DNA of 64,000 nt. It comes from an uncultured Chloroflexia bacterium (GTDB lineage: Bacteria > Chloroflexota > Limnocylindria > Limnocylindrales > CSP1-4). Below, piece after piece: positions 1 through 64,000 of this stretch. Where the stretch lies: positions 288,001 through 352,000 of the forward strand of contig CAVVCZ010000005.1 of assembly GCA_963746845.1 (NCBI GenBank), given 5' to 3'. The stretch's first letter is position 1; each line of letters begins with the position of its first letter. A program made the translations under genes and the position numbers. A model generated the notes under the pieces. The model saw only the letters and a list, made by a program, of their open reading frames with translations, was not told where the DNA came from and made no database searches.

Positions 1-542
1 CTGCGCCGGAGCGCGGCCTGGATGACGACGCCGGAATCGCCGTGCCCGGCATTGACCGGTCGGAGGGCCCGCCACAGGGCCATCGTCGCCTCGGTCGTGT
101 CGTGGGTCTCCATGTCGATCCGGACGAAGGCGTCGCACGCGGCGGCCCGGACCAGGATCCGCTCGACGTTCTCTCGGCAGACCGCGTCGTCGAGCCCGAG
201 GCCCATCTGGCTGAGCTTCACGCTGACGTTGCGATCGAGGCCGCGGGCCGCGAGCGCGTCGAGGGTCGCGAGATAGTCGTCGGCGGCGGCCCGCGCGTCG
301 ACAACCGAGGTGACGGCCTCGCCGAGGACGTCCACGGTCGTGCGCAGCCCGGCCGCGTGGAGGCGGTCCAGGGCGACGAGGGCCTCGTCGAGGGTCTCGC
401 CGGCGACGAACCGGGCCACCATCGAGCGGGTGACGGGGAGGCGGGTTGCCAGCCGACCGAGGGACCGCCGGCGGGAGAGCCACAGCAGGAACGAGCGCAG
501 GGCCCGCTCGGGAGCCGCACGGAGGGCGGTGGTGGCCGGCAC
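1..542 (-). CDS. Proline dehydrogenase (monofunctional PRODH), 3' end runs off the window
   Basis: Not in ORF track. Manual translation from GTG 542: ...RFVAGETLDEAL...TTVDVLGE...NVSVKLSQMGL...FVRIDME...GVVIQA, the conserved PRODH motifs. TACCAT -10 box 6 nt upstream. Confidence 0.9.
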   Translation of the reverse strand, partial: MPATTALRAAPERALRSFLLWLSRRRSLGRLATRLPVTRSMVARFVAGETLDEALVALDRLHAAGLRTTVDVLGEAVTSVVDARAAADDYLATLDALAARGLDRNVSVKLSQMGLGLDDAVCRENVERILVRAAACDAFVRIDMETHDTTEATMALWRALRPVNAGHGDSGVVIQAALRR

Positions 543-585
543 GGAGCGATGGTAGTCGCTGGGTCTGTGGACTAGCATCGCGCTG

Positions 586-1191
586 ATGACGATCCCCGAC
601 CTCGGCTCGGACCTGCTCAGCGTCGCGCTTCGGACGGCGATCGTCTACGTCGTCCTCGTCGTCTTCTTCCGTGTCGTCGGCAAGCGCGAGGCCGGGCAGC
701 TCTCGACCCTGGATCTGATCGTCCTCCTGGTCATCGCCAACGCCGTCCAGAACGCGATGGTCGGGGAGAACGTGACGCTGATCGGCGGGCTGCTGGCCGC
801 CGCGGTCATCCTGGCCCTCGACTGGGCCCTCCACATGCTGAACGACCGGTTTCCGCGGCTCCGCAAGGTGGTCGAAGGAGAGCCCGTTCTCCTCGTCCGC
901 GACGGAGAGATCCTCCACGACCGCCTCTCGAGCCAGGACCTGACCGTCCGGGAGCTCGCGATCGCCCTCCGCCAGAACGGCCTGCTCACGGTGGCCGAGG
1001 CCCGGTTCGTCTATCTCGAGACCAACGGCCAGATCAGCGTGATCCCGCGACATTCGGGCGAGGACGAGTCGGGCGACGCCGCATTCGATCCCGACAACCC
1101 CGATGCCGGGATGGCCGGCGGTCCGGGGGACGACGAGACACGCCACCATCGGCGACGCCGGCCGGGCAAGCTGTCGGGGACCTCGACCTAG
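586..1191 (+). CDS. DUF421/YetF family membrane protein
   Basis: GKREAGQLSTLDLIVLL, EGEPVLLVRDG and LETNGQISV motifs; 3 TM segments. Confidence 0.9.
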   Translation: MTIPDLGSDLLSVALRTAIVYVVLVVFFRVVGKREAGQLSTLDLIVLLVIANAVQNAMVGENVTLIGGLLAAAVILALDWALHMLNDRFPRLRKVVEGEPVLLVRDGEILHDRLSSQDLTVRELAIALRQNGLLTVAEARFVYLETNGQISVIPRHSGEDESGDAAFDPDNPDAGMAGGPGDDETRHHRRRRPGKLSGTST

Positions 1192-3248
1192 CGCGCGTCC
1201 CCGTCGGGGCGCCCGCGACCGCCGGCCTTCGCGACGCTGTCGCCGTCGTCCGGCAGCGCCTCGAGGTCGTCCATCAGGTACCGCCGGAGGAACGCGCGGA
1301 TCCGGTTGAAGGCGTCGCGCTTGTTCTCCGGCCGGTCCCAGCCGTGCCCCTCGTCGTCGTACCAGTGGACCTCGTGGTGCTTGCCCTCGATCTCGAGCGC
1401 CTCGATCATCTTCTCGCTCATCAGCGGGACGACGCGCCGGTCCTTCCGGCCATGGAGGATCAGGAGCGGCGCCTCGATCCGCTCCGCCCGGTACAGCGGC
1501 GAGCCGCGTCGGTAGGCGGCGGCCTTCGCCGGGTCGTCCGGCGAGCCCATCATCCGGGCGAGATCGAGCCGGCCCGGCCGGTCCCCGTGACGGTAGCTCT
1601 CCGCGATCTCCGAATCCCCATACAGATCGACGCCGACCGCCCAGAGCGACGGCTCCTCGACGAGCGACGTCAGGACGAGATAGCCCCCGTACGACCCGCC
1701 GTAGATCCCGAGCCGGCCGTTCGACCACGACTGGGCGGCGACCCAGCGGGCCGCGTCGACCATGTCGTGGGTGTCGGCGTTGCCCCATTCGCCGGCGTTC
1801 GCCTCGCGGAACGCCCGGCCATAGCCGGTCGAGCCGCGGAAGTCGACGTCGAGGAACGCGAACCCTTCGCGGACGAGCAGCTGCTTGAACGGGACCCACG
1901 CGCGGTACGCCTGCCAGGTCGGCCCGCCGTGGGGGTAGAGGACGGTCGGGACGCGGGTCGAACCGCGCTTCCCGGTCGCGGCCGCCGGACGCCACAGCGT
2001 GCCCTCGATCCGGAGCCCGTCGCGGGCCTTGAACGAGATCCGCTCGCCCTGGATCGACCGGTCCGGCCCGAACGCCGCCTCGAGGACGGCCGGCATCGAG
2101 CTCGTGACCTGGCGCGGCCTGGCGCCGGCCGGTGCGGCACCCGGGACGGGCAGGAGCCAGACGTCCTGTGGCCGGTCCTGGCTCTCGCCGATCGCGACGA
2201 GCCCGGTGCCATCGGCCGTGAACCCGACGGCGCGCCAGACGCCCGGCCATGGGTTGATGACCCGTCCTGCACCCGCGGCGACGGTCGGCGGCGGGTTCTT
2301 CGGCGGGCGGCCGCGACCGCGCTTGACGGGCTCGCTCCCGGCGATCGGCGCGACGACGAGGTCGATCAGCGCGTCGTGGACGTCGGGGTGGACGAAGCGC
2401 GACCCGTCGGGCGACGCCAGGGCCGCGTAGCCGAAACCCCCGGACGGCTCACCATGATCGCGCTTGCCGCTGGTGAGGACGGTCTTCGTCCGCCCGTCGG
2501 CGGCGAGGCGGATCACCTGGAACCAGCCGTCCGCATCGGACACATGGAGGAACCCGCCGCCGGGCACCGCGCGCGGACCGGCGGCCCACTCCCGGCCACC
2601 GCCGGCGACCCGCCGCTCCTCACCGCTCGCGACGTCGACGAGGTGGATCTCCGAAAGGGCAAACTCCGGCCCGCGGAACGACTGCGTCGCGATCGATCCA
2701 CCGTCGGCCGACCAGACGACGTCCTCGACGTCGAAGCCGGTCGCCGTCAGGGCGCGCGGCTCGGGTGGCTTCGGGTCACGCGCCGGCCGGCCGCGTCGTG
2801 GGATCGGGGCGTCGACGAGCCACACCTGCGACCAGCCACGGCGCCGCGAGACGAATGACATCCCCCGGCCATCGGGCGACCAGCGGGGCATCGACACCCC
2901 GGCCGGATGGCTCGCGACGAGCACGTCCCGGCCCCCGTCGAGATCGACGATCCGGATCTCGTCGCCGCGGACATACGCCAGGCGTCGTCCATCGGGCGAC
3001 CACTGGGGATCGCCGATGTCCTTCTCGGAGGCGGTGATGGCCGTGGGCGTCCCGCCGCGCAGCGACCCGACCAGGATCTGGCGGGCACCGGCGATCGGCG
3101 CGGTCCAGGCGATGACGCGGTCGCGCGGATGGACCCGGACCTCGCGGGGCGGGTCGACGGCGACGATCCGCTCGATCGTCAGCCCGCCCGTCGCCGCCGC
3201 CAGCGGGGCTCCGGATGCCCGGCCGCTCGGGCCGTCGGCTCGTGTCAT
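1188..3248 (-). CDS. S9 family peptidase (acylaminoacyl/dipeptidyl peptidase) with TolB-like beta-propeller
   Basis: WSPDG repeats, HGGP, RGSTGYG, GGSYGG catalytic Ser, HGxxD, EGH. ATG at 3248 follows a GAGGAGG RBS. Confidence 0.92.
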   Translation of the reverse strand: MTRADGPSGRASGAPLAAATGGLTIERIVAVDPPREVRVHPRDRVIAWTAPIAGARQILVGSLRGGTPTAITASEKDIGDPQWSPDGRRLAYVRGDEIRIVDLDGGRDVLVASHPAGVSMPRWSPDGRGMSFVSRRRGWSQVWLVDAPIPRRGRPARDPKPPEPRALTATGFDVEDVVWSADGGSIATQSFRGPEFALSEIHLVDVASGEERRVAGGGREWAAGPRAVPGGGFLHVSDADGWFQVIRLAADGRTKTVLTSGKRDHGEPSGGFGYAALASPDGSRFVHPDVHDALIDLVVAPIAGSEPVKRGRGRPPKNPPPTVAAGAGRVINPWPGVWRAVGFTADGTGLVAIGESQDRPQDVWLLPVPGAAPAGARPRQVTSSMPAVLEAAFGPDRSIQGERISFKARDGLRIEGTLWRPAAATGKRGSTRVPTVLYPHGGPTWQAYRAWVPFKQLLVREGFAFLDVDFRGSTGYGRAFREANAGEWGNADTHDMVDAARWVAAQSWSNGRLGIYGGSYGGYLVLTSLVEEPSLWAVGVDLYGDSEIAESYRHGDRPGRLDLARMMGSPDDPAKAAAYRRGSPLYRAERIEAPLLILHGRKDRRVVPLMSEKMIEALEIEGKHHEVHWYDDEGHGWDRPENKRDAFNRIRAFLRRYLMDDLEALPDDGDSVAKAGGRGRPDGDAR

Positions 3249-3268
3249 CGATCCTCCTCGGGGGTCGT

Positions 3269-4357
3269 TCAGTGTCGGTTCGGGTCTGGCCGCGCGGGCC
3301 AGGCCAGCCGGGCCGCCCATGGCCCGATCATCGCGTGATGGGCGCGGACGTGGCCGTGCAGGTCCTCGTAGGCCCAGCTGAAGCCCTCCGGGTCCAGCCA
3401 CTCGTCGTCGGTCATCGCCCGGATCGCCGCCCGAAGCCGGCTGATCCCGGCGTCGTAGCGCGCTCGCAGCTCCGCGGGCGGGGTCCCCCGCGCGGCGTCG
3501 ACCTGGCGCTCGTTGAACGCGTCGACGCCGTCCGGCGGCATGTCCGTCCAGCCGTCACCGGCCGCATGCCGCTCCAGCGCCCGCGCTCCCTCGTCGAACC
3601 AGCCGGCGACGTGAGCGACATGATCCGCAAGCGACCAGTGCGTCCCGGGTCGCCGCGCCCAGTCCGCGTCCGGCACCGATGCCAGGGTCTCGCGGAACGC
3701 CGCGTCGACCGAGCCGTCCTCGGCCCAGAACCTGCGGATGGCGGCCACCATGTCGCGGCGGGTCGGCTGGGGATCCGGGCCGAACGGATCATTGCCGACC
3801 TGGCGCGACCGGAGCTGGTCGGCCCACGGCTCGAGGACGTTCAGGTGGTCGATCGCGTGGCCGTGCAGGACCTGGTGGACCCAGCCCCACGCGGCATCGC
3901 TCCGGATCGTCTCGGCCGGCAGCCGCCGCGCGATCTCCACGGCACGAGCGTGCGCGACGTTGACCCGGCCCCGGACATCGGCCGGCGCGAGATCGGCGTT
4001 GAGGTCGCGTCGTCGCTCGTTGAACGTGTCGAAGTCGCCGCCGTCGTAGTCGTCATCGGACGGCCATGGGCGGCCGTCGAGGACGCCGCCGATGTAGTCG
4101 GTCGCGAGGTCCCACCAGTCGACGAGGTGACCGACGTGGTCGAGGAGGGACCAGTCCCGGCCTCCGGCGTCCGATGGCGCCGCCCCCGGGAGTCGCCACG
4201 CGGCGTCGTCGAGCCCCGCCCATGACGCGATCAACCGGTCGTGGAGGGCGGCTTCGTCGGCCCAGTAGTCGCGCGCGGCCGAGCGGAAATCGAGCGCCCG
4301 GAGCTCGGCGAGCGGCGCCCGACGAAGGTCGATCCGGCCGTCGACGACGACCGTCAC
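3269..4357 (-). CDS. Tandem DinB/ClbS-DfsB-like four-helix-bundle protein
   Basis: Two repeats: WSLLDHVGHL...HGHAIDH and WSLADHVAHV...HGHVRAH. GTG start overlaps the proC stop (GTGA). Confidence 0.75.
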   Translation of the reverse strand: MTVVVDGRIDLRRAPLAELRALDFRSAARDYWADEAALHDRLIASWAGLDDAAWRLPGAAPSDAGGRDWSLLDHVGHLVDWWDLATDYIGGVLDGRPWPSDDDYDGGDFDTFNERRRDLNADLAPADVRGRVNVAHARAVEIARRLPAETIRSDAAWGWVHQVLHGHAIDHLNVLEPWADQLRSRQVGNDPFGPDPQPTRRDMVAAIRRFWAEDGSVDAAFRETLASVPDADWARRPGTHWSLADHVAHVAGWFDEGARALERHAAGDGWTDMPPDGVDAFNERQVDAARGTPPAELRARYDAGISRLRAAIRAMTDDEWLDPEGFSWAYEDLHGHVRAHHAMIGPWAARLAWPARPDPNRH

Positions 4358-5214
4358 GCCCGATCGTGCGGGTCGGCGGCGACCTGGGCCTCGAGCTGAT
4401 CGCCGAGCTCGACGGTCCGGCGGAACGCCGCCCAGACCGCCTCGGACAGGACGGTCCGGAGCCGGCCCGACTCCAGCTCGTGGAGCGCCGCCGCGGACGT
4501 CCCGCCCGGCGACGTCACCATGTTCCGCAGCTCCGCCGGATGCATCGCCGACTGCTTGGCGAAGAGCGTGCTGCCCTCGAGCGTGTCGATGACGAGGTCG
4601 TGCGCGACGTGACGCGGGAAGCCGAGATGGACGGCCGCGTCGATCAGCGCCTCCATCACGAGGAACACGTAGGTCGGGCCCGTGCCGGAGACGGCGGTCG
4701 CCATCGCGACCATCTTCTCGTCGTCGACCTCGATCTGGGTCCCGAGGGCGGCGAGGAGGGCGGCCGCCTGGGCGCGCTGGTCCTCGGTCGTCGCCGGCGT
4801 CGCGTACCAGACGGTGACGCCCTTGCCGAGCCGGGCCGGCGTGTTCGGCATCGCCCGGATCACCTGGTCGTGTCCGAGCGTTCCGGTCAACGCGGCGGTC
4901 GTCGCCCCGGCGAGGACGCTCAGCACGAGCTGGCCGCGTGACAGGGCCGGGCCGATCTCGCGACCGACCCGGGAGAGCATCTGGGGCTTGATCCCGAGGA
5001 GGACGACGTCGGCGCCGTCGATCGCCTCCCGGTTGTCGCCGACGACGCGGATCCCGTACTCGGCGCGGAGATGATCGCGCCGTTCCGCGCGGGGATGGCT
5101 GGCGACGATCTGGTCCGGCGAGACGAGCTCGCCGCGGAGCAGGCCGGCGATCATCGCCTCGGCCATGACACCGGATCCGACGGTGGCGATGGTTCGATCG
5201 CTGAGGGGGTTCAT
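4354..5214 (-). CDS. proC: Pyrroline-5-carboxylate reductase
   Basis: GSGVMA, IKPQ, RAMPNTP, SGTGPTY and VTSPGGTS motifs. Confidence 0.97.
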   Translation of the reverse strand: MNPLSDRTIATVGSGVMAEAMIAGLLRGELVSPDQIVASHPRAERRDHLRAEYGIRVVGDNREAIDGADVVLLGIKPQMLSRVGREIGPALSRGQLVLSVLAGATTAALTGTLGHDQVIRAMPNTPARLGKGVTVWYATPATTEDQRAQAAALLAALGTQIEVDDEKMVAMATAVSGTGPTYVFLVMEALIDAAVHLGFPRHVAHDLVIDTLEGSTLFAKQSAMHPAELRNMVTSPGGTSAAALHELESGRLRTVLSEAVWAAFRRTVELGDQLEAQVAADPHDRA

Positions 5215-5347
5215 CCGGGCGAGTATCGCATGGGATTTGCCCGGAAGCCGTGCGGGTCACCAGCTGCAACGCGCGCTTTATGCGGTTCGCGCGTGCAGGG
5301 ACCGGTCTTTGTCAAGTCAACGGACTGACGAGCCTGAACGTCCGGCG

Positions 5348-6013
5348 TCAGCCCCGCACCGCGGTGGCGAGGATGAAGAAACGTCCGGTCGTCGTCACCC
5401 GGGCGTCGACGAAGCCGGCCGCCCGAAGGTCGTCGGCGATCTCCTCGGGCGTGCGGTAGACCTTGACGACGGTGAACTCACGGCCATCCGCAAGGCGACG
5501 GACCGAACGGTCGTCCGCCGGGGGGACGTGGTCGGCCGCGCCCGATTGCGGATCCGGCAGCGAGTCGATGAGCGTGATGCGGCCGCCCGGTGCCAGCCAC
5601 CGCGCCGCAAGCGCGAGGAAGTCCGCGGTCCGCGCCCGCTCGACGTGGCTCAGCCAGAAGCCCGCGAACAGCGCCCCGGCCGGATCGCCGTCCGGCTCGG
5701 CCCACGCGTCGCGAACGTGGAGATGGGCGCGGAGCCCGTGCGCGACGAGACGCTCGCGCGCGCGCTCGAGCGGGGCGGGCGTCGCATCCGAGATCCACAG
5801 CTCCCCCTTCCCGGCGAGGAGCGGCGACCACCAGCCGGTGCCGGCGGCGAGCTCGACGATCCTGCCTGCCATCGGCAGGTCGTCCAGCCAGCGTCCCGCC
5901 GCGTCGAGCTCGGCGTTCCAGGCGGTGTCGTGGACCGGCCCGTGCGAATACCGGCCACGGCGGAGGTACCAGTCGTCGTATTCGCCGGCTCGGGCCTCGT
6001 AGTACTCGACCAT
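5348..6013 (-). CDS. Class I SAM-dependent methyltransferase (probably with an upstream Zn-ribbon extension, see findings)
   Basis: YYEARAGEYDDWY, VELAAGTGWW SAM motif, FWLSHV. The reading frame stays open upstream to 6307. Confidence 0.88.
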   Translation of the reverse strand: MVEYYEARAGEYDDWYLRRGRYSHGPVHDTAWNAELDAAGRWLDDLPMAGRIVELAAGTGWWSPLLAGKGELWISDATPAPLERARERLVAHGLRAHLHVRDAWAEPDGDPAGALFAGFWLSHVERARTADFLALAARWLAPGGRITLIDSLPDPQSGAADHVPPADDRSVRRLADGREFTVVKVYRTPEEIADDLRAAGFVDARVTTTGRFFILATAVRG

Positions 6014-6307
6014 CTCGCGGGCGACGTCCGCGGTCGGCGACGGAGTCGGTGACGGCGAGGGCGGGGTCGACGTCGTGGTCGTGGCCGCGTTCGCCCGCGC
6101 CTCGAGCGCCGCCTTCAGCCGGAACCGGAGGAAGGGGTTGTCGCCTGCCTTGCCGAGGCAGTCCGGGCAGAGCTGGGCGTAGCCCTCGAGGTCGTCGGGG
6201 CCGCGTGTCGTCCAGGCCTGCCCGCACCAGAGACAGGCAAAGCTGGATCGCGGCCCGGCCGGGCTTGCCGGGGTCGCCGGCGCGCCGATGCGATGCTCCG
6301 GCCATCG

Positions 6308-7234
6308 TCAGCCGATCGGTGTCCAGCCGGTCGCGGGCGACAGGTCGCGGAATGCCTCGGGGTCGAAGATCTCGGCGAGCATCTCGATCCCGTCGACGAT
6401 CCGCGGTCCGGGCCGCGAGAAGTAGGACGACCCGTCGAGCGCGATGAGGTGGCCGCGCCGGATCGCCGGGAGGTCCTCGACCCAGTCCGGTCGTGGCGTG
6501 GCCGCCCACTCCGACACCGTCTCGCCGAGGTGGTAGCCGCACGGCATCAGAAGAAGCAGGTCGGGGTCGACCTCCGCGACCGCGTCCCACGTCGTCTCGC
6601 GGGCCGGTTCGCCGTCCTGGCCGAGGAGGTCCCAGCCACCGGCCCGTCGGATCTGGTCCGGCACCCAGTGGCCGACGGCGAACGGCGGGTCGAGCCACTC
6701 GAGGCCGACGACGCGTGGCCCGACGAACCCGGCCTCTCGGCGCTGCTGGGCCTTCGATTCGATCGCGCCGAGCCGCTCGCGCAGACGCCCGACGAGGTCG
6801 ACGGCGGCGTCCTCGGCGTCGGCCATGGCACCGACCGTGGCGATCGTGTTGAGGATGCCCTCGACGGTCGTCGGCTCGAGCGAGATCACGGTCGACTGGA
6901 GCTCGAGCGCCCGGACCGCGTCGCTGACCTCGCGATAGCCGACGGCGCACACGGCACACAGCTCCTGGGTGAGGATCAGGTCCGCGTCGGCGGCTTCGAG
7001 CGCGTCCTCATCGAGCTGGTAGATGGCCGATCCGCCATGGACGGCCTCCCCGACCCGGCGATGGATCTCGCGGCTCGTCGCCCCGTGGAGGTCGAGCGCG
7101 TTCCGGGTCATGACCGGCAACCCGACGACGTCCGGCGGCCAGTCGCATTCGTGGGTCACCCCCACGAGCTCGTCCCGCAGCCCGAGCGCGCACACGATCT
7201 CGGTGGCGGACGGGAGGAGCGAGACGATGCGCAT
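6308..7234 (-). CDS. Cobalamin-binding / BtuF-like substrate-binding protein without a signal peptide
   Basis: MRIVSLLPSATEIV, VGVTHECDWP, TQELCAVCAV, LEWLDP and FSRPGPR motifs. Confidence 0.88.
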   Translation of the reverse strand: MRIVSLLPSATEIVCALGLRDELVGVTHECDWPPDVVGLPVMTRNALDLHGATSREIHRRVGEAVHGGSAIYQLDEDALEAADADLILTQELCAVCAVGYREVSDAVRALELQSTVISLEPTTVEGILNTIATVGAMADAEDAAVDLVGRLRERLGAIESKAQQRREAGFVGPRVVGLEWLDPPFAVGHWVPDQIRRAGGWDLLGQDGEPARETTWDAVAEVDPDLLLLMPCGYHLGETVSEWAATPRPDWVEDLPAIRRGHLIALDGSSYFSRPGPRIVDGIEMLAEIFDPEAFRDLSPATGWTPIG

Positions 7235-7266
7235 GGATCAGGGTCGGCCGTGTGCCGACCCGGGCG

Positions 7267-7554
7267 TCACGCGGGCTTGAGCTCGTCGACGGCCGCGCGC
7301 GCCGCCGCCTTGTCCGTGTACCAGGTGGCGTCGATCTTCGTGTAGTTCGCCCACTCGGTCGGCAGCGACTCCTCGGGGAAGATCGCGTTCACCGGACACT
7401 CGGGCTCGCAGGCGCCACAGTCGATGCACTCGTTCGGGTCGATGAAGAGCTTCCGGTCCGTGCCTTCCTCGTAATGGATGCAGTCGACCGGGCAGACCGA
7501 GACGCACGAGATGTCGAGCACATCGATGCACGGCTCGGCGATCACATAGGCCAT
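7267..7554 (-). CDS. fdxA: 7Fe-type ([3Fe-4S]/[4Fe-4S]) ferredoxin
   Basis: MAYVIAEPC...CVSVCPVDCI...CIDCGACEPECPV; GAGGAG RBS. Confidence 0.93.
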   Translation of the reverse strand: MAYVIAEPCIDVLDISCVSVCPVDCIHYEEGTDRKLFIDPNECIDCGACEPECPVNAIFPEESLPTEWANYTKIDATWYTDKAAARAAVDELKPA

Positions 7555-8153
7555 GGGGTTCGTTCTCCTCGACCCGCGAGCTCCACTGGCGCCGCCCCGA
7601 TGGCGGGCCCGAATCCTAGCACCGAGCCACGCGACGACGACACGGGTACGGACGCGGACGGCAGGCCCGCCCCACCGGCGACGACCACGCTCGCGCGCAT
7701 CCCCTTCTCCCAGTGGCTCGGGATGTGACAGCCGAGCAGGAGCCGGCTGACCTCCGCGGCGGTCGGCGGCACGTTCCACGTCACGTCCACGCGCTGCCCG
7801 GACGGGACGACGACGCGGATGCCGGCGACGTCCGGCGGGACGCTCACCGCGGGCGTGGGTCCGGGCGGCGCGTCGACCGTGGCCAGCTCGGCGGCCTCCC
7901 ATGCGTCCTGGACGGCCTGGTCGCCGATCACCAGCTCGTGGATCTCGAGGCCGCCGTTCACGACGTGGAGGAGCACCGTCTCGCCGGGCACGACGTCGAC
8001 CGGGTCGGGCAGGAAGATCCAGTCCTTCAGGACGATGTTCACCTCGCGCGGCGTCGTCGACGAGCCCGGCGTGATCGGCGGGGTCGCGGGCGGGGCGCCG
8101 GCGTCGCACGCCACGAGGACGCAGGCGATCACGACGAGGAGGAGGGTGCGCAC
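7542..8153 (-). CDS. Cupredoxin (blue copper) lipoprotein
   Basis: Lipobox LVAC, HELVIG, and C-H-M ligand loop GCHIPSHWEKGM. Confidence 0.8.
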   Translation of the reverse strand: MRTLLLVVIACVLVACDAGAPPATPPITPGSSTTPREVNIVLKDWIFLPDPVDVVPGETVLLHVVNGGLEIHELVIGDQAVQDAWEAAELATVDAPPGPTPAVSVPPDVAGIRVVVPSGQRVDVTWNVPPTAAEVSRLLLGCHIPSHWEKGMRASVVVAGGAGLPSASVPVSSSRGSVLGFGPAIGAAPVELAGRGERTPWPM

Positions 8154-8467
8154 GGCGGGAGTCTAGGGTCAGGTCGGCCGACGCGGCGTCGCGCGGGGCA
8201 CGTCCGCCGGGCCCTCATCTGAGCGACGGCCATGCGCATGGCGCGGCAAACGACGTCCGAACGGCCTGTCGACGCGTTCGGGGCCCCGAATTCGCGGTCT
8301 CAGGCGCCGAATCAGGCGCTGAGCGCCTGAGCTGGCGCCCGGCGGGCCCGTCGGTCGTCGTTTCAGGCCGTGGGCGCATGGCGAGCCGGCGAGAGCGCCG
8401 GTAGGCGTGCGACACGACGGGCGCCCAACTCGCACGACCGCCCCGCGCGACGAGGGCGCCGATCGGC

Positions 8468-8497
8468 TTGACACTGGCGCGAGACGCGCCGCACAGT
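8468..8497 (+). promoter_or_regulatory. Putative sigma70 promoter of the polyamine ABC operon
   Basis: TTGACA-N18-CACAGT upstream of the potA-like gene. Confidence 0.45.
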
Positions 8498-8583
8498 GCG
8501 GCATCGCCCGCGCGGGGGCGCGTGCGTGGTGCCGTCACGCCCGCGCCGGCGGGCCGAGACCCGGACCCAGACCGAGGACTCCG

Positions 8584-9747
8584 TTGGCCGTTCCGAGCCC
8601 GACCACCGTCCCCGTGGACCGATCCGCCGTCACGGCCGACCCGTCCACGCCCTCGGGCGAGGCCGTCCCCGCGGTCCGTCTCGAGGGGCTGACGAAGTCC
8701 TTCGGGAACGACGCCGCGGGTCAGCGGGTCTCGGCGTCGAGCCAGGGGGCGCCCGGGGCGCCATCCCTCGTCGCCGTCGACCACATCGACCTGGACGTCC
8801 GCGACGGCGAGTTCTTCTCGATGCTCGGCCCGTCCGGGTCCGGCAAGACGACGACCCTGCGGATGATCGCGGGGTTCGAGCTGCCGACATCCGGCCGCGT
8901 CCTCCTCCACGGCGTCGACGTCTCGAACCAGCCCCCGTTCCAGCGTGACGTCAACACCGTGTTCCAGGACTACGCGCTCTTCCCGCACATGACGGTCGGG
9001 GACAACGTCGGGTACGGGCTCGTCGTGCGGAAGGTTCCCAAGGACGAGCGCCGGCGTCGCGTCGGCGAGGCGCTCGACATGGTTCGACTCACCGGCTACG
9101 AGGGACGCAAGCCGGGACAGCTCTCTGGTGGCCAGCGACAGCGTGTCGCGCTGGCCCGGGCGCTCGTCAATCGACCGCGCGTGCTGCTCCTCGACGAGCC
9201 GCTGGGCGCGCTCGACCTGAAGCTCCGGGAGGAGATGCAGATCGAGCTCAAGGGGATCCAGCAGCAGGTCGGAATCACGTTCATCTACGTCACCCACGAC
9301 CAGGAAGAAGCGCTCACGATGAGCGACCGCCTGGCCGTCTTCAATCGCGGGAGGATCGAGCAGGTCGGGGCTCCCGCGGACGTCTACGAGCGACCGGCGA
9401 CGGCATTCGTGGCCGGGTTCGTGGGGACCTCCAATCTGCTCTCGGGCGAGGTCGCCCGATCCATCGCCGGTCAGGAGGGGACGTTCACCGTCCGCCCCGA
9501 GAAGATCCGCCTGGCCGAGCCGGAGGACCCGGTCTCGGCGGATGAGGTGTCGGCGCTGGGCCGCATCCGGAGCGTCGTCTACCTCGGGCCGGACACGCGC
9601 TATGTCGTGACGCTCGACGCGGGGACCGAGCTCGTCGTCACCCAGCAGAACCTCGCCACCTCGTCGATGGATGCCCTCGCCCTCGAAGGGAAGGCCGTCC
9701 GCCTGATCTGGAATCGCCAGCACACGTTCGCGATCACCGCAGCTTGA
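8584..9747 (+). CDS. potA: Polyamine (spermidine/putrescine) ABC transporter ATP-binding protein
   Basis: [36 protein letters not shown]-terminal TOBE. TTG start after GAGGA (start uncertain). Confidence 0.9.
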
Positions 9748-9761
9748 GGAGGAGCAGCAGC

Positions 9762-11054
9762 GTGAAGATCCGGCAATCCCTGGCCGCGGCGGCAAGCCTC
9801 GGCATCGTCCTCGCCGCCTGTTCGGGCGGCGCCACCCCATCGCCCGCTGCACCGAGCGCCGCGGCACCCAGCGCCGCCGCGCCGAGCGCGGTGGCCCCGA
9901 GCGGGGTTGCGCCCTCGGCGGCAGCACCGAGCGTCGCCCTGCCGACCGCGATCGGGCCCGGCGAGGGCGAGCTCGACATCGTCATCTGGGGCGGATACGC
10001 CGAGGACGGATCGAACGTCAAGGAATACGACTGGGTCAATCCGTTCATCGCCGCCAACCCGGACTGCGGCAAGGTCAACGCGAAGCCGGCCGACACCTCC
10101 GACGCGATGGTCCAGCTGATGAAGGACGGCGGCGGCGGCCAGTGGGACGGCGTGTCGGCGTCCGGCGACGCGACGCTGACGTTGATCAACCGAGGCGATG
10201 TCAGCCCGGTCAATGTCGATCTGATCCCGGACTTCAAGGACATCAGCCCCTTCCTCCAGTCGCCCGCCCACAACACCATCAACGGCATCCACTACGGCGT
10301 GTCGCACGGCTGGGGCGGAAACACGCTGATGTGGCGGACCGACATCGTGAAGCCCGAACCGACGAGCTGGGACGCGGTGTTCGACCCGGCCAAGATGGAG
10401 CCGTACAAGGGCAAGGTGACCGCCTATGACGGGTCGATCTATGTCGCGGACGCGGCCCTCTATCTGAAGGCGAAGAACCCCGCGCTCGGGATCACCGATC
10501 CGTACGAGCTCACCCAGGACCAGTTCAACGCGGCGATCGACGCGCTGAAGACCCAGCACCAGTACATCGGCAAGTACTGGGCCGGTTATGCGGACGAGAT
10601 CGACAACTTCACGAGCGGCGCGACGGTGGTCGGGACGACCTGGCCATACCAGACCACCACCTTGAACGGGGCGAAGGTGCCCGTGAAGGCGATCGTGCCG
10701 ACCGAGGGGATGACCGGCTGGGCCGACACGTGGATGCTGGCCTCGAAGGCGAAGCACCCGAACTGCATGTACAAGTGGATGGCCTGGATCGTCACTCCCC
10801 ACGTGCAGACGATGATCGCCGAGTCGTACGGCGAGGCTCCGGCCAACCCGAAGGCATGCACGGAGCTCGACAAGGGCTTCGGCCCGTATGCCGTGCCGAA
10901 CTTCTGCACGGTCTATGGCGTGAACGACGAGAAGTTCTACAGCTCGATCAGCTTCTGGAAGACACCCCTCGCGGACTGCGGCGACAGCCGCGGCCAGACC
11001 TGCGTCCCCTATGACCAGTGGGTGACGCAGTACCAGGGCGTCAAGGCCGGCTAG
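9762..11054 (+). CDS. Polyamine ABC transporter substrate-binding lipoprotein
   Basis: Lipobox LAAC, PSAAA linker repeats, IWGGYAE, EGMTGWADTW; GGAGGAG RBS. Confidence 0.9.
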   Translation: MKIRQSLAAAASLGIVLAACSGGATPSPAAPSAAAPSAAAPSAVAPSGVAPSAAAPSVALPTAIGPGEGELDIVIWGGYAEDGSNVKEYDWVNPFIAANPDCGKVNAKPADTSDAMVQLMKDGGGGQWDGVSASGDATLTLINRGDVSPVNVDLIPDFKDISPFLQSPAHNTINGIHYGVSHGWGGNTLMWRTDIVKPEPTSWDAVFDPAKMEPYKGKVTAYDGSIYVADAALYLKAKNPALGITDPYELTQDQFNAAIDALKTQHQYIGKYWAGYADEIDNFTSGATVVGTTWPYQTTTLNGAKVPVKAIVPTEGMTGWADTWMLASKAKHPNCMYKWMAWIVTPHVQTMIAESYGEAPANPKACTELDKGFGPYAVPNFCTVYGVNDEKFYSSISFWKTPLADCGDSRGQTCVPYDQWVTQYQGVKAG

Positions 11055-11106
11055 GCGGAGCGATCGCGGCCGCCCCCGATCGGCGGGCGGCCGCTCGCAC
11101 CTCCCC

Positions 11107-12045
11107 ATGACCGCGTCGAGCCCGACCGCGCCGCCACCATCGGCCGGCCCCGGAGTCGCTGCGATCCCGGCGGCGGCCGGGCGACGACGCCTGCTCATCG
11201 GGCTGTACCGGCGTCCGCGGATCGTCCTGGGCCTGCTCCTGACGCCGCCGGTCGGGTGGTTCGGTGTCGTCTATCTCGGCTCGCTGGCCCTGCTGCTCGT
11301 GTCGGCCTTCTGGACGTTCGACAGCGCCTCGGGCAAGGTCCTGCCCCAGTTCACGCTGGACAACTTCCGGCAGCTCCTCGAGCAGCCCGCCTTCCGGACC
11401 GTGACGCTCCGGACCGTCGGTTTCGCGATCGGCGTCACGATCGCGGACATGCTGATCGCCTTCCCGATCGCCTACTACATGGCGCGGGCGGCGGGTCCGC
11501 GGACGCGTTCTGTCCTGTTCATGCTCTGTCTGCTGCCCTTGGGGGCGAGCTATCTCGTTCGCGTCTTTGCCTGGCGCGTCATCCTCGCACCGAACGGTCC
11601 ACTCGACTGGTTCCTCGCCTTCTTCGGGCTCGGGCCGACCGGTCTGTATCCGTCCGATCTCGGCGCCGGCATCGTCCTCACCTACGTCTGGCTGCCGTAC
11701 ATGATCCTGCCGCTCTACGCGGGGCTCGAGCGAGTGCCGCACTCCCTGCTCGAAGCGAGCGCCGACCTTGGCGGCCGGGGCGTCATGACCTTCCGCCGCG
11801 TCACGTTTCCCCTCATCCTCCCGTCGCTGGTCGCGGGCTCGATCTTCACTTTCTCATTGACCCTCGGCGACTACATCACGCCGAGCCTGCTCTCGAAGAA
11901 CCAGTTCATCGGCAATGTGATCTTCGAGCAGCAGGGCGTCGCGGGGAACGTTCCGCTGGCGGCCGCCTACACCTTCGTCCCGATCGTGATCATGGGGATC
12001 TACCTCACCGTCGCCCGTCGGCTCGGCGCGTTCGAGGCGCTGTGA
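11107..12045 (+). CDS. Polyamine ABC permease (PotB-like)
   Basis: EAA motif LLEASADLGG, multiple TM segments. Confidence 0.92.
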   Translation: MTASSPTAPPPSAGPGVAAIPAAAGRRRLLIGLYRRPRIVLGLLLTPPVGWFGVVYLGSLALLLVSAFWTFDSASGKVLPQFTLDNFRQLLEQPAFRTVTLRTVGFAIGVTIADMLIAFPIAYYMARAAGPRTRSVLFMLCLLPLGASYLVRVFAWRVILAPNGPLDWFLAFFGLGPTGLYPSDLGAGIVLTYVWLPYMILPLYAGLERVPHSLLEASADLGGRGVMTFRRVTFPLILPSLVAGSIFTFSLTLGDYITPSLLSKNQFIGNVIFEQQGVAGNVPLAAAYTFVPIVIMGIYLTVARRLGAFEAL

Positions 12046-12833
12046 TGGGCCGCTGGCTGCTCCGGATCGCGACGGCGGGCGTCCTCGCCTTCCTGTACAT
12101 CCCGATCTTCATCATCGCCCTGTATGCGTTCAACGCCCAGCGGGTCCAGGTCTGGCCGATCAAGGAGTTCAGCACCGAGTGGTTCGCGGTCACGTTCCAG
12201 AACGAGTCCGTCCGCGCGGCGCTCCTGCTCTCGCTCGAGGTGGCGGTGCTCGCGAGCCTCGTGGCCGTGATCCTCGGGTCACTCACCGCGTTCGCGATCC
12301 ACCGGTTCCACTTCTTCGGCCGAACCTCGCTGAGCCTGCTGCTCGTCCTCCCGATCGCGCTGCCGGGCATCGTCACGGGCCTCGCGCTGAACGCGACCTT
12401 CCGGACGACGGGCATCGGGTTCTCGACCCTCACGATCGTCATCGGGCACGCCACGTTCTGCATCGTCGTCGTCTACAACAACGTGATCGCCCGTCTGCGG
12501 CGGACCTCACGGAACATCGAGGAGGCGTCCATGGATCTGGGCGCCGATAGCGCCCAGACGTTCCGCTACATCACGTTCCCGGTCGTGCGAACCGCTCTGT
12601 TCGCCGGGGCATTGCTGGCGTTCGCTCTGTCGTTCGACGAGATCGTCGTCACGACCTTCACCGCGGGCGCACAGGAAACCGTGCCGATCTGGATCTACGA
12701 TCGGATCCTTCATCAGCCGAACCAGCGGCCGCTGGTGAACGTCGTCGCGCTCGTGCTGATCCTGCTCTCGACGATCCCGGTCTACATCGCGTCGCGCCTG
12801 ACCACGGGGACGACCGCCGCCGGTCGCACCTGA
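12045..12833 (+). CDS. Polyamine ABC permease (PotC-like)
   Basis: IEEASMDLGA, FALSFDE; TGATG overlap with the previous gene. Confidence 0.92.
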   Translation: MGRWLLRIATAGVLAFLYIPIFIIALYAFNAQRVQVWPIKEFSTEWFAVTFQNESVRAALLLSLEVAVLASLVAVILGSLTAFAIHRFHFFGRTSLSLLLVLPIALPGIVTGLALNATFRTTGIGFSTLTIVIGHATFCIVVVYNNVIARLRRTSRNIEEASMDLGADSAQTFRYITFPVVRTALFAGALLAFALSFDEIVVTTFTAGAQETVPIWIYDRILHQPNQRPLVNVVALVLILLSTIPVYIASRLTTGTTAAGRT

Positions 12834-12845
12834 TCCGACGATGGG

Positions 12846-12947
12846 TCAGTGGCCCCAGCGCTGACCGGCCTCCGCGGCGAGGGCGATCGCGGCGACGATC
12901 GCGAGGGGCAGCGCGACCCGCGCGGCGGTGGTAATCCGGCTGAGCAT
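12846..12947 (-). CDS. Small hydrophobic 33-aa peptide MLSRITTAARVALPLAIVAAIALAAEAGQRWGH
   Basis: AGGAG RBS 8 nt upstream of ATG, GC3-rich codons, signal-peptide-like helix; below the ORF-track cutoff. Confidence 0.6.
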   Translation of the reverse strand: MLSRITTAARVALPLAIVAAIALAAEAGQRWGH

Positions 12948-13065
12948 CTCGATGACTCCTCCGGCCGAGGCCGGCCTTCCGGCGTCGAACCCCTTCGAGG
13001 AGTGCCCGGTCCAGGAACGCCATGGCCAGTCTGGCCGACGACGCTTATCCGGCGGTCACCGGTGC

Positions 13066-13236
13066 CTACATCGCGGGCTCGTACTCCGGGTCCAGGAACC
13101 GCTCCGGGTCGTCCCGGAACTCGAGGTAGCAGCCGCGGCCGCAGAACCAGTACGTGGTCCCATCGTGCTCGATCTTGAGGTCGGTCGTCGTGGTGTCGAC
13201 GTCCATCCCGCAGACCGGATCCTTCTCGATCGTCAT
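13066..13236 (-). CDS. YHS-domain protein (metal chaperone-like)
   Basis: KDPVCGMDV...TYWFCGRGC...FRDDPERF. Confidence 0.9.
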   Translation of the reverse strand: MTIEKDPVCGMDVDTTTTDLKIEHDGTTYWFCGRGCYLEFRDDPERFLDPEYEPAM

Positions 13237-13255
13237 GTGGACAACTCCCGCTGGG

Positions 13256-13270
13256 TACTCCCGGGGAGTA
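13256..13270. promoter_or_regulatory. Putative CsoR/RcnR-type operator
   Basis: Palindrome TACTCC-CGG-GGAGTA with C/G tracts, 20 nt upstream of the YHS gene. Confidence 0.6.
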
Positions 13271-13293
13271 TATCGGACAGGTACCATTCCGCC

Positions 13294-13632
13294 GTGCCCG
13301 AGCCCCGTTCCGCCGCCCGTGTCGCCCTGGTCGCCGAGCGTGACCGGCTGCGCGCCGAGGTGGCCGAGGGGATCGTCGCCCCGGGGCCGATGACCTACGG
13401 GTCGCAGGCGGCCGCCGCCAGCCAGGTCTTCGAGCAGCAGCGCGACCTCGCGTTGCGCGAGCGGAACGAGCACCAGCTCGTCGCCGTCGAGGCGGCCATC
13501 GAGCGGCTGGACGACGGGACGTACGGAACCTGCGCTCGGTGCGGAGGGCCGATCGCACCCGAGCGTCTCGAGGCCCTGCCATGGGCCGCCCACTGCATCG
13601 ACTGCCAGCGGATCGTGGGTCGCGGTGGCTGA
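13294..13632 (+). CDS. TraR/DksA C4-type zinc-finger protein
   Basis: GTYGTCARCGGPIAPERLEALPWAAHCIDCQ. Confidence 0.9.
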   Translation: MPEPRSAARVALVAERDRLRAEVAEGIVAPGPMTYGSQAAAASQVFEQQRDLALRERNEHQLVAVEAAIERLDDGTYGTCARCGGPIAPERLEALPWAAHCIDCQRIVGRGG

Positions 13633-14656
13633 GCTCGCAGCGCGGGCCGCCGGCGCAGCCACGGCGACGCACCCGCTCGTCACGATCGACGACGTCCGCG
13701 CGGCTGCGGCGACGCTCCGCGGGGTCGCGGCCCGAACGCCGCTCGTCCCGTTCGGGCCGCCGGCCGACCGACGCTTCCTGAAGGCCGAGTCGCTCCAGCC
13801 GATCGGCGCGTTCAAGATCCGCGGCGCCTATGTGGCGGTGGCATCGCTCTCGGTGGCGGAACGCGCGCGCGGCGTCATCACGTACTCCTCCGGCAATCAC
13901 GCCCAGGGTGTGGCCCGGGCGGCGCGGCTGCTCGGCGCTCCGGCCGTCGTCGTCATGCCATCCGACGCACCGGCCCTGAAGCGAGCCCGCGTGGAGGCCG
14001 ACGGCGCGGAGGTCGTCGTCGTCGGGCCGTCGAGCGACGAGCGGCGCGTCGTCGCCGAGCGGATCGCCGCCGAGCGCGGCCTCGTGATCATCCCGCCGTT
14101 CGACGACGACCGGATCATCGCCGGACAGGGCACCGTCGGGCTGGAGATCGCCGAGGACCTGCCGGACGTGGCGGCGGTCCTCGTGCCGATCGGCGGCGGC
14201 GGGCTGGCGAGCGGGATCGCCGTCGCGGTCAAGGCGCTCGTGCCGGGCGCGCGGGTGATCGGCGTCGAGCCCGAGCTGGCCGCCGACGCGCGGCAGTCGC
14301 TCCGCGAGGGCCGTGTGGTCCGCTGGGCGGCCGCCGACGTCTCGCGGACGATCGCCGACGGGACCCGGACGACCGCGATCGGCGAGCGCAACTTCGCCCA
14401 CCTGTCCGCGCTCCTCGACGACATCGTGACCGTCACGGAGGACGAGATCGCGGCGGCGGTGCGGCTCACCGCCGAGGAGAGTCGGCTCGTCGTGGAGCCG
14501 TCCGGCGCGCTCTCGGTCGCCGCCATGGCGTTCCACTCGGCCGAAGCCGGCCTGGCCGGCGTCGACGGCCCGGTCGTCGCGGTGATCTCGGGCGGCAACG
14601 TGGATCCCGAGCGTTACCGCGCCTTCCTCGAGGCGCCGATCCCGCCGCGCGGCTGA
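13625..14656 (+). CDS. Threonine/serine dehydratase (PLP)
   Basis: LKAESLQPIGAFKIRG, SSGNHAQG, GGGGL, VEPSGA, ISGGN. Confidence 0.93.
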   Translation: MAELAARAAGAATATHPLVTIDDVRAAAATLRGVAARTPLVPFGPPADRRFLKAESLQPIGAFKIRGAYVAVASLSVAERARGVITYSSGNHAQGVARAARLLGAPAVVVMPSDAPALKRARVEADGAEVVVVGPSSDERRVVAERIAAERGLVIIPPFDDDRIIAGQGTVGLEIAEDLPDVAAVLVPIGGGGLASGIAVAVKALVPGARVIGVEPELAADARQSLREGRVVRWAAADVSRTIADGTRTTAIGERNFAHLSALLDDIVTVTEDEIAAAVRLTAEESRLVVEPSGALSVAAMAFHSAEAGLAGVDGPVVAVISGGNVDPERYRAFLEAPIPPRG

Positions 14657-14671
14657 TGAGCGCGCCGAGCG

Positions 14672-15703
14672 CTAGGGGCGCGCCTCCCGCTCCGCCGCCA
14701 TCCGCTCCGCCAGCTGGGCCTCACGGACCCGGATCGCGGCCCGCTCCGTATCGACCCGCCGGTCGACCGCCGCCTCCTCCCGTTTCTCGTGGGCCATCCA
14801 GCCCGCGATGATCGCGGCCATCGCGGACAGGAAGAGGATGTCGCCGCAGATCCACATCAGCCCGCCGGCGAGCTGCTGGTCCTCGAGCGCCGTCGGTCCC
14901 CACGAGCGGGACAGCGTCGCGTAGTGCGTGTACAGCACGACCGCCGAGTTCAGGATCGTCACCGCGAGGAACGTGTTCTGGGGCATCTGCAGGAACACGT
15001 ACATCGCCCGGACCGGGTGGCTCATCCGCCACGGGCTCGGGTCGAGCCCGACGGCCGGCCACCAGAACAGCAGCCCGGCGACGAGGAACAGCAGGTGCTC
15101 GAGATCGTGGATCGCCGGGTTCTCGAGCGCCGCGTCGAACAGCGGCGAGAAGTGGGCCCACCACATGACCCCGGCGAACAGGAGCCACGTCACGACCGGG
15201 AACGTGATCGCCCGCATGACCCGCGAGTGGAGGATCGGGAGGATCACGCGCTGGCGGACGTTGGGGGTCGACACGCGGAGGAGCAGCGTGATCGGCGCAC
15301 CGAGGGCGATCAGCGGCGCGGCGACGAGCGTCAGCAGCAGGTGCTGGGCCATGTGGACCGAGAACAGCGTCGTGTCGTACTGGTCGATCCCGGACATCAG
15401 GGCGAACGCGATCGCGCCGAGCCCGGCCAGGAAGAACACGGATCGACGCCGCGGCACCGGGTTGGCCGGGTGGGCGCGGTTCACCTGGCGGACGAACCGG
15501 ATCCACACGACTGCGGCAACCCCGAGGGTCAGGACGACCGCGGGCTCGAGCGTCCAGCCGAACAGGATGATCGCCGCGCTGGGCGGCTCCGCGGGCACGG
15601 GACCGTGGGCACTCACCGTGCCGGCCGCGCCGGCCGCCGCCGCGACGCCGAGCACGACGGATCGACCGACGGAGCGGAGGGACGGACGGACGATTAGTGG
15701 CAT
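14672..15703 (-). CDS. ctaG: Cytochrome c oxidase assembly factor (Caa3_CtaG family)
   Basis: FSVHMAQHLLL, HDLEH, EDQQLAGGLMW; divergent from the cox operon. Confidence 0.88.
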   Translation of the reverse strand: MPLIVRPSLRSVGRSVVLGVAAAAGAAGTVSAHGPVPAEPPSAAIILFGWTLEPAVVLTLGVAAVVWIRFVRQVNRAHPANPVPRRRSVFFLAGLGAIAFALMSGIDQYDTTLFSVHMAQHLLLTLVAAPLIALGAPITLLLRVSTPNVRQRVILPILHSRVMRAITFPVVTWLLFAGVMWWAHFSPLFDAALENPAIHDLEHLLFLVAGLLFWWPAVGLDPSPWRMSHPVRAMYVFLQMPQNTFLAVTILNSAVVLYTHYATLSRSWGPTALEDQQLAGGLMWICGDILFLSAMAAIIAGWMAHEKREEAAVDRRVDTERAAIRVREAQLAERMAAEREARP

Positions 15704-15890
15704 CACCGTCATCGTCGCACGCGGTCCGGGAGGGCGCCGCGCCCGTCCATACGCGAAGGCCCATCCCGTTATCATGGCGATGGTCCGGCCGTAGGGGTCG
15801 GACACGGCCGTCCCCGGCCGACTCCGATCTCCACCAGGCGCCGGCTGCCCTCCACGGGTTCGGCGCGCCGACCGAGTTCGAGGACCGTCG

Positions 15891-17012
15891 ATGTCGACCA
15901 CCCCGAGTAGCAGGCCTTCGTCCACGGCGATCGTCGGCTGGCTCGTGGTCGCAGTCATCGGGCTCGCGCTGGCCGCCCTCGTGGTCCTCAACGCCTCCGC
16001 GATCTGGAACAGCTTCTTCCCGCCCGAGGCGAAGAGCGTCCAGGGCCAGGAGATCCGCAACCTCTACGACATCGTCTTCGGCATCGCCGTCGTGATCTTC
16101 GTCGTCGTCGAGGGCCTGATCGTCTGGTCCGTGATCCGTTACCGGCGCAGGCCGGGCGACAACGAGCTCCCGCCGCAGACCCACGGCAACAACCTCGCCG
16201 AGATCACCTGGACGCTGATCCCGACCGTCATCGTCATCTTCCTGTTCATCGTCTCGTGGCAGACGCTGAACAGCGTCGAGGCGGAGTCGTCGCAGCCGAA
16301 CCTGAAGGTCCGCGCGGTGGCCGGCCAGTTCCAGTGGACGTTCGAGTACCTCCCGGCCGACGCCCAGTCCGACACGAAGGCGCTCTTCACGATCACGACG
16401 CCCCAGGGACCGGACGGCGGGCTCACCTTGCCGGCCGGCCAGACGACCCACCTCTATCTCAAGAGCCCCGACGTCATCCACGCGTTCTACGTCCCGCAGT
16501 TCCTGTTCAAGCGGGACGTCGTGCCGGGCGTCACGAACCAGTTCGATCTCGACATCCCCGCGAGCTCCGCCGGCCAGACGTTCCGTGGCCAGTGCGCCGA
16601 GCTGTGCGGGATCGGTCACGCCGGCATGCTGTTCGACGTCCATGCGGTCACGCCGGCCGAGTTCGACGCGTTCATGCAGAAGCAGATCGCGGCCGCCAAC
16701 GCGACGCCGCCGCCGGCGCCGTCCGGGGGCGGTGGACCCTCGATCCCGATCACGGCCGAGGGCATCAAGTTCGACCAGGCGACGCTCACGGCGCCGGCGG
16801 CCGGGTTCACCATCCACTTCGACAACAAGGACGCGGGCACGCCGCACGACTTCGACATCCTCGACGCGTCGGGCAAGAAGGTCTTCGACAGCCAGCCCTT
16901 CCCCGGCGTGGCCGCGAAGGACGAACCCGTTCCCCCGCTGACGGCGGGGAGCTACAAGTTCGAGTGCTCCGTGCACCCGACCCTGATGTTCGGCACGCTC
17001 ACGGTCCAGTAG
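15891..17012 (+). CDS. coxB: Cytochrome c oxidase subunit II with C-terminal cupredoxin fusion
   Basis: DVIHAF and CuA motif CAELCGIGHAGM; extra domain PHDFDI...YKFECSVHPTLM. Confidence 0.95.
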   Translation: MSTTPSSRPSSTAIVGWLVVAVIGLALAALVVLNASAIWNSFFPPEAKSVQGQEIRNLYDIVFGIAVVIFVVVEGLIVWSVIRYRRRPGDNELPPQTHGNNLAEITWTLIPTVIVIFLFIVSWQTLNSVEAESSQPNLKVRAVAGQFQWTFEYLPADAQSDTKALFTITTPQGPDGGLTLPAGQTTHLYLKSPDVIHAFYVPQFLFKRDVVPGVTNQFDLDIPASSAGQTFRGQCAELCGIGHAGMLFDVHAVTPAEFDAFMQKQIAAANATPPPAPSGGGGPSIPITAEGIKFDQATLTAPAAGFTIHFDNKDAGTPHDFDILDASGKKVFDSQPFPGVAAKDEPVPPLTAGSYKFECSVHPTLMFGTLTVQ

Positions 17013-17020
17013 GGGAGCTC

Positions 17021-18651
<1,631 letters not shown>

Positions 18652-18652
<1 letters not shown>

Positions 18653-19311
18653 TGGCCGTCGACAGCTCCGCCCTGACCCCGGCGGGACACGCCGCGGTCG
18701 AGCACAGCCCGGTAGGTGCGCTGCCGCACGACGCGCGCGGCGGGATCAGCAACCCGATCCTCGGGATGATCCTGTTCATCTGCTCGGAGGTGATGTTCTT
18801 CTCCGGGCTGTTCGCCGCGTACTTCAGCGTGCGTGCGTCGACGACGCCGTGGCCCCCGGTCGTGCCCGGCGACCCGGAGCTGACCGAGGCCTTCAACCTC
18901 CACGCCGAGCCGTGGTTCGCGCTCGTCCTCACGATCGTCCTGGTCATCAGCTCGTTCACCTGCCAGATGGCCATCTGGGCGATCCGGCGCGACGACCATT
19001 CGGGCTTCGTCCGGGGGATCGGCGTCACGCTGGTGCTCGGCATCACCTTCCTGGTCGGCCAGGTCTACGACTACTCGCAGCTGGGTTTCGGGATCTCCGA
19101 CACCCCGTTCGGGACGACGTTCTACACCCTGACCGGCTTCCACGGCGCCCACGTCTTCGGCGGCGCGGTGATGCTCTCGGTGATCCTGTATCGCGGCCTC
19201 GCAGGGCAGTTCAGCTCACGCCACTACGACGCGGTCGAGGCGGTGTCGCTGTACTGGCACTTCGTCGACGTCGTGTGGATCGTTCTGTTCGCGACGCTCT
19301 ACATCCTGTAG
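18652..19311 (+). CDS. coxC: Cytochrome c oxidase subunit III
   Basis: SEVMFF, FYTLTGFHGAHV, YWHFVDVVW. Confidence 0.96.
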
Positions 19312-19324
19312 GCAGGGAGGCGCG

Positions 19325-19519
19325 ATGCATCCGCTCCGGCATCCCCGCAACGCCGCCTTCATCGGCATCATCTTCATCGTCATCGCCTTCTTCTACTGGG
19401 CGGTGCCGTACTTCGGCGGCTGGCACGTCGACTATGCCGGGGTCACGATGCTGCTCGTCCTCGGGATCGCGATGAGCCTGATGGCCTACGTCCTCGTCGC
19501 CGGCTCCTCGAACGACTAG
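19325..19519 (+). CDS. Small 2-TM protein, likely the N-terminal half of an actinobacterial-type oxidase subunit IV (CtaF-like)
   Basis: GGGAGG RBS; FFYW...DYAGVTML resembles the CtaF EWAGTTAL segment. Confidence 0.6.
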   Translation: MHPLRHPRNAAFIGIIFIVIAFFYWAVPYFGGWHVDYAGVTMLLVLGIAMSLMAYVLVAGSSND

Positions 19520-19555
19520 CGTCCGAGAGCCCGCGAGCCCCCCGACACCTCACTG

Positions 19556-20641
19556 ATGGAACTCCTCCAGAACATCTGGGACTCGATCCTCCAGCTGCTC
19601 TCCCAGTTCATCATCCCGGACTGGGGCTCGCTGATCATCCTGCTGCCCGTCTTCATCTTCGCCCTCGTCGTCGTCTTCTTCATCTGGGTCCTGCTGATGA
19701 CCCGGCGGACCGGTCCGCGCCGGCGGCGAGGTGGCCGGATCACGCCGAGGACGCCCGCCGGCCTCCACATGCCGGGCCCGACGTATGCCCCGTTCTTTGC
19801 GGCCTTCGGGGCCTTCATGCTGTTCCTCGGGCTGGTCTTCCCGGGCCCGCTCCTGCTCCTCGGAGTGGTGGCGCTCGTCCTGGCGCTCCTGTTCTGGGGC
19901 CGCGAGGGCCTGGCCGACTACGACCATGTGGCCGGCGACCATCCGGCGCTGCCGGCGGTCGTCCACGACGAGCCGCCCCCGGGCGTCCACGTGCCCGGCC
20001 CCACGTTCCGCCCGATCCTGGCCTCGATCGGGGTGTTCCTGCTGTTCCTGGGCCTCGTGTTCCCGGGCCCGATCCTCGCGGTCGGGCTGGCCTTCCTGGT
20101 CGTGGCCCTGCTCGGCTGGCTCAACGACGCCCGCAAGGAGTACCAGCGGACCGTCCGGGCCGACACGACGGGGCACCTGGAAAATGGCCCGGATCCCGCC
20201 TGGCCGGTGGCCACGGTCTGGATCTTCGGGGCGCTTGTGCTCGTCGCGGTCGTCGTCACCGCCGGCTGGTTCCCGTCGAAGTCCGCGGTCGGTGGGGAGG
20301 CGACCGGCTCGCCCGCGCCGGGCGGCTCCGGGGCGCCGCCCGGATCCGGCGGCCCACCGGGTGCGATCACGCTCGTCGCCCAGAACATCACGTTCAACAC
20401 GACGACCCTGTCGGCGACGACCGGCAAGCCGTTCCAGGTCGTGCTCGACAACAAGGACGCGGGCACGCCACACGACTTCGACATCCTCGATGCCGGCGGG
20501 ACGAAGGTCTTCGACGGCAAGGATTTTCCCGGCCCGGCCCAGATGACGTACAACGTCCCGGCGCTCGATTCCGGGACCTACAAGTTCGAGTGCTCGATCC
20601 ATCCCGCGCTGATGAACGGGCAGCTGAACGTCGGCGGCTGA
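19556..20641 (+). CDS. Membrane protein with duplicated subunit-IV-like TM hairpins and a C-terminal cupredoxin domain
   Basis: Two HxPGPT...LFLGLVFPGP repeats; PHDFDI...YKFECSIHPALM. Confidence 0.8.
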   Translation: MELLQNIWDSILQLLSQFIIPDWGSLIILLPVFIFALVVVFFIWVLLMTRRTGPRRRRGGRITPRTPAGLHMPGPTYAPFFAAFGAFMLFLGLVFPGPLLLLGVVALVLALLFWGREGLADYDHVAGDHPALPAVVHDEPPPGVHVPGPTFRPILASIGVFLLFLGLVFPGPILAVGLAFLVVALLGWLNDARKEYQRTVRADTTGHLENGPDPAWPVATVWIFGALVLVAVVVTAGWFPSKSAVGGEATGSPAPGGSGAPPGSGGPPGAITLVAQNITFNTTTLSATTGKPFQVVLDNKDAGTPHDFDILDAGGTKVFDGKDFPGPAQMTYNVPALDSGTYKFECSIHPALMNGQLNVGG

Positions 20642-20657
20642 GCCGGGCGGCGCGCGC

Positions 20658-21224
20658 GTGACCACCGAGACCCCGGGCGCGGTGCCCTCCCGCCGGCCCA
20701 CGCGTCGCATTGCCCTCCTCGTCGGGATCGCGGCGGTCACGACCGTGGCGATCGTCGCGCTCGTCGCCGTCACCCGGCCGGGGAGCGGCGCATCGGACAC
20801 GATCGCGAAGGGCTCGCCGGCGCCGAACATCCACGGGACGACTTTGGACGGCACGACCGCGGACCTCGCATCGCTGCGCGGCCACCCGGTCGTGATCAAC
20901 TTCTGGGCGTCGTGGTGCGGGCCGTGCAAGGATGAGATGCCGCTGCTGGCCCAGAAGGCCACCGCCCACGCGGACACCGGGCTCGAGATCCTCGGCGTCC
21001 TGTCCGACGACACCGCCGACAGCGGCCGGGCATTCGAGAAGCAGTACGGCGCGACCTGGCCGAGCGTCTTCGACGGCGACAGCGCGATCAAGACCGCCTA
21101 CCGGGTGATCGGGCGGCCGCAGAGCTACTTCGTCGATCGGAACGGCGTCCTGCAGTCGATCCAGGTGGGCTACCTGACCGACGCCGACTTCGAGCGTCAG
21201 TACGCGCTGATCTCCGGCTCGTGA
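20658..21224 (+). CDS. TlpA/ResA-like thiol-disulfide oxidoreductase
   Basis: TM anchor, INFWASWCGPC. Confidence 0.92.
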   Translation: MTTETPGAVPSRRPTRRIALLVGIAAVTTVAIVALVAVTRPGSGASDTIAKGSPAPNIHGTTLDGTTADLASLRGHPVVINFWASWCGPCKDEMPLLAQKATAHADTGLEILGVLSDDTADSGRAFEKQYGATWPSVFDGDSAIKTAYRVIGRPQSYFVDRNGVLQSIQVGYLTDADFERQYALISGS

Positions 21225-22219
21225 CGCCGGCCTGGGCGGGTGCGGCGCCGGCCGTCGAGGTCGCCGGCCTCACGAGGGCCTACGGCGGACGGACGGTCGT
21301 GCGGGACCTGTCATTCAACGTCGCAGCCGGCGAGGTCTTCGCCCTGCTCGGGCCGAACGGCGCGGGCAAGACGACGACGGTCGAGATCATCGAGGGCTAT
21401 CGCCGGGCCGATCGCGGCACGGTGTCCGTCCTCGGGGCTGACCCGGCGTCGGCCGGCCGCGACCATCGGGCGCGGGTCGGGCTGATGCTCCAGGGCGGCG
21501 GCGGGATTGACCCGCGGATGACCGCCCGGGAGGTCGTCCGGCTGCACGCACGGTTCCACGCGGCGCCGCGCGACCCCGACGAGCTCCTCGCCCTGGTGGG
21601 TCTGCCGGAGGCTGTCGCGGGCACCCGCTACCGGCGCCTGTCGGGCGGGGAGCGGCAGCGGGTCGGGCTGGCGCTCGCGCTCGTCGGACGGCCGCAGGTC
21701 GCGATCCTGGACGAGCCGACCGCGGGCATGGACGTCGAGGCGCGGATGGCGACCCGCGAGCTCTTCCGTTCGCTGCGCGACGAGGGGATGGCGATCCTGC
21801 TCACGAGCCACGACCTCACGGACGTCGAGCGGCTCGCCGACCGGATCGCGATCATCGACCGTGGGCGCCTGGTGGCGATCGGCAGCCCGGACGAGCTCAC
21901 GGCCGCGACGCGCCCGGTCCTCCGGTTCCGGCTGGCCGCCCCGCTCGGCGAGGCCGATCTCGCGGCGCTGACCGAGCGTCTCGGCGCCGGCTCGGTCGTG
22001 GAGGACGGCAGCCCCGGCCGCTACCGGGTCGACGGCCTCGAGCCGACGCCGGCGGCCCTCGCCGTCCTCACCGCCTGGTGCGAGGCGCGTGGCCTGCTGA
22101 TCGTCGACCTGCGCACGGGCGGCGGGAGTCTCGAGGAGCGCTATCTCGAGCTGATCGCGTCGGGGGCAGACGCGGACGACCCGGCCGAGGCGGGCGACGA
22201 TCGCGGGGCGCCCGCATGA
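21221..22219 (+). CDS. ABC-2 type transporter ATP-binding protein
   Basis: GPNGAGKT, LSGGERQR, LDEPT. Confidence 0.93.
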   Translation: MTPAWAGAAPAVEVAGLTRAYGGRTVVRDLSFNVAAGEVFALLGPNGAGKTTTVEIIEGYRRADRGTVSVLGADPASAGRDHRARVGLMLQGGGGIDPRMTAREVVRLHARFHAAPRDPDELLALVGLPEAVAGTRYRRLSGGERQRVGLALALVGRPQVAILDEPTAGMDVEARMATRELFRSLRDEGMAILLTSHDLTDVERLADRIAIIDRGRLVAIGSPDELTAATRPVLRFRLAAPLGEADLAALTERLGAGSVVEDGSPGRYRVDGLEPTPAALAVLTAWCEARGLLIVDLRTGGGSLEERYLELIASGADADDPAEAGDDRGAPA

Positions 22220-22977
22220 GCCGGGCCGCGTCGCCGCCTCGGGCGATCGCCGCGATGACGGCGATGGAGCTGCGGCTGGTCCTCCGCCGGGGCGAGAACC
22301 TGTTCGCGACGATCGTCATCCCGACGCTGGTCCTGCTCCTGTTCTCGTCGCTGTCCGTGCTCCCGACCGGTCCGGGCCGGCCCGTCGACTTCCTCCTGCC
22401 CGGGACGATCGCCCTCGGGATCATCGCGACGAGCCTCGTCAGCCTCGGGATCACGACCGCCTACGACCGCTCGTACGGGGTGCTGAAGCGTCTCGGTGGA
22501 TCGCCGCTCAGCCGTGGCGAGCTCGTCGTGGCCCGGTTCCTGACGGTGCTGGTCGTGGAGACCGTCCAGGTCGCACTGCTCGTCGGCGTGGCGGCCGTCG
22601 TCCTCGGCTGGAGCCCCGGCCCGGGCGCGTCCCCCCTCCTTGCCGTCGTCGCCGTCCTGCTCGGCACCGCGGCGTTCGCCGGCCTCGGGCTGACGCTCGC
22701 CGGCACGCTCCGCGCCGAGACCGTCCTGGCCCTCGCCAACCTGCTGTTCCTCGCCTTCCTCGTCGTCGGCGGGGTCATCGTCCCGATCGGCTCCCTGCCA
22801 GCACCCTTGGCGGCCGTGGCGGCGGCCCTCCCGGCAGCGCCGCTCTCGGAGCTGCTCCGGATCGCCCTCGGCTCCGCGGGGACGGCCGGCGCCGACATCG
22901 TGAGCCCGCTCGTCCTGCTCGGGGCGTGGGGCATCGGGCTCCTCTGCGTGGCCGCGGCCACGTTCCGCTGGGAGTAG
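22216..22977 (+). CDS. ABC-2 type permease
   Basis: ELRLVLRRGE, YDRSYGVLKRL, 6 TM; ATGA overlap. Confidence 0.9.
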   Translation: MSRAASPPRAIAAMTAMELRLVLRRGENLFATIVIPTLVLLLFSSLSVLPTGPGRPVDFLLPGTIALGIIATSLVSLGITTAYDRSYGVLKRLGGSPLSRGELVVARFLTVLVVETVQVALLVGVAAVVLGWSPGPGASPLLAVVAVLLGTAAFAGLGLTLAGTLRAETVLALANLLFLAFLVVGGVIVPIGSLPAPLAAVAAALPAAPLSELLRIALGSAGTAGADIVSPLVLLGAWGIGLLCVAAATFRWE

Positions 22978-23003
22978 CGCCCTGACCCGCCCGGGGAAAG
23001 AGT

Positions 23004-23031
23004 GAACCCCGGGCGGTCGGACCCGGGGTTC
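23004..23031. terminator. Probable bidirectional terminator hairpin
   Basis: GAACCCCGGG-N8-CCCGGGGTTC between the convergent permease and tRNA. Confidence 0.6.
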
Positions 23032-23043
23032 TGGAAAAGGCGC

Positions 23044-23118
23044 TGGTTGCGGGGGACGGATTCGAACCGCCGACCTTCGGGTTATGAGCCCGACGAGCTG
23101 CCGCTGCTCCACCCCGCG
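23044..23118 (-). tRNA. tRNA-Met (CAT), initiator
   Basis: CGCGGGGTGGAGCAGC...GGGCTCATAACCCG...GGTTCGAATCC...CAACCA; C1:A72 mismatch, three G-C pairs in the anticodon stem, encoded CCA. Confidence 0.97.
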
Positions 23119-23257
23119 ACCCCGAATGGTAGGGTCCGCCTCCCGATCGGTCAAATCCGTGCTCGCGCCGGGTCGCCGGCCGGGACGATCGTCCGGGACC
23201 GCTCCGGGACGAACGGACCAGTTGTCCGGAGGCACCACCCGGTGCACCGTGCCGCAC

Positions 23258-23458
23258 ATGTTCGGACGCCACCGCACCACACCGGATCGCGACCCATCGG
23301 CCCGCTTCGACGCGCTCGACGAGCGCTCGGCCGGCTCGACGGTGCTGCTCCGGACCGACCCGCCACGGGTCGATCCGCGCGACCTCCGCCGACGGCTCGG
23401 CGGACCCACCTCGCCCGGTCTCCGCGAGCGTCTCGACCGCCGGATCAGCGCGACCTGA
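23258..23458 (+). CDS. Small hypothetical protein (66 aa)
   Basis: Fills an intergenic gap with GC3-biased codons; no recognised motif. Confidence 0.4.
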   Translation: MFGRHRTTPDRDPSARFDALDERSAGSTVLLRTDPPRVDPRDLRRRLGGPTSPGLRERLDRRISAT

Positions 23459-23461
23459 CGA

Positions 23462-24778
23462 TCAGGCCGCCGGCGCGGCCGCTGCGGCCATCGCCGCCGA
23501 TCGTTCCCGGAGCCTGGGCCACGCGACGACGAACGCCGCGCCCGACAGCGCCGTCATGACGATCGCGAACAGGTAGAACGGCAGGCGGATGTCGATCGCC
23601 GCCGCCGTGCCGGTCACGACCGACGCGACCACGAACCCGAATGTCCCCGACGCCCCGACGATCCCCTGCGCGGTCGACGCGCGGCCCGCCGGGCTGCCGA
23701 GCGCGATGACGGTGAACAGGGCGGGGCTCCCGATCGCCGATCCCGTCGCTTCAAGGAGGATCAACGGGACCGACAGCAGCGGGTCGCTGATCACCGTGTA
23801 GGCGAGCGCCGCCACGACCGGCAGGACCGTTCCCGCGACGAGGAATGGCGTCAGGCTGCCGCGGTCGACGCGACGCCCGAAGAACGGCGACAGGACGAGG
23901 ATCGGCAGTCCGAACATCGCGAACGTCAGACCGATCAGCTCGATCCCCGCGCCAAGCCCCTGGAGGAAGATCGACCAGACGACCTCGTACGTCCCGAACG
24001 CGAAGTTCCCGCCGACCGTGAACAGGATCGCGGACAGCAGCCAGCGGTTCCCGAGCGATGACGGGGCGACGGCGGCTCCGGCCCCGGCCGGCGCGTTGTC
24101 CGGGATGGCCCGGGCGACCAGCTGGTCGGACTGGGGGCCGAGCTCGGTGAGCTCCAGCGGCATGAGCCGGCCGGGCTCGTGCGGTCGCTCGCGGACCCGG
24201 ATCGCGATCGCGGCCGCGGCCAGGAACGAGCTGATCGCCCCGAACACGAAGATGAACGCGACGCCTCCGAAGATCGACGCTCCGATCCCGCCGATCGCGG
24301 GTCCGAGCAGCAAGCCGCCCATCTGGGCTGCGCCGTACAGGCCGAATGCCTCGCCGCGCCGATCCGCCGGCGTCGCATCGGTGATGTAGCCGCGGGCCGC
24401 GGGGTCGTACATCGCCGTGGACAGCCCGGCCAGTGCCCGGAGGATCGTGAACGGCACGGCGCCGACGAACACGATCGGCAGGAACAGGAAGATCCCGCCC
24501 AGCACGTTGCCGGCCACCATCAGCGGCACGCGCCGTGTGCGGTCGGCGATCCAGCCGAAGACGGGCTCCCCGATGAGCCGCGCCGCGGGCCACGCGGCGA
24601 CGACGAAGCCGAGCGTCTGGAGGTCGACCCCGTGCTCGGTGAAGTAGATCGGCATGATCGGGAGGAGCGCGCCGAAGCCGAGCCACACGATCAGCTCGGC
24701 GGCCAGGAGGGGAAGGATCGCGTTCCAGCGCTGGGTCCAGGCGACGATCCCGGCGAGGGGATCCGATCGGGTGGGCAT
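23462..24778 (-). CDS. MFS transporter
   Basis: GWIADRTRR motif A, 12 TM segments. Confidence 0.92.
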   Translation of the reverse strand: MPTRSDPLAGIVAWTQRWNAILPLLAAELIVWLGFGALLPIMPIYFTEHGVDLQTLGFVVAAWPAARLIGEPVFGWIADRTRRVPLMVAGNVLGGIFLFLPIVFVGAVPFTILRALAGLSTAMYDPAARGYITDATPADRRGEAFGLYGAAQMGGLLLGPAIGGIGASIFGGVAFIFVFGAISSFLAAAAIAIRVRERPHEPGRLMPLELTELGPQSDQLVARAIPDNAPAGAGAAVAPSSLGNRWLLSAILFTVGGNFAFGTYEVVWSIFLQGLGAGIELIGLTFAMFGLPILVLSPFFGRRVDRGSLTPFLVAGTVLPVVAALAYTVISDPLLSVPLILLEATGSAIGSPALFTVIALGSPAGRASTAQGIVGASGTFGFVVASVVTGTAAAIDIRLPFYLFAIVMTALSGAAFVVAWPRLRERSAAMAAAAAPAA

Positions 24779-24905
24779 CGGCCGGCGATCGTAGACGCGA
24801 CGCCTGGGAAACGCGCGCTCCGTATCATCGAGCGGTGCCTGGCTCCGAGCGCGACAAGCCGACCGTCCCGTTCGGCCCGCGCAACAGTGGCGCCCGGGGG
24901 ACGGG

Positions 24906-25703
24906 ATGAGCGGTCCGATCGGTCTGCACGGCGGCGGCGAGTACCTCGCGGGCGATGAGCCGTTCCTCGATGCGCTGCTCCGGGCGGCTCTCGAGGCGGT
25001 CGGGCGACGCACGGCACGCGCGGCCGAGGCGACCAACGACGACGTGACCGGACACGCGCTCGACGCACGTTCCCCGGTCCGCATCGGCATCGTCCCGACC
25101 GCCGCCGGACGAGGCCTGCCCGACCGGGCTGCCGCGACCGGTGTCGGAGCGTTCCAGCGGCGTGCCGCGGCGGCCGGGATCGCGGCCCGGGTCGAGGTCA
25201 TCCGGGTCATCGACCGGGCGTCGGCCGCGGACGCGGACCTGGCCCGGCGGCTCCGCGATGCGGACCTGATCCATCTCCCGGGCGGGGATCCGGACCTCAT
25301 CCCGACGATCCTCGAGGGGAGCCCCGCGCTCGCCGCGATCCACGCCGCGTGGGAGCGTGGCGCGGTCGTCGCCGGGGCGAGCGCGGGCGCGATGGCCCTC
25401 GCCGACTGGACCTGGACGCCCCAGGGCGGGATGCGCGGACTCGGGTTCGTCCACGGTCTCGCGGTTGTCCCCCACTACGACGAGGTCCGCCGGACCACGT
25501 GGCAGGAATTGATCGATCAGCTGGCGCCCGGCGGGATCGGCTACCTCGGCCTGGACGAGCGGACCGGGATCCTCGCCGAGCCGGACGGGACCGACGATCG
25601 GAGCTGGATCGTGGCCGGCGCCGGAGCCGCCTGGTGGTTCGCGTGCGGTGCCAACGAGCCGGTCGTCGCGTGGTCCGGGGAGCGTCTCCGCCTGCCGGTC
25701 TGA
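24906..25703 (+). CDS. Peptidase S51 / cyanophycinase-like protein
   Basis: LHGGGE, PGGDP, GASAGA nucleophile, VPHY, GLDERT. Confidence 0.85.
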   Translation: MSGPIGLHGGGEYLAGDEPFLDALLRAALEAVGRRTARAAEATNDDVTGHALDARSPVRIGIVPTAAGRGLPDRAAATGVGAFQRRAAAAGIAARVEVIRVIDRASAADADLARRLRDADLIHLPGGDPDLIPTILEGSPALAAIHAAWERGAVVAGASAGAMALADWTWTPQGGMRGLGFVHGLAVVPHYDEVRRTTWQELIDQLAPGGIGYLGLDERTGILAEPDGTDDRSWIVAGAGAAWWFACGANEPVVAWSGERLRLPV

Positions 25704-25857
25704 GGCGTCGATCGGACGCACCGCCTCCGCCCGCCGGAGCCGCCCGGCTTACGTCCTCCTTACGCCGGATCGTCGATCCGCGCGAGAAGCTCGCCCAACG
25801 TCCGCCTCGACGCGGGCGCTGCCCGCGAGCCAACCGTCCACCTTGAGGGTTCCTTCG

Positions 25858-26430
25858 ATGACCGTCCTCTTCCGGCGAGCCGCGATCACGATCGTGGCCG
25901 TCGTCGTCCTGTCGCTTGCCGCGGTCGGCCTGGTCGAGGTCGGCGTGGCGATCGGGTCCAACGGGACCCACGGGCCGGCGGCGCTCGGCCTGGCGTCCGA
26001 TCCCTCGACCGCGGCGACCGACGGGTCGGTCGCCGACGACATCGACGCGCTGCTCGCCGCCGACCAGACGACCGCCGCGCCGGCCACGGCACCGGGGCGC
26101 GTCAACAAGGCGGTCGCCGGCCTGCGCCGGCTCGCCGCCGCACGCAAGCTCGTCCACGCCACCGTCCTGGTCGACCTCCCGAAGCTCGGCGGGCTCACCA
26201 CGGTCCAGCTGGACCACGGCACGATCGCCGCGGTGAGCGCGACGTCCCTCTCGATCACCGAAGCCGACAAGTCGAAGCCCACGGTCAAGCTCGGCGACGA
26301 AACCCGCGTCCGCAAGAACGCGGCCAAGGCCGCGATCGCCGACCTCAAGGTCGGCGACGAGGTCTTCGTGATGAGCAAGGTCTCGAGCGACGGGACCGAG
26401 GCCTATCTCGTGGTCGTGCCGAAGGCCTGA
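25858..26430 (+). CDS. Secreted or membrane-anchored hypothetical protein with a C-terminal OB-like (DUF5666-like) domain
   Basis: N-terminal TM; GTIAAVSATSLSI...DLKVGDEV. Confidence 0.65.
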   Translation: MTVLFRRAAITIVAVVVLSLAAVGLVEVGVAIGSNGTHGPAALGLASDPSTAATDGSVADDIDALLAADQTTAAPATAPGRVNKAVAGLRRLAAARKLVHATVLVDLPKLGGLTTVQLDHGTIAAVSATSLSITEADKSKPTVKLGDETRVRKNAAKAAIADLKVGDEVFVMSKVSSDGTEAYLVVVPKA

Positions 26431-26467
26431 CCACCACCTCTCCGATCCCCCGTCCGATCGCCGCCGG

Positions 26468-29308
26468 TCAGCCCGTTCGCTGGAGACCGGCGGCGATCCC
26501 GTTCACGGTGAGCTGGACCAGCCGAAGCAGACGCGGCCTGACCGGATCGTCCGGCGGCGTCGCGCGGAGCCGGCTCAGCAGCGTCACCTGGAGCTCCGAG
26601 AGCGAGTCGACGTAGGGATCGCGCAGGCCGAGGCGCCGCCGGAGCTCGGGGTCGTGGTCCAGGAGGCGGTCCCGGCCGGTGATCCGGCCGATCCACGCGA
26701 CCGTCCGGACGTATTCCTCCTCGATCGCGGTCCAGAACGGCACGCCAGCGATCCCCGCGAGGGCCGCGTACTGGCGGCCGACCCCGAGATCGGCTCGGGC
26801 CAGGGACAGCTCCGCGTTGTCGATGAGGCTCGCGAGGAACGGCCAGCGCGCGTACAGGCGGGCGATCGTCCCGATCGCGCGGCTCCCGTGACGTGCGGCA
26901 TGGGCCTCCAGCGCTGTCCCCAGCCCGAACCAGCCGGGCAGCTCGATCCGCGACTGCGACCAGGCGAACACCCACGGGATCGCCCGGAGGTCCGCGATCG
27001 AGGCGGCGGGGGGCGGCCCCGGGCGCTCGCCGGACCGGCCGCGGGCCGCGGGTCGCGAGCCGAGGCGCAGGGACGCGATCTCGTCGATCGGGGTCGCGAG
27101 GCGGAAGAACTCGACGAACCCGGGAGCCTCGACGAGCGCCCGATAGGTCGCGCGCGAGGTCGTGGCGAGATCGTCGAGGATCGGCGCGCCGGTCGCCTCG
27201 GCCGACGCCCCGGCGTCACCGTGGGCCCGCGACGAGGCGACCAGGGTCGCGGCGGCGAGACCCTCGAGGTGGCGGAGCGCGATGCCCGGATCCGCATAGT
27301 TCGCGGCGATCACCTCGCCCTGCTCGGTGAGCTTCAGCCGGCCCCGGACCGAGCCCGTCGCCAGCCCGAGGATCGCCCGGTTGGCCGGTCCCCCGCCCCG
27401 TCCGATCGCGCCGCCCCGGCCATGGAAGATCGTCAGCTCGATCCCGTGGCGGGCAGCGCTCTCCGCAAGCGCCGCCTGGGCCCGATGGAGCTGCCAGTTC
27501 GCGGCGAGGTAGCCGGACTCCTTGTTCGAGTCCGAGTAGCCGAGCATGACCTCCTGGCGATCGCCGCGCGAGCGCAGGTGCCGGCGATAGGTGCGGTCGA
27601 CGAGGATCGCGTCGAGGATCGATCCGGCCGCATCGAGCGTCGCCGCGTCCTCGAACAGCGGGACGACGTCCAGGACCGGGGGCCGGGCGCCGTCGTCGCC
27701 ATCGATTGCCGCGAGCCGCAGAACCCGGAGGACGTCGCCCGGGTCGGCGGTGAACGAGATCACGTACCGTCCGGCAGCACCCGGGCCGTACCGGGCCTGG
27801 GCCGCGGCCACGACCCGGAAGGTCTCCACGACTTCCGCCGCGGCCACGCCCGGGACGACCTCGCGGTCGCGATCCCCGGCCTTCATGGCCGTCTCGGCGT
27901 CCCGATGCACGGCGCTGTGCTGGCGGACCTCGAGCGACGCGAGGTGGAACCCGAACGTTGCGAGCTGCCAGCGGAGATCGGCGACCTCGCCCCATGCGAC
28001 GCGCTCGAGGCCGTCGGCGGCGAGCGCCTCCTGCACCTCCGCGAGCTCGGTGTCGAGCTCCGCTGCGTCCGCGTACCGGCCGGTGAGCGGCGCGGCCTGC
28101 CCGGTCAGGTGGGCCCGGGTCCGGCGCAGTCGCTCGGCGATGAACCCGAACCGCTGCCGGTACGGCTCGTCGGGGAACCGCCGGCGGAGCGTGCGGTCCA
28201 GGTCGGGCAGGAGCTCCGCATCGCGGGCGAGCCGGGTCTCGATCGCCCGCCCGACGCGGTCGGACGTCACGGCCGCGGCGATCGTCTGCGACAGCCGCGT
28301 CGCGACGGCCTCGTACCCGCGCAGGACGTGGTCGGCCTGGATGCGGAGGGTCCGCTCCGTGATCTCCGCGGTGACCGACGGGTTGCCGTCGCGGTCGGCA
28401 CCGATCCACGAGTCCCAGGCCAGGAACGGCGTGATCCGGGGGACCCGCGTGCCGGTCCGGCCCGCGTCGGCGGCCTCGCCATCGGCCGCCCGCGCAACCG
28501 TCGCGCCGCCCCGGCGCGGCGCGGGGCCATCGAGCGCGGCGTCGGCCCGGCGATAGAGACGCGGGACGACGCTGAACACCGTCTCGTCGAAGAACGCCAG
28601 TGCCGTCCGGACTTCGTCGAGCGGCGACACGGCGGTCGACCGGAGGTCGGCGGTCCGCCAGAGCAGCGTGATCTCCTCGCGGAGCCGGCGCCGGACGTCG
28701 CGGTCCTCGGCCGGACCGATGTCGCGGTCGGCGAGCCGGGCGAGGAGCGTGTCGACCCGGCGGAGGGCGATCAGGACGGTCCGCCGACGCGCCTCGGTCG
28801 GGTGTGCGGTCAGGACCGGCGTGATCCGCAGCTCCCCGATCGCCGCGGCGACGGCCTCATCATCCGCCCCGGTGCGCCGGAGCCAGTCGACCGCGCTCGC
28901 GAGGGACGCGTCCGGCGACTCGCCCCGGGACGGTCGGTCGCGCGCCGCGCGCCGGGAGGCGCGCACGAGCTCGCGCTCCTCGGCGAGGTTGACGAGCCGG
29001 AAGTAGAGGCTGAACGCGCGGGCGACCACCTCGGCGCGTTCGAGGTCGAGGGTCGCGAGCTCCGCGACGAGACCGGCCCGGAGCGCGGGCTCGTCGCCGC
29101 GCCGGAGGCGGATCGTCGACCGGCGGACCCGCTCGACGAGATCGAGCAGGTCGCGTCCGGCCTGTTCGGCGATCACCTGGCCGAGCAGCGAGCCCAGGAG
29201 GCGGACCTCGACCGCGAGCGGGTCGCGCGCACGCCCGGTCCCGATCGTCGCCGGCTCGGCTCGAACCGCCTCGTTCGGACCGCCGCCCCGTCGGCCCCGA
29301 CCCGTCAC
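26468..29308 (-). CDS. ppc: Phosphoenolpyruvate carboxylase
   Basis: VLTAHPTE, WIGADRDGNP, VPLFE, QEVMLGYSDSNK, FHGRGGAIGRGG, LRAIPWVF. Confidence 0.97.
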   Translation of the reverse strand: MTGRGRRGGGPNEAVRAEPATIGTGRARDPLAVEVRLLGSLLGQVIAEQAGRDLLDLVERVRRSTIRLRRGDEPALRAGLVAELATLDLERAEVVARAFSLYFRLVNLAEERELVRASRRAARDRPSRGESPDASLASAVDWLRRTGADDEAVAAAIGELRITPVLTAHPTEARRRTVLIALRRVDTLLARLADRDIGPAEDRDVRRRLREEITLLWRTADLRSTAVSPLDEVRTALAFFDETVFSVVPRLYRRADAALDGPAPRRGGATVARAADGEAADAGRTGTRVPRITPFLAWDSWIGADRDGNPSVTAEITERTLRIQADHVLRGYEAVATRLSQTIAAAVTSDRVGRAIETRLARDAELLPDLDRTLRRRFPDEPYRQRFGFIAERLRRTRAHLTGQAAPLTGRYADAAELDTELAEVQEALAADGLERVAWGEVADLRWQLATFGFHLASLEVRQHSAVHRDAETAMKAGDRDREVVPGVAAAEVVETFRVVAAAQARYGPGAAGRYVISFTADPGDVLRVLRLAAIDGDDGARPPVLDVVPLFEDAATLDAAGSILDAILVDRTYRRHLRSRGDRQEVMLGYSDSNKESGYLAANWQLHRAQAALAESAARHGIELTIFHGRGGAIGRGGGPANRAILGLATGSVRGRLKLTEQGEVIAANYADPGIALRHLEGLAAATLVASSRAHGDAGASAEATGAPILDDLATTSRATYRALVEAPGFVEFFRLATPIDEIASLRLGSRPAARGRSGERPGPPPAASIADLRAIPWVFAWSQSRIELPGWFGLGTALEAHAARHGSRAIGTIARLYARWPFLASLIDNAELSLARADLGVGRQYAALAGIAGVPFWTAIEEEYVRTVAWIGRITGRDRLLDHDPELRRRLGLRDPYVDSLSELQVTLLSRLRATPPDDPVRPRLLRLVQLTVNGIAAGLQRTG

Positions 29309-29448
29309 GCCGCGCTCCGCAACGTCGCGGCGTCCGGTGCGCCGCGCCGATCGCGACGGCCGCACCGCCCGCGGCCGACACCATTCCGCTCCTCGCCCGG
29401 GCCGCTCCCGCAACCTTCCCGGCCGGATTCGGCCCCTAGGCTTGTATC

Positions 29449-30726
29449 GTGATGGCCATGGCGGCGCCCGACATCGACCCGCGCGGCGGACCGGACCAGC
29501 TCGACCAGCTCCGGTTCCTGCACGACGTCGCCCGGCTCGCCACGACGGCGCGGACGTGGGACGAGCTCCTCGAGACGGTCGTCGACGGGACCCGGGATGC
29601 CCTCCACGCGGACGTCTCCTCGTTCTACCTGCTCGATCGGGATGGAGCCTACCTGACGCTCGCGGCGACGAACGGCCTCGATCGCTTCCAGATCGGTCGC
29701 GCGCGTGTCCCGTTCGGCGAGGGCGTCACCGGCCACGTCGCGGCGACCCGCAAGCCACTCGTGGTGGCGGACGTCCGCTCGGACCGTCGGTTCCTGTGGG
29801 TCCGCGGCATCGACCAGAAGCGGTTCGTCGCCTCGATGCTCAGCGTGCCGCTCAGCTGGAACGACCAGATCGTCGGCGTCCTCAACGTCCAGACCGAGCA
29901 GACGCGGGTGTTCAGCCGGGCCGACGTGGCCCAGCTCCAGGCGATCGCCGACCTCCTGGCAGGGATCGTGGAGAAGGGCCGCCGCCAGACCGAGGCCGAG
30001 GAGCGGCTCGAGCAGCTCCGCCAGATCGACGAGGCCCGCTCCGAGCTGATCGCGCTCGTGACGCACGAGCTCCGGACCCCGCTCGCCGTCGTCCGCGCCT
30101 ACACCGAGCTCCTCGGCGACGACCCGCCGCTCGAGGGGCGCGAGTCGCGGGACCCGAATCGCCGCGCCCAGCGCCAGGCCTGGCACGACGCCGCGATGGA
30201 GCAGGTGGAGCGGCTGGACCGCCTTGTCGACTCGATCCTCGCCTCGGTCCGGATCGTGCCTGCGGAGGCCGCGACGGTCACCCCGACGGACGTCGAGGCC
30301 GCGATCGACGAGGTCGTCGAATCGATCCGGCCGATTGTCCGCCAGCACCACCTCGAGGTCCGTCACGGCCTCCATCACCACGCGCTGGCCGACGCGCCGC
30401 GGCTCCGCCAGATCCTCGAGCATCTGATCGAGAACGCGGTGAAGTACGCGCCGCCGGACACGACGATCGCGATCGACCACGCCCTCGTCGAGGGCTTCGT
30501 CCGGATCGGCGTGAGCGACCAGGGCCCCGGCGTCCCCGAGGAGTGGCGCGAGCGGATCTTCGAGCCGTATGCCCGGCGCGAGACCCACACCGCGCGTGGC
30601 TCCGGGATCGGGCTGTACGCCGCGAAGCGGCTCGGCAAATCGATGGGGGCGAGGCTGTGGGTCGAGCCCGCCGAGCCGACCGGCGCCCGGTTCGTCCTCG
30701 CGCTCCCCGCCGCAGCCGCCGTCTAG
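29449..30726 (+). CDS. Cytoplasmic GAF-domain sensor histidine kinase
   Basis: GAF domain (FGEGVTGHVA), THELRTPL, ENAVKY, DQGPG, GSGIGL; no TM segments. Confidence 0.93.
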   Translation: MMAMAAPDIDPRGGPDQLDQLRFLHDVARLATTARTWDELLETVVDGTRDALHADVSSFYLLDRDGAYLTLAATNGLDRFQIGRARVPFGEGVTGHVAATRKPLVVADVRSDRRFLWVRGIDQKRFVASMLSVPLSWNDQIVGVLNVQTEQTRVFSRADVAQLQAIADLLAGIVEKGRRQTEAEERLEQLRQIDEARSELIALVTHELRTPLAVVRAYTELLGDDPPLEGRESRDPNRRAQRQAWHDAAMEQVERLDRLVDSILASVRIVPAEAATVTPTDVEAAIDEVVESIRPIVRQHHLEVRHGLHHHALADAPRLRQILEHLIENAVKYAPPDTTIAIDHALVEGFVRIGVSDQGPGVPEEWRERIFEPYARRETHTARGSGIGLYAAKRLGKSMGARLWVEPAEPTGARFVLALPAAAAV

Positions 30727-30738
30727 GATGAGGTCCTG

Positions 30739-31437
30739 ATGCTCGCCAGCCGTCCGCTCCGAATCCTCGTCGTCGACGATGACCCGGCGATGGTCGGGGC
30801 GATCACCGCGCTCGTCGGGACCGAGGGCCACCAGGTCATCACCGCCTACGACGGCCTGACGGCCGTCAAGCGCTTCCGCGAGGAAGCGCCGGACATCGTC
30901 CTGCTCGATCTCGCGATGCCCGGTCCGGACGGGTTCACGGTCGCGGGCCAGATCCGGGCGGCCGGACTGGCGCCCATCCTCGTCGTCTCGGGCGAGAGCG
31001 CCGAGGAGGCGAAGGTCCGGGCGCTCGGGATCGGGGCCGACGACTATCTCGTCAAGCCGTTCGGCAAGGCCGAGCTGCTCGCCCGGATCGCGGCGGTCAT
31101 GCGCCGGGTCGACCGCTCGACGGGCGGTCCCGCCACGGGGCCCGTCAGCGCCGGGAAGCTCGTCCTGGAGCCGGCTCGTCACGAGGCGCGCGTCGGCGAC
31201 ACGGCGCTCGCGCTCACCCCGACCGAGTTCCGCCTCCTCGAGGCCCTCGTGCGCGCGAACGGCGACATCGTCCCGCATCATCTCCTCGCCCGGGCAGGCT
31301 GGCCGGCCGAGACTGACCCCGACCTGCTCTGGCTGAAGCCGCACCTCGCCCGCCTCCGCGGCAAGGTCGAAAGCGCCGGCGGCCCCCACATCGTGGCCGT
31401 CCGCGGAGTGGGATACCGGATCGAATCGGGCAGCTAG
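30739..31437 (+). CDS. OmpR-family response regulator
   Basis: VVDDD, LLDLAMP, GADDYLVKPF, LTPTEF, VRGVGYR. Confidence 0.95.
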   Translation: MLASRPLRILVVDDDPAMVGAITALVGTEGHQVITAYDGLTAVKRFREEAPDIVLLDLAMPGPDGFTVAGQIRAAGLAPILVVSGESAEEAKVRALGIGADDYLVKPFGKAELLARIAAVMRRVDRSTGGPATGPVSAGKLVLEPARHEARVGDTALALTPTEFRLLEALVRANGDIVPHHLLARAGWPAETDPDLLWLKPHLARLRGKVESAGGPHIVAVRGVGYRIESGS

Positions 31438-31457
31438 ACCACAGCCCCTACTGCGTT

Positions 31458-31572
31458 CGTCGCGCATGGGTGCGTCAGCGCAAGGCGGACCCGAGCACCG
31501 GAGCGAGCGGGCTCAGACGCCCGTGAGCGAGGAGCGCAGGGTCCAACGCCGCGATGGCGTGCCCAGGCGCGA
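31458..31572. repeat. Structured interspersed repeat, copy A
   Basis: AGCGCAAGGCGGA.CCGAGCAC.GGAGCGAGCG...CGTGAGCGAG...CAACGC.GCGA shared with 53641-53728. Confidence 0.75.
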
Positions 31573-31578
31573 CAGCCG

Positions 31579-31818
31579 TCAGGCGAGCGCGAGACTCGGT
31601 GCGCGATAGCCAGCCACGTCGTGGGCGGCATCAACGCAGTCCACGCGACAGCCGCGGGCATCCCGCCCGCCGAGCGGGTTGAAGTGGAACCAGGCGATGT
31701 CGTTGTCGGCGATGTCGGCGCGGAGACGGCAGCCGCAGGTGGCACAGGTCACCGGGGCGCCGTGGCCGTCGCGAACCGCCAGCGGGCGGGTGATCTCGGG
31801 GTCGGACGGGTGGATCAT
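31579..31818 (-). CDS. Small Cys/His-rich hypothetical protein (79 aa)
   Basis: AAAGG RBS; CATCGC...WFHF...GCRVDC...H. Confidence 0.65.
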   Translation of the reverse strand: MIHPSDPEITRPLAVRDGHGAPVTCATCGCRLRADIADNDIAWFHFNPLGGRDARGCRVDCVDAAHDVAGYRAPSLALA

Positions 31819-31912
31819 CGGACGGCCTTTCTCGCGCGAGACGACAAGACGGCGCACGCGACGCCGTCGACGCATGGTGGTCTTCCCGGAGCGGCCGTTC
31901 GACGCCGAATGC

Positions 31913-31939
31913 GTTGCCGCTCGGTTGCGGTCCGGTTGC
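31913..31939 (-). promoter_or_regulatory. Triple GCAAC direct repeat with 11-bp period (OmpR/GlnR-like box candidate)
   Basis: GTTGC on + strand at 31913, 31924 and 31935. Confidence 0.5.
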
Positions 31940-31960
31940 GTCGAGAACGGTCGGCGGCGG

Positions 31961-34900
31961 TCAGGCGGCGGTTCCGGCGACCGGCACCGGTTCGACCACC
32001 GGCAGCGCCGGAGCATCGGTCGCCACGACGACCGGCATCGAGAGCCCGGCCGGCTCGACGAGCCAGACGGCGGCCGTGAGCGCGGCGAGATCGCCGAGGA
32101 GGCGGTCTGCCAGCCGTGAGCCGGCGGCCCGCTGGCCCTCGAGGAGCGCGATCAGTTCCTCGACGAGCTCCGGCCCGTCCTCCCGCTCCACCGCGATGGC
32201 GGCCAGCCGATGGGCCCCGACGCTGCGCGTGTCGAGGGCCGCAAGATGACGGCCGTCCGGATCGAACAGGAAGGCACGGCCGCCGGTCATCCCGGCCCCG
32301 AAGTTCGCCCCGACCGGTCCCAGCACCACGACCGTTCCGCCCGTCATGTACTCGCAGCCGTGCGGGCCGAGGCCCTCCACGACCGCCCGAGCACCGGAGT
32401 TCCGCACGGCGAACCGCATCCCGGCCCGCCCCACGACATGCAGCCGCCCGCCCGTCGCACCGTACAAGCAGGTGTTGCCCGCGATCGCCTGGCGATGCGG
32501 CTCTGCGGCGAGCCGGGGCTCCGGCGCGATGACGACGGTGCCGCCGGACAGGCCCTTGGCCACGTAGTCGTTCGCCTGCCCGACGAGCCGCAGCTGGACG
32601 CCCGGGCCCGTGAAGGCGCCGAACGACTGGCCGGCCGCGCCACGCAGCCCGAGCGCGATCGGCCCGGCGAGGTCGCCCCGCTCGATCGCCCCGGTCAGAC
32701 CGGCGCCGAAGGATCGGTCGGCCGTCGACAGCGCGAGCCCGTCGGCCCGGAACCCGGACTGGCCGCGGAGCGCCGCCACGAGCCGTCGTTCGAGCGGACT
32801 GGCCTCACCGTGCTGGACGTCGCGACCCGCCGATTCCGGCGCTCGTCGTCGGGCGGGGCTCGCGGTCCACGACGCCGCACCGACGACCGGCGCCAGGTCC
32901 AGCGTCTGCAGCCGGCGATCCGGCACGAGGAACCGGCGCGATTCGCCGACCAGCTCGCCGACCTCGCGCGCGCCGACGGCCGCCATCTCGATCCGCAGGC
33001 TCTCGGCCAGGGCGAGCGCAAACCGCTCGACCTGGTCGGGCGTGCCGGCGAACTTGGCCCGCAGGTCCTCGCGCTGCGTCGCGATCCCGGTCGGACACGT
33101 GTCGAGATGGCACTGACGGGCCATGTCGCAGCCGACCGCAACGAGCATCGCCGTCCCGAACGCGAACTCCTCGGCGCCGAGGAGCGCGGCGATCAGCAGA
33201 TCCCGGCCGGTGCGGAGCCCGCCGTCCGTGCGAAGTGCCACGCGGTCGCGCAGCCCGTTCCGGAGCAGGGTCTGGTGGACCTCGGCCAGGCCGAGCTCCC
33301 ACGGCGCTCCGACGTGCTTGATCGAGCTGAGCGGCGAGGCCCCCGTCCCGCCCGCATGCCCCGACAGGTGGACATACGTGGCGCCCGCCTTCGCGACGCC
33401 GGCCGCGATCGTCCCGACGCCGCGGCTCGCGACGAGCTTGACGCCGATCCGAGCGGCCGGGTTGATCGCCCGGAGGTCGGCGATCAGCTGGGCGAGGTCC
33501 TCGATCGAGTAGATGTCGTGGTGCGGCGGCGGGCTGATGTAGCTCATCCCGGGCTGGCCGCGCCGGAGCGATGCGATCCAGGCGGTCGCCTTCTTTGCGG
33601 GCAGCTGGCCGCCCTCGCCGGGCTTCGAGCCCTGGGCGATCTTGATCTCGAGCTGCTCGCCGCGGGCGAGGTAGGTGGCGGTCACGCCGAACCGGGCCGA
33701 GGCGACCTGCTTGATCCGGGCGTCATGGCGCTCGCCGTTCGGTCCCGGGCTGTACCAGCCCGGGTCCTCGCCGCCCTCGCCGGTGTTCGCGGCGCCGCCG
33801 GCCCGCTGGATCCCGATCGTCAGCGCCTGGTGGGCCTCGGGCGACAACGCGCCGACGGACATCGCGCTCACGACGAACCGGCGGGCGATCGAGCGCGCGG
33901 GCTCGACCTTCGCGAGCGGGATCGGGTCGTGGCCGCGCGGGCGGCGGATCCGGAAGAGGTCCCGGACCACGGTCGGGGTCGCGGCGACGGCGGGCGTCGT
34001 GGCCGGCGCCGCGGGATCGACGGCCTCGGGCGCGAACCCGGACGCCGCCTGGATGGTCGCAACGACCTTCGGTGCGTAGCGGTGGACCTCGCCATCGGCG
34101 CGGAACCGGGCGAACCCCGGGTCCTGGAGCTTGTTCGCGGGCGTCTCCGGGGCGATGGATCGCGAGGCGGCTCGCCGGCGCAGCTGACGCTCGGCCAGCT
34201 CCGCGAGCCCGACCCGGCCCGTCCACGCGGGGGCCGCCGGGAAGCACCGATCACGCACGTCGGCCGCGAGCTCGACCGACTCGAACAGCCCACCGCCGAT
34301 GTACGAGGCCGCGGTGCTGATCCCCATCCGGGCGAGCGTCTTGCGCAGGCCGGCGTCGAACGCGTCGATCAGGTTGCCGACGGTGGCGGCCGCATCGAGA
34401 TCCTCGGCGCCCCGGCCGCCTGCCAGCTCGGTCGCCAGCTCCACCGCGAGCCACGGAACGACGACGGTGGCACCCGTCGCGAGGACCATCGCGGCGCCAT
34501 GGACGTCGAGGACGTCGGCCGCCTCGACCACGACATCGGCCCGGCCCCGGAGCCCGGCCCGGGTCAGCGCCGTGTGGACGGCGCCCGCCGCGAGGATCGA
34601 GGGCACGGGCAGCCGGTCGGCGTGATAACCCCGGTCGCTCACGACGAGAAGGTCGATCCGGCCGCCGGCCGCGGCCACCGCTTCCGCGGCGAGGCGATCG
34701 AGGGCGGACGCGAGACCCGCCGGCCCGTCGATCGCCGCCCAGGTCGCATCCAGCCGACGCGTCGGACCGGGGAAGGCGCGGAGGAGTGCCGGGAGGTCCG
34801 CGAGGAACGGGCGCTCGAGCCGGAGCGTCCGCGACGCGCGCGGCGGGCCGCCGAGCAGGGGCGAGCGACGGCCCAGCTCGACCCGGAGATCCATGACGGC

Positions 34901-36562
34901 CCGCTCGCGCTCCGGGTCGATCGGCGGGTTCGTCACCTGGGCGAACGACTGGCGGAGGTGGTCGGCGATCGGCCGGTCGATCCGCCCGAGCGCCGGCGTC
35001 GGTGTGTCGTCGCCCATGCTCCACAGGGGCTCGTGCCCCTCGAGAGCCATCGTCCGGATGTCGAGGCGGGCGTTCTCCGCGTGCAGACCGGCGAGGAACC
35101 GCAGATCCGAGGTCGTCTCCGGCCCGGACGCGGCCGGTGCGAGGGACGAGTCATCCTCGCCGACCGGGGGATCGGCGTGGGTGGGGCGGGGCGCGTCGTG
35201 GATCGGCAGGCGCCGGAGGAGGTGCGCCTTCGCCTCCGCGTCCTCGAGGATCAGCCCGCGCCCGGGCTCGACGAGGAACAGCTCGCCCGGTCCGAGACGA
35301 CCGCGCCGGACCGTCTCCTCGGGGCGCAGCGGGATCGCACCCGCCTCGCTTGCAACCGCGACGAGCCGGTCCCGGGTGACCGCGAACGCGGCCGGCCGGA
35401 GCCCGTTCCGATCGGCGATGGCCCCGACGCGCCGGCCGTCGCCGAAGACGATCGCGGCCGGACCGTCCCATGGCGCGAGGAACCCGGCGGTCCGGCGGCG
35501 CAGCGCGGCGACATGCGGATGGGGCGCACGACGCAGCCCGAGCGCCTCGGGCATCGCCGTCAGGAGTGCCGAGCCGAGATCCCAGCCCGTCGCCACGAGG
35601 AGCTCCAGCATCTCGTCGAGCGACTGGGAATCGGAGCCGTCCGCCGTGAGGAGGGGACCGGACGTGCGCAGCTCGGCGGCCACGGTCGCCGACGCCCCGA
35701 TCGGGTCGCCCGCCCGTCCGCGTACCTGGGCGCGATTGCCGCGGACCGTGTTGATCTCGCCATTGTGGGCGATCGTCCGGAACGGCTGGGCGAGGCGCCA
35801 CGTCGGCTGGGTGTTCGTGGCGTAGCGCTGGTGGAAGAGGGCGTACGGCACGCGGATGGCGGGCGAGCGGAGATCCGGGAAGAGATCGGGCAGCCGGGCG
35901 CCCGTCACCAGGCCCTTGTAGACGATCGTCCGGCACGAGGCGGACGGGATCGCGATGACCTCGCCGAGCCCGGCCGTGCGGGCCGCCGTCTCGAGCCGTC
36001 GGCGGAGGACGACGAGCCGCGCCTCGAACGCGGCGTCGGACATCGGGGCGGCCGAGCCGGGCGCCGGCGGTCGATGGATGAACGCCTGGACGAACGCGGG
36101 CCGGCAGGCCCGGGCCGCGGCCCCGAGGGCCGACGGGTCGACCGGCACGGTCCGCCAGTCGATCACCGCGAGACCGGACGCGCGGATCGCCTCGGCGACG
36201 AGCCGGCGCGCGGCGCCGGCGCGGGCGCCGGGCCCGGTCCGCGGAAGGAAGAGCTGGAGAACGCCGGGTCGTTCGGCGCTCCATGTCGAGTCCAGGCCGA
36301 GGGCGCCGAGGACGGTGGGATCAAGGGGGAGCGAGACGCCGGCGCCATCCGATGACGCGCCGTCGGCCCCGAACGCCCCGCGGTGGGCCAGGGCGGCCAG
36401 GCCGCCGAGCGCCAGGGGGAGGACCTCCGCCCGGCGGCTCCCGCCGGCGTCCGCGACGAACCCGATGCCGCACGCGTCGTGCTCGAACGCCGGGTCGTAG
36501 AGCGGCGCGACGACGTCGTCCGATCGACGGCGAGGGCGACGCTGTGGCGGTTCGACGGTCAT
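31961..36562 (-). CDS. gltB: Glutamate synthase large subunit
   Basis: EHDACGIGF (Cys1), HQRYATNT, HNGEINT, QVTNPPID, NTGEGGE, IAQGSKPGEGGQL, CDMARQCHLDTC, GCEYMTGG. Confidence 0.96.
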   Translation of the reverse strand: MTVEPPQRRPRRRSDDVVAPLYDPAFEHDACGIGFVADAGGSRRAEVLPLALGGLAALAHRGAFGADGASSDGAGVSLPLDPTVLGALGLDSTWSAERPGVLQLFLPRTGPGARAGAARRLVAEAIRASGLAVIDWRTVPVDPSALGAAARACRPAFVQAFIHRPPAPGSAAPMSDAAFEARLVVLRRRLETAARTAGLGEVIAIPSASCRTIVYKGLVTGARLPDLFPDLRSPAIRVPYALFHQRYATNTQPTWRLAQPFRTIAHNGEINTVRGNRAQVRGRAGDPIGASATVAAELRTSGPLLTADGSDSQSLDEMLELLVATGWDLGSALLTAMPEALGLRRAPHPHVAALRRRTAGFLAPWDGPAAIVFGDGRRVGAIADRNGLRPAAFAVTRDRLVAVASEAGAIPLRPEETVRRGRLGPGELFLVEPGRGLILEDAEAKAHLLRRLPIHDAPRPTHADPPVGEDDSSLAPAASGPETTSDLRFLAGLHAENARLDIRTMALEGHEPLWSMGDDTPTPALGRIDRPIADHLRQSFAQVTNPPIDPERERAVMDLRVELGRRSPLLGGPPRASRTLRLERPFLADLPALLRAFPGPTRRLDATWAAIDGPAGLASALDRLAAEAVAAAGGRIDLLVVSDRGYHADRLPVPSILAAGAVHTALTRAGLRGRADVVVEAADVLDVHGAAMVLATGATVVVPWLAVELATELAGGRGAEDLDAAATVGNLIDAFDAGLRKTLARMGISTAASYIGGGLFESVELAADVRDRCFPAAPAWTGRVGLAELAERQLRRRAASRSIAPETPANKLQDPGFARFRADGEVHRYAPKVVATIQAASGFAPEAVDPAAPATTPAVAATPTVVRDLFRIRRPRGHDPIPLAKVEPARSIARRFVVSAMSVGALSPEAHQALTIGIQRAGGAANTGEGGEDPGWYSPGPNGERHDARIKQVASARFGVTATYLARGEQLEIKIAQGSKPGEGGQLPAKKATAWIASLRRGQPGMSYISPPPHHDIYSIEDLAQLIADLRAINPAARIGVKLVASRGVGTIAAGVAKAGATYVHLSGHAGGTGASPLSSIKHVGAPWELGLAEVHQTLLRNGLRDRVALRTDGGLRTGRDLLIAALLGAEEFAFGTAMLVAVGCDMARQCHLDTCPTGIATQREDLRAKFAGTPDQVERFALALAESLRIEMAAVGAREVGELVGESRRFLVPDRRLQTLDLAPVVGAASWTASPARRRAPESAGRDVQHGEASPLERRLVAALRGQSGFRADGLALSTADRSFGAGLTGAIERGDLAGPIALGLRGAAGQSFGAFTGPGVQLRLVGQANDYVAKGLSGGTVVIAPEPRLAAEPHRQAIAGNTCLYGATGGRLHVVGRAGMRFAVRNSGARAVVEGLGPHGCEYMTGGTVVVLGPVGANFGAGMTGGRAFLFDPDGRHLAALDTRSVGAHRLAAIAVEREDGPELVEELIALLEGQRAAGSRLADRLLGDLAALTAAVWLVEPAGLSMPVVVATDAPALPVVEPVPVAGTAA

Positions 36563-36719
36563 CCGGACGGTGACTCCGATGGTCCGTCGGCGTTGGACCG
36601 ACGGTGGCTCGACCGACCGCCCGGGAGGAGCCGGACGGTCGGTCGATGGGTGGTGGGTCGGCGGGAGCCGACCGAGGGACGACGGCGGGCCGGGAGGTCT
36701 CCGGCCCGCCGTCGTCGGA

Positions 36720-37949
36720 TCAGCCCTGGTAGGCCACCTCGCCATGGACGGCGAGGTCGATGCCGAGCTCCTCGTCCTTGGCCGAGATCCGGATCCCGAG
36801 GACGAGATCGACGACCTTGACAATCACGAAGGTGGCGACGACGGCGTAGGCGATCGTCGCGACGACCGCGACCAGCTGGGTCAGGACCTGGCCCGGATTG
36901 CCGTCGATCAGGCCGGAGTAGGCCGACTGGATGGCGGAGGTGGCGAAGACGCCGGTCGCGATGGCCCCGAAGACGCCGCCGACCCCGTGGACCGCGAAGA
37001 CGTCCAGCGCGTCATCGACCTTGAGTCGAGCGCGGAGGAGCGTCGCGCTGTAGCACAGCCCGCCCGCGACGAGACCGATGATGATCGCCCCACCGGGGGT
37101 CACGTAGCCGGAGGCCGGCGTGATCGCGACAAGCCCCGCGACGGCGCCGCACGCCGCGCCGACGACGCTGACCTTGCGGTGGTGTAGATAGCTCGCGCCG
37201 ACCCAGGTCAGGGTCGCCGCCGCGGCGGCGGTGTTCGTGACGATGAACGCGCTCGCGGCGAGCCCGCCGGCCGTCACTGCCGACCCGGCGTTGAAGCCGA
37301 ACCAGCCGAACCACAGGAGACCCGCGCCCAGGATGGTCATCGGGATGTCGTGCGGCTCCATCCGGTCGCCGTTGATGACGCGCCGGCCGATCAGGAGAGC
37401 GACGATCAGCGCCGAGAGACCGGACGAGGCGTGGACGACGGTGCCGCCCGCAAAGTCCAGGGCGCCCAGCTTGTACAGCCAGCCGTCGGTCGCCCAGACC
37501 CAGTGCGCGATCGGGGAGTACACGAGGATCGACCAGAGGATCGTGAAGAGAACGAAGGACGCGAAGCGCTTGCGCTCGGCGAAGGCGCCCGTGATCAGCG
37601 CGGGCGTGATCGCGGCGAACATCAGCTGGAAGGCCGCGAACAGGACGAACGGGATCGTCGTCGCGTAGATCGTGCTCGGCTCGAGCCCCACGTTGAAGAA
37701 CCCGACAAAGTCGAGGTTGCCGACGAGCCCGGGGATCCCGAACAGGTTGGCATCCGGGGCGAAGGCGAGGCTGAACCCGATCAGGATCCAGACGATGCTC
37801 ACGATCGCCAGCCCGAAGAAGCTGTGCATGATCGTCGAGAGGACGTTCTTGCGCCGGACGAGGCCACCGTAGAACAGGGCCAGACCGGGCAACATGATCA
37901 TGACGAGCGCTGTAGCCGCCAGCATCCAGGCGGTATCGCCGCTATCCAT
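36720..37949 (-). CDS. amtB: Ammonium transporter
   Basis: DSGDTAWML, FYGGLVRRKN, DFAGGTVVH, WFGWFGFNAGS, HG. Confidence 0.97.
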   Translation of the reverse strand: MDSGDTAWMLAATALVMIMLPGLALFYGGLVRRKNVLSTIMHSFFGLAIVSIVWILIGFSLAFAPDANLFGIPGLVGNLDFVGFFNVGLEPSTIYATTIPFVLFAAFQLMFAAITPALITGAFAERKRFASFVLFTILWSILVYSPIAHWVWATDGWLYKLGALDFAGGTVVHASSGLSALIVALLIGRRVINGDRMEPHDIPMTILGAGLLWFGWFGFNAGSAVTAGGLAASAFIVTNTAAAAATLTWVGASYLHHRKVSVVGAACGAVAGLVAITPASGYVTPGGAIIIGLVAGGLCYSATLLRARLKVDDALDVFAVHGVGGVFGAIATGVFATSAIQSAYSGLIDGNPGQVLTQLVAVVATIAYAVVATFVIVKVVDLVLGIRISAKDEELGIDLAVHGEVAYQG

Positions 37950-38076
37950 CAATCCCGTCCTCCGCGCGGCGGCCATGACTCCCGTAGGCCGCTCTGGCGG
38001 GAGGATGGGCGTCACGCGCGGGCGGTTCGCCGCCGGGCGGGTCCCGAAAAGGATGCGATCAGGTTGCGATTGGCTG

Positions 38077-38460
38077 CTACCGGGCCGCGCGCTCCCTCGA
38101 CGCGGCGGTCGCGTCGTTCTCGGCGAGCCGGATCCCGATCACCTTCGTCACCGTTTCGACCGGGATCGGCCGGTTGGCCGGGAAGCGGATCGTCCCGCGG
38201 CCCGCGAGGTACGGCCGGATCTCGTCGCCGAGCGCCTCGACCACCGCGTCGCTCGCCGGAAAGACGCTGTAGTGGTTCTTGTAGGCGTCGTACGAGACCA
38301 GGAAGTGGCCGTGCGTCTTGAACGCCGGCATCTTGTACGAGAGCACCTCATCCGCCTTCGGAGCGGCGGCGCGGATCGTCGCCCGGAGGATGTCCATCGC
38401 CGGGCGCTTGTCCGCCGGCAGCGCGGCGAAGTACTCGTCGACGGTCGTCGGTTCGGCCAT
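38077..38460 (-). CDS. DUF1801/YdhG family protein
   Basis: TVDEYFAAL, LSYKMPAF, GTIRFP. Confidence 0.85.
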   Translation of the reverse strand: MAEPTTVDEYFAALPADKRPAMDILRATIRAAAPKADEVLSYKMPAFKTHGHFLVSYDAYKNHYSVFPASDAVVEALGDEIRPYLAGRGTIRFPANRPIPVETVTKVIGIRLAENDATAASRERAAR

Positions 38461-38537
38461 GTCCGCCCTCCCTCGATGCCATGGATGAGCCACCGGGCTT
38501 CGATCCATGGTGCCATGCGCCGCATACCATCCGCGGC

Positions 38538-39272
38538 ATGACGCTCCACGATCGGGCCCGGTCACTCGCCGACCGCTGGCCCGAGACGCGCCGTCGCCGG
38601 GCGGCGGCCGTGATCGCCATCCTCGCGGTGTTCGTGGCTACGCTCATCGCTTCGTCGCGACTGCTCCGGCTCGTCTTCGAGGACATCGACGTCATCGCCT
38701 ACGTCGGTCTCTTCATCGCCTGCTGGATCGGCGCCGGCGGCGCGCTGGTGCCGGTCCCCGGGGTGCGGCCGATCAGCTGGTTCATGGTCATCCAGCAGTC
38801 CGCCGCGCTCAGCCCCCTGATCGTCATCGCGCTCGCGACGAGCGCGATGGTGCTCGGGCAGTCGTCGTACTTCGCGGCGACTCGGGCGGCGCTCCGCAGG
38901 CAGGCGAGGGCCGGACTCCAGGGCGATCCAGGTGCCGAACCCGCGTCGCCCGAGCCGGCGCCCGCCGAACCCGTTCCCGCGGGGCCGGAACCGGACGAAG
39001 GTGGTCCCGCCGGGGGCGGCCCGCGAGCGTTCCTCACCCGGATGAAGGACGGCGTCGAGGGTCGGGTTCGCCGGCACGCCACGAGCACGGCGTTCCTCGT
39101 GTCCGCCCTCCCGAGCCCGATGACGACGGTGGCCACGACGGCGTCGGCGTCGGCCGGCACCGCCTACGCGAAGTGGGTCGTCCCCACGTTCTGCGGATAT
39201 CTCGTGTTCGTGAGCATCCTCGCGGGCGTCGGGCAGGCCCTGTTCCAGGGCATCCGCGGGCTCGTCACCTGA
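38538..39272 (+). CDS. Membrane protein (DedA/VTT-like)
   Basis: Multiple TM segments, ALVPVPG, LPSP motif. Confidence 0.6.
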   Translation: MTLHDRARSLADRWPETRRRRAAAVIAILAVFVATLIASSRLLRLVFEDIDVIAYVGLFIACWIGAGGALVPVPGVRPISWFMVIQQSAALSPLIVIALATSAMVLGQSSYFAATRAALRRQARAGLQGDPGAEPASPEPAPAEPVPAGPEPDEGGPAGGGPRAFLTRMKDGVEGRVRRHATSTAFLVSALPSPMTTVATTASASAGTAYAKWVVPTFCGYLVFVSILAGVGQALFQGIRGLVT

Positions 39273-39960
39273 CGGTCGACCGCTCCGCCTGACCCCGTCT
39301 GGCGGCGCGTTCGAGGCCGTCGAGCACCACATCGAGGCCGTACTCGAACTCGTCACCGTACTCGTACCCGGGCTGCATCACGTGCTCGGTGAGGAACTCG
39401 ACGAGGTTCGGGTACTCGTTGACGGGGAACGGCTCGAGCATGTCCTCCGCGACCGTCGCCGCGTTCGAGGCATCGAACGGCAGGCTCATCTTCGTCAGTG
39501 CGAACCCGTAGATGTAGCTGTCCAGGACGGAGTAGGCGTGGGCGACCATCTCCACGCTGAAGCCGGCCGCCCGGAGCCTGCCGATCACCGCGTCGTGATG
39601 GCGCAAGTTCGCCGGACCCGGACGCCGGCGCGACTCCATCAGGCCGATCGCCCACCGGTGGCGCGCCAGGGCGTCGCGAACCGAGATCGCCCGCCGGCGC
39701 ATCGCGATCTTCCAGTCGCCGCCACCGGACGGCACACCGATCTCGGTGAACACGACGTCGACCATCGCGTCGATGAGGTCGTCCTTGTTGGCGATGTGGC
39801 GGTACAGCGTCATCGGCGCGACGTCGAGCATCTCGGCGAGTGTTCGCATGGAGAGGGCCTCGAGCCCGTCCGCGTCGGCATGGGCGATGGCAGCGCTCAG
39901 CACCCGCTCGCGGCTCAGGCGGACGCGCGGTCCCGCTGTCGATGTCACGCCTGTGGCCAT
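39265..39960 (-). CDS. TetR/AcrR family regulator (TetR_C type)
   Basis: LSRERV...LSMRTLA..LDVAPMTLYRH, FEYGLDVVLDGL. Confidence 0.95.
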   Translation of the reverse strand: MATGVTSTAGPRVRLSRERVLSAAIAHADADGLEALSMRTLAEMLDVAPMTLYRHIANKDDLIDAMVDVVFTEIGVPSGGGDWKIAMRRRAISVRDALARHRWAIGLMESRRRPGPANLRHHDAVIGRLRAAGFSVEMVAHAYSVLDSYIYGFALTKMSLPFDASNAATVAEDMLEPFPVNEYPNLVEFLTEHVMQPGYEYGDEFEYGLDVVLDGLERAARRGQAERSTVR

Positions 39961-40003
39961 CCAGGAACTCCTCTGTCGTGCTCGAGGAATGAGGCGCTGT
40001 CTC

Positions 40004-40064
40004 TTGACAGCGTACACCGTACGCATTAGCGTACACCATACGCCACGGAGCGTACGCCGTACAT
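40004..40064 (+). promoter_or_regulatory. Promoter overlapped by three TetR operator palindromes
   Basis: TTGACA-N17-TAGCGT; GCGTACACCGTACGC (40010), GCGTACACCATACGC (40029), GCGTACGCCGTAC (40050). Confidence 0.8.
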
Positions 40065-40099
40065 CCAGAGCGGGACAGCCCAGGGAAGTCGAGGCCAGC

Positions 40100-41059
40100 A
40101 TGCAAGCGATCGTTCAAGACCGGTATGGCTCCGCCGAGGTGCTCGAAACCGGCAACGTCGACAAGCCCCGGATCGCCGACGACGAGGTCCTTGTCCACGT
40201 CCGCGCGGCGTCGATCCACCTCGGCGACTGGATCCTCATGACCGGTTCGCCCTTCGTCATGCGCTTCGCGACCGGCATGCGCCGGCCGAAGAACCGTGTG
40301 CCGGGAACCGATGTCGCCGGGACTGTCGAGGCGGTCGGCAAGGATGTGGCCGGGCTTCGGCCGGGCGACGAGGTGTTCGGGTGGTGCACTGGCGCCTTCG
40401 CCGAGTACGCGCGGGCACCCGAGGCCCAGTTCGTCCGGAAGCCGGCCAACCTCACGTTCGAGCAGGCGGCGGCCGTCGGCGTGTCCGCATCGACCGCCCT
40501 GCAGCTGCTTCGCGACGGGGCCAGGGTTCAACCAGGGCAGAAGGTACTGATCAACGGCGCCTCAGGCGGCGTGGGCACGTTCGCCGTTCAGATCGCCAAG
40601 GCCCTCGGAGCCGAGGTCACCGGCGTCACCAGCACGAAGAACGTCGCGATGGTCCGCTCCATCGGAGCCGATCACGTCATCGACTACACCCAGGAGGACT
40701 TCACGGAGGGCGCCGAGCGATACGACGTCATCCTCGACAACGTCGGCAACCACTCGATGGCCCGCACCCGGCGCGCGTTGACGCCGCTTGGAACCCTGAT
40801 CTCGAATGGCGGCGGCCATGCAAGCGGCAAGCTCGGACGGACGATCCGGACGATGCTCGTGTCGAAGTTCGTGAGCCAGCAGGCCGGCCCTTCGGTCAAG
40901 ATCCAGAACCACGACGACCTCGTCGCCTTGCAGGGCTACGTCGAAGCCGGAACGGTGACGCCCGTCATCGACCGGACCTACCCGCTGACCGAGACGCGCC
41001 AGGCGTTCGGGCACGTCGCCGGGGGACATGTCGCGGGCACGGTCGTCCTCACCGTCTGA
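40100..41059 (+). CDS. NAD(P)-dependent MDR oxidoreductase (quinone reductase-like)
   Basis: PGTDVAG, GDEVFG, INGASGGVG, VIDRTYPL. Confidence 0.92.
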   Translation: MQAIVQDRYGSAEVLETGNVDKPRIADDEVLVHVRAASIHLGDWILMTGSPFVMRFATGMRRPKNRVPGTDVAGTVEAVGKDVAGLRPGDEVFGWCTGAFAEYARAPEAQFVRKPANLTFEQAAAVGVSASTALQLLRDGARVQPGQKVLINGASGGVGTFAVQIAKALGAEVTGVTSTKNVAMVRSIGADHVIDYTQEDFTEGAERYDVILDNVGNHSMARTRRALTPLGTLISNGGGHASGKLGRTIRTMLVSKFVSQQAGPSVKIQNHDDLVALQGYVEAGTVTPVIDRTYPLTETRQAFGHVAGGHVAGTVVLTV

Positions 41060-41127
41060 CGCCGCGACGCCTCACGACAGCCACCCCACCACCGCAAACC
41101 TCACCCATCGCTCGGAAGGAGCCAATC

Positions 41128-41535
41128 ATGTCCAAGGCAACCGTCACGAAGTTCTTCATCGGCAGCCTGATCGCGTTCGCGGCCGGCGCCGTCGTCACCA
41201 TCATCGCCGTGGCCCTGGCGATGGCGAACGACCTGTTCGTGATGAACGGGTCCGACATCGTCGGGGTCCGAGGTGGCCCGCTGGCGTTGTCCCTGCTCCT
41301 GCTCGGGGTCGCGGGCGGCCTGACGGCCATCGGCGGGATGATCTCCGGCCTGGTGGCCTGGATCGGCGCGCTGCTCAACACGTGGCAGCTCGAGAGCAAG
41401 GCGTGGTTCGCCGTGCTGCTGCTGACCGGGATCTTCAACTTCGGGTTCGTCGCGATGATCGCGTACGTGATCGCCGGACCGGATGGCCGGGCGCCGATCG
41501 CACCGCGCGTCGCAGCGGCGCCGACCGCTGCCTGA
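41128..41535 (+). CDS. Hypothetical membrane protein
   Basis: AAGGAG RBS; 3 TM; WIGALLNT...YVIAGPDG. Confidence 0.75.
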   Translation: MSKATVTKFFIGSLIAFAAGAVVTIIAVALAMANDLFVMNGSDIVGVRGGPLALSLLLLGVAGGLTAIGGMISGLVAWIGALLNTWQLESKAWFAVLLLTGIFNFGFVAMIAYVIAGPDGRAPIAPRVAAAPTAA

Positions 41536-41604
41536 CGGCAGCACCAGATGGGCGTCGGCCAGCCCGGCCGGCGCCCGTTCGCCGGTCCTGACACGGAGAC
41601 ACAC

Positions 41605-42543
41605 ATGATCCACGACACCCCATCCATGGCGGGCCAGACCGTCCTGGTCACCGGCGGAACGGGTGGCATCGGCAAGGCGACGGCCAGCGGGCTGTCCGCC
41701 CTCGGCGCGCGTGTCGCGATCACGGGACGGAGTCTCGCGCGCGCGGAGGCCGCAGCCCGGGAGATCCGCGACGAGACCGACAATCCCGACGTGCGGGGGT
41801 TCGCCGCCGACCTGTCATCCCAGGCCGAGGTGAGGCGTCTCGCCGCCGAGGTTCTCGAGATCTACCCGCGGCTGGACGTCCTGGTCAACAACGTCGGTGG
41901 CTTCTGGGCGACGCGCCATGTGACCGCCGATGGACTCGAGCGGACCTTCGCCCTGAACCACCTCGCGGCCTTCCTGCTCACGGAGCTGGTGCTGGACCGG
42001 CTGAGGGCCAGCGCCCCGGCGCGGGTGGTCACAGTCTCGTCCGGTGCCCAGTCGCTCGGAACGATCGACTTCGACGACCTGCAGGGCGCGCGGAAGTACT
42101 CCGGTCAGACCGCCTACAACCAGTCGAAGCTGGCCAGCGTAATGTTCACCTACGAGCTGGCCCGCCGCCTGCACGGCACCGGCGTGACCGCGACCGTGCT
42201 GCATCCGGGCGTGGTCAGCACCGCGTTCGGTGCCGAGGACCCGTCGCGGATCTTCAAGCTCGTCGTCCCGTTCTACCGGCCGTTCATGAAGACACCGAAG
42301 GACGGCGCGGCGACGTCGATCTACCTTGCGTCGTCGCCGGACGTCGCCGGCGTCACCGGCAGGTACTTCGCGAAGTGCCGACCCGTGAGCTCCAACAAGG
42401 CGTCGTACGACACTGCCGCCGCGACTCGCCTGTGGAGGGTCAGTGCCGACCTGGTCGGGTTGACGCCTGCCACTGCCGAGGAGCATGGGGGCCGGGTTGA
42501 GCGGCGAGCCGGGTGGGATTCGAACCCACGACACAGGGATTAA
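41605..42543 (+). CDS. SDR oxidoreductase (retinol dehydrogenase-like)
   Basis: TGGTGGIG, NNVG, YNQSK, HPGVV; the C-terminus runs antisense into tRNA-Lys. Confidence 0.92.
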   Translation: MIHDTPSMAGQTVLVTGGTGGIGKATASGLSALGARVAITGRSLARAEAAAREIRDETDNPDVRGFAADLSSQAEVRRLAAEVLEIYPRLDVLVNNVGGFWATRHVTADGLERTFALNHLAAFLLTELVLDRLRASAPARVVTVSSGAQSLGTIDFDDLQGARKYSGQTAYNQSKLASVMFTYELARRLHGTGVTATVLHPGVVSTAFGAEDPSRIFKLVVPFYRPFMKTPKDGAATSIYLASSPDVAGVTGRYFAKCRPVSSNKASYDTAAATRLWRVSADLVGLTPATAEEHGGRVERRAGWDSNPRHRD

Positions 42544-42576
42544 AAGTCCCCTGCTCTGCCACTGAGCTACCGGCCC
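42505..42576 (-). tRNA. tRNA-Lys (TTT)
   Basis: GGGCCGGTAGCTCAGTGGCAGAGC-AGGGGACTTTTAATCCCT-...GGTTCGAATCC...CCGGCTC; CCA not encoded. Confidence 0.93.
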
Positions 42577-42853
42577 GTTCCGCAAGCGTACCGGACCACG
42601 TTGCGGGCGCTGGCGCCTCGATCTCGCCGCAACGCAACTCCTGGTTGCGTTGCGTAGTCGCGGTCGCGCCGAGACCCTCGAATCAGCCCGAAACGTCATC
42701 GGGGCTTGCGTTGCGGCCGGTTTCGCCCTCCGCGGAGCCGTGACGGGTGCGTAGTGCCACGGTGAGTTGCGTTTCGGACCGGGCGGCCTGGCAGAGGCCA
42801 GGATCCCGACCATACCTGTAGATTGACGCCGAAATCGGCTATTGTTCCTAGCC

Positions 42854-43279
42854 ATGGCTCGACAGGACACCAGCCTTCGCATCGGTCGCGCCGCCGAGAT
42901 GATGAGCGTGACGGTCGACACCGTCCGGCGCTGGTCGGACGACGGTCGGATCCGGTCCGTCCGGACCGACGGCGGCCAGCGCCTCATCCCGATCGACGAG
43001 GTCACCAGGGTGATCGGCGAGCGCCGGCGGACGACCGCCGACCGGACGATCGTCGCCCAGTCCGCCCGCAACCGGTTCGCCGGGATCGTGACCCGGATCG
43101 AGAAGGACCAGGTCGCCGCCGTCGTCGAGATCCTCGCGGGCCCGCATCGCCTCGTCAGCCTGATGACCGCGGAGGCCGTGGATGAGCTCGGCCTCCGGAT
43201 CGGCGACGAGGCGATCGGCGTCGTCAAGGCCACCAACGTGATCGTGGAGATCCCATCGAAGGGGGAGGCTCGTTCGTGA
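42854..43279 (+). CDS. MerR-type HTH + TOBE molybdate-responsive regulator
   Basis: LRIGRAA...TVRRW; QSARNRF, VVKATNV. Confidence 0.9.
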   Translation: MARQDTSLRIGRAAEMMSVTVDTVRRWSDDGRIRSVRTDGGQRLIPIDEVTRVIGERRRTTADRTIVAQSARNRFAGIVTRIEKDQVAAVVEILAGPHRLVSLMTAEAVDELGLRIGDEAIGVVKATNVIVEIPSKGEARS

Positions 43280-44148
43280 AGATCCTGGGTCGTCGTCTGA
43301 TCCTGGTCGTCCTCGCGCTGGCGTGGCTCGTGGCCGCGTGCAGCAGCGGTGCGACCCCGTCGCCGTCCGGCGCCGCGCCGAGCGTGGCCGCCCCGAGCGT
43401 CGCCGCCAGCGAGGCTGCCCCGTCGGTCGAGGCCGCTCCCCTGACGGTCCTCGGTGCGGCGTCGCTCAAGGGCGTCCTCGCGAAGCTCCAGACAGCCTGG
43501 GAAGCCGCCCATCCCGGCTCGACCCTGACGATCTCGACCGACTCGTCCGCCGCCCTCGAGACCCAGATCGAGCAGGGCTCGCCAGCCGACGTCTTCCTGT
43601 CGGCCGACACCGCGAACCCGAAGAAGCTCGTCGACAAGGGCCTCGCCGACGGTGCCGCGGTCAACTTCGCCGGCAACACCCTGACGGTCATCGTCCCGAC
43701 GACCAACCCGGCCGGGATCTCGACGCCGGCCGACCTCGCAAAGACCGGCGTAAAGGTCATCGCCGCGGGCGATGACGTGCCGATCACGAAGTACGCGAAT
43801 CAGGCCGTTGCCAACCTCGCCAAGCTCCCGGGCTATCCGGCGAACTTCGAGGCGGCCTACAAGATGAACATCGCCTCGAAGGACGAGAACGTCAAGGGCA
43901 TCGTGACGAAGGTCGAGCTGGCCGAGGGGGACGGCGGAATCGTCTACGTCACCGACGCGAAGGCCTCGACGAAGGTCACGCCAGTCACCATCCCGAACGA
44001 GGCGAACGTGCCGGCGACGTACGCGGGCGTCGTCGTCAAGGCGTCCGCGCACCCCGCGACCGCGCACGCCTTCCTCGACTGGGTCGCCGGTCCTGAGGGC
44101 CAGGCCATCCTGACGACCTTCGGGTTCATCGCCCCGCTGCCGGGCTGA
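43276..44148 (+). CDS. modA: Molybdate ABC substrate-binding lipoprotein
   Basis: AASL, SSAALETQIEQGSPADVFLSA, GIVYVTD. Confidence 0.93.
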   Translation: MKILGRRLILVVLALAWLVAACSSGATPSPSGAAPSVAAPSVAASEAAPSVEAAPLTVLGAASLKGVLAKLQTAWEAAHPGSTLTISTDSSAALETQIEQGSPADVFLSADTANPKKLVDKGLADGAAVNFAGNTLTVIVPTTNPAGISTPADLAKTGVKVIAAGDDVPITKYANQAVANLAKLPGYPANFEAAYKMNIASKDENVKGIVTKVELAEGDGGIVYVTDAKASTKVTPVTIPNEANVPATYAGVVVKASAHPATAHAFLDWVAGPEGQAILTTFGFIAPLPG

Positions 44149-44155
44149 TCTCCCG

Positions 44156-44938
44156 TTGACGCTCCTTCTCGCGGTCGGCGTCGGGCTCTTCCTGGGGCTG
44201 CCGGTCGCCCTGCTGGTCCTCCGCGCCCTGCTCGGAGGGTCGCTGCTCGTCTCGCTGACCGACCCGGCCGTCCTCGATGCGCTTCGGCTCTCGTTGATGA
44301 CGACGGCGATCAGCCTGGTCCTGACGATCGCGATCGCGACGCCGGTCGCTCATCTGCTCGCTCGTCGGCGGTTCCGTGGAGCGACCTTCGTCGAGGCGAT
44401 CGTCGACCTGCCGATCGTCCTGCCGCCGTCGGTTGCCGGGCTGGCTCTCCTGCTCGCGTTCGGCCGGCGCGGCGTCTTCGGGGATGCGCTCTACGCGTTC
44501 GGGATCTCGATCCCGTTCACGACGCTCGCCGTGATCATGGCCCAGATGTTCGTCTCGATGCCGTTCTTCATCCGGGCGGCGCGCGCGGGCTTCCTGGGTG
44601 TCGAGCGCGACTACGAAGACGCGGCGCGCGTCGATGGAGCCAGCGAGCGCCAGGTCGCCTGGTCCGTGACGGTGCCGCTCGCGAGCACGGCGCTGGCATC
44701 CGGGATCGTGATGACCTGGGCGCGAGCACTCGGAGAGTTCGGCGCGACAATCATGTTCGCGGGGAACGTGGCGGGACGGACCCAGACCCTGCCGCTCGTC
44801 GTGTATGGCGAGTTCCAGTCGGGCGACCTCGATGCGTCCATCGCCGCGGCGACGATCCTGGTGATCGCCGCGTTCGGCGTCCTCGTCGCCGTCCGGGGCC
44901 TTCGTTGGGGCCGGGCCCTGGACCTTCGTGCTGCCTGA
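44156..44938 (+). CDS. modB: Molybdate ABC permease
   Basis: LPIVLPPSVAG, ARALGEFGATIMFAGN, TQTLPL. Confidence 0.95.
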   Translation: MTLLLAVGVGLFLGLPVALLVLRALLGGSLLVSLTDPAVLDALRLSLMTTAISLVLTIAIATPVAHLLARRRFRGATFVEAIVDLPIVLPPSVAGLALLLAFGRRGVFGDALYAFGISIPFTTLAVIMAQMFVSMPFFIRAARAGFLGVERDYEDAARVDGASERQVAWSVTVPLASTALASGIVMTWARALGEFGATIMFAGNVAGRTQTLPLVVYGEFQSGDLDASIAAATILVIAAFGVLVAVRGLRWGRALDLRAA

Positions 44939-44966
44939 TCCGGAGCACCTGATAGGAGATCGACCG

Positions 44967-45179
44967 ATGAAGCTCAGCGCACGCAACCAGCTCCCCGCGA
45001 CCGTCAGGAAGGTCACCGAAGGCGCCGTCATGTCCGAGGTCGTCGTCGAGGTCGACGGCGGTCACGAGGTCGTCGCGGCGATCACCGCCGAGTCGGCCCG
45101 GAACCTCGGGCTCGCGGCCGGCAAGCGGGTCACCGTCGTGATCAAGTCGACCGAGGTGATGCTTGCCGTCGACGACTGA
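44967..45179 (+). CDS. Mop/TOBE molybdate-binding protein
   Basis: MKLSARNQL...AITAESA..LGL...IKSTEV. Confidence 0.93.
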   Translation: MKLSARNQLPATVRKVTEGAVMSEVVVEVDGGHEVVAAITAESARNLGLAAGKRVTVVIKSTEVMLAVDD

Positions 45180-45183
45180 CCCG

Positions 45184-45675
45184 ATGGAGCCCGTCTCGCT
45201 CCGGCCGATCGGCATCATCCGCACGCCCTTCACGGAGTCCGCCGGCATGCCGATCCAGGCGGTGGCCGCGATCGGGGTGGCGGGCCGGATCGAGCTGGAC
45301 CCGACGCTGGAGGCCGGCCTGGCCGACCTCGACGGGTTCAGCCACCTGATCCTGATCTACCACCTCGACCGGGTGACGGAGCCCCGCCTGACGGTGACGC
45401 CGTTCCTCGACGATCGGCCGCACGGGATCTTCGCGACGCGGGCGCCGGCGCGGCCGAACCCCATCGGGATCTCGACGGTCCGGCTCGTGGGGATCGAGGG
45501 CGTCACGATCCTGATCGAGGACGTCGACATGGTCGACGGGACGCCGCTCCTGGACCTGAAGCCGTACGTGCCGGCGTTCGACGACCGGGCCGACGCCCGG
45601 ACCGGCTGGCTCTCGGACCGCCTCGGGCCGCTCGCCGAGACGCGGGCCGACGAGCGGTTCACATCGTCCGGCTGA
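45184..45675 (+). CDS. tsaA: tRNA m6t6A37 methyltransferase TsaA/TrmO family
   Basis: PIGIIRTPF, GFSHLILIYH, GIFATRAPARPNPIG, DGTPLLDLKPY. Confidence 0.93.
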   Translation: MEPVSLRPIGIIRTPFTESAGMPIQAVAAIGVAGRIELDPTLEAGLADLDGFSHLILIYHLDRVTEPRLTVTPFLDDRPHGIFATRAPARPNPIGISTVRLVGIEGVTILIEDVDMVDGTPLLDLKPYVPAFDDRADARTGWLSDRLGPLAETRADERFTSSG

Positions 45676-45680
45676 TCCAT

Positions 45681-45732
45681 CCGTCCTGGCGATCCGCCCG
45701 TCCCGGCGATCCGCCCGTCCCGGCGATCCGCC
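45681..45732. repeat. 17-nt tandem repeat x3
   Basis: CCGTCC(T/C)GGCGATCCGC repeated three times. Confidence 0.8.
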
Positions 45733-45898
45733 GATTTCTCACTGGGTGAGCTCCGCGAGGAGTTCGGTGGTCCGAATGCCCACCGGGCGGGCATCCGGCG
45801 ACCTTTCGGGAGGAGGTGCCGGGATCGCACGCAGGACGCCGAGCCATCCCTGGTGGAAGGGCCGCGCGGTGCTCAGCCCGGGAGAATCCCGGGATCGG
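45731..45898. ncRNA. Candidate structured intergenic RNA
   Basis: Long closing stem (TTCTC-CTGGGTGAGC-CCGCG / CGCGG-GCTCA-CCCGG-GAGAA) enclosing several hairpins, between convergent genes. Confidence 0.35.
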
Positions 45899-45965
45899 AC
45901 GCCCGGCCGCGCGGAAGCTCGGCCGCGGGGACGCCTGGCCGGCACGGCCGGCACCGCGCCGAGCC

Positions 45966-46961
45966 TCAGGCCCGGTCGTAGACCTCGGGGTTGATCGGTG
46001 TCGGCAACCGTTCGCCGTGGATGCCGGCCAGGAGGTTGGCGGCGGCCATCTCGGCCATCTTTCCGCGGGTCGCGCGCGACGCGGAGGCGATGTGCGGCAC
46101 GATCAGGCAGTTCTCGAGCCCGACGAGCGGGTCGTCCATCGGGATCGGCTCGGGATCGGTCACGTCGAGCGCGGCCGCGAAGATCCGCCCGGTCCGCAAC
46201 GCATCGGCGAGCGCCGCGTGATCGATCACCGGGCCGCGAGACGTGTTCACGAGGACGGCGTTCGGCTTCATCCACGACAGCTTCTCGGCGTCGATCATGC
46301 CGCGCGTCTCGGGTGTCAGGTTCGTGTGGAGGCTCACGAAGTCGGACCGGGGCAGCATCTCCTCGAGCGGCATGAAGGTCGCCCCGAGCTCGGCCTCGAT
46401 CGTCGGGTCGACGCGCTGGATGTCCTGGTACAGGACCGCCATCCCGAACCCGCGTGCGCGGCGCGCCATCGCCTGCCCGATCCGTCCGAACCCGACGATC
46501 CCGATCGTCGCGCCGTGGACGTCCGGCCCGAGCAGCAGCAGCGGGCCCCACGTCTTCCAGTTGCCGGCCCGGACGTACCGGTCGCCCTCGGGCAGCCGGC
46601 GGGCGGCCGCCATCAGGAGCGCGAACGCGAGGTCCGCGGTCGTCTCGGTCAGGACGCCGGGCGTGTTGCCGGCCGGGATGCCGCGCGCCGTCACGGCCGG
46701 GACGTCGATGTTGTCGAAGCCGACCGCGTAGTTCGAGACGACCTTCAGGCCCGGCCCGGCGGCATCGAGGAACTCGTCGTCGACCCGATCGGTCAGGAGG
46801 GTCAGGACGCCGTCGCAGTCGCGGATCGCCTCGAGCAGCGTCGCGCGGGGCGGCGGCAGGTCGTCCTCCCAGACGCGGGCGTCGCAGGTGGCGAGGATCG
46901 GCCGGAGCCCATCCTCGGGGATGCGCCGGGCGACGAAGACGACCGGGCGGTCGACGGTCAT
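45966..46961 (-). CDS. D-glycerate dehydrogenase / glyoxylate reductase
   Basis: VGFDNID, TETTAD, GFGRIG, NTSRG, LDVT.PEP, PHIAS. Confidence 0.93.
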
Positions 46962-46972
46962 GCGACCCCCGG

Positions 46973-48178
46973 TCAGCGAGCCGAACCGGCGGCGACGGCG
47001 TCGGCCGGCAGCGCGTCCACGAAGGCCCGGATCCGATCCAGGGCCTTTGCCAGGTTCTCCCGGGAGGTGGCGTACGAGATCCGGACGTGCCCGATGCCGA
47101 TCCCGCCAAACGCGGTGCCCGAGAGGACACAGACGCCGGACTCCTGGAGGAGGCGGTCGGCCAGGACTCTGCCCGTCAGCCCGGTCCCCGAGATGTCGGG
47201 GAACACGTAGAACGCGCCCTTCGGGCTCAGGCACCGGATCCCGGGGATCGCGTTGAGCCCGTCGACGACGAGGTCGCGCCGGGCACGGAACTCCTCGACC
47301 ATCTCGGCCATGGGGCCCTGCGGGCCGCGGATCGCCTCGACCGCGCCGATCTGGGCGAACGTCGGGGCGCAGCTGATCGTGTTGATGACGAGCTGGCCGT
47401 ACGTCGGGATCAGCGACGGCGGCACGATCGCATAGCCGAGCCGCCAGCCGGTCATCGCGAACGTCTTGCTGAAGCCGTCGAGGACGATCGTCCGCTCCGC
47501 CATGCCCGGGAGCGAGGCAATCGAGACGTGCTCCTCGCCGTCGTACAGGATCCGGCCGTAGATCTCGTCGTCGAGGACGACCAGGTCGTGGCGGATCGCC
47601 AGCTCTGCGATCGCCTCGAGGTCCGCGCGGGTCAGGACGCCGCCAGTCGGGTTGGCGGGCGAGTTGATCACGAGCATCCGGGTGCGCGGCGTGACCAGCG
47701 AGGCGAGCTCGTCCAGATCGATCCGGAAGTCGTGCTCCATCCGGATCGGGACCGGGACCGGCGTGCCCCCGACGAACCGGGTGAGCGACTCGTAGATCGG
47801 GTAGCCGGGATCCGGAACGAGGACCTCGTCGCCCGGGTCCACGAGCCCGAGGATCGCGTAGAGCATCACGCCCTTGCCGCCGACCGTGACGAACACCCGG
47901 TCCGGCGTGACGGGGAAGCCCTTCCGGGCGGTCGCGTCCTCGGCGATCGCCGCGCGCAGCTCCGGGATGCCGGGGTACGGGGCGTAATGGGTCGCGCCGG
48001 CATCGAGCGCCCGCTTGGCCGCCTCGCGGATGTTGGCCGGCGTGTCGAAGTCGGGCTCGCCGATCTGGAGGTGGATGATGTCGCGGCCCTCCGCCTCGAG
48101 GGCGCGGGCGCGGGCGGAGACCTCGAACGCGGTCTCGGTCCCGATGTTGCTCATGCGGTGGGCGACGCGCATGACCAC
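46973..48178 (-). CDS. PLP-dependent class I aminotransferase (aspartate aminotransferase-like)
   Basis: [34 protein letters not shown]. Confidence 0.95.
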
Positions 48179-48275
48179 TCCTCCTGATCCGTCCGCGCAG
48201 TCTAGCGCCGCGGTCGCCGAGCGGCGCCGGCCCTTCGCGACAGGCGATCCGCGCGTCAGCGGCTACCATGCGTCG

Positions 48276-48707
48276 GTGACTCGATTTTTCGACCTCGACG
48301 AGGCGAACGCGGCCATCCCCGAGGTCCGCACGATCCTCGAGTCGCTCCGCGACCAGCGCGCGGAGCTGATCCGCCTGCGTGACGAGGTGCTCGCCCACGG
48401 CGCGGCGGACGAGGCCCGCGGGGAGGCCCGCGGCGACGCCCCGGCCGAGGCCCGGACCGACGCCGACGTCCGGGTCCTGCGCCTGCGGATGCAGGGCGTC
48501 ATCGACCGGATGCAGGCCGGGGTCGTCCGGATCGACGAGATCGGCATCACGCTCCGCGAGATCGAGACCGGCCTGATCGACTTCCCGGCGCTGGCCAGCG
48601 GCCGTCAGATCTGGCTGTGCTGGAGGCTCGGCGAGGGCGACGTCGAGTGGTGGCACGAGCTGAGCGACGGGTTCCCCGGCCGTCGGGCCCTGGCCGAGCT
48701 GACGTGA
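48276..48707 (+). CDS. DUF2203 family protein
   Basis: FDLDEAN, GLIDFP, LCWRLGE..V.WWH...GF.GR. Confidence 0.88.
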
Positions 48708-49183
48708 TCGAGGGCGGCCGGCCGGCCGGCGTCAAGGCGGCGTCGCCGGACCGACCGCGGACGGTCCTCCAGGGTGGCCGCGCCAAGGCCTATCGACCGT
48801 TGCCGGAGCCCGATCGACGGGCGGCCTACGACGAGGCACTCGCAGCGTACGAGCGCGGCGACTTCTTCGAGGCGCACGAGCTCCTCGAGCCGGCCTGGAT
48901 GGGATCCGACGACCTCGCCGAGCGGGAGCTCCACCAGGGCCTGATCAAGCTGGCCGCGGGGTTCGTGCACGGCGTCCGGGGCAACCCGCTCGGGATCGCC
49001 AAGAACCTCCGGGGTGCCCGAGACCATCTCGCCGGCGCCGTCGGGACCGATGCGGAGGCCTGGTCCGGACTGGATCTCGAGGCGCTGATCGCCGCGATCG
49101 ACGAGCGGCTCGCCCGTCTGGCCGCCGACCCGACCGATGCCTCGATCGATCCGCCGCCGCTGCCGAGGAGGGAGACAGGATGA
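48704..49183 (+). CDS. DUF309 family protein
   Basis: [23 protein letters not shown]. Confidence 0.88.
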
Positions 49184-49569
49184 ATCCGTCCGGGGTGCCG
49201 TCGATCCAGCCCCGCGATGCCGCGATCGCGGTCGGCGTCGCCGGTGACGCCGCGGCCGCCGGCGACCCGTCGGCCCCCCTGATCGTCGACGTTCGCGAGC
49301 TCGACGAGTTCGTGGCGGACCGGATCGCCGGCGTCGCGCTGGTGCCGGTGTCCCAGCTCCTGACCCGCTTCGAGGAGCTGCCGCGTGACCGGCCGCTCCT
49401 GATGGTGTGCCGGTCCGGCAGCCGGTCCGCCGCCGCGACCCAGTTCCTCCTCCAGCGGGGCTGGACGGACGTGCGGAACATCGACGGCGGGATGCTCGCG
49501 TGGCAGCGCAACGGGCTGCCGGTGCGAACGGGTCCGCCCGGCCCGGATGAGGGTTCCCTCCCCCGCTGA
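49180..49569 (+). CDS. Rhodanese-like domain protein
   Basis: VDVRE, CRSGSRS, GGMLAW. Confidence 0.9.
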   Translation: MNPSGVPSIQPRDAAIAVGVAGDAAAAGDPSAPLIVDVRELDEFVADRIAGVALVPVSQLLTRFEELPRDRPLLMVCRSGSRSAAATQFLLQRGWTDVRNIDGGMLAWQRNGLPVRTGPPGPDEGSLPR

Positions 49570-49585
49570 CTGCCCGGAGCGGAGA

Positions 49586-51052
49586 TCAGGCCCGGGCCTT
49601 GAGCGCCTTCTCGCGCCGGCGCCGGTCGCGCCACTCCCGGATCTGCGTCTTGTGGGCGAATGCCCAGCCGATCGCGATGAAGATCGCGAAGTTGATGATC
49701 CCGACCGTGTTCGCCGCGAGGTAGCCGAGCTGCTGGCCGATCTCGCCGTTGATCGTCAGCGCCGGCACGGTCGCTCCGAACAGGCCCAGCTGGAAGAACG
49801 GCGCCGCGGGCGCGATGTTCGCCCGGATGCTCCCCGTCTGCACCCCGGCGGTGGTCGTGCCGCCGACGATGACCGCGTTCGGGCCGAGGATCAGCGGCGC
49901 GCCGCCGGCGTTGCCCTCGGGCGGCAGGTCGCTGACCACGAGGCGCTTCCACTCCGGGATGTCGCCGCCCGTCGTGGGGACGCCCCAGTACAGCGTGGAC
50001 TGCGGCGTCTTGCCGTCGCTGCCGCCGACGGCGTACAGGTTTCCGTTCGCCGCGAAGCCGTTGATGTTCGTGCGCGGCGCCGGGAGGTTGCCGGGGCCGG
50101 ACCGGACCCCGAACTGGACGAGGGTCGTCGCGCTCGTGCCCGTCCCGAACTCACCACGCTGCACGGTCCCGGTCGGCGTGCCGTCGGCCATCGTGCCGCC
50201 GTAGACCCAGACGTAGCTGCCCACGAGCGCGGCCGAGGCGTCGGTCACGGGCGTGTAGAGCTTGGCCGGCTGGACAGCCCACTTGCCGGGGGCGCCGGTC
50301 TTGTCGAACGTGGCCTTCCAGACCGTGTTGGTCGGTCCCGTCCCGTTCGTCCCGCCGACCAGGAACAGCCCGTCCGTCCCCGACAGGAGGACGGCACCGG
50401 CCCGCGGCTCCGGCAGGCCCAGGTCGAGCTTGGCGTCCTGGGCCGTCTGCCAGGTGCCGAGCTCACCGGTCGTCGCGTTCGGCGTGAGGACGAACACCGT
50501 GTTGGTCGGCTTGCCGTCCGCCCCAAACCCGCCGACGACGTAGATCTTGCCGCCCGAGTAGACGATGCCCGCATCCGACCGCGCGGCCGGCAGCTTCGGG
50601 CCGTCTGCGCTCCACTTGTCGAAGTTCCCGGCGCCCGAGACCTTCGACACGAACGTCGTGTCGACCGCGGTCTTCCCGTCGGACCCGCCGATGTACAGCA
50701 GGGTCGTGCCGGACTGGACGACCGCGCCGTCCGTCCGCGGCGCGGGCAGGGCGATCTCGGGCGGCGACGGAGCCCACGGCACGACGGCCCCGACCGGCGC
50801 CGGGCACGGCAGCGACTGGTTCCCCTCGGGGCAGAAGTTGACCGGGCTCCACGCGAGGATGCCGAGGTCGATCGTCTTGTTGACGGTGAAGTAGTAGGCG
50901 CGGTCGGGGATGTACCCGAGCATGAAGATCAGGAGGATGAACCAGGCGAACGCCTTGAGCGAGGCCCAGATCCAGCCGCTCGCGTCGAGCAGGCCGAACA
51001 GGGCCCGTCCGCGCGTCTGCGTCGTCCCCGGGTTCAGGGCCTGCTGCGCCAT
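49586..51052 (-). CDS. Membrane-anchored Kelch-repeat (beta-propeller) protein
   Basis: Six GG-type repeats (LLYIGG, IYVVGG, LFLVGG, VWVYGG, LYAVGG, VIVGG) between N- and C-terminal TM helices. Confidence 0.85.
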   Translation of the reverse strand: MAQQALNPGTTQTRGRALFGLLDASGWIWASLKAFAWFILLIFMLGYIPDRAYYFTVNKTIDLGILAWSPVNFCPEGNQSLPCPAPVGAVVPWAPSPPEIALPAPRTDGAVVQSGTTLLYIGGSDGKTAVDTTFVSKVSGAGNFDKWSADGPKLPAARSDAGIVYSGGKIYVVGGFGADGKPTNTVFVLTPNATTGELGTWQTAQDAKLDLGLPEPRAGAVLLSGTDGLFLVGGTNGTGPTNTVWKATFDKTGAPGKWAVQPAKLYTPVTDASAALVGSYVWVYGGTMADGTPTGTVQRGEFGTGTSATTLVQFGVRSGPGNLPAPRTNINGFAANGNLYAVGGSDGKTPQSTLYWGVPTTGGDIPEWKRLVVSDLPPEGNAGGAPLILGPNAVIVGGTTTAGVQTGSIRANIAPAAPFFQLGLFGATVPALTINGEIGQQLGYLAANTVGIINFAIFIAIGWAFAHKTQIREWRDRRRREKALKARA

Positions 51053-51123
51053 CGTCCTCCCATCCATCCGGGCGCCCCTGCGCCCGGCTCGATTGCCGGC
51101 TCCCCGGCCGTGCTGCGTGACTG

Positions 51124-52278
51124 CTACTTGACCTCGAGGGTCCCGAGCATCGTCGTCGGATGTACCTGGCAGAGGTACGTGTAGTTGCCGCTCTTCAGGG
51201 CCGGGACTGCGTACGACACCGTCTTGGGCCCGAGGAAGAACGCGGTGTCACCCATCGGGACGACGGACTTGCCGGCGTCCTCGATCACGATGTTGTGCTG
51301 GACCGTCGGGTCCTGGTTGTCGAACTTCAGCGTGAATGCCGTGTCCGCCTTGGCCTCGAGGGTCGTGGGCTGGAACCCGGCCGTCGCCGCGCCGCTCGGC
51401 GCCGTCACGGTCAGGACCGGCGCGTTCGGGTCGATCGAGGCCGCCGGAGCGGCGGACGATCCGCTGCCACCGGTCAGCGCGTCGAGGTAGCAGTCCGGGA
51501 ACGGCGTAGCGCCCGGTGCCGGCTTGTAGTTCGGGTCGCGCCATCCGGTGAACGTCTCGACCTTGCCGGTGGCCGGATCGATGATCGGCTCGTTCGTGGA
51601 CGGGTCGCGCTTCTCGTACGTGCCCTCGTTCGTGGCCCGCAGGAACGCGATCAGCTCGTCGATCTGGCGGTAGTTGAGCGGGCCGGGCGGGTTGCCCTTG
51701 TCCGACCAGACTGGCATCTGCGAGTTCGCGTTGCCGCACACATAACGGCCGCCGACCTGGAGGACGTTCCGGAGATAGCCCTCGTTGAGGTGAGCGTAGA
51801 GCTTCTCCTGGGAGTTCAGCTGCGGCCCGATGTAGCCCGCCGTGGCGGCGTCCGGCTCGTTGGGGCCGAGGCCGTTCGGGCCGTGGCAGCGAGCGCAGTT
51901 CGCCTCGAACAGGTTGTAGCCGCGCTGCACGTCGACCACCTGCTGGGCGGCCTCCTCGACCGCGAGGCGCGGCTTGGACAACCCGAGCGGCGAGCCGATC
52001 TCGTAGAACCAGTAGCCGACGATGAACAGACTGACGAAGATCACCGTCAGGAACCCGACCCAGCGAGCCGCGCCGGACTGGCGGACGATCCCGGCGGAGC
52101 GAGCCGGGGTCAGCCCGGCGTTCGACTTGATCGCGGGCGGGGCGGTGAACCGGTCCGCGGTCAGCTGGCTCTGCGGGATCGTCGCCGGCAGACGCTCCTC
52201 GGCGCCGCCGGCATCCGCGGCCGGCTCCGGCGTGCCCTCGGGCACCGGGGCCGGCGTCGACGGGGTCTGGTCGGTCAT
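51124..52278 (-). CDS. Membrane-anchored cytochrome c fused to a cupredoxin domain
   Basis: TM, CARCH heme motif, QMPVW; QHNIV...YLCQVHPTTM. Confidence 0.9.
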   Translation of the reverse strand: MTDQTPSTPAPVPEGTPEPAADAGGAEERLPATIPQSQLTADRFTAPPAIKSNAGLTPARSAGIVRQSGAARWVGFLTVIFVSLFIVGYWFYEIGSPLGLSKPRLAVEEAAQQVVDVQRGYNLFEANCARCHGPNGLGPNEPDAATAGYIGPQLNSQEKLYAHLNEGYLRNVLQVGGRYVCGNANSQMPVWSDKGNPPGPLNYRQIDELIAFLRATNEGTYEKRDPSTNEPIIDPATGKVETFTGWRDPNYKPAPGATPFPDCYLDALTGGSGSSAAPAASIDPNAPVLTVTAPSGAATAGFQPTTLEAKADTAFTLKFDNQDPTVQHNIVIEDAGKSVVPMGDTAFFLGPKTVSYAVPALKSGNYTYLCQVHPTTMLGTLEVK

Positions 52279-52952
52279 CAGATGCAGCCGGTCGGGGTAA
52301 GGGGCGGGATGATGCCCGGCTGGCCGACGGCGACCGGCAGCGGGCCGAGGGTGATCTTGCCCGTGTCGAGGGTCAGCACGCCGCCGCTGTCGACGGTCGC
52401 CGAGAACCGGTCCATGCTCCGCGGCGCCGGGCCGTACTGGGCCCCGGCCGCCTTGATCCCGAGCCGGTCATAGCGCGACCCGTGGCAGGGGCACTCCAGC
52501 CAGAAGTTCTTCAGGCACGGGTTCGGCCGGCAGCCGAGGTGCGGGCAGCGCTGGTACAGCCCGCGGACGTTCAACGGCGTGCCATCGCCGGTCGTGTCCT
52601 CGCCGGGCGTGTAGCTCTGCTGGCTCGTGTTGATCAGGACGACATACGCCCGGGCCTCCGGGAAGTACGCCGGGAAGCCCTCGTCGATCGGCAGGTTCGA
52701 GTTCGCGAGCTTGACGTCCTCGTAGGTCCCGATCTTGACCTTGCTCCCGAACCCGCCGCTCAGGTTCGGCCAGATGAACCCGATCGTGCCCGCGGTGACC
52801 TCGAGCAGCCACAGCGTGATCGCGCCGCCGATCGAGTAGCGGAGCAGCTGGCGGCGCGAGATCCCCTGGACCTGGCTTCGCCGGAGCGATTTGATCGACT
52901 GCGGAACGAGAGCGCGCGGCTGGTCCGCGGGCTCGACGTGGTAGTTGCTCAT
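52278..52952 (-). CDS. Rieske [2Fe-2S] subunit
   Basis: Tat-like SRRQLL + TM; CPHLGC and CPCHGSRY. Confidence 0.95.
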   Translation of the reverse strand: MSNYHVEPADQPRALVPQSIKSLRRSQVQGISRRQLLRYSIGGAITLWLLEVTAGTIGFIWPNLSGGFGSKVKIGTYEDVKLANSNLPIDEGFPAYFPEARAYVVLINTSQQSYTPGEDTTGDGTPLNVRGLYQRCPHLGCRPNPCLKNFWLECPCHGSRYDRLGIKAAGAQYGPAPRSMDRFSATVDSGGVLTLDTGKITLGPLPVAVGQPGIIPPLTPTGCI

Positions 52953-52994
52953 GCGCGCGTGCTCGGGGTGGTCATGCAGGTCATGGTCCCGTGA

Positions 52995-53612
52995 TCAGAG
53001 GGAGAAGTGGAGGCCCGGCGAGGAGTTCTCGAAGAAGGGCAGGAAGGGGATGACGAAGCTGTAGCCGGGGCCGCGGAAGAAGATGCCGACGAAGGTCAGC
53101 GTCAGCCCGAGGCCGCAGAACAGCGTGAACAGGACGACCGCGGTCTTCCGCTCGGACGGCCGGGTCGTCGTCAGGCTGCCACGATCCACGTACGGGATCA
53201 GGGCCGCCCCGACGAGCACGAGCAGCGGGGTCAGGACCCCGGCGACCGTCGGGTGGAAGTAGGCGAGCAGCTCCTGGAGCCCGAGGAAGTACCACGGCGC
53301 CTTGGCGACGGCCGGGGTGACGTTCGGGTTCGCCAGCTCCTCCAGCGGCGCGTTGATGAACAGGCCCATCAGGAGGAGGAAGACGCTCATCATCCCGGCC
53401 GCGAGGAACTCGATCGAGAGCAGGTGCGGCCAGGTCATGACCGTGTCGTCGGGCTCCTTCTGGACCCGGACGACCGCATCCTGCTTGACGAGCGCGAGCA
53501 GCCGGTACGGCCGCGCCGACATCGGCACGCGCTGCTTGTCGATCTCCGTTCGACGAGCCGGGTCGACCGGCAGGACCACGCGCTTGTCCGGCGGGGACTT
53601 CGTGTCGGTCAT
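52995..53612 (-). CDS. Cytochrome b C-terminal subunit (subunit IV / PetD-like)
   Basis: TWPHL, APLEELANP, KAPWYFLGLQELL (PEWY variant), PYVDR. Confidence 0.9.
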   Translation of the reverse strand: MTDTKSPPDKRVVLPVDPARRTEIDKQRVPMSARPYRLLALVKQDAVVRVQKEPDDTVMTWPHLLSIEFLAAGMMSVFLLLMGLFINAPLEELANPNVTPAVAKAPWYFLGLQELLAYFHPTVAGVLTPLLVLVGAALIPYVDRGSLTTTRPSERKTAVVLFTLFCGLGLTLTFVGIFFRGPGYSFVIPFLPFFENSSPGLHFSL

Positions 53613-53640
53613 CGGCTCACACCCTCCGGGCCGATAGGGC

Positions 53641-53728
53641 AGCCGAGCGCAAGGCGGAGCCGAGCACGGGAGCGAGCGCACTCATGTGCGTGAGCGAGCG
53701 CGCGGAGGCGACAACGCGGCGAACGGCT
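53641..53728. repeat. Structured interspersed repeat, copy B
   Basis: Shares blocks with 31477-31554; lies inside the Rieske/cytb operon. Confidence 0.75.
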
Positions 53729-53729
53729 G

Positions 53730-54458
53730 TCATAGCGGCCCGGAGATCCCGCCGTCCTTGCGGATGCGCCAAAAGTGGACCGCAAGGAAGATCGCCGCCG
53801 CGAGCGGGAAGACCATGATGTGGAGCACGTAGAACCGCAGGAGCGTGTTCTGCCCGACCTCCAGGCCGCCCAGCAGCATCCGGTTGAACGGGGTGTTGAT
53901 CAGTGGCGCGTAGCCACCCATGTTCGTTCCGATCGTGATCGCCCAGAACGCGATCTGGTCCCACGGAAGCAGGTAGCCGCTGAAGCTGAGCATGATCGTC
54001 AGGAAGAGCAGGACGACCCCGACGACCCAGTTGAACTCGCGTGGCGGCTTGTATGCCCCGTGATAGAAGACCCGCATCATGTGGAGGAAGACGAAGAACA
54101 CCATCAGGTGAGCGGCCCATCGATGGATGTTCCTGGTCAATAGCCCGAACGTGACCTGGCTCTGGATGTCCAGGATGTTCGTGTATGCGAGCGTCGCCGA
54201 CGGAACATAGAAGAACATGAGATACACGCCGGTGATCGTCAGGACGAGGAACAGGAAGAAGGACAGGCCGCCGAGGCAGAACGTGTAGGCGAACTTCACG
54301 GCGTGCTGGCGGACGCGGACCGGGTGGATGTGCAGGAAGACGTTGTTCATCACCGCGTACGCCCGCGACCGTTCGTCGTTGGGGTACGGCTGACGGAAGA
54401 GCGAGCGCCAGACCGGGCTCCGGCGGATGGTCTGGTCCACCCGCTCCAGGAAACTCAC
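53730..54458 (-). CDS. Cytochrome b6-like N-terminal subunit
   Basis: FCLGG (heme ci Cys), RNIHRW...LHMMR, GYLLPWDQ, H-x14-H, C-terminal GISGPL; GTGA overlap with the upstream gene. Confidence 0.95.
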   Translation of the reverse strand: MSFLERVDQTIRRSPVWRSLFRQPYPNDERSRAYAVMNNVFLHIHPVRVRQHAVKFAYTFCLGGLSFFLFLVLTITGVYLMFFYVPSATLAYTNILDIQSQVTFGLLTRNIHRWAAHLMVFFVFLHMMRVFYHGAYKPPREFNWVVGVVLLFLTIMLSFSGYLLPWDQIAFWAITIGTNMGGYAPLINTPFNRMLLGGLEVGQNTLLRFYVLHIMVFPLAAAIFLAVHFWRIRKDGGISGPL

Positions 54459-56323
54459 CTGGCTCCTCCTGCGACGCCGGGCGTGCCGGCCAGCTGCGCG
54501 TCGCGGTACGACTCCTTGTAGAGCCGCCCGTCGGTCGAGATCTCCTGCAGCTCGAACCGCTCCATCGTAATGGCGTCGAACGGGCAACGCTTGACACACA
54601 AGGCGCAGCGGATGCAGCGCTCCTCGTCGAGGATCATCGCGGCCCCGTTCTCCCAGCCGTACGACTCCTCGATCTCCGGGAGCAGGCCCTCGGTCTTCAG
54701 CTGGTTGACGTCGACCATGTGGATGACGCCCTCGGGGCAGACGTCGGCGCAGGCGCCGCACAGGACGCACCGGAACGGGTCGAACCAGATGTTGTAGTTG
54801 CACATCAGGCAGCGGGTCGACTCCGCCACCGCGGCCGTCGCGTCGTAGCCGTATTCGACCGGGGTGTTGAAGTTGATCTCCGGGTCGGTCGAGGGCATCC
54901 GCGCGGCGAGCGGCGCCATCGGGATGTGCTGGCGCGGCAGGACGTCGTAGAGCTCCGGCATGTCGTGCCGCCAGGAGCTCGTGATCTTCACGTTCGGGCT
55001 GACCGTGACGTCGGTCCGGCCGGCGAGGTACCGGTCGATCGCGTAGGCGCACTTCTTCCCGTGGCCGGCTGCCTCGATGAGGGTCGTCGGGCCGGTCACG
55101 AAGTCGCCGCAGGCGAAGACGCCGCGGACGTTCGTCGCATACGTCGCCGGGTCGACCTTCACCCGGCCGCGGTTGATCTCGAAGGTCGACTCGACTGGCA
55201 GGAAGGTCAGGTCGGCGGCCTGCGACACGGCCGGGATGACGACGTCCGCGGGGATCGTGAACTCGCTGCCCTCGATCGGGACCGGCGACCGGCGACCCGA
55301 GGCGTCCGGCTCGCCGAGCCGGTTGCGGATGAACCGGACCGCCGTCACGTGGCCGTCCTTGCCGAGGACCTCGATCGGGCTCGCGAGGAACTCCATCCGG
55401 ACGCCCTCGCGCTCGGTCTCGCCGAGCTCCTCCTCGTCGACGACGAGCTCGGACCGCGTCCGGCGGTAGACGATCGACACGTGGTCGGCGCCGTGGCGGA
55501 GGCTCGTCCGCGAGCAGTCCATCGCGGTGTAGCCGCCACCGATCACGACGACGTCCTTGCCGACGTACAGCTCCTGGCCGAGGTTCGCCTTCTTCATGAA
55601 GTCGACGCCGTAGTCGACCCCGTCGAGTTCGCCGCCCGGGATGTCGAGCGCGACCGGGTCCATCGCGCCGGCCGTGAGGGCGACCGCGTCGTAGTCCCGC
55701 TGGAGCTCCTCGAACGTGACGTCGACGCCGACCGTCGTGTTGAACCGGAACTCGACGCCGAGGCGCTCGACGAGCCGGACATCCATCTCGATCGCCTCGC
55801 GCGGGAGGCGGAACGCGGGGACGCCGATCAGCATCGTCCCGCCGCCGTACGGCAGGCTGTCGAAGACCGTGACCCCGACACCCTTCATCGCGAGCTCGCG
55901 GGCGACCGCCAGCCCGGCCGGGCCGGCACCCACCACCGCGACCCGCTCCGGACGGGCGGTGATCCGGGGCATGACGTCGGGGATGCCCGAGGCCTCGTGC
56001 CACTCGACGAGGAACCGCTTCATCGCCCGGATCGCCAGCGGCCGGTCGATGTCGCCGCGGCGGCAGGCCCGCTCGCACGGGGCGGAGCAGACGTACGAGC
56101 ACATCGCGGCGACCGGGTTCGGCTCGCGCGACAGGATGTAGCCCTCCTCGAACCGGCCCTCGGCCGCGAGGTTCAGGTAGCCGCGGCAGTTCGTCCCGAC
56201 CGGGCACGCCTCCTGGCACTCGATGTTGCACTGGAGCCAGGAAGCGTCGACGGGCTGAACGAGGAATTCCTGGAAGGGGTCGATGGCCAAGTCGAGGACG
56301 TGCCTTTCGAGTGTGGTCCACAT
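54455..56323 (-). CDS. GltD/NfnB-like FAD-NAD(P)H oxidoreductase with Fe-S clusters and a C-terminal 2x[4Fe-4S] ferredoxin
   Basis: CQEACP, MCSYVCSAPCERAC, GAGPAG, GGGYTA, YRR, GD; CVLCGACADVCP and CIRCALCVKRCP (start may instead be TTG at 56290). Confidence 0.92.
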   Translation of the reverse strand: MWTTLERHVLDLAIDPFQEFLVQPVDASWLQCNIECQEACPVGTNCRGYLNLAAEGRFEEGYILSREPNPVAAMCSYVCSAPCERACRRGDIDRPLAIRAMKRFLVEWHEASGIPDVMPRITARPERVAVVGAGPAGLAVARELAMKGVGVTVFDSLPYGGGTMLIGVPAFRLPREAIEMDVRLVERLGVEFRFNTTVGVDVTFEELQRDYDAVALTAGAMDPVALDIPGGELDGVDYGVDFMKKANLGQELYVGKDVVVIGGGYTAMDCSRTSLRHGADHVSIVYRRTRSELVVDEEELGETEREGVRMEFLASPIEVLGKDGHVTAVRFIRNRLGEPDASGRRSPVPIEGSEFTIPADVVIPAVSQAADLTFLPVESTFEINRGRVKVDPATYATNVRGVFACGDFVTGPTTLIEAAGHGKKCAYAIDRYLAGRTDVTVSPNVKITSSWRHDMPELYDVLPRQHIPMAPLAARMPSTDPEINFNTPVEYGYDATAAVAESTRCLMCNYNIWFDPFRCVLCGACADVCPEGVIHMVDVNQLKTEGLLPEIEESYGWENGAAMILDEERCIRCALCVKRCPFDAITMERFELQEISTDGRLYKESYRDAQLAGTPGVAGGAR

Positions 56324-56567
56324 CCCGGGGAGTCGTGCGTCCGGCAAGCCTGCAAGGCACCGCGGCCGGCGGTCCGAATCTACCATCGCGGGCTCGGCCT
56401 TCGCAAAGACGGGCGGTGCCGTCCGAGCGTGGCTGGACGGGCCGTCCGACGCACCCCGAGAGGCCTCCCCGCGTGCTCCGCGAGGTTGACCGCCGACGCG
56501 CACGCAGCTACGCTCGCGAGGGGGATCATTCGTGCGGCCGACGGGTGGCCGGGGAGGACAGCGGATC

Positions 56568-58367
56568 TTGACGGCGGGCGAGCTCACCTTCCTGGCCCTC
56601 GGCCTGCTCCTCGGGGTGGCCACTGGCGCCGCCCTCATCGAGATCCTCCGGTCCCGGCCGCGGGCACCGCGCGAGGTCCGCGTCACGGTCGCACGGAACT
56701 CGATTCACGCACGATTCCCGGCCACGCTGTCCGATCCGACCGCGTCGTTCGAGATGACCGGCCCGGCCCCGGGCGGGCCCGGCGATCGCCGCTGGCACGA
56801 CGAGCGGCCGGCGGAGCTGGCCGTCCTCCCCGGGCGGCGGATCGACGACGCGGGACCCCCGATGCGGTCCGCCACTGGAACACCTGTTCCATCCCGGCCG
56901 GCGCCGATCTGGCTATCGCCACTGGCGGCGGGATCGACGACGATGGTGCCGGTCCCGATGTCGATCGAGCCGGACCCGCTCACGGCGGCCCTCCGATCGA
57001 CCGCAGCCGCCGTGGCGACGGCCGCGATGGCCGGGCCGGGTAGCCGGGAGGCAACGACGCATCCGATGGCGACTGGCAACGCGGCTCCGTCCGGCGGCTC
57101 GGGCGCGGGCGGACACGGCGGCGGCTCCGATGGGCCGCCGGCGGATGCCCCGCGCGCCACGCCACCCGACGCCGGTCCGTGCGCGGACGAACGGCGCGTC
57201 GCCGACGAGCGCTGCGCGGTCGCATCCCGGGCACGGGCGGGCGCCGACCAGGCAGCCGAGGCACTGCGCGCCGCGCAGCGGACGCACGACGAGCACATGG
57301 CCGCCGCGGCGGCGGGCGCCCTGGCGGCGGATCCCCGTTCGGTCCGGACCGCGAAGGAGGCCGCGCAGGATCGATTCCGCGACGCGCGGGCGGCCGCGAA
57401 CACGCGCGACGACGTCGAGAGCGCCGCCCGCGCCTGGCTGGCCGAGATCAACCAGATCAACAACGAGACCCGCGAGGCCGCGGCGCGCGCCGAGCGCAGC
57501 CGCGCGGCAGCCACCGCGCTGGGGATGACGCTGGAGCGACTGGCGGTCGAGGCCGACGCGGCCCGGATTTCCGCGGCACGAGCCGACGAGGCCTGCATCG
57601 CCGCCCGTGAGACGGTCGCCGCGTGCGACGAGGCGCGGACGCTGGAGGCCGCCGCGGCCGCGAGGGCCGCCGCACAGGCGCCGGCAGCGCCACCTGCTCC
57701 GGCCGCCCCGGTCGCCGCGGCCGCCCCGATCGCCGACAAGCCGGGTCCGGCCCCGGCCGCCACGCCCGAGCCCGAGGAGGAGTTCGCCCTCAGCGGGTCG
57801 ATGGGCTCGCGGGCCGGCCAGGACGCGCTGATCCTGCGGATCCTGCGCGGCGACCGCGGCGCGATGCAGCACGCCGTCGCACGACTGGCGACCCCCGGCA
57901 GCGATGAGGCTCGTCACTGGCAGGCGCTCCTCGGCGGGTTCGCGGACGCATTGATCGCCCGGGCGATCGAGGCGTCGGCGTTCGACTTCCCGGACGACCA
58001 CTACTTCTGGGGCCCGTTCAACCACACGCAGAACCGCGACATCGCGGCCGGGCTGTCGTCCCTCGGCTTCCGGTTCGACGGGTTCGGCGGGTGGGTCGAC
58101 GACCGGATCCCGAGCCAGCGCGACCTCGCCCTCGCCGTCGGTTATGCGGGCCTCGACCCGATGCGGATCCGGCGCTGGCCGAACGAGACGGAGACACGCG
58201 AGCTGCTGTCGGGCGTCCGGGTCGCCGCCGACGAGTACGTGGCGGGCGCCGCCGGTGGGCTGACCCTCGGCGAGCTGGTCACGCTCCTCGGGCGCCGGGC
58301 CGACGGCCTGACCGAGCTCTGGAACAACTGGGGCACGGTCCGGCCGATCCTCCTCGAGGGCGGCTGA
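56568..58367 (+). CDS. Hypothetical membrane-anchored coiled-coil protein
   Basis: GGAGG RBS + TTG; N-terminal TM, Ala-rich coiled coil, globular C-terminal domain. Confidence 0.7.
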   Translation: MTAGELTFLALGLLLGVATGAALIEILRSRPRAPREVRVTVARNSIHARFPATLSDPTASFEMTGPAPGGPGDRRWHDERPAELAVLPGRRIDDAGPPMRSATGTPVPSRPAPIWLSPLAAGSTTMVPVPMSIEPDPLTAALRSTAAAVATAAMAGPGSREATTHPMATGNAAPSGGSGAGGHGGGSDGPPADAPRATPPDAGPCADERRVADERCAVASRARAGADQAAEALRAAQRTHDEHMAAAAAGALAADPRSVRTAKEAAQDRFRDARAAANTRDDVESAARAWLAEINQINNETREAAARAERSRAAATALGMTLERLAVEADAARISAARADEACIAARETVAACDEARTLEAAAAARAAAQAPAAPPAPAAPVAAAAPIADKPGPAPAATPEPEEEFALSGSMGSRAGQDALILRILRGDRGAMQHAVARLATPGSDEARHWQALLGGFADALIARAIEASAFDFPDDHYFWGPFNHTQNRDIAAGLSSLGFRFDGFGGWVDDRIPSQRDLALAVGYAGLDPMRIRRWPNETETRELLSGVRVAADEYVAGAAGGLTLGELVTLLGRRADGLTELWNNWGTVRPILLEGG

Positions 58368-58369
58368 CC

Positions 58370-59152
58370 TCAGCCCTGCGTCGCGGCCGCGGTCTCGGCG
58401 GCCAGACCCGGATCGGGACCCTCGTCCTCGTCATCGTCGAGGACGATCAGCCGCAGGGCTTCCGCGGCCGCCACGCCGATCGCCTCGCCCTCCTCGGCCG
58501 CCCAGCTCCGGATCCGCTCGGCGAGCTTGTCCGGCTCCCGGATCTGGCTGGCGTGGGCCGCCAGCGCGGCGATCTTCCGGTCGATCGTCGTCCCGATGTC
58601 GACGCGGACGTTCGGCTCGTTCGGCCAGAACAGGTACACGCGCTTGACCCGGTGCGCCCCGAGCCCGTCCCGGGCGAGCGCCGGGAACGCCATCGGGTTG
58701 CGGGCGGCCGGATAGACCGCGTCGACCGCGGCGATCCCGGCCTCGCGGTGATCCGTGTGGTTGATCCCACCGTCTCGGTAGAAGACGACCGTCGGGTCGG
58801 TCGCGAGGACCGCGTCCGGCCGGAATGTCCGGATCTCGCGCACAAGGTGCTCGCGCAGCACGAGATCGTTGACGAGCGCGCCGTCCGGCAGGTGGAGGAA
58901 TGTCACCCCCGCGTAGCCGACGATGGCGGCGGCGGCGCGCTGCTCACGCTCCCGGACCACGGCCAGCTCCAGGGGATCGGCGAATGGATCCTCGCCGCCG
59001 GCATCTCCGCTCGTGCAACACACGAGCCAGCCCACCGAACCCTCGTCGATCCAGCACGCCGCGGTGCCCGCCGGACCGAAGTCGGCATCGTCCGGATGAC
59101 CCGCGACGACCAGAAATCTGGCAGGACGCCAGGTATGGGCTACGTCATTCAT
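58370..59152 (-). CDS. PIG-L/LmbE family deacetylase
   Basis: GHPDD, TSGDAG, RERE, HTDH, AHASQ. Confidence 0.92.
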   Translation of the reverse strand: MNDVAHTWRPARFLVVAGHPDDADFGPAGTAACWIDEGSVGWLVCCTSGDAGGEDPFADPLELAVVREREQRAAAAIVGYAGVTFLHLPDGALVNDLVLREHLVREIRTFRPDAVLATDPTVVFYRDGGINHTDHREAGIAAVDAVYPAARNPMAFPALARDGLGAHRVKRVYLFWPNEPNVRVDIGTTIDRKIAALAAHASQIREPDKLAERIRSWAAEEGEAIGVAAAEALRLIVLDDDEDEGPDPGLAAETAAATQG

Positions 59153-59215
59153 CGGAGGGCGTTCCGTCCCTTGATCCGGTTGTTTCAGGTCTCGCGACGG
59201 GTCTATCATTCCGGC

Positions 59216-59296
59216 CGAGGCTTCGCTCGTCTCCCCCCACGAGCGAAGCCTCAAAGCTTGCCCGGTGTCGCGGGGGCCGGGACGAGCCCCACCCCT
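59216..59296 (+). ncRNA. Candidate two-hairpin sRNA with a C-rich loop
   Basis: TTGTTT-N18-TATCAT upstream; perfect 14-bp stem with CTCCCCCC loop; second stem with a G-rich loop. Confidence 0.4.
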
Positions 59297-59311
59297 GATC
59301 CGTCTGTCGAT

Positions 59312-59797
59312 TCAGCCGGCGGCGACCGATTGCGCGTCGGCGAGGGCGGCCAGGACGTCCGCCGCGTGGCCCTCCGGCTTGACCTTCTCCCAGGTTTTCG
59401 CGACCCGTCCCTGGGGATCCACGAGGAATGTCCGGCGGGCAGTCCCCATGTACGTCTTGCCGTAGTTGGACTTCTCGACCCACGACCCGTACGCGTCGGC
59501 GACGGCGTGGTCCTCGTCGGCGAGGAGGAGGAACGGCAGGCCGAACTTCTCGCGGAACGCGCGCTTGCTCTTCGCGCCCTGCGGGCTGATCCCCCAGACA
59601 TCGGCGCCGCGCTCCGTGATCGTGTCGTGCGCGTCGCGGAACCCGCACGCCTCGGTGGTGCAGCCGGGCGTGTCATCGGTCGGATAGAAGTAGACGATGG
59701 TCCAGCGGCCACGCTGGTCGGCGAGTCGATGGATCGTGCCGGTCTCATCGGGGAGGGCGATCTCGGGAGCGAGCTCGCCCGGCGTCGGGATGCTCAT
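59312..59797 (-). CDS. bcp: Thioredoxin-dependent peroxiredoxin BCP
   Basis: YFYPTDDTPGCTTEACGFRD. Confidence 0.95.
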   Translation of the reverse strand: MSIPTPGELAPEIALPDETGTIHRLADQRGRWTIVYFYPTDDTPGCTTEACGFRDAHDTITERGADVWGISPQGAKSKRAFREKFGLPFLLLADEDHAVADAYGSWVEKSNYGKTYMGTARRTFLVDPQGRVAKTWEKVKPEGHAADVLAALADAQSVAAG

Positions 59798-59799
59798 CG

Positions 59800-60468
59800 T
59801 CAGAGCCTAGCAGGGGTCTCCACCACGAGAAGCTGACCGGATCGGATGTCGAGGGCCGCGGCCGCGTCCGTGCGCACGTTCGACATCCCGCGCGAGGGCC
59901 CGCTCCGGAGCGGCTCGTCGTGGAGCGGATAGCGGAAACCGACGGTCGTGATGCCGAGGACGTCGCCGCCGAACGGCAGGAGCGAGACGAGATCGTCGAC
60001 ACGTCCCGACAGGTCGGTCCGGCCAGGGCCGGCGAGACGGATCCGTGTCCGCGCCCCGAGGAGGCACGCCGGCCGGCCGGCGAGAGCCGGATGGGCAAGC
60101 AGCCAGATGTTGCCGAGCTCGTGGTCGAGTCGCCGGCCGCCCAGGGCACCGAGGATCGTGATCCGGGCGGGATCGGCGCGGACGACCGCGAGCACAGCCA
60201 GCTCCGCGTCGGTCTCGTCCTTGTCGACCGGCGAGCGCTCGATGCGCACCCCGTCGGCAGCCAGGCGGGCGAGGTCGCCGGGGTCGATCGAATCGCCGTC
60301 GCCGACCCACTTGTCAATCCGCCGGCCCAGCGCAGCCGCGTGGCGCGCGCCGCCGTCGGCGGCGACGACGAGGTCGATGCGGTCCGACCAGCCGGGCCAC
60401 GCCCGATCGAGTTCCGCGACCGGGTCGACGGCGCCGTCCGCGAGGATCAGCGCGTGTTCGGTGGTCAC
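59800..60468 (-). CDS. thiN: Thiamine diphosphokinase
   Basis: AADGGA, VGDGDS, KDETD, GALGGRRLDH, GMSN. Confidence 0.92.
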   Translation of the reverse strand: MTTEHALILADGAVDPVAELDRAWPGWSDRIDLVVAADGGARHAAALGRRIDKWVGDGDSIDPGDLARLAADGVRIERSPVDKDETDAELAVLAVVRADPARITILGALGGRRLDHELGNIWLLAHPALAGRPACLLGARTRIRLAGPGRTDLSGRVDDLVSLLPFGGDVLGITTVGFRYPLHDEPLRSGPSRGMSNVRTDAAAALDIRSGQLLVVETPARL

Positions 60469-61148
60469 GCGGGATCGGCGCCGAGCCGCCGGGCCCGGCC
60501 GGCCCCGGCGATCGCCAGGTGGCGCTCGACCCAGGCGGCGACCGACGGCGCGACCTCGTCCGCCCCTGCGGCGAGGAGCTCGTCCCGGTCGCCGAGGACG
60601 GACTCGATGCCGACCGCCCGCGCCCCGACCGCCACCGCCATCTGCATGTCCGTCGGGGCGTCGCCGACGTAGACCGAGGCCTCCGGGCGATGCCCGTGGC
60701 CCGCGAGCCCGAGGGCCCGGCGGAGCGGCTCCGGATCCGGCTTGTGGACCGGCAGGTCGTCGCCGAAGACCCGGACCGGCAGGAGCACCCCCAGTCCGGT
60801 CCGCTCGAGCTGCGGCTCGACGACGACCCGATGGCCCGCCGTCACGATCCCCAGCGTGGCTCCGGCGTCGCGGAGCCGCGCCAGCGCCGCCGCGGCGCCG
60901 GCGAACGCCCGGATCGAGTCCCCGTCGTCCGCGAACGCGGTCTCCCAGAGGCTGTTCGCCTCGTCGAGCCGGTCGTCGGGCACGCCGAGCCGGCGATACA
61001 TCTCGCGCCAGTCCGGCGCGTAGTTGCGCCGGTACGAGACGACGTCGAAGGGCAGCCCGAACGCCTCCATGACCGCCGCGTTGGCGGCGTGGAACGCCCC
61101 GAGCGAATCGACGAGGGTCCCATCCCAGTCGAAGAGGATCGCCTCCAT
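60465..61148 (-). CDS. HAD family hydrolase
   Basis: FDWDGTLVDS, KPDP, YVGDAPTD. Confidence 0.93.
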   Translation of the reverse strand: MEAILFDWDGTLVDSLGAFHAANAAVMEAFGLPFDVVSYRRNYAPDWREMYRRLGVPDDRLDEANSLWETAFADDGDSIRAFAGAAAALARLRDAGATLGIVTAGHRVVVEPQLERTGLGVLLPVRVFGDDLPVHKPDPEPLRRALGLAGHGHRPEASVYVGDAPTDMQMAVAVGARAVGIESVLGDRDELLAAGADEVAPSVAAWVERHLAIAGAGRARRLGADPA

Positions 61149-61223
61149 CCGGGCCGATGCTAGACGATCGCCGGGCACGTTCGGCCCGGGGACCGGCCGG
61201 GGATGATGCCGTAGACTCCGGCG

Positions 61224-61790
61224 GTGCCCGAGCCGCCCGACCATCCCGCGATCCTGCGCGTCCGCGAGGCCGCGTCGCGGAAGGGCGTGACGCTCGACGT
61301 CCGGGTCTTCGACGCGTCGACCCACACCGCGGAAGAGGCGGCCGCGACGGTCGACGCGGAGCTCGGCCAGATCGTCAAGTCGCTCGTCTTCGTGACGCCG
61401 GCCGACGACGGTGTGCTGGAGCCGGTGCTCTGCCTCGTCAGCGGCCCGAACCGGGTCGACCTCGCGCGGCTGGCGGCGGTCGCCGGTTCGCTGGACGTCC
61501 GGCGCGCGACGGCCCGCGAGGCGCAGGAGCTGACCGGCTTCACGATCGGCGGCATCCCGCCGTTCGGCCACGCCCGCCCGATCCGGACGATCATGGATCC
61601 GGACCTGACCCGGTTCCCGGTCGTGTGGGCCGCGGCGGGAACGCAGACCGCCGTCTTCCCCGTCCCGCCCGGCACGCTCCGGATCCTGTCGAACGCCACG
61701 GTCGCCCCGATCGCGGAGGAGCGGCGGGCCGCGGACCTCGAGGCCGAGGCGCAGGCTCGCGCCGCCGCGAGCCCCAACACCGGGGCGTGA
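61224..61790 (+). CDS. YbaK/EbsC aminoacyl-tRNA deacylase family protein
   Basis: THTAEEAA, QIVKSL, TGFTIGGIPPFGH, WAAAG. Confidence 0.92.
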   Translation: MPEPPDHPAILRVREAASRKGVTLDVRVFDASTHTAEEAAATVDAELGQIVKSLVFVTPADDGVLEPVLCLVSGPNRVDLARLAAVAGSLDVRRATAREAQELTGFTIGGIPPFGHARPIRTIMDPDLTRFPVVWAAAGTQTAVFPVPPGTLRILSNATVAPIAEERRAADLEAEAQARAAASPNTGA

Positions 61791-62383
61791 CGGACCGAGG
61801 CGCTGCGGCCCCCGCCCAGCCGCGCGACGCGACGATCGGCTACCCGGGTGGGTTGCGCGCCCGGTGGCGATGGGCCGGGAGCGGCCAGGGCGCCGCGGTG
61901 TTCGCGCTGACGGAGGCCGGCGGCACCCTGGAGGACCTCGGGCCGCTGGTCTCGCCCGCGTACGAGGAGCTGTGCCGGGCCGAGCTCCGGGTCGACGGAC
62001 CGGCCGGCGTCTGGACCGTCCGGCTCGCCTCGACGATCAGCGACGAGCCGGCGGGGCTGGTCTGGGACGACGCCGGGCTGCTCGTCGTGAAGTACGGCTT
62101 CCACACCTACGGCTTCGAGAGCCGGACCGGCGCGCTCCGCTGGTCGCATCGATCGGCGACCCCGGTCCTCGCGGTCTTCGGGTCGCCGCGCCTGCCCCAC
62201 GTCATCGTCCAGGCGGAGATCGAGACGTTCGCGATCGAGGCCGACGGGACGGTGGGCTGGCGGATCGCGCACAGCGACGTCGTGACGGAGGCGGCGCTCG
62301 TGGGTGGCCGACTCGTGCTGACGAGCTTCGGGGGCCCGTCGATGGCCGTGGATCCGGCAACGGGCCGCGCGTCGGCGGGCTGA
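61787..62383 (+). CDS. Hypothetical beta-rich protein (PQQ-like repeats possible)
   Basis: GTGA overlap; RTGALRW, DGTVGW and DPATG segments. Confidence 0.65.
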   Translation: MTDRGAAAPAQPRDATIGYPGGLRARWRWAGSGQGAAVFALTEAGGTLEDLGPLVSPAYEELCRAELRVDGPAGVWTVRLASTISDEPAGLVWDDAGLLVVKYGFHTYGFESRTGALRWSHRSATPVLAVFGSPRLPHVIVQAEIETFAIEADGTVGWRIAHSDVVTEAALVGGRLVLTSFGGPSMAVDPATGRASAG

Positions 62384-62387
62384 GGCC

Positions 62388-62494
62388 CCGGGCCGAGGCG
62401 CGCCGGGCAGCAAAGGGCCCGAAGGAACCTACCCGCGGCGTGGGCGTTGATGCGATCGCTGCCGTTAGCCTGCGCTCGACCCCTCCGGGCTGGA
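62388..62494 (-). ncRNA. Candidate sRNA with its own promoter
   Basis: TTGACC-N18-TAGCGT on the minus strand; nested stems GGGTCGAG/CTCGGCCC and GGCAGCGA/TTGCTGCC; cUUCGg tetraloop. Confidence 0.5.
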
Positions 62495-62616
62495 TCGAAC
62501 GCTATCGCCCCGTCATGGCCGGGGTCAATCCCCGTTGTCCACGACTTCGAACGCTGGCGCCGCGGTTATCCACAGCCTGTCCCGATCCGGACGAAGGCGC
62601 GGGCTATCATCGGGCC

Positions 62617-63618
62617 GTGACTCCCCTCTCCCTCGCGGCCGTGGGTCTGCTCGCCCTCGTGATGGCGGGACTGATCCTCCGAACGTTCGGTCCGCGATAC
62701 CGGGTGGCGCGATTGCTCGCCACGACCCCGCGGGTGTCGGTCGCGGAGGCCAGCGCGATGGCCCGCGACGGGCGCCGCGCCTATGTCCGCGTCGACGGCC
62801 GGATCGACACCGAGGAGGACTTCGAGGGCCCGGACCACCAGCCGCTCGTCCTCCGCCGGGTCCGCCTGGAGCGGCGGTCGGGCCGGCGCTGGCGGGCGTT
62901 CGAGGACCACCGGCAGGTCGTTCCGTTCTCGATCAACGAGGGCCTCGACACGATCGCGGTCGACACGGACGCGCTCGACACCGGGCTGGTCGTCGTCCTC
63001 CGCGAGTCGGTCGGGACGGCCGCCGACCTCGCCGACCGGGTCCCTGCCGGAACCCCGCCGGACGCGCCCGTCAGGGCCCGGATCGAGCAGCTGTCCTCCG
63101 TGGAGCATGCGGTCGTGCTCGGCTATCCGGTGCCGTTGCCGGGGTCGCCGGCACCGGCCGACCCGGCCCCGCCGCCGACGGCGTCGCCCGAGCCGACGGC
63201 GCGGATCACCGCCGGACGGTCGCGGCCGCTGATCGTGACCGCCCTCGAGACGGACGAGGCGATGCGGATCCTCGCCGCCGACGGCCGGGGCCGGACCCGT
63301 CTCGCCGGTGCGCTCATCGCGGCCGCCGCGATCCTCCTCGCGGGCTCTGCAGTGTGGGCGTTGATCGGTGCCGTCGCGCCGGCGATCACGGCCCTCGTCC
63401 CCGGGTTCGGCGGGCTCGTGGCGACGACGCTGGCCGCCAGCCCCGAGGCCACCGCGGCGGCCGGCGGCGACCCCCGCAGCAACGGCCAGGGGCCGGGCCT
63501 CGTGGGGACGCCCGGCCTGGCGATCCTCGCGGTCGCCACGATCGCGATCCTCGCGATCGTTGTCACGACGGTGTACGTCCGGCTGACGGCCCCGACCCGT
63601 CGCGACCCGCCGCGCTGA
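62617..63618 (+). CDS. Hypothetical membrane protein (GIDE-like soluble domain between TM segments)
   Basis: TATCAT-N6-GTG; N-terminal TM, YVRVDGRI...VPFSI, C-terminal TMs. Confidence 0.7.
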   Translation: MTPLSLAAVGLLALVMAGLILRTFGPRYRVARLLATTPRVSVAEASAMARDGRRAYVRVDGRIDTEEDFEGPDHQPLVLRRVRLERRSGRRWRAFEDHRQVVPFSINEGLDTIAVDTDALDTGLVVVLRESVGTAADLADRVPAGTPPDAPVRARIEQLSSVEHAVVLGYPVPLPGSPAPADPAPPPTASPEPTARITAGRSRPLIVTALETDEAMRILAADGRGRTRLAGALIAAAAILLAGSAVWALIGAVAPAITALVPGFGGLVATTLAASPEATAAAGGDPRSNGQGPGLVGTPGLAILAVATIAILAIVVTTVYVRLTAPTRRDPPR

Positions 63619-63785
63619 CCGTCGCGAGCCCCTCGGGCGGCGTCGCGAACCACGCGGGGAACCAGGGGATTCGCCTCGATTTCGGAGCCTCCCGAACGGG
63701 TGCGGGACTTTCGTCCTATTGGAAAGAACTGTGAGATTGATAGGCTCCGGCCCGTCGACTTGACATTTCCTCCAGTGGGACATCC

Positions 63786-64000
63786 GTGCCGAGCGCGCCT
63801 CTCACCCGCCCGATCGACGCCACCCTCTCGGTGACCAAGGCCGCCCGACTGCTGGGCGTCCATCCGAACACCGTGCGGGCATGGAGTGATGCGGGGCGCC
63901 TCCGCTACTACCGGATCAACCCGCGGGGCGACCGCCGCTACCGGCTCGGCGACCTGCAGCGGTTCCTGGCGGCGGCCGAGAACAGCCCGGATGTGGGTCC
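63786..64000 (+). CDS. Protein with an N-terminal MerR/excisionase-type HTH (truncated by the window end)
   Basis: LSVTKAARLLGVHPNTVRAWSDAGRLRYYRINPRGDRRY; TTGACA at 63760. Confidence 0.8.
   Translation, partial: MPSAPLTRPIDATLSVTKAARLLGVHPNTVRAWSDAGRLRYYRINPRGDRRYRLGDLQRFLAAAENSPDVG

Follow-up and report, generated by a model that had tools for sequence, protein, structure and literature searches.

Few energy converters are as well understood as the Rieske/cytochrome b complexes, whose low-potential chain is generally assumed to serve the Q cycle only. A built-in NADP(H) flavoprotein would add a second outlet or inlet to that chain. In Kuenenia, Rieske/cytochrome b complexes with a large oxidoreductase subunit are reported to be highly expressed (de Almeida 2016, as cited in PMC5600118), and according to the modelling account in PMC12954380, AlphaFold3 models, together with Rieske potentials higher than +300 mV, fit NAD(P)H production best in anammox bacteria. 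An NAD(P)H-making bc-type complex has so far been argued for anammox from models and redox potentials alone. A second parallel is the b6f complex, with which FNR co-purifies (Zhang 2001, as cited in PMC5600118). The flavoprotein-linked Rieske/cytochrome b design is known already from anammox and is seen in many phyla, and the operon described here is a further case. It lies in a window (the whole stretch of DNA analysed, 64,000 nucleotides) from a soil or freshwater bacterium of the class Limnocylindria, phylum Chloroflexota. Limnocylindria are abundant soil and freshwater aerobes.

A six-gene operon with a b6-type cytochrome

Between positions 49586 and 56323 of the window, six tightly packed genes on the minus strand encode a Rieske/cytochrome b6 complex and a flavoprotein. 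The first-pass annotation had proposed this anatomy, and all six genes were recovered in place with matching Pfam domains and motifs, at E-values and with a conservation in relatives that are far beyond chance. The gene for a GltD/NfnB-like iron-sulfur flavoprotein (54455–56323, 622 aa) is flanked upstream by a divergent ORF without a family and downstream by the gene for a short cytochrome b (53730–54458, 242 aa). The two are translationally coupled through the overlap that had been noted before: the TGA stop of the flavoprotein shares bases with the GTG with which cytochrome b begins at 54458 (GTGA, in the context aGGTGAg). Subunit IV (52995–53612), the Rieske [2Fe-2S] protein (52278–52952, 224 aa) and a cytochrome c-cupredoxin fusion (51124–52278, 384 aa) follow, the ATG of the last overlapping the Rieske stop (TGATG), and a Kelch gene completes the cluster.

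Cytochrome b (PF00033, E = 3e-45) is of the b6 type. It carries the CxGG cysteine of heme cn in helix A (Cys61, within FCLGG), four heme-b histidines (His112/His126 and His213/His228, with 14 residues between the second pair in helix D) and a C-terminus reading GISGPL, and subunit IV is encoded by a separate gene. Its best solved matches are b6 chains, and spinach b6 (6rqf) aligns from residue 59 onwards (E = 3.5e-51); the preceding 58-residue N-terminal region carries His43, which is invariant in all 29 aligned sequences. For subunit IV (PF00032, E = 2.4e-07) the more probable start is the ATG at 53612, giving 205 aa, with the GTG at 53681 as the alternative. The PEWY motif is absent from subunit IV, which has APWY instead (within KAPWYF), a variant of the quinol-site motif; all 19 aligned sequences, those of Brocadia and a Nitrospirota MAG among them, share A105-P106-W107-Y108. 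The Rieske protein (PF00355, E = 2.5e-06; CPHLGC ... CPCHGSRY) has both Ser and Tyr in box II, as does Kuste4569. Since this Ser/Tyr motif is also found in Chloroflexota lineages without the flavoprotein, it is no specific adaptation.

The membrane-anchored cytochrome c-cupredoxin (Cupredoxin_1, E = 4.4e-10; Cytochrom_C, E = 9.4e-09) is likely to be the high-potential acceptor of the complex. It is monoheme, with a single CxxCH (CARCH at 128), and His328, Cys370, His373 and Met377 of its cupredoxin domain show the spacing of a type-1 copper site. COX2, COX1 and COX3 lie in the same window, in agreement with the A-type oxidase of the first-pass annotation. The cytochrome b of the operon is the only one in the genome, which also contains complex I membrane genes. 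The complex I gene cluster itself includes an NfnA-like NADPH module.

The locus resembles the cyanobacterial and chloroplast b6f complex in its split cytochrome b with heme cn, its best solved match, its probable blue copper acceptor and the presence, proposed here, of an N-side NADP(H) flavoprotein. However, FNR has an unrelated fold, lacks Fe-S clusters and is encoded apart from the complex, and here cytochrome b is about 26 residues longer at its N-terminus, APWY stands in place of PEWY and the photosynthetic context is absent. Geobacter ExtOPQ (Cbc6) offers another likeness: against NCBIfam ExtP, cytochrome b reaches 289.4 bits, short of the curated cut-off (290), and the ExtQ score is 54.5 against a cut-off of 150. 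The Geobacter cluster as described in PMC5877670, by contrast, contains multiheme cytochromes and no flavoprotein.

The flavoprotein and its anammox counterpart

The flavoprotein comprises an N-terminal two-cluster domain with eight cysteines (32, 36, 40, 46, 75, 79, 83 and 87; Fer4_20, E = 1.1e-16), FAD and NAD(P)H sites (GAGPAG and GGGYTA ... VYRR; Pyr_redox_2, E = 1e-28), a linker with conserved YDVLPRQ and RCLMC sequences and, at the C-terminus, a 2x[4Fe-4S] ferredoxin domain (Fer4, E = 5.2e-14), whose two CxxCxxCxxxCP motifs begin at residues 519 and 570. Its best solved relatives are NfnA (9n5u, E = 2.2e-110) and 9bov/9bp5 (E = 5.8e-108), followed by 4ylf (E = 5.8e-88), 5jca (E = 1.8e-76) and 2vdc (E = 2e-65); FwdF (5t5i) matches residues 512–591. 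Alignment with NfnA 9n5u reveals a common NADPH-type motif, GGGYTAMD...VYRR, whose YRR presumably binds the 2'-phosphate, and the enzyme may be specific for NADPH. NfnAB/NfnABC and GltD share the N-terminal two-cluster, FAD and NADPH domains, whereas the protein described here has its own C-terminal ferredoxin domain and membrane cytochromes as neighbours, and no partner gene (NfnA-small, NuoE/F-like NfnB/C or GltB) lies beside it. All its NCBIfam equivalog scores fall below cut-off, including that for NF009410 (427 bits, cut-off 516).

The anammox type (Kuenenia Kuste4569–4574 and Kustd1480–1485) was compared via Brocadia sapporoensis locus L095, whose flavoprotein is 41% identical over residues 19–594 (E = 7e-133). 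The anammox parallel drawn by the first-pass annotation holds: in both, Rieske protein, short cytochrome b with the CxGG cysteine and APWY subunit IV are clustered around a homologous FAD/NAD(P) multi-Fe-S protein of the same architecture and the same well-supported clade. The closest solved structures are 9bp5 and 5t5i for both flavoproteins, as given for anammox in PMC12954380. The systems differ in several respects. Here the host is aerobic and has an A-type oxidase, and its acceptor is a monoheme cytochrome c-cupredoxin, whereas anammox bacteria use multiheme or HAO-like proteins; neither multiheme cytochrome c nor HAO-like P-side subunits occur in the cluster. Gene order is flavoprotein-cytochrome b-subunit IV-Rieske here and Rieske-cytochrome b-flavoprotein ... 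subunit IV in Brocadia. The N-terminal domain has eight cysteines here, whereas Brocadia has five at these positions, and the anammox domain was modelled with a [3Fe-4S] cluster in the account in PMC12954380, which also reports Kuenenia subunit IV with five helices, to be set against the 205 aa found here.

Conservation, co-loss and phylogeny

Among close relatives, the flavoprotein adjoins cytochrome b in 35 of 41 and the orthologues lie apart in none. The GTGA overlap recurs with the same geometry in 19 genomes of the same genus, and in a second family the two genes abut in every genome (16/16). We also drew 201 Chloroflexota genomes, counting the flavoprotein at E ≤ 1e-120; both genes were present in 17 Limnocylindria genomes of this draw and adjacent in all 17. 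The conservation beside cytochrome b on which the first-pass annotation depended is thus upheld. A cytochrome b match was found in 41/41 Chloroflexota genomes with the flavoprotein, compared with 85/160 of the others. In five relatives (83–95% complete), the flavoprotein orthologue, the orthologous cytochrome b and COX1 are jointly absent; within Limnocylindria, the flavoprotein strictly tracks aerobic respiration and disappears along with COX1.

Outside this class, the flavoprotein gene is absent from the orthologous cytochrome b operon of other Chloroflexota, a copy being located elsewhere or missing. Homologues with 40–46% identity occur alone in six other families, distant from the cytochrome b operon and in unconserved surroundings, and three genomes with a 60–64% identical cytochrome b contain no member of the flavoprotein family at E ≤ 1e-20, a threshold at which the positive control matched. 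Since orthologous operons are present in flavoprotein-free genomes, the flavoprotein is an add-on, and the complex works without it.

Across genomes, 80 loci with flavoprotein relatives were compared, and 44 of them have a same-strand cytochrome b gene no more than 0.8 kb away, under nine phylum labels and in two different gene orders. All linked flavoproteins form one clade (58 rows, SH-aLRT 100), within which those of the window and the Brocadia Rieske/cytochrome b locus share a subclade (SH-aLRT 99), so the phylogeny against anammox bears out the affinity suggested at first; the cytochrome b tree recovers broadly the same two groups. The operons of clade A, which occur in Acidobacteriota and other phyla, share the flavoprotein architecture, the adjacency of Rieske, cytochrome b and subunit IV, and membership of this one clade. 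Clade A differs in its gene order (flavoprotein-Rieske-cytochrome b-subunit IV), in a Rieske box II that ends in Phe and in a cytochrome b that mostly lacks the heme-cn cysteine (YLG, compared with CLGG here). The nucleotide site of clade A ends in L-E rather than YRR and bears a long insert, a sequence difference that suggests specificity for NADH or another nucleotide. Because the linked operon occurs in Acidobacteriota, a phylum that has cultured species, the NAD(P)H question could be approached in organisms far more tractable than anammox bacteria.

Possible roles of the flavoprotein

We tentatively favour, with somewhat less than even confidence, a model in which the six genes encode the sole quinol:cytochrome c/cupredoxin oxidoreductase together with a bound flavoprotein that wires the low-potential chain to NADP(H) and makes NADPH. 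The b6-type complex would feed the A-type oxidase, and the flavoprotein would attach to it peripherally, as a subunit facing the cytoplasm (N side), where four [4Fe-4S] clusters and FAD would connect heme bn and heme cn to NADP(H). Quinol oxidation would release two electrons, of which one would run downhill through the Rieske protein and the cytochrome c-cupredoxin to oxygen; because the first goes downhill, the second could cross the b hemes and exit to NADP+ rather than reduce quinone at the N-side site. NADPH would thereby be made from quinol in parallel with the ordinary Q cycle, in the direction proposed for anammox. The Ser/Tyr box II shared with Kuste4569 and the complex I genes of this genome speak for that direction. 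Against NADP+ reduction, membrane potential opposes the exit of electrons on the N side, and the genome encodes PntB and therefore has other means of making NADPH. As to the quinone, MqnA was not found and no MenB scored above cut-off.

The same bound subunit might instead run in reverse, from NADPH via FAD and the four [4Fe-4S] clusters to heme bn/cn and quinone, so that the complex doubles as an NADPH:quinone reductase or NADPH primes the N-side site. We regard this direction as rather doubtful, although the linkage evidence serves it equally and electron transfer from NADPH is downhill with every known quinone. GltD-type modules usually accept hydride from NADPH and send single electrons outward, which favours reverse flow, as do its resemblance to ferredoxin/FNR feeding b6f in cyclic electron flow, with FNR co-purifying, and the retention both of the heme-cn cysteine here and of the flavoprotein, at 82% identity, in streamlined genomes of ~1.1 Mb. 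The cysteine is, however, absent from many flavoprotein-linked complexes of other phyla, and the partnership is therefore in general independent of heme cn. An NAD(P)H-to-quinone route would also waste energy, being non-pumping and bypassing energy conservation in an organism that has complex I genes, as do 12 of 13 streamlined relatives; reverse flow in anammox was judged unlikely on the same ground in the argument made in PMC12954380.

It is unlikely that the flavoprotein stands outside the complex, as a soluble NADPH-dependent iron-sulfur oxidoreductase (for ferredoxin, for example) that is merely co-transcribed in this class. Its sequence contains no hydrophobic segment, none of the 11 longer representatives examined is fused to cytochrome b, and stand-alone homologues occur in Lentisphaerota, Kiritimatiellota and one betaproteobacterial MAG as well as in the other Chloroflexota classes. 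Binding is nevertheless suggested by the overlap of stop and start codons, by linkage under nine phylum labels in two gene orders, by the invariable presence of cytochrome b in Chloroflexota genomes with the flavoprotein and broadly congruent trees, and by the oxidoreductase subunit reported for the Kuenenia complexes (PMC5600118). A protective or regulatory bound subunit that drains or senses an over-reduced b-heme chain with little flux, as a valve against superoxide at the quinol site, is improbable: flavoprotein-free lineages, the alternative NADPH source in PntB and the tie to aerobic respiration would suit it, but a protein of 622 residues and five cofactors that persists at 82% identity in genomes of 1.1 Mb is costly for such a role, and no regulatory domain was found in it with Pfam.

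If the NADPH-making reading is right, the sole 'complex III' of aerobic Limnocylindria may be a bifurcating quinol:cupredoxin/NADP+ oxidoreductase, with aerobic respiration driving membrane NADPH formation via the quinol-site split, a generalisation that we consider speculative and on balance doubtful. Together with the NfnA-like module, it would imply a respiratory chain built round NADP(H) adaptors on complex I and complex III.

The cluster ends with a gene (49586–51067, 493 aa) for a Kelch beta-propeller membrane protein (Kelch_1, E = 5.5e-19) with hydrophobic stretches near both ends. At 9 of 16 Limnocylindria loci examined, and also at L017, a Kelch homologue is encoded after the cytochrome c; none was found at the five f3-type loci L036–L040.

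The flavoprotein operon and its transcription context

A real and well-conserved feature occupies positions 49586–56323 of the window, whose G+C content is 72%: six genes fill this interval, all on the minus strand. The first gene encodes the flavoprotein (54455–56323, 622 aa), which has a Fer4_20 domain and two 4Fe-4S motifs in addition to a pyridine-nucleotide oxidoreductase fold, and which carries eight N-terminal cysteines, GAGPAG, GGGYTA...VYRR and an RCLMC pair, with CxxCxxCxxxCP at residues 519 and 570. Its TGA stop codon overlaps the GTG start codon of a short cytochrome b (aGGTGAg; 53730–54458, 242 aa), characterised by FCLGG with Cys61, by His112/126 and His213/228, and by a C-terminal GISGPL. 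The best solved matches of this protein are b6 chains (6rqf, E 3.5e-51), which align from residue 59 only, so its N-terminal region is approximately 26 residues longer than that of b6. Next come the genes for subunit IV, with the motif KAPWYF, and for a Rieske protein with CPHLGC...CPCHGSRY. The Rieske stop codon overlaps the ATG of the fifth gene, whose product is a cytochrome c fused to a cupredoxin domain and anchored in the membrane, and a Kelch protein gene closes the series. The first-pass annotation had described this operon from the DNA alone, and every item was borne out, including coordinates, domains, motifs and the GTGA overlap.

A promoter and terminator scan of 49000–57500 returned no promoter-like site and three terminator-like sites, which did not rise above shuffles. 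Small shares of the stretch (0.09–0.20) were found in 24 expression runs. In four soil RNA-library runs, two of which appear to be duplicate entries of a single data set, contigs at ≥90% likeness cover 28–29 of 30 bins, though contigs cannot show a transcript. The flavoprotein/cytochrome b junction (54373–54547) is bridged by one 176-base contig with 13 differences, which as a contig does not count as evidence of co-transcription. Divergent from the operon lies a 611-aa alanine-rich ORF (56532–58367, plus strand) with no Pfam or NCBIfam match; the DNA being high in G+C, this ORF may be no real gene.

Distribution of the flavoprotein and cytochrome b

According to the first-pass annotation, a flavoprotein not conserved next to cytochrome b in relatives would refute the proposed coupling. 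We searched 41 genomes, comprising the host genome, 24 further members of its genus and 16 genomes of ~1.1 Mb from a second family. Orthologue-level flavoprotein matches (79–100% identity) are present in 39 of them, and in 35 of the 41 the cytochrome b match starts where the flavoprotein match ends; the remaining six have pieces of the two genes at contig ends or missing, and in none do the orthologues lie apart. A second search covered 201 evenly drawn Chloroflexota genomes; in all 17 Limnocylindria genomes among them that have both genes, the two are neighbours. In family f3, adjacency was checked on two loci, whose flavoprotein shows 54% identity along the entire protein. Four genomes of the same family (93–95% complete) and G012 (83% complete) are without a flavoprotein orthologue; these five have no COX1 and, for cytochrome b, no match beyond a weak, non-orthologous one, and this joint absence argues that the module goes with aerobic respiration. 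Unpublished genomes enter the tallies (G010 in the 41-genome set; G078, G184 and G212 in the 201-genome draw), with no claim resting on them alone.

Outside Limnocylindria, many Chloroflexota families encode cytochrome b orthologues (56–65% identity) with subunit IV next and a Rieske gene beside, and in none of 11 such loci does a flavoprotein gene lie within ~8 kb of cytochrome b. In the 201-genome draw, 24 genomes from other classes carry a 42–49% identical flavoprotein of the same length and architecture (E ≤ 1e-120), adjacent to cytochrome b in none of the 24. These solo homologues are ORFs of 605–612 aa in seven of eight loci (760 aa in one, with a far-upstream start codon), surrounded in the seven by ORFs of varying size and strand; the eighth has a TGA inside the flavoprotein match and no such ORF listed. 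Three genomes (90–96% complete) with a 60–64% identical cytochrome b lack any family member at E ≤ 1e-20, in a search whose positive control scored 5e-202. Cytochrome b is present in 41 of 41 flavoprotein-bearing genomes versus 85 of 160 without the flavoprotein, which is meant as a pattern rather than a statistic, relatives not being independent. Since the orthologous complex exists without it, the flavoprotein is most readily understood as an optional addition to a functioning Q-cycle enzyme. A further variation is seen at L024 (G066:C33, family f15), where the orthologous cytochrome b has YGLGG in place of FCLGG and so has apparently lost the heme-cn cysteine; the same genome retains a solo flavoprotein homologue.

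The neighbourhood survey across phyla proposed in the first-pass annotation used one genome per species and a six-row alignment (A2) as query; a same-strand cytochrome b lies within 0.8 kb in 44 of the 80 loci obtained. Linked loci come from Limnocylindria (16), Acidobacteriota (20) and further Chloroflexota (two, L065 of the Ardenticatenales and L077), with single loci in Victivallales, Planctomycetales, Brocadia sapporoensis, Nitrospirae, Zixiibacteriota, Eisenbacteria and Abyssobacteria, and one in a MAG labelled Bifidobacteriaceae. The linkage thus occurs under nine phylum labels and in two gene orders. Among the 36 non-linked loci, two break off ≤0.5 kb from the gene, three are solo representatives of the clade that holds the linked proteins, and the other 31 differ in architecture, most being longer fusion proteins. 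Of the 150 best representatives, 11 homologues have long extra regions, and by Pfam none of these is a fusion to cytochrome b. Four representatives (P0151, P0176, P0207, P0211) bear N-terminal extensions of ~210–250 residues with no Pfam family at E ≤ 1e-5.

In the flavoprotein tree (88 rows; L035 and L041, both frameshifted, the partial L077 and L100 omitted), all 45 linked proteins, 12 solo proteins and one truncated protein form one clade (SH-aLRT 100). The comparison with anammox bacteria, likewise proposed earlier, places the Brocadia flavoprotein with the solo Chloroflexota proteins and the 18 Limnocylindria rows in a subclade of this clade with SH-aLRT 99. The cytochrome b tree (58 rows, L035 omitted) shows broadly the same two groups. 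Both trees come from fast IQ-TREE runs (LG+G4, no bootstraps), in which several long branches are flagged.

The respiratory chain of the host

Near-identical proteins and loci carry names that assign the host to Chloroflexota, class Limnocylindria. The host genome (3.56 Mb, 12 contigs, 92% complete) has one cytochrome b gene and one COX1. The latter lies in the window, inside an ORF at 16256–18652, beside COX2 with an extra C-terminal cupredoxin domain (15891–17012) and COX3 (18403–19311), an arrangement that identifies the oxidase as A-type, in agreement with the first-pass annotation. A 361-aa protein with a cupredoxin domain (19556–20641) follows, and after this plus-strand oxidase cluster (15891–20641) comes a thioredoxin-fold AhpC/TSA protein (20658–21224). 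The presence of cupredoxin domains in the cytochrome b complex as well as in the oxidase points to a relay of copper proteins joining the two. Complex I membrane genes and PntB are also encoded; no NrfD-family match, as sought for alternative complex III, was found in this genome, and for the quinone pathway neither MqnA nor a MenB above cut-off appeared in this 92% complete assembly. Judged by this inventory, the operon encodes the host's sole recognisable quinol:cytochrome c-type oxidoreductase.

Outside the window, the complex I cluster of the same genome (G000:C1, ~245.5–248.3 kb; L114:7522–10299, minus strand) encodes a 925-aa protein flanked by NuoF on one side and NuoJ/K/L on the other, NuoH lying upstream. 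This protein has an N-terminal 2Fe-2S domain like that of NuoG, an NADPH flavoprotein module of GltD/NfnB-like type and a pair of 4Fe-4S motifs, and its best solved match is of NfnA type (9bov/9bp5, E 1.6e-161). Paralogue-level matches of this kind (36–38% identity) occur in most of the 40 relatives, in G025, a 1.1-Mb genome, ~2 kb from a NuoL-type gene. In this lineage, complex I and the Rieske/cytochrome b complex are thus both encoded together with an NADP(H)-type module.

Candidate roles of the flavoprotein

Rieske/cytochrome b complexes with an oxidoreductase subunit are reported as highly expressed in Kuenenia, and the trees of Dibrova et al. 2017 are described as showing such proximity 'in many other cases'; its main text does not name Chloroflexi or Acidobacteria (PMC5600118). 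A 2025 study gives anammox Rieske potentials of +303 and +335 mV, presents AlphaFold3 models in which the cytochrome b dimer interface holds an additional heme b, and favours NAD(P)H production by bifurcation (PMC12954380). Our literature search found no paper on this arrangement in Limnocylindria, Acidobacteria or aerobes. The kind is already noted in print, with a putative function; the operon described here is a new member of it, an aerobic one with a cupredoxin-type acceptor and full cysteine sets.

The start/stop overlap, the linkage under many phylum labels in both gene orders, co-loss, co-occurrence, the broadly congruent trees and the anammox precedent together argue that the flavoprotein is probably a cytoplasmic-side partner of the complex. 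Our tentatively favoured reading as a whole adds to this partnership that quinol oxidation would drive NADP+ reduction through the flavoprotein, with a normal Q cycle running alongside. Its main rival, input from NADPH into quinone, appears unlikely. That the flavoprotein is an unattached soluble enzyme we regard as doubtful, and a protective role is improbable. A complex prediction (alignments of cytochrome b, subunit IV residues 1–180 and flavoprotein residues 22–598) scored 0.28 against a mark of 0.32 and weighs neither way on binding.

In the window's subclade, including Brocadia, the second nucleotide site closes with VYRR; in the acidobacterial clade a long insert precedes an L-E ending. 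By the usual rule, these endings suggest NADPH for the former group and NADH or something else for the latter. Limnocylindria flavoproteins have eight N-terminal cysteines versus five in Brocadia. Limnocylindria, Brocadia and the Nitrospirota MAG all have the heme-cn cysteine, which most acidobacterial linked operons lack.

Two candidate adaptations were rejected. Cytochrome b His43/His45 had been considered as a flavoprotein-specific ligand of the extra heme b modelled for Kuenenia, but His43 does not vary across all 29 sequences compared, operons of flavoprotein-less genomes among them, and is therefore not specific. The Rieske Ser/Tyr motif fails as an adaptation to the flavoprotein, since every Chloroflexota locus has it regardless of flavoprotein status. 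In the acidobacterial clade of linked operons (L042–L069, Acidobacteriota and other phyla), cytochrome b without the heme-cn cysteine has YLG or GLG, not CLGG, and in about ten of these loci cytochrome b and subunit IV share one open frame.
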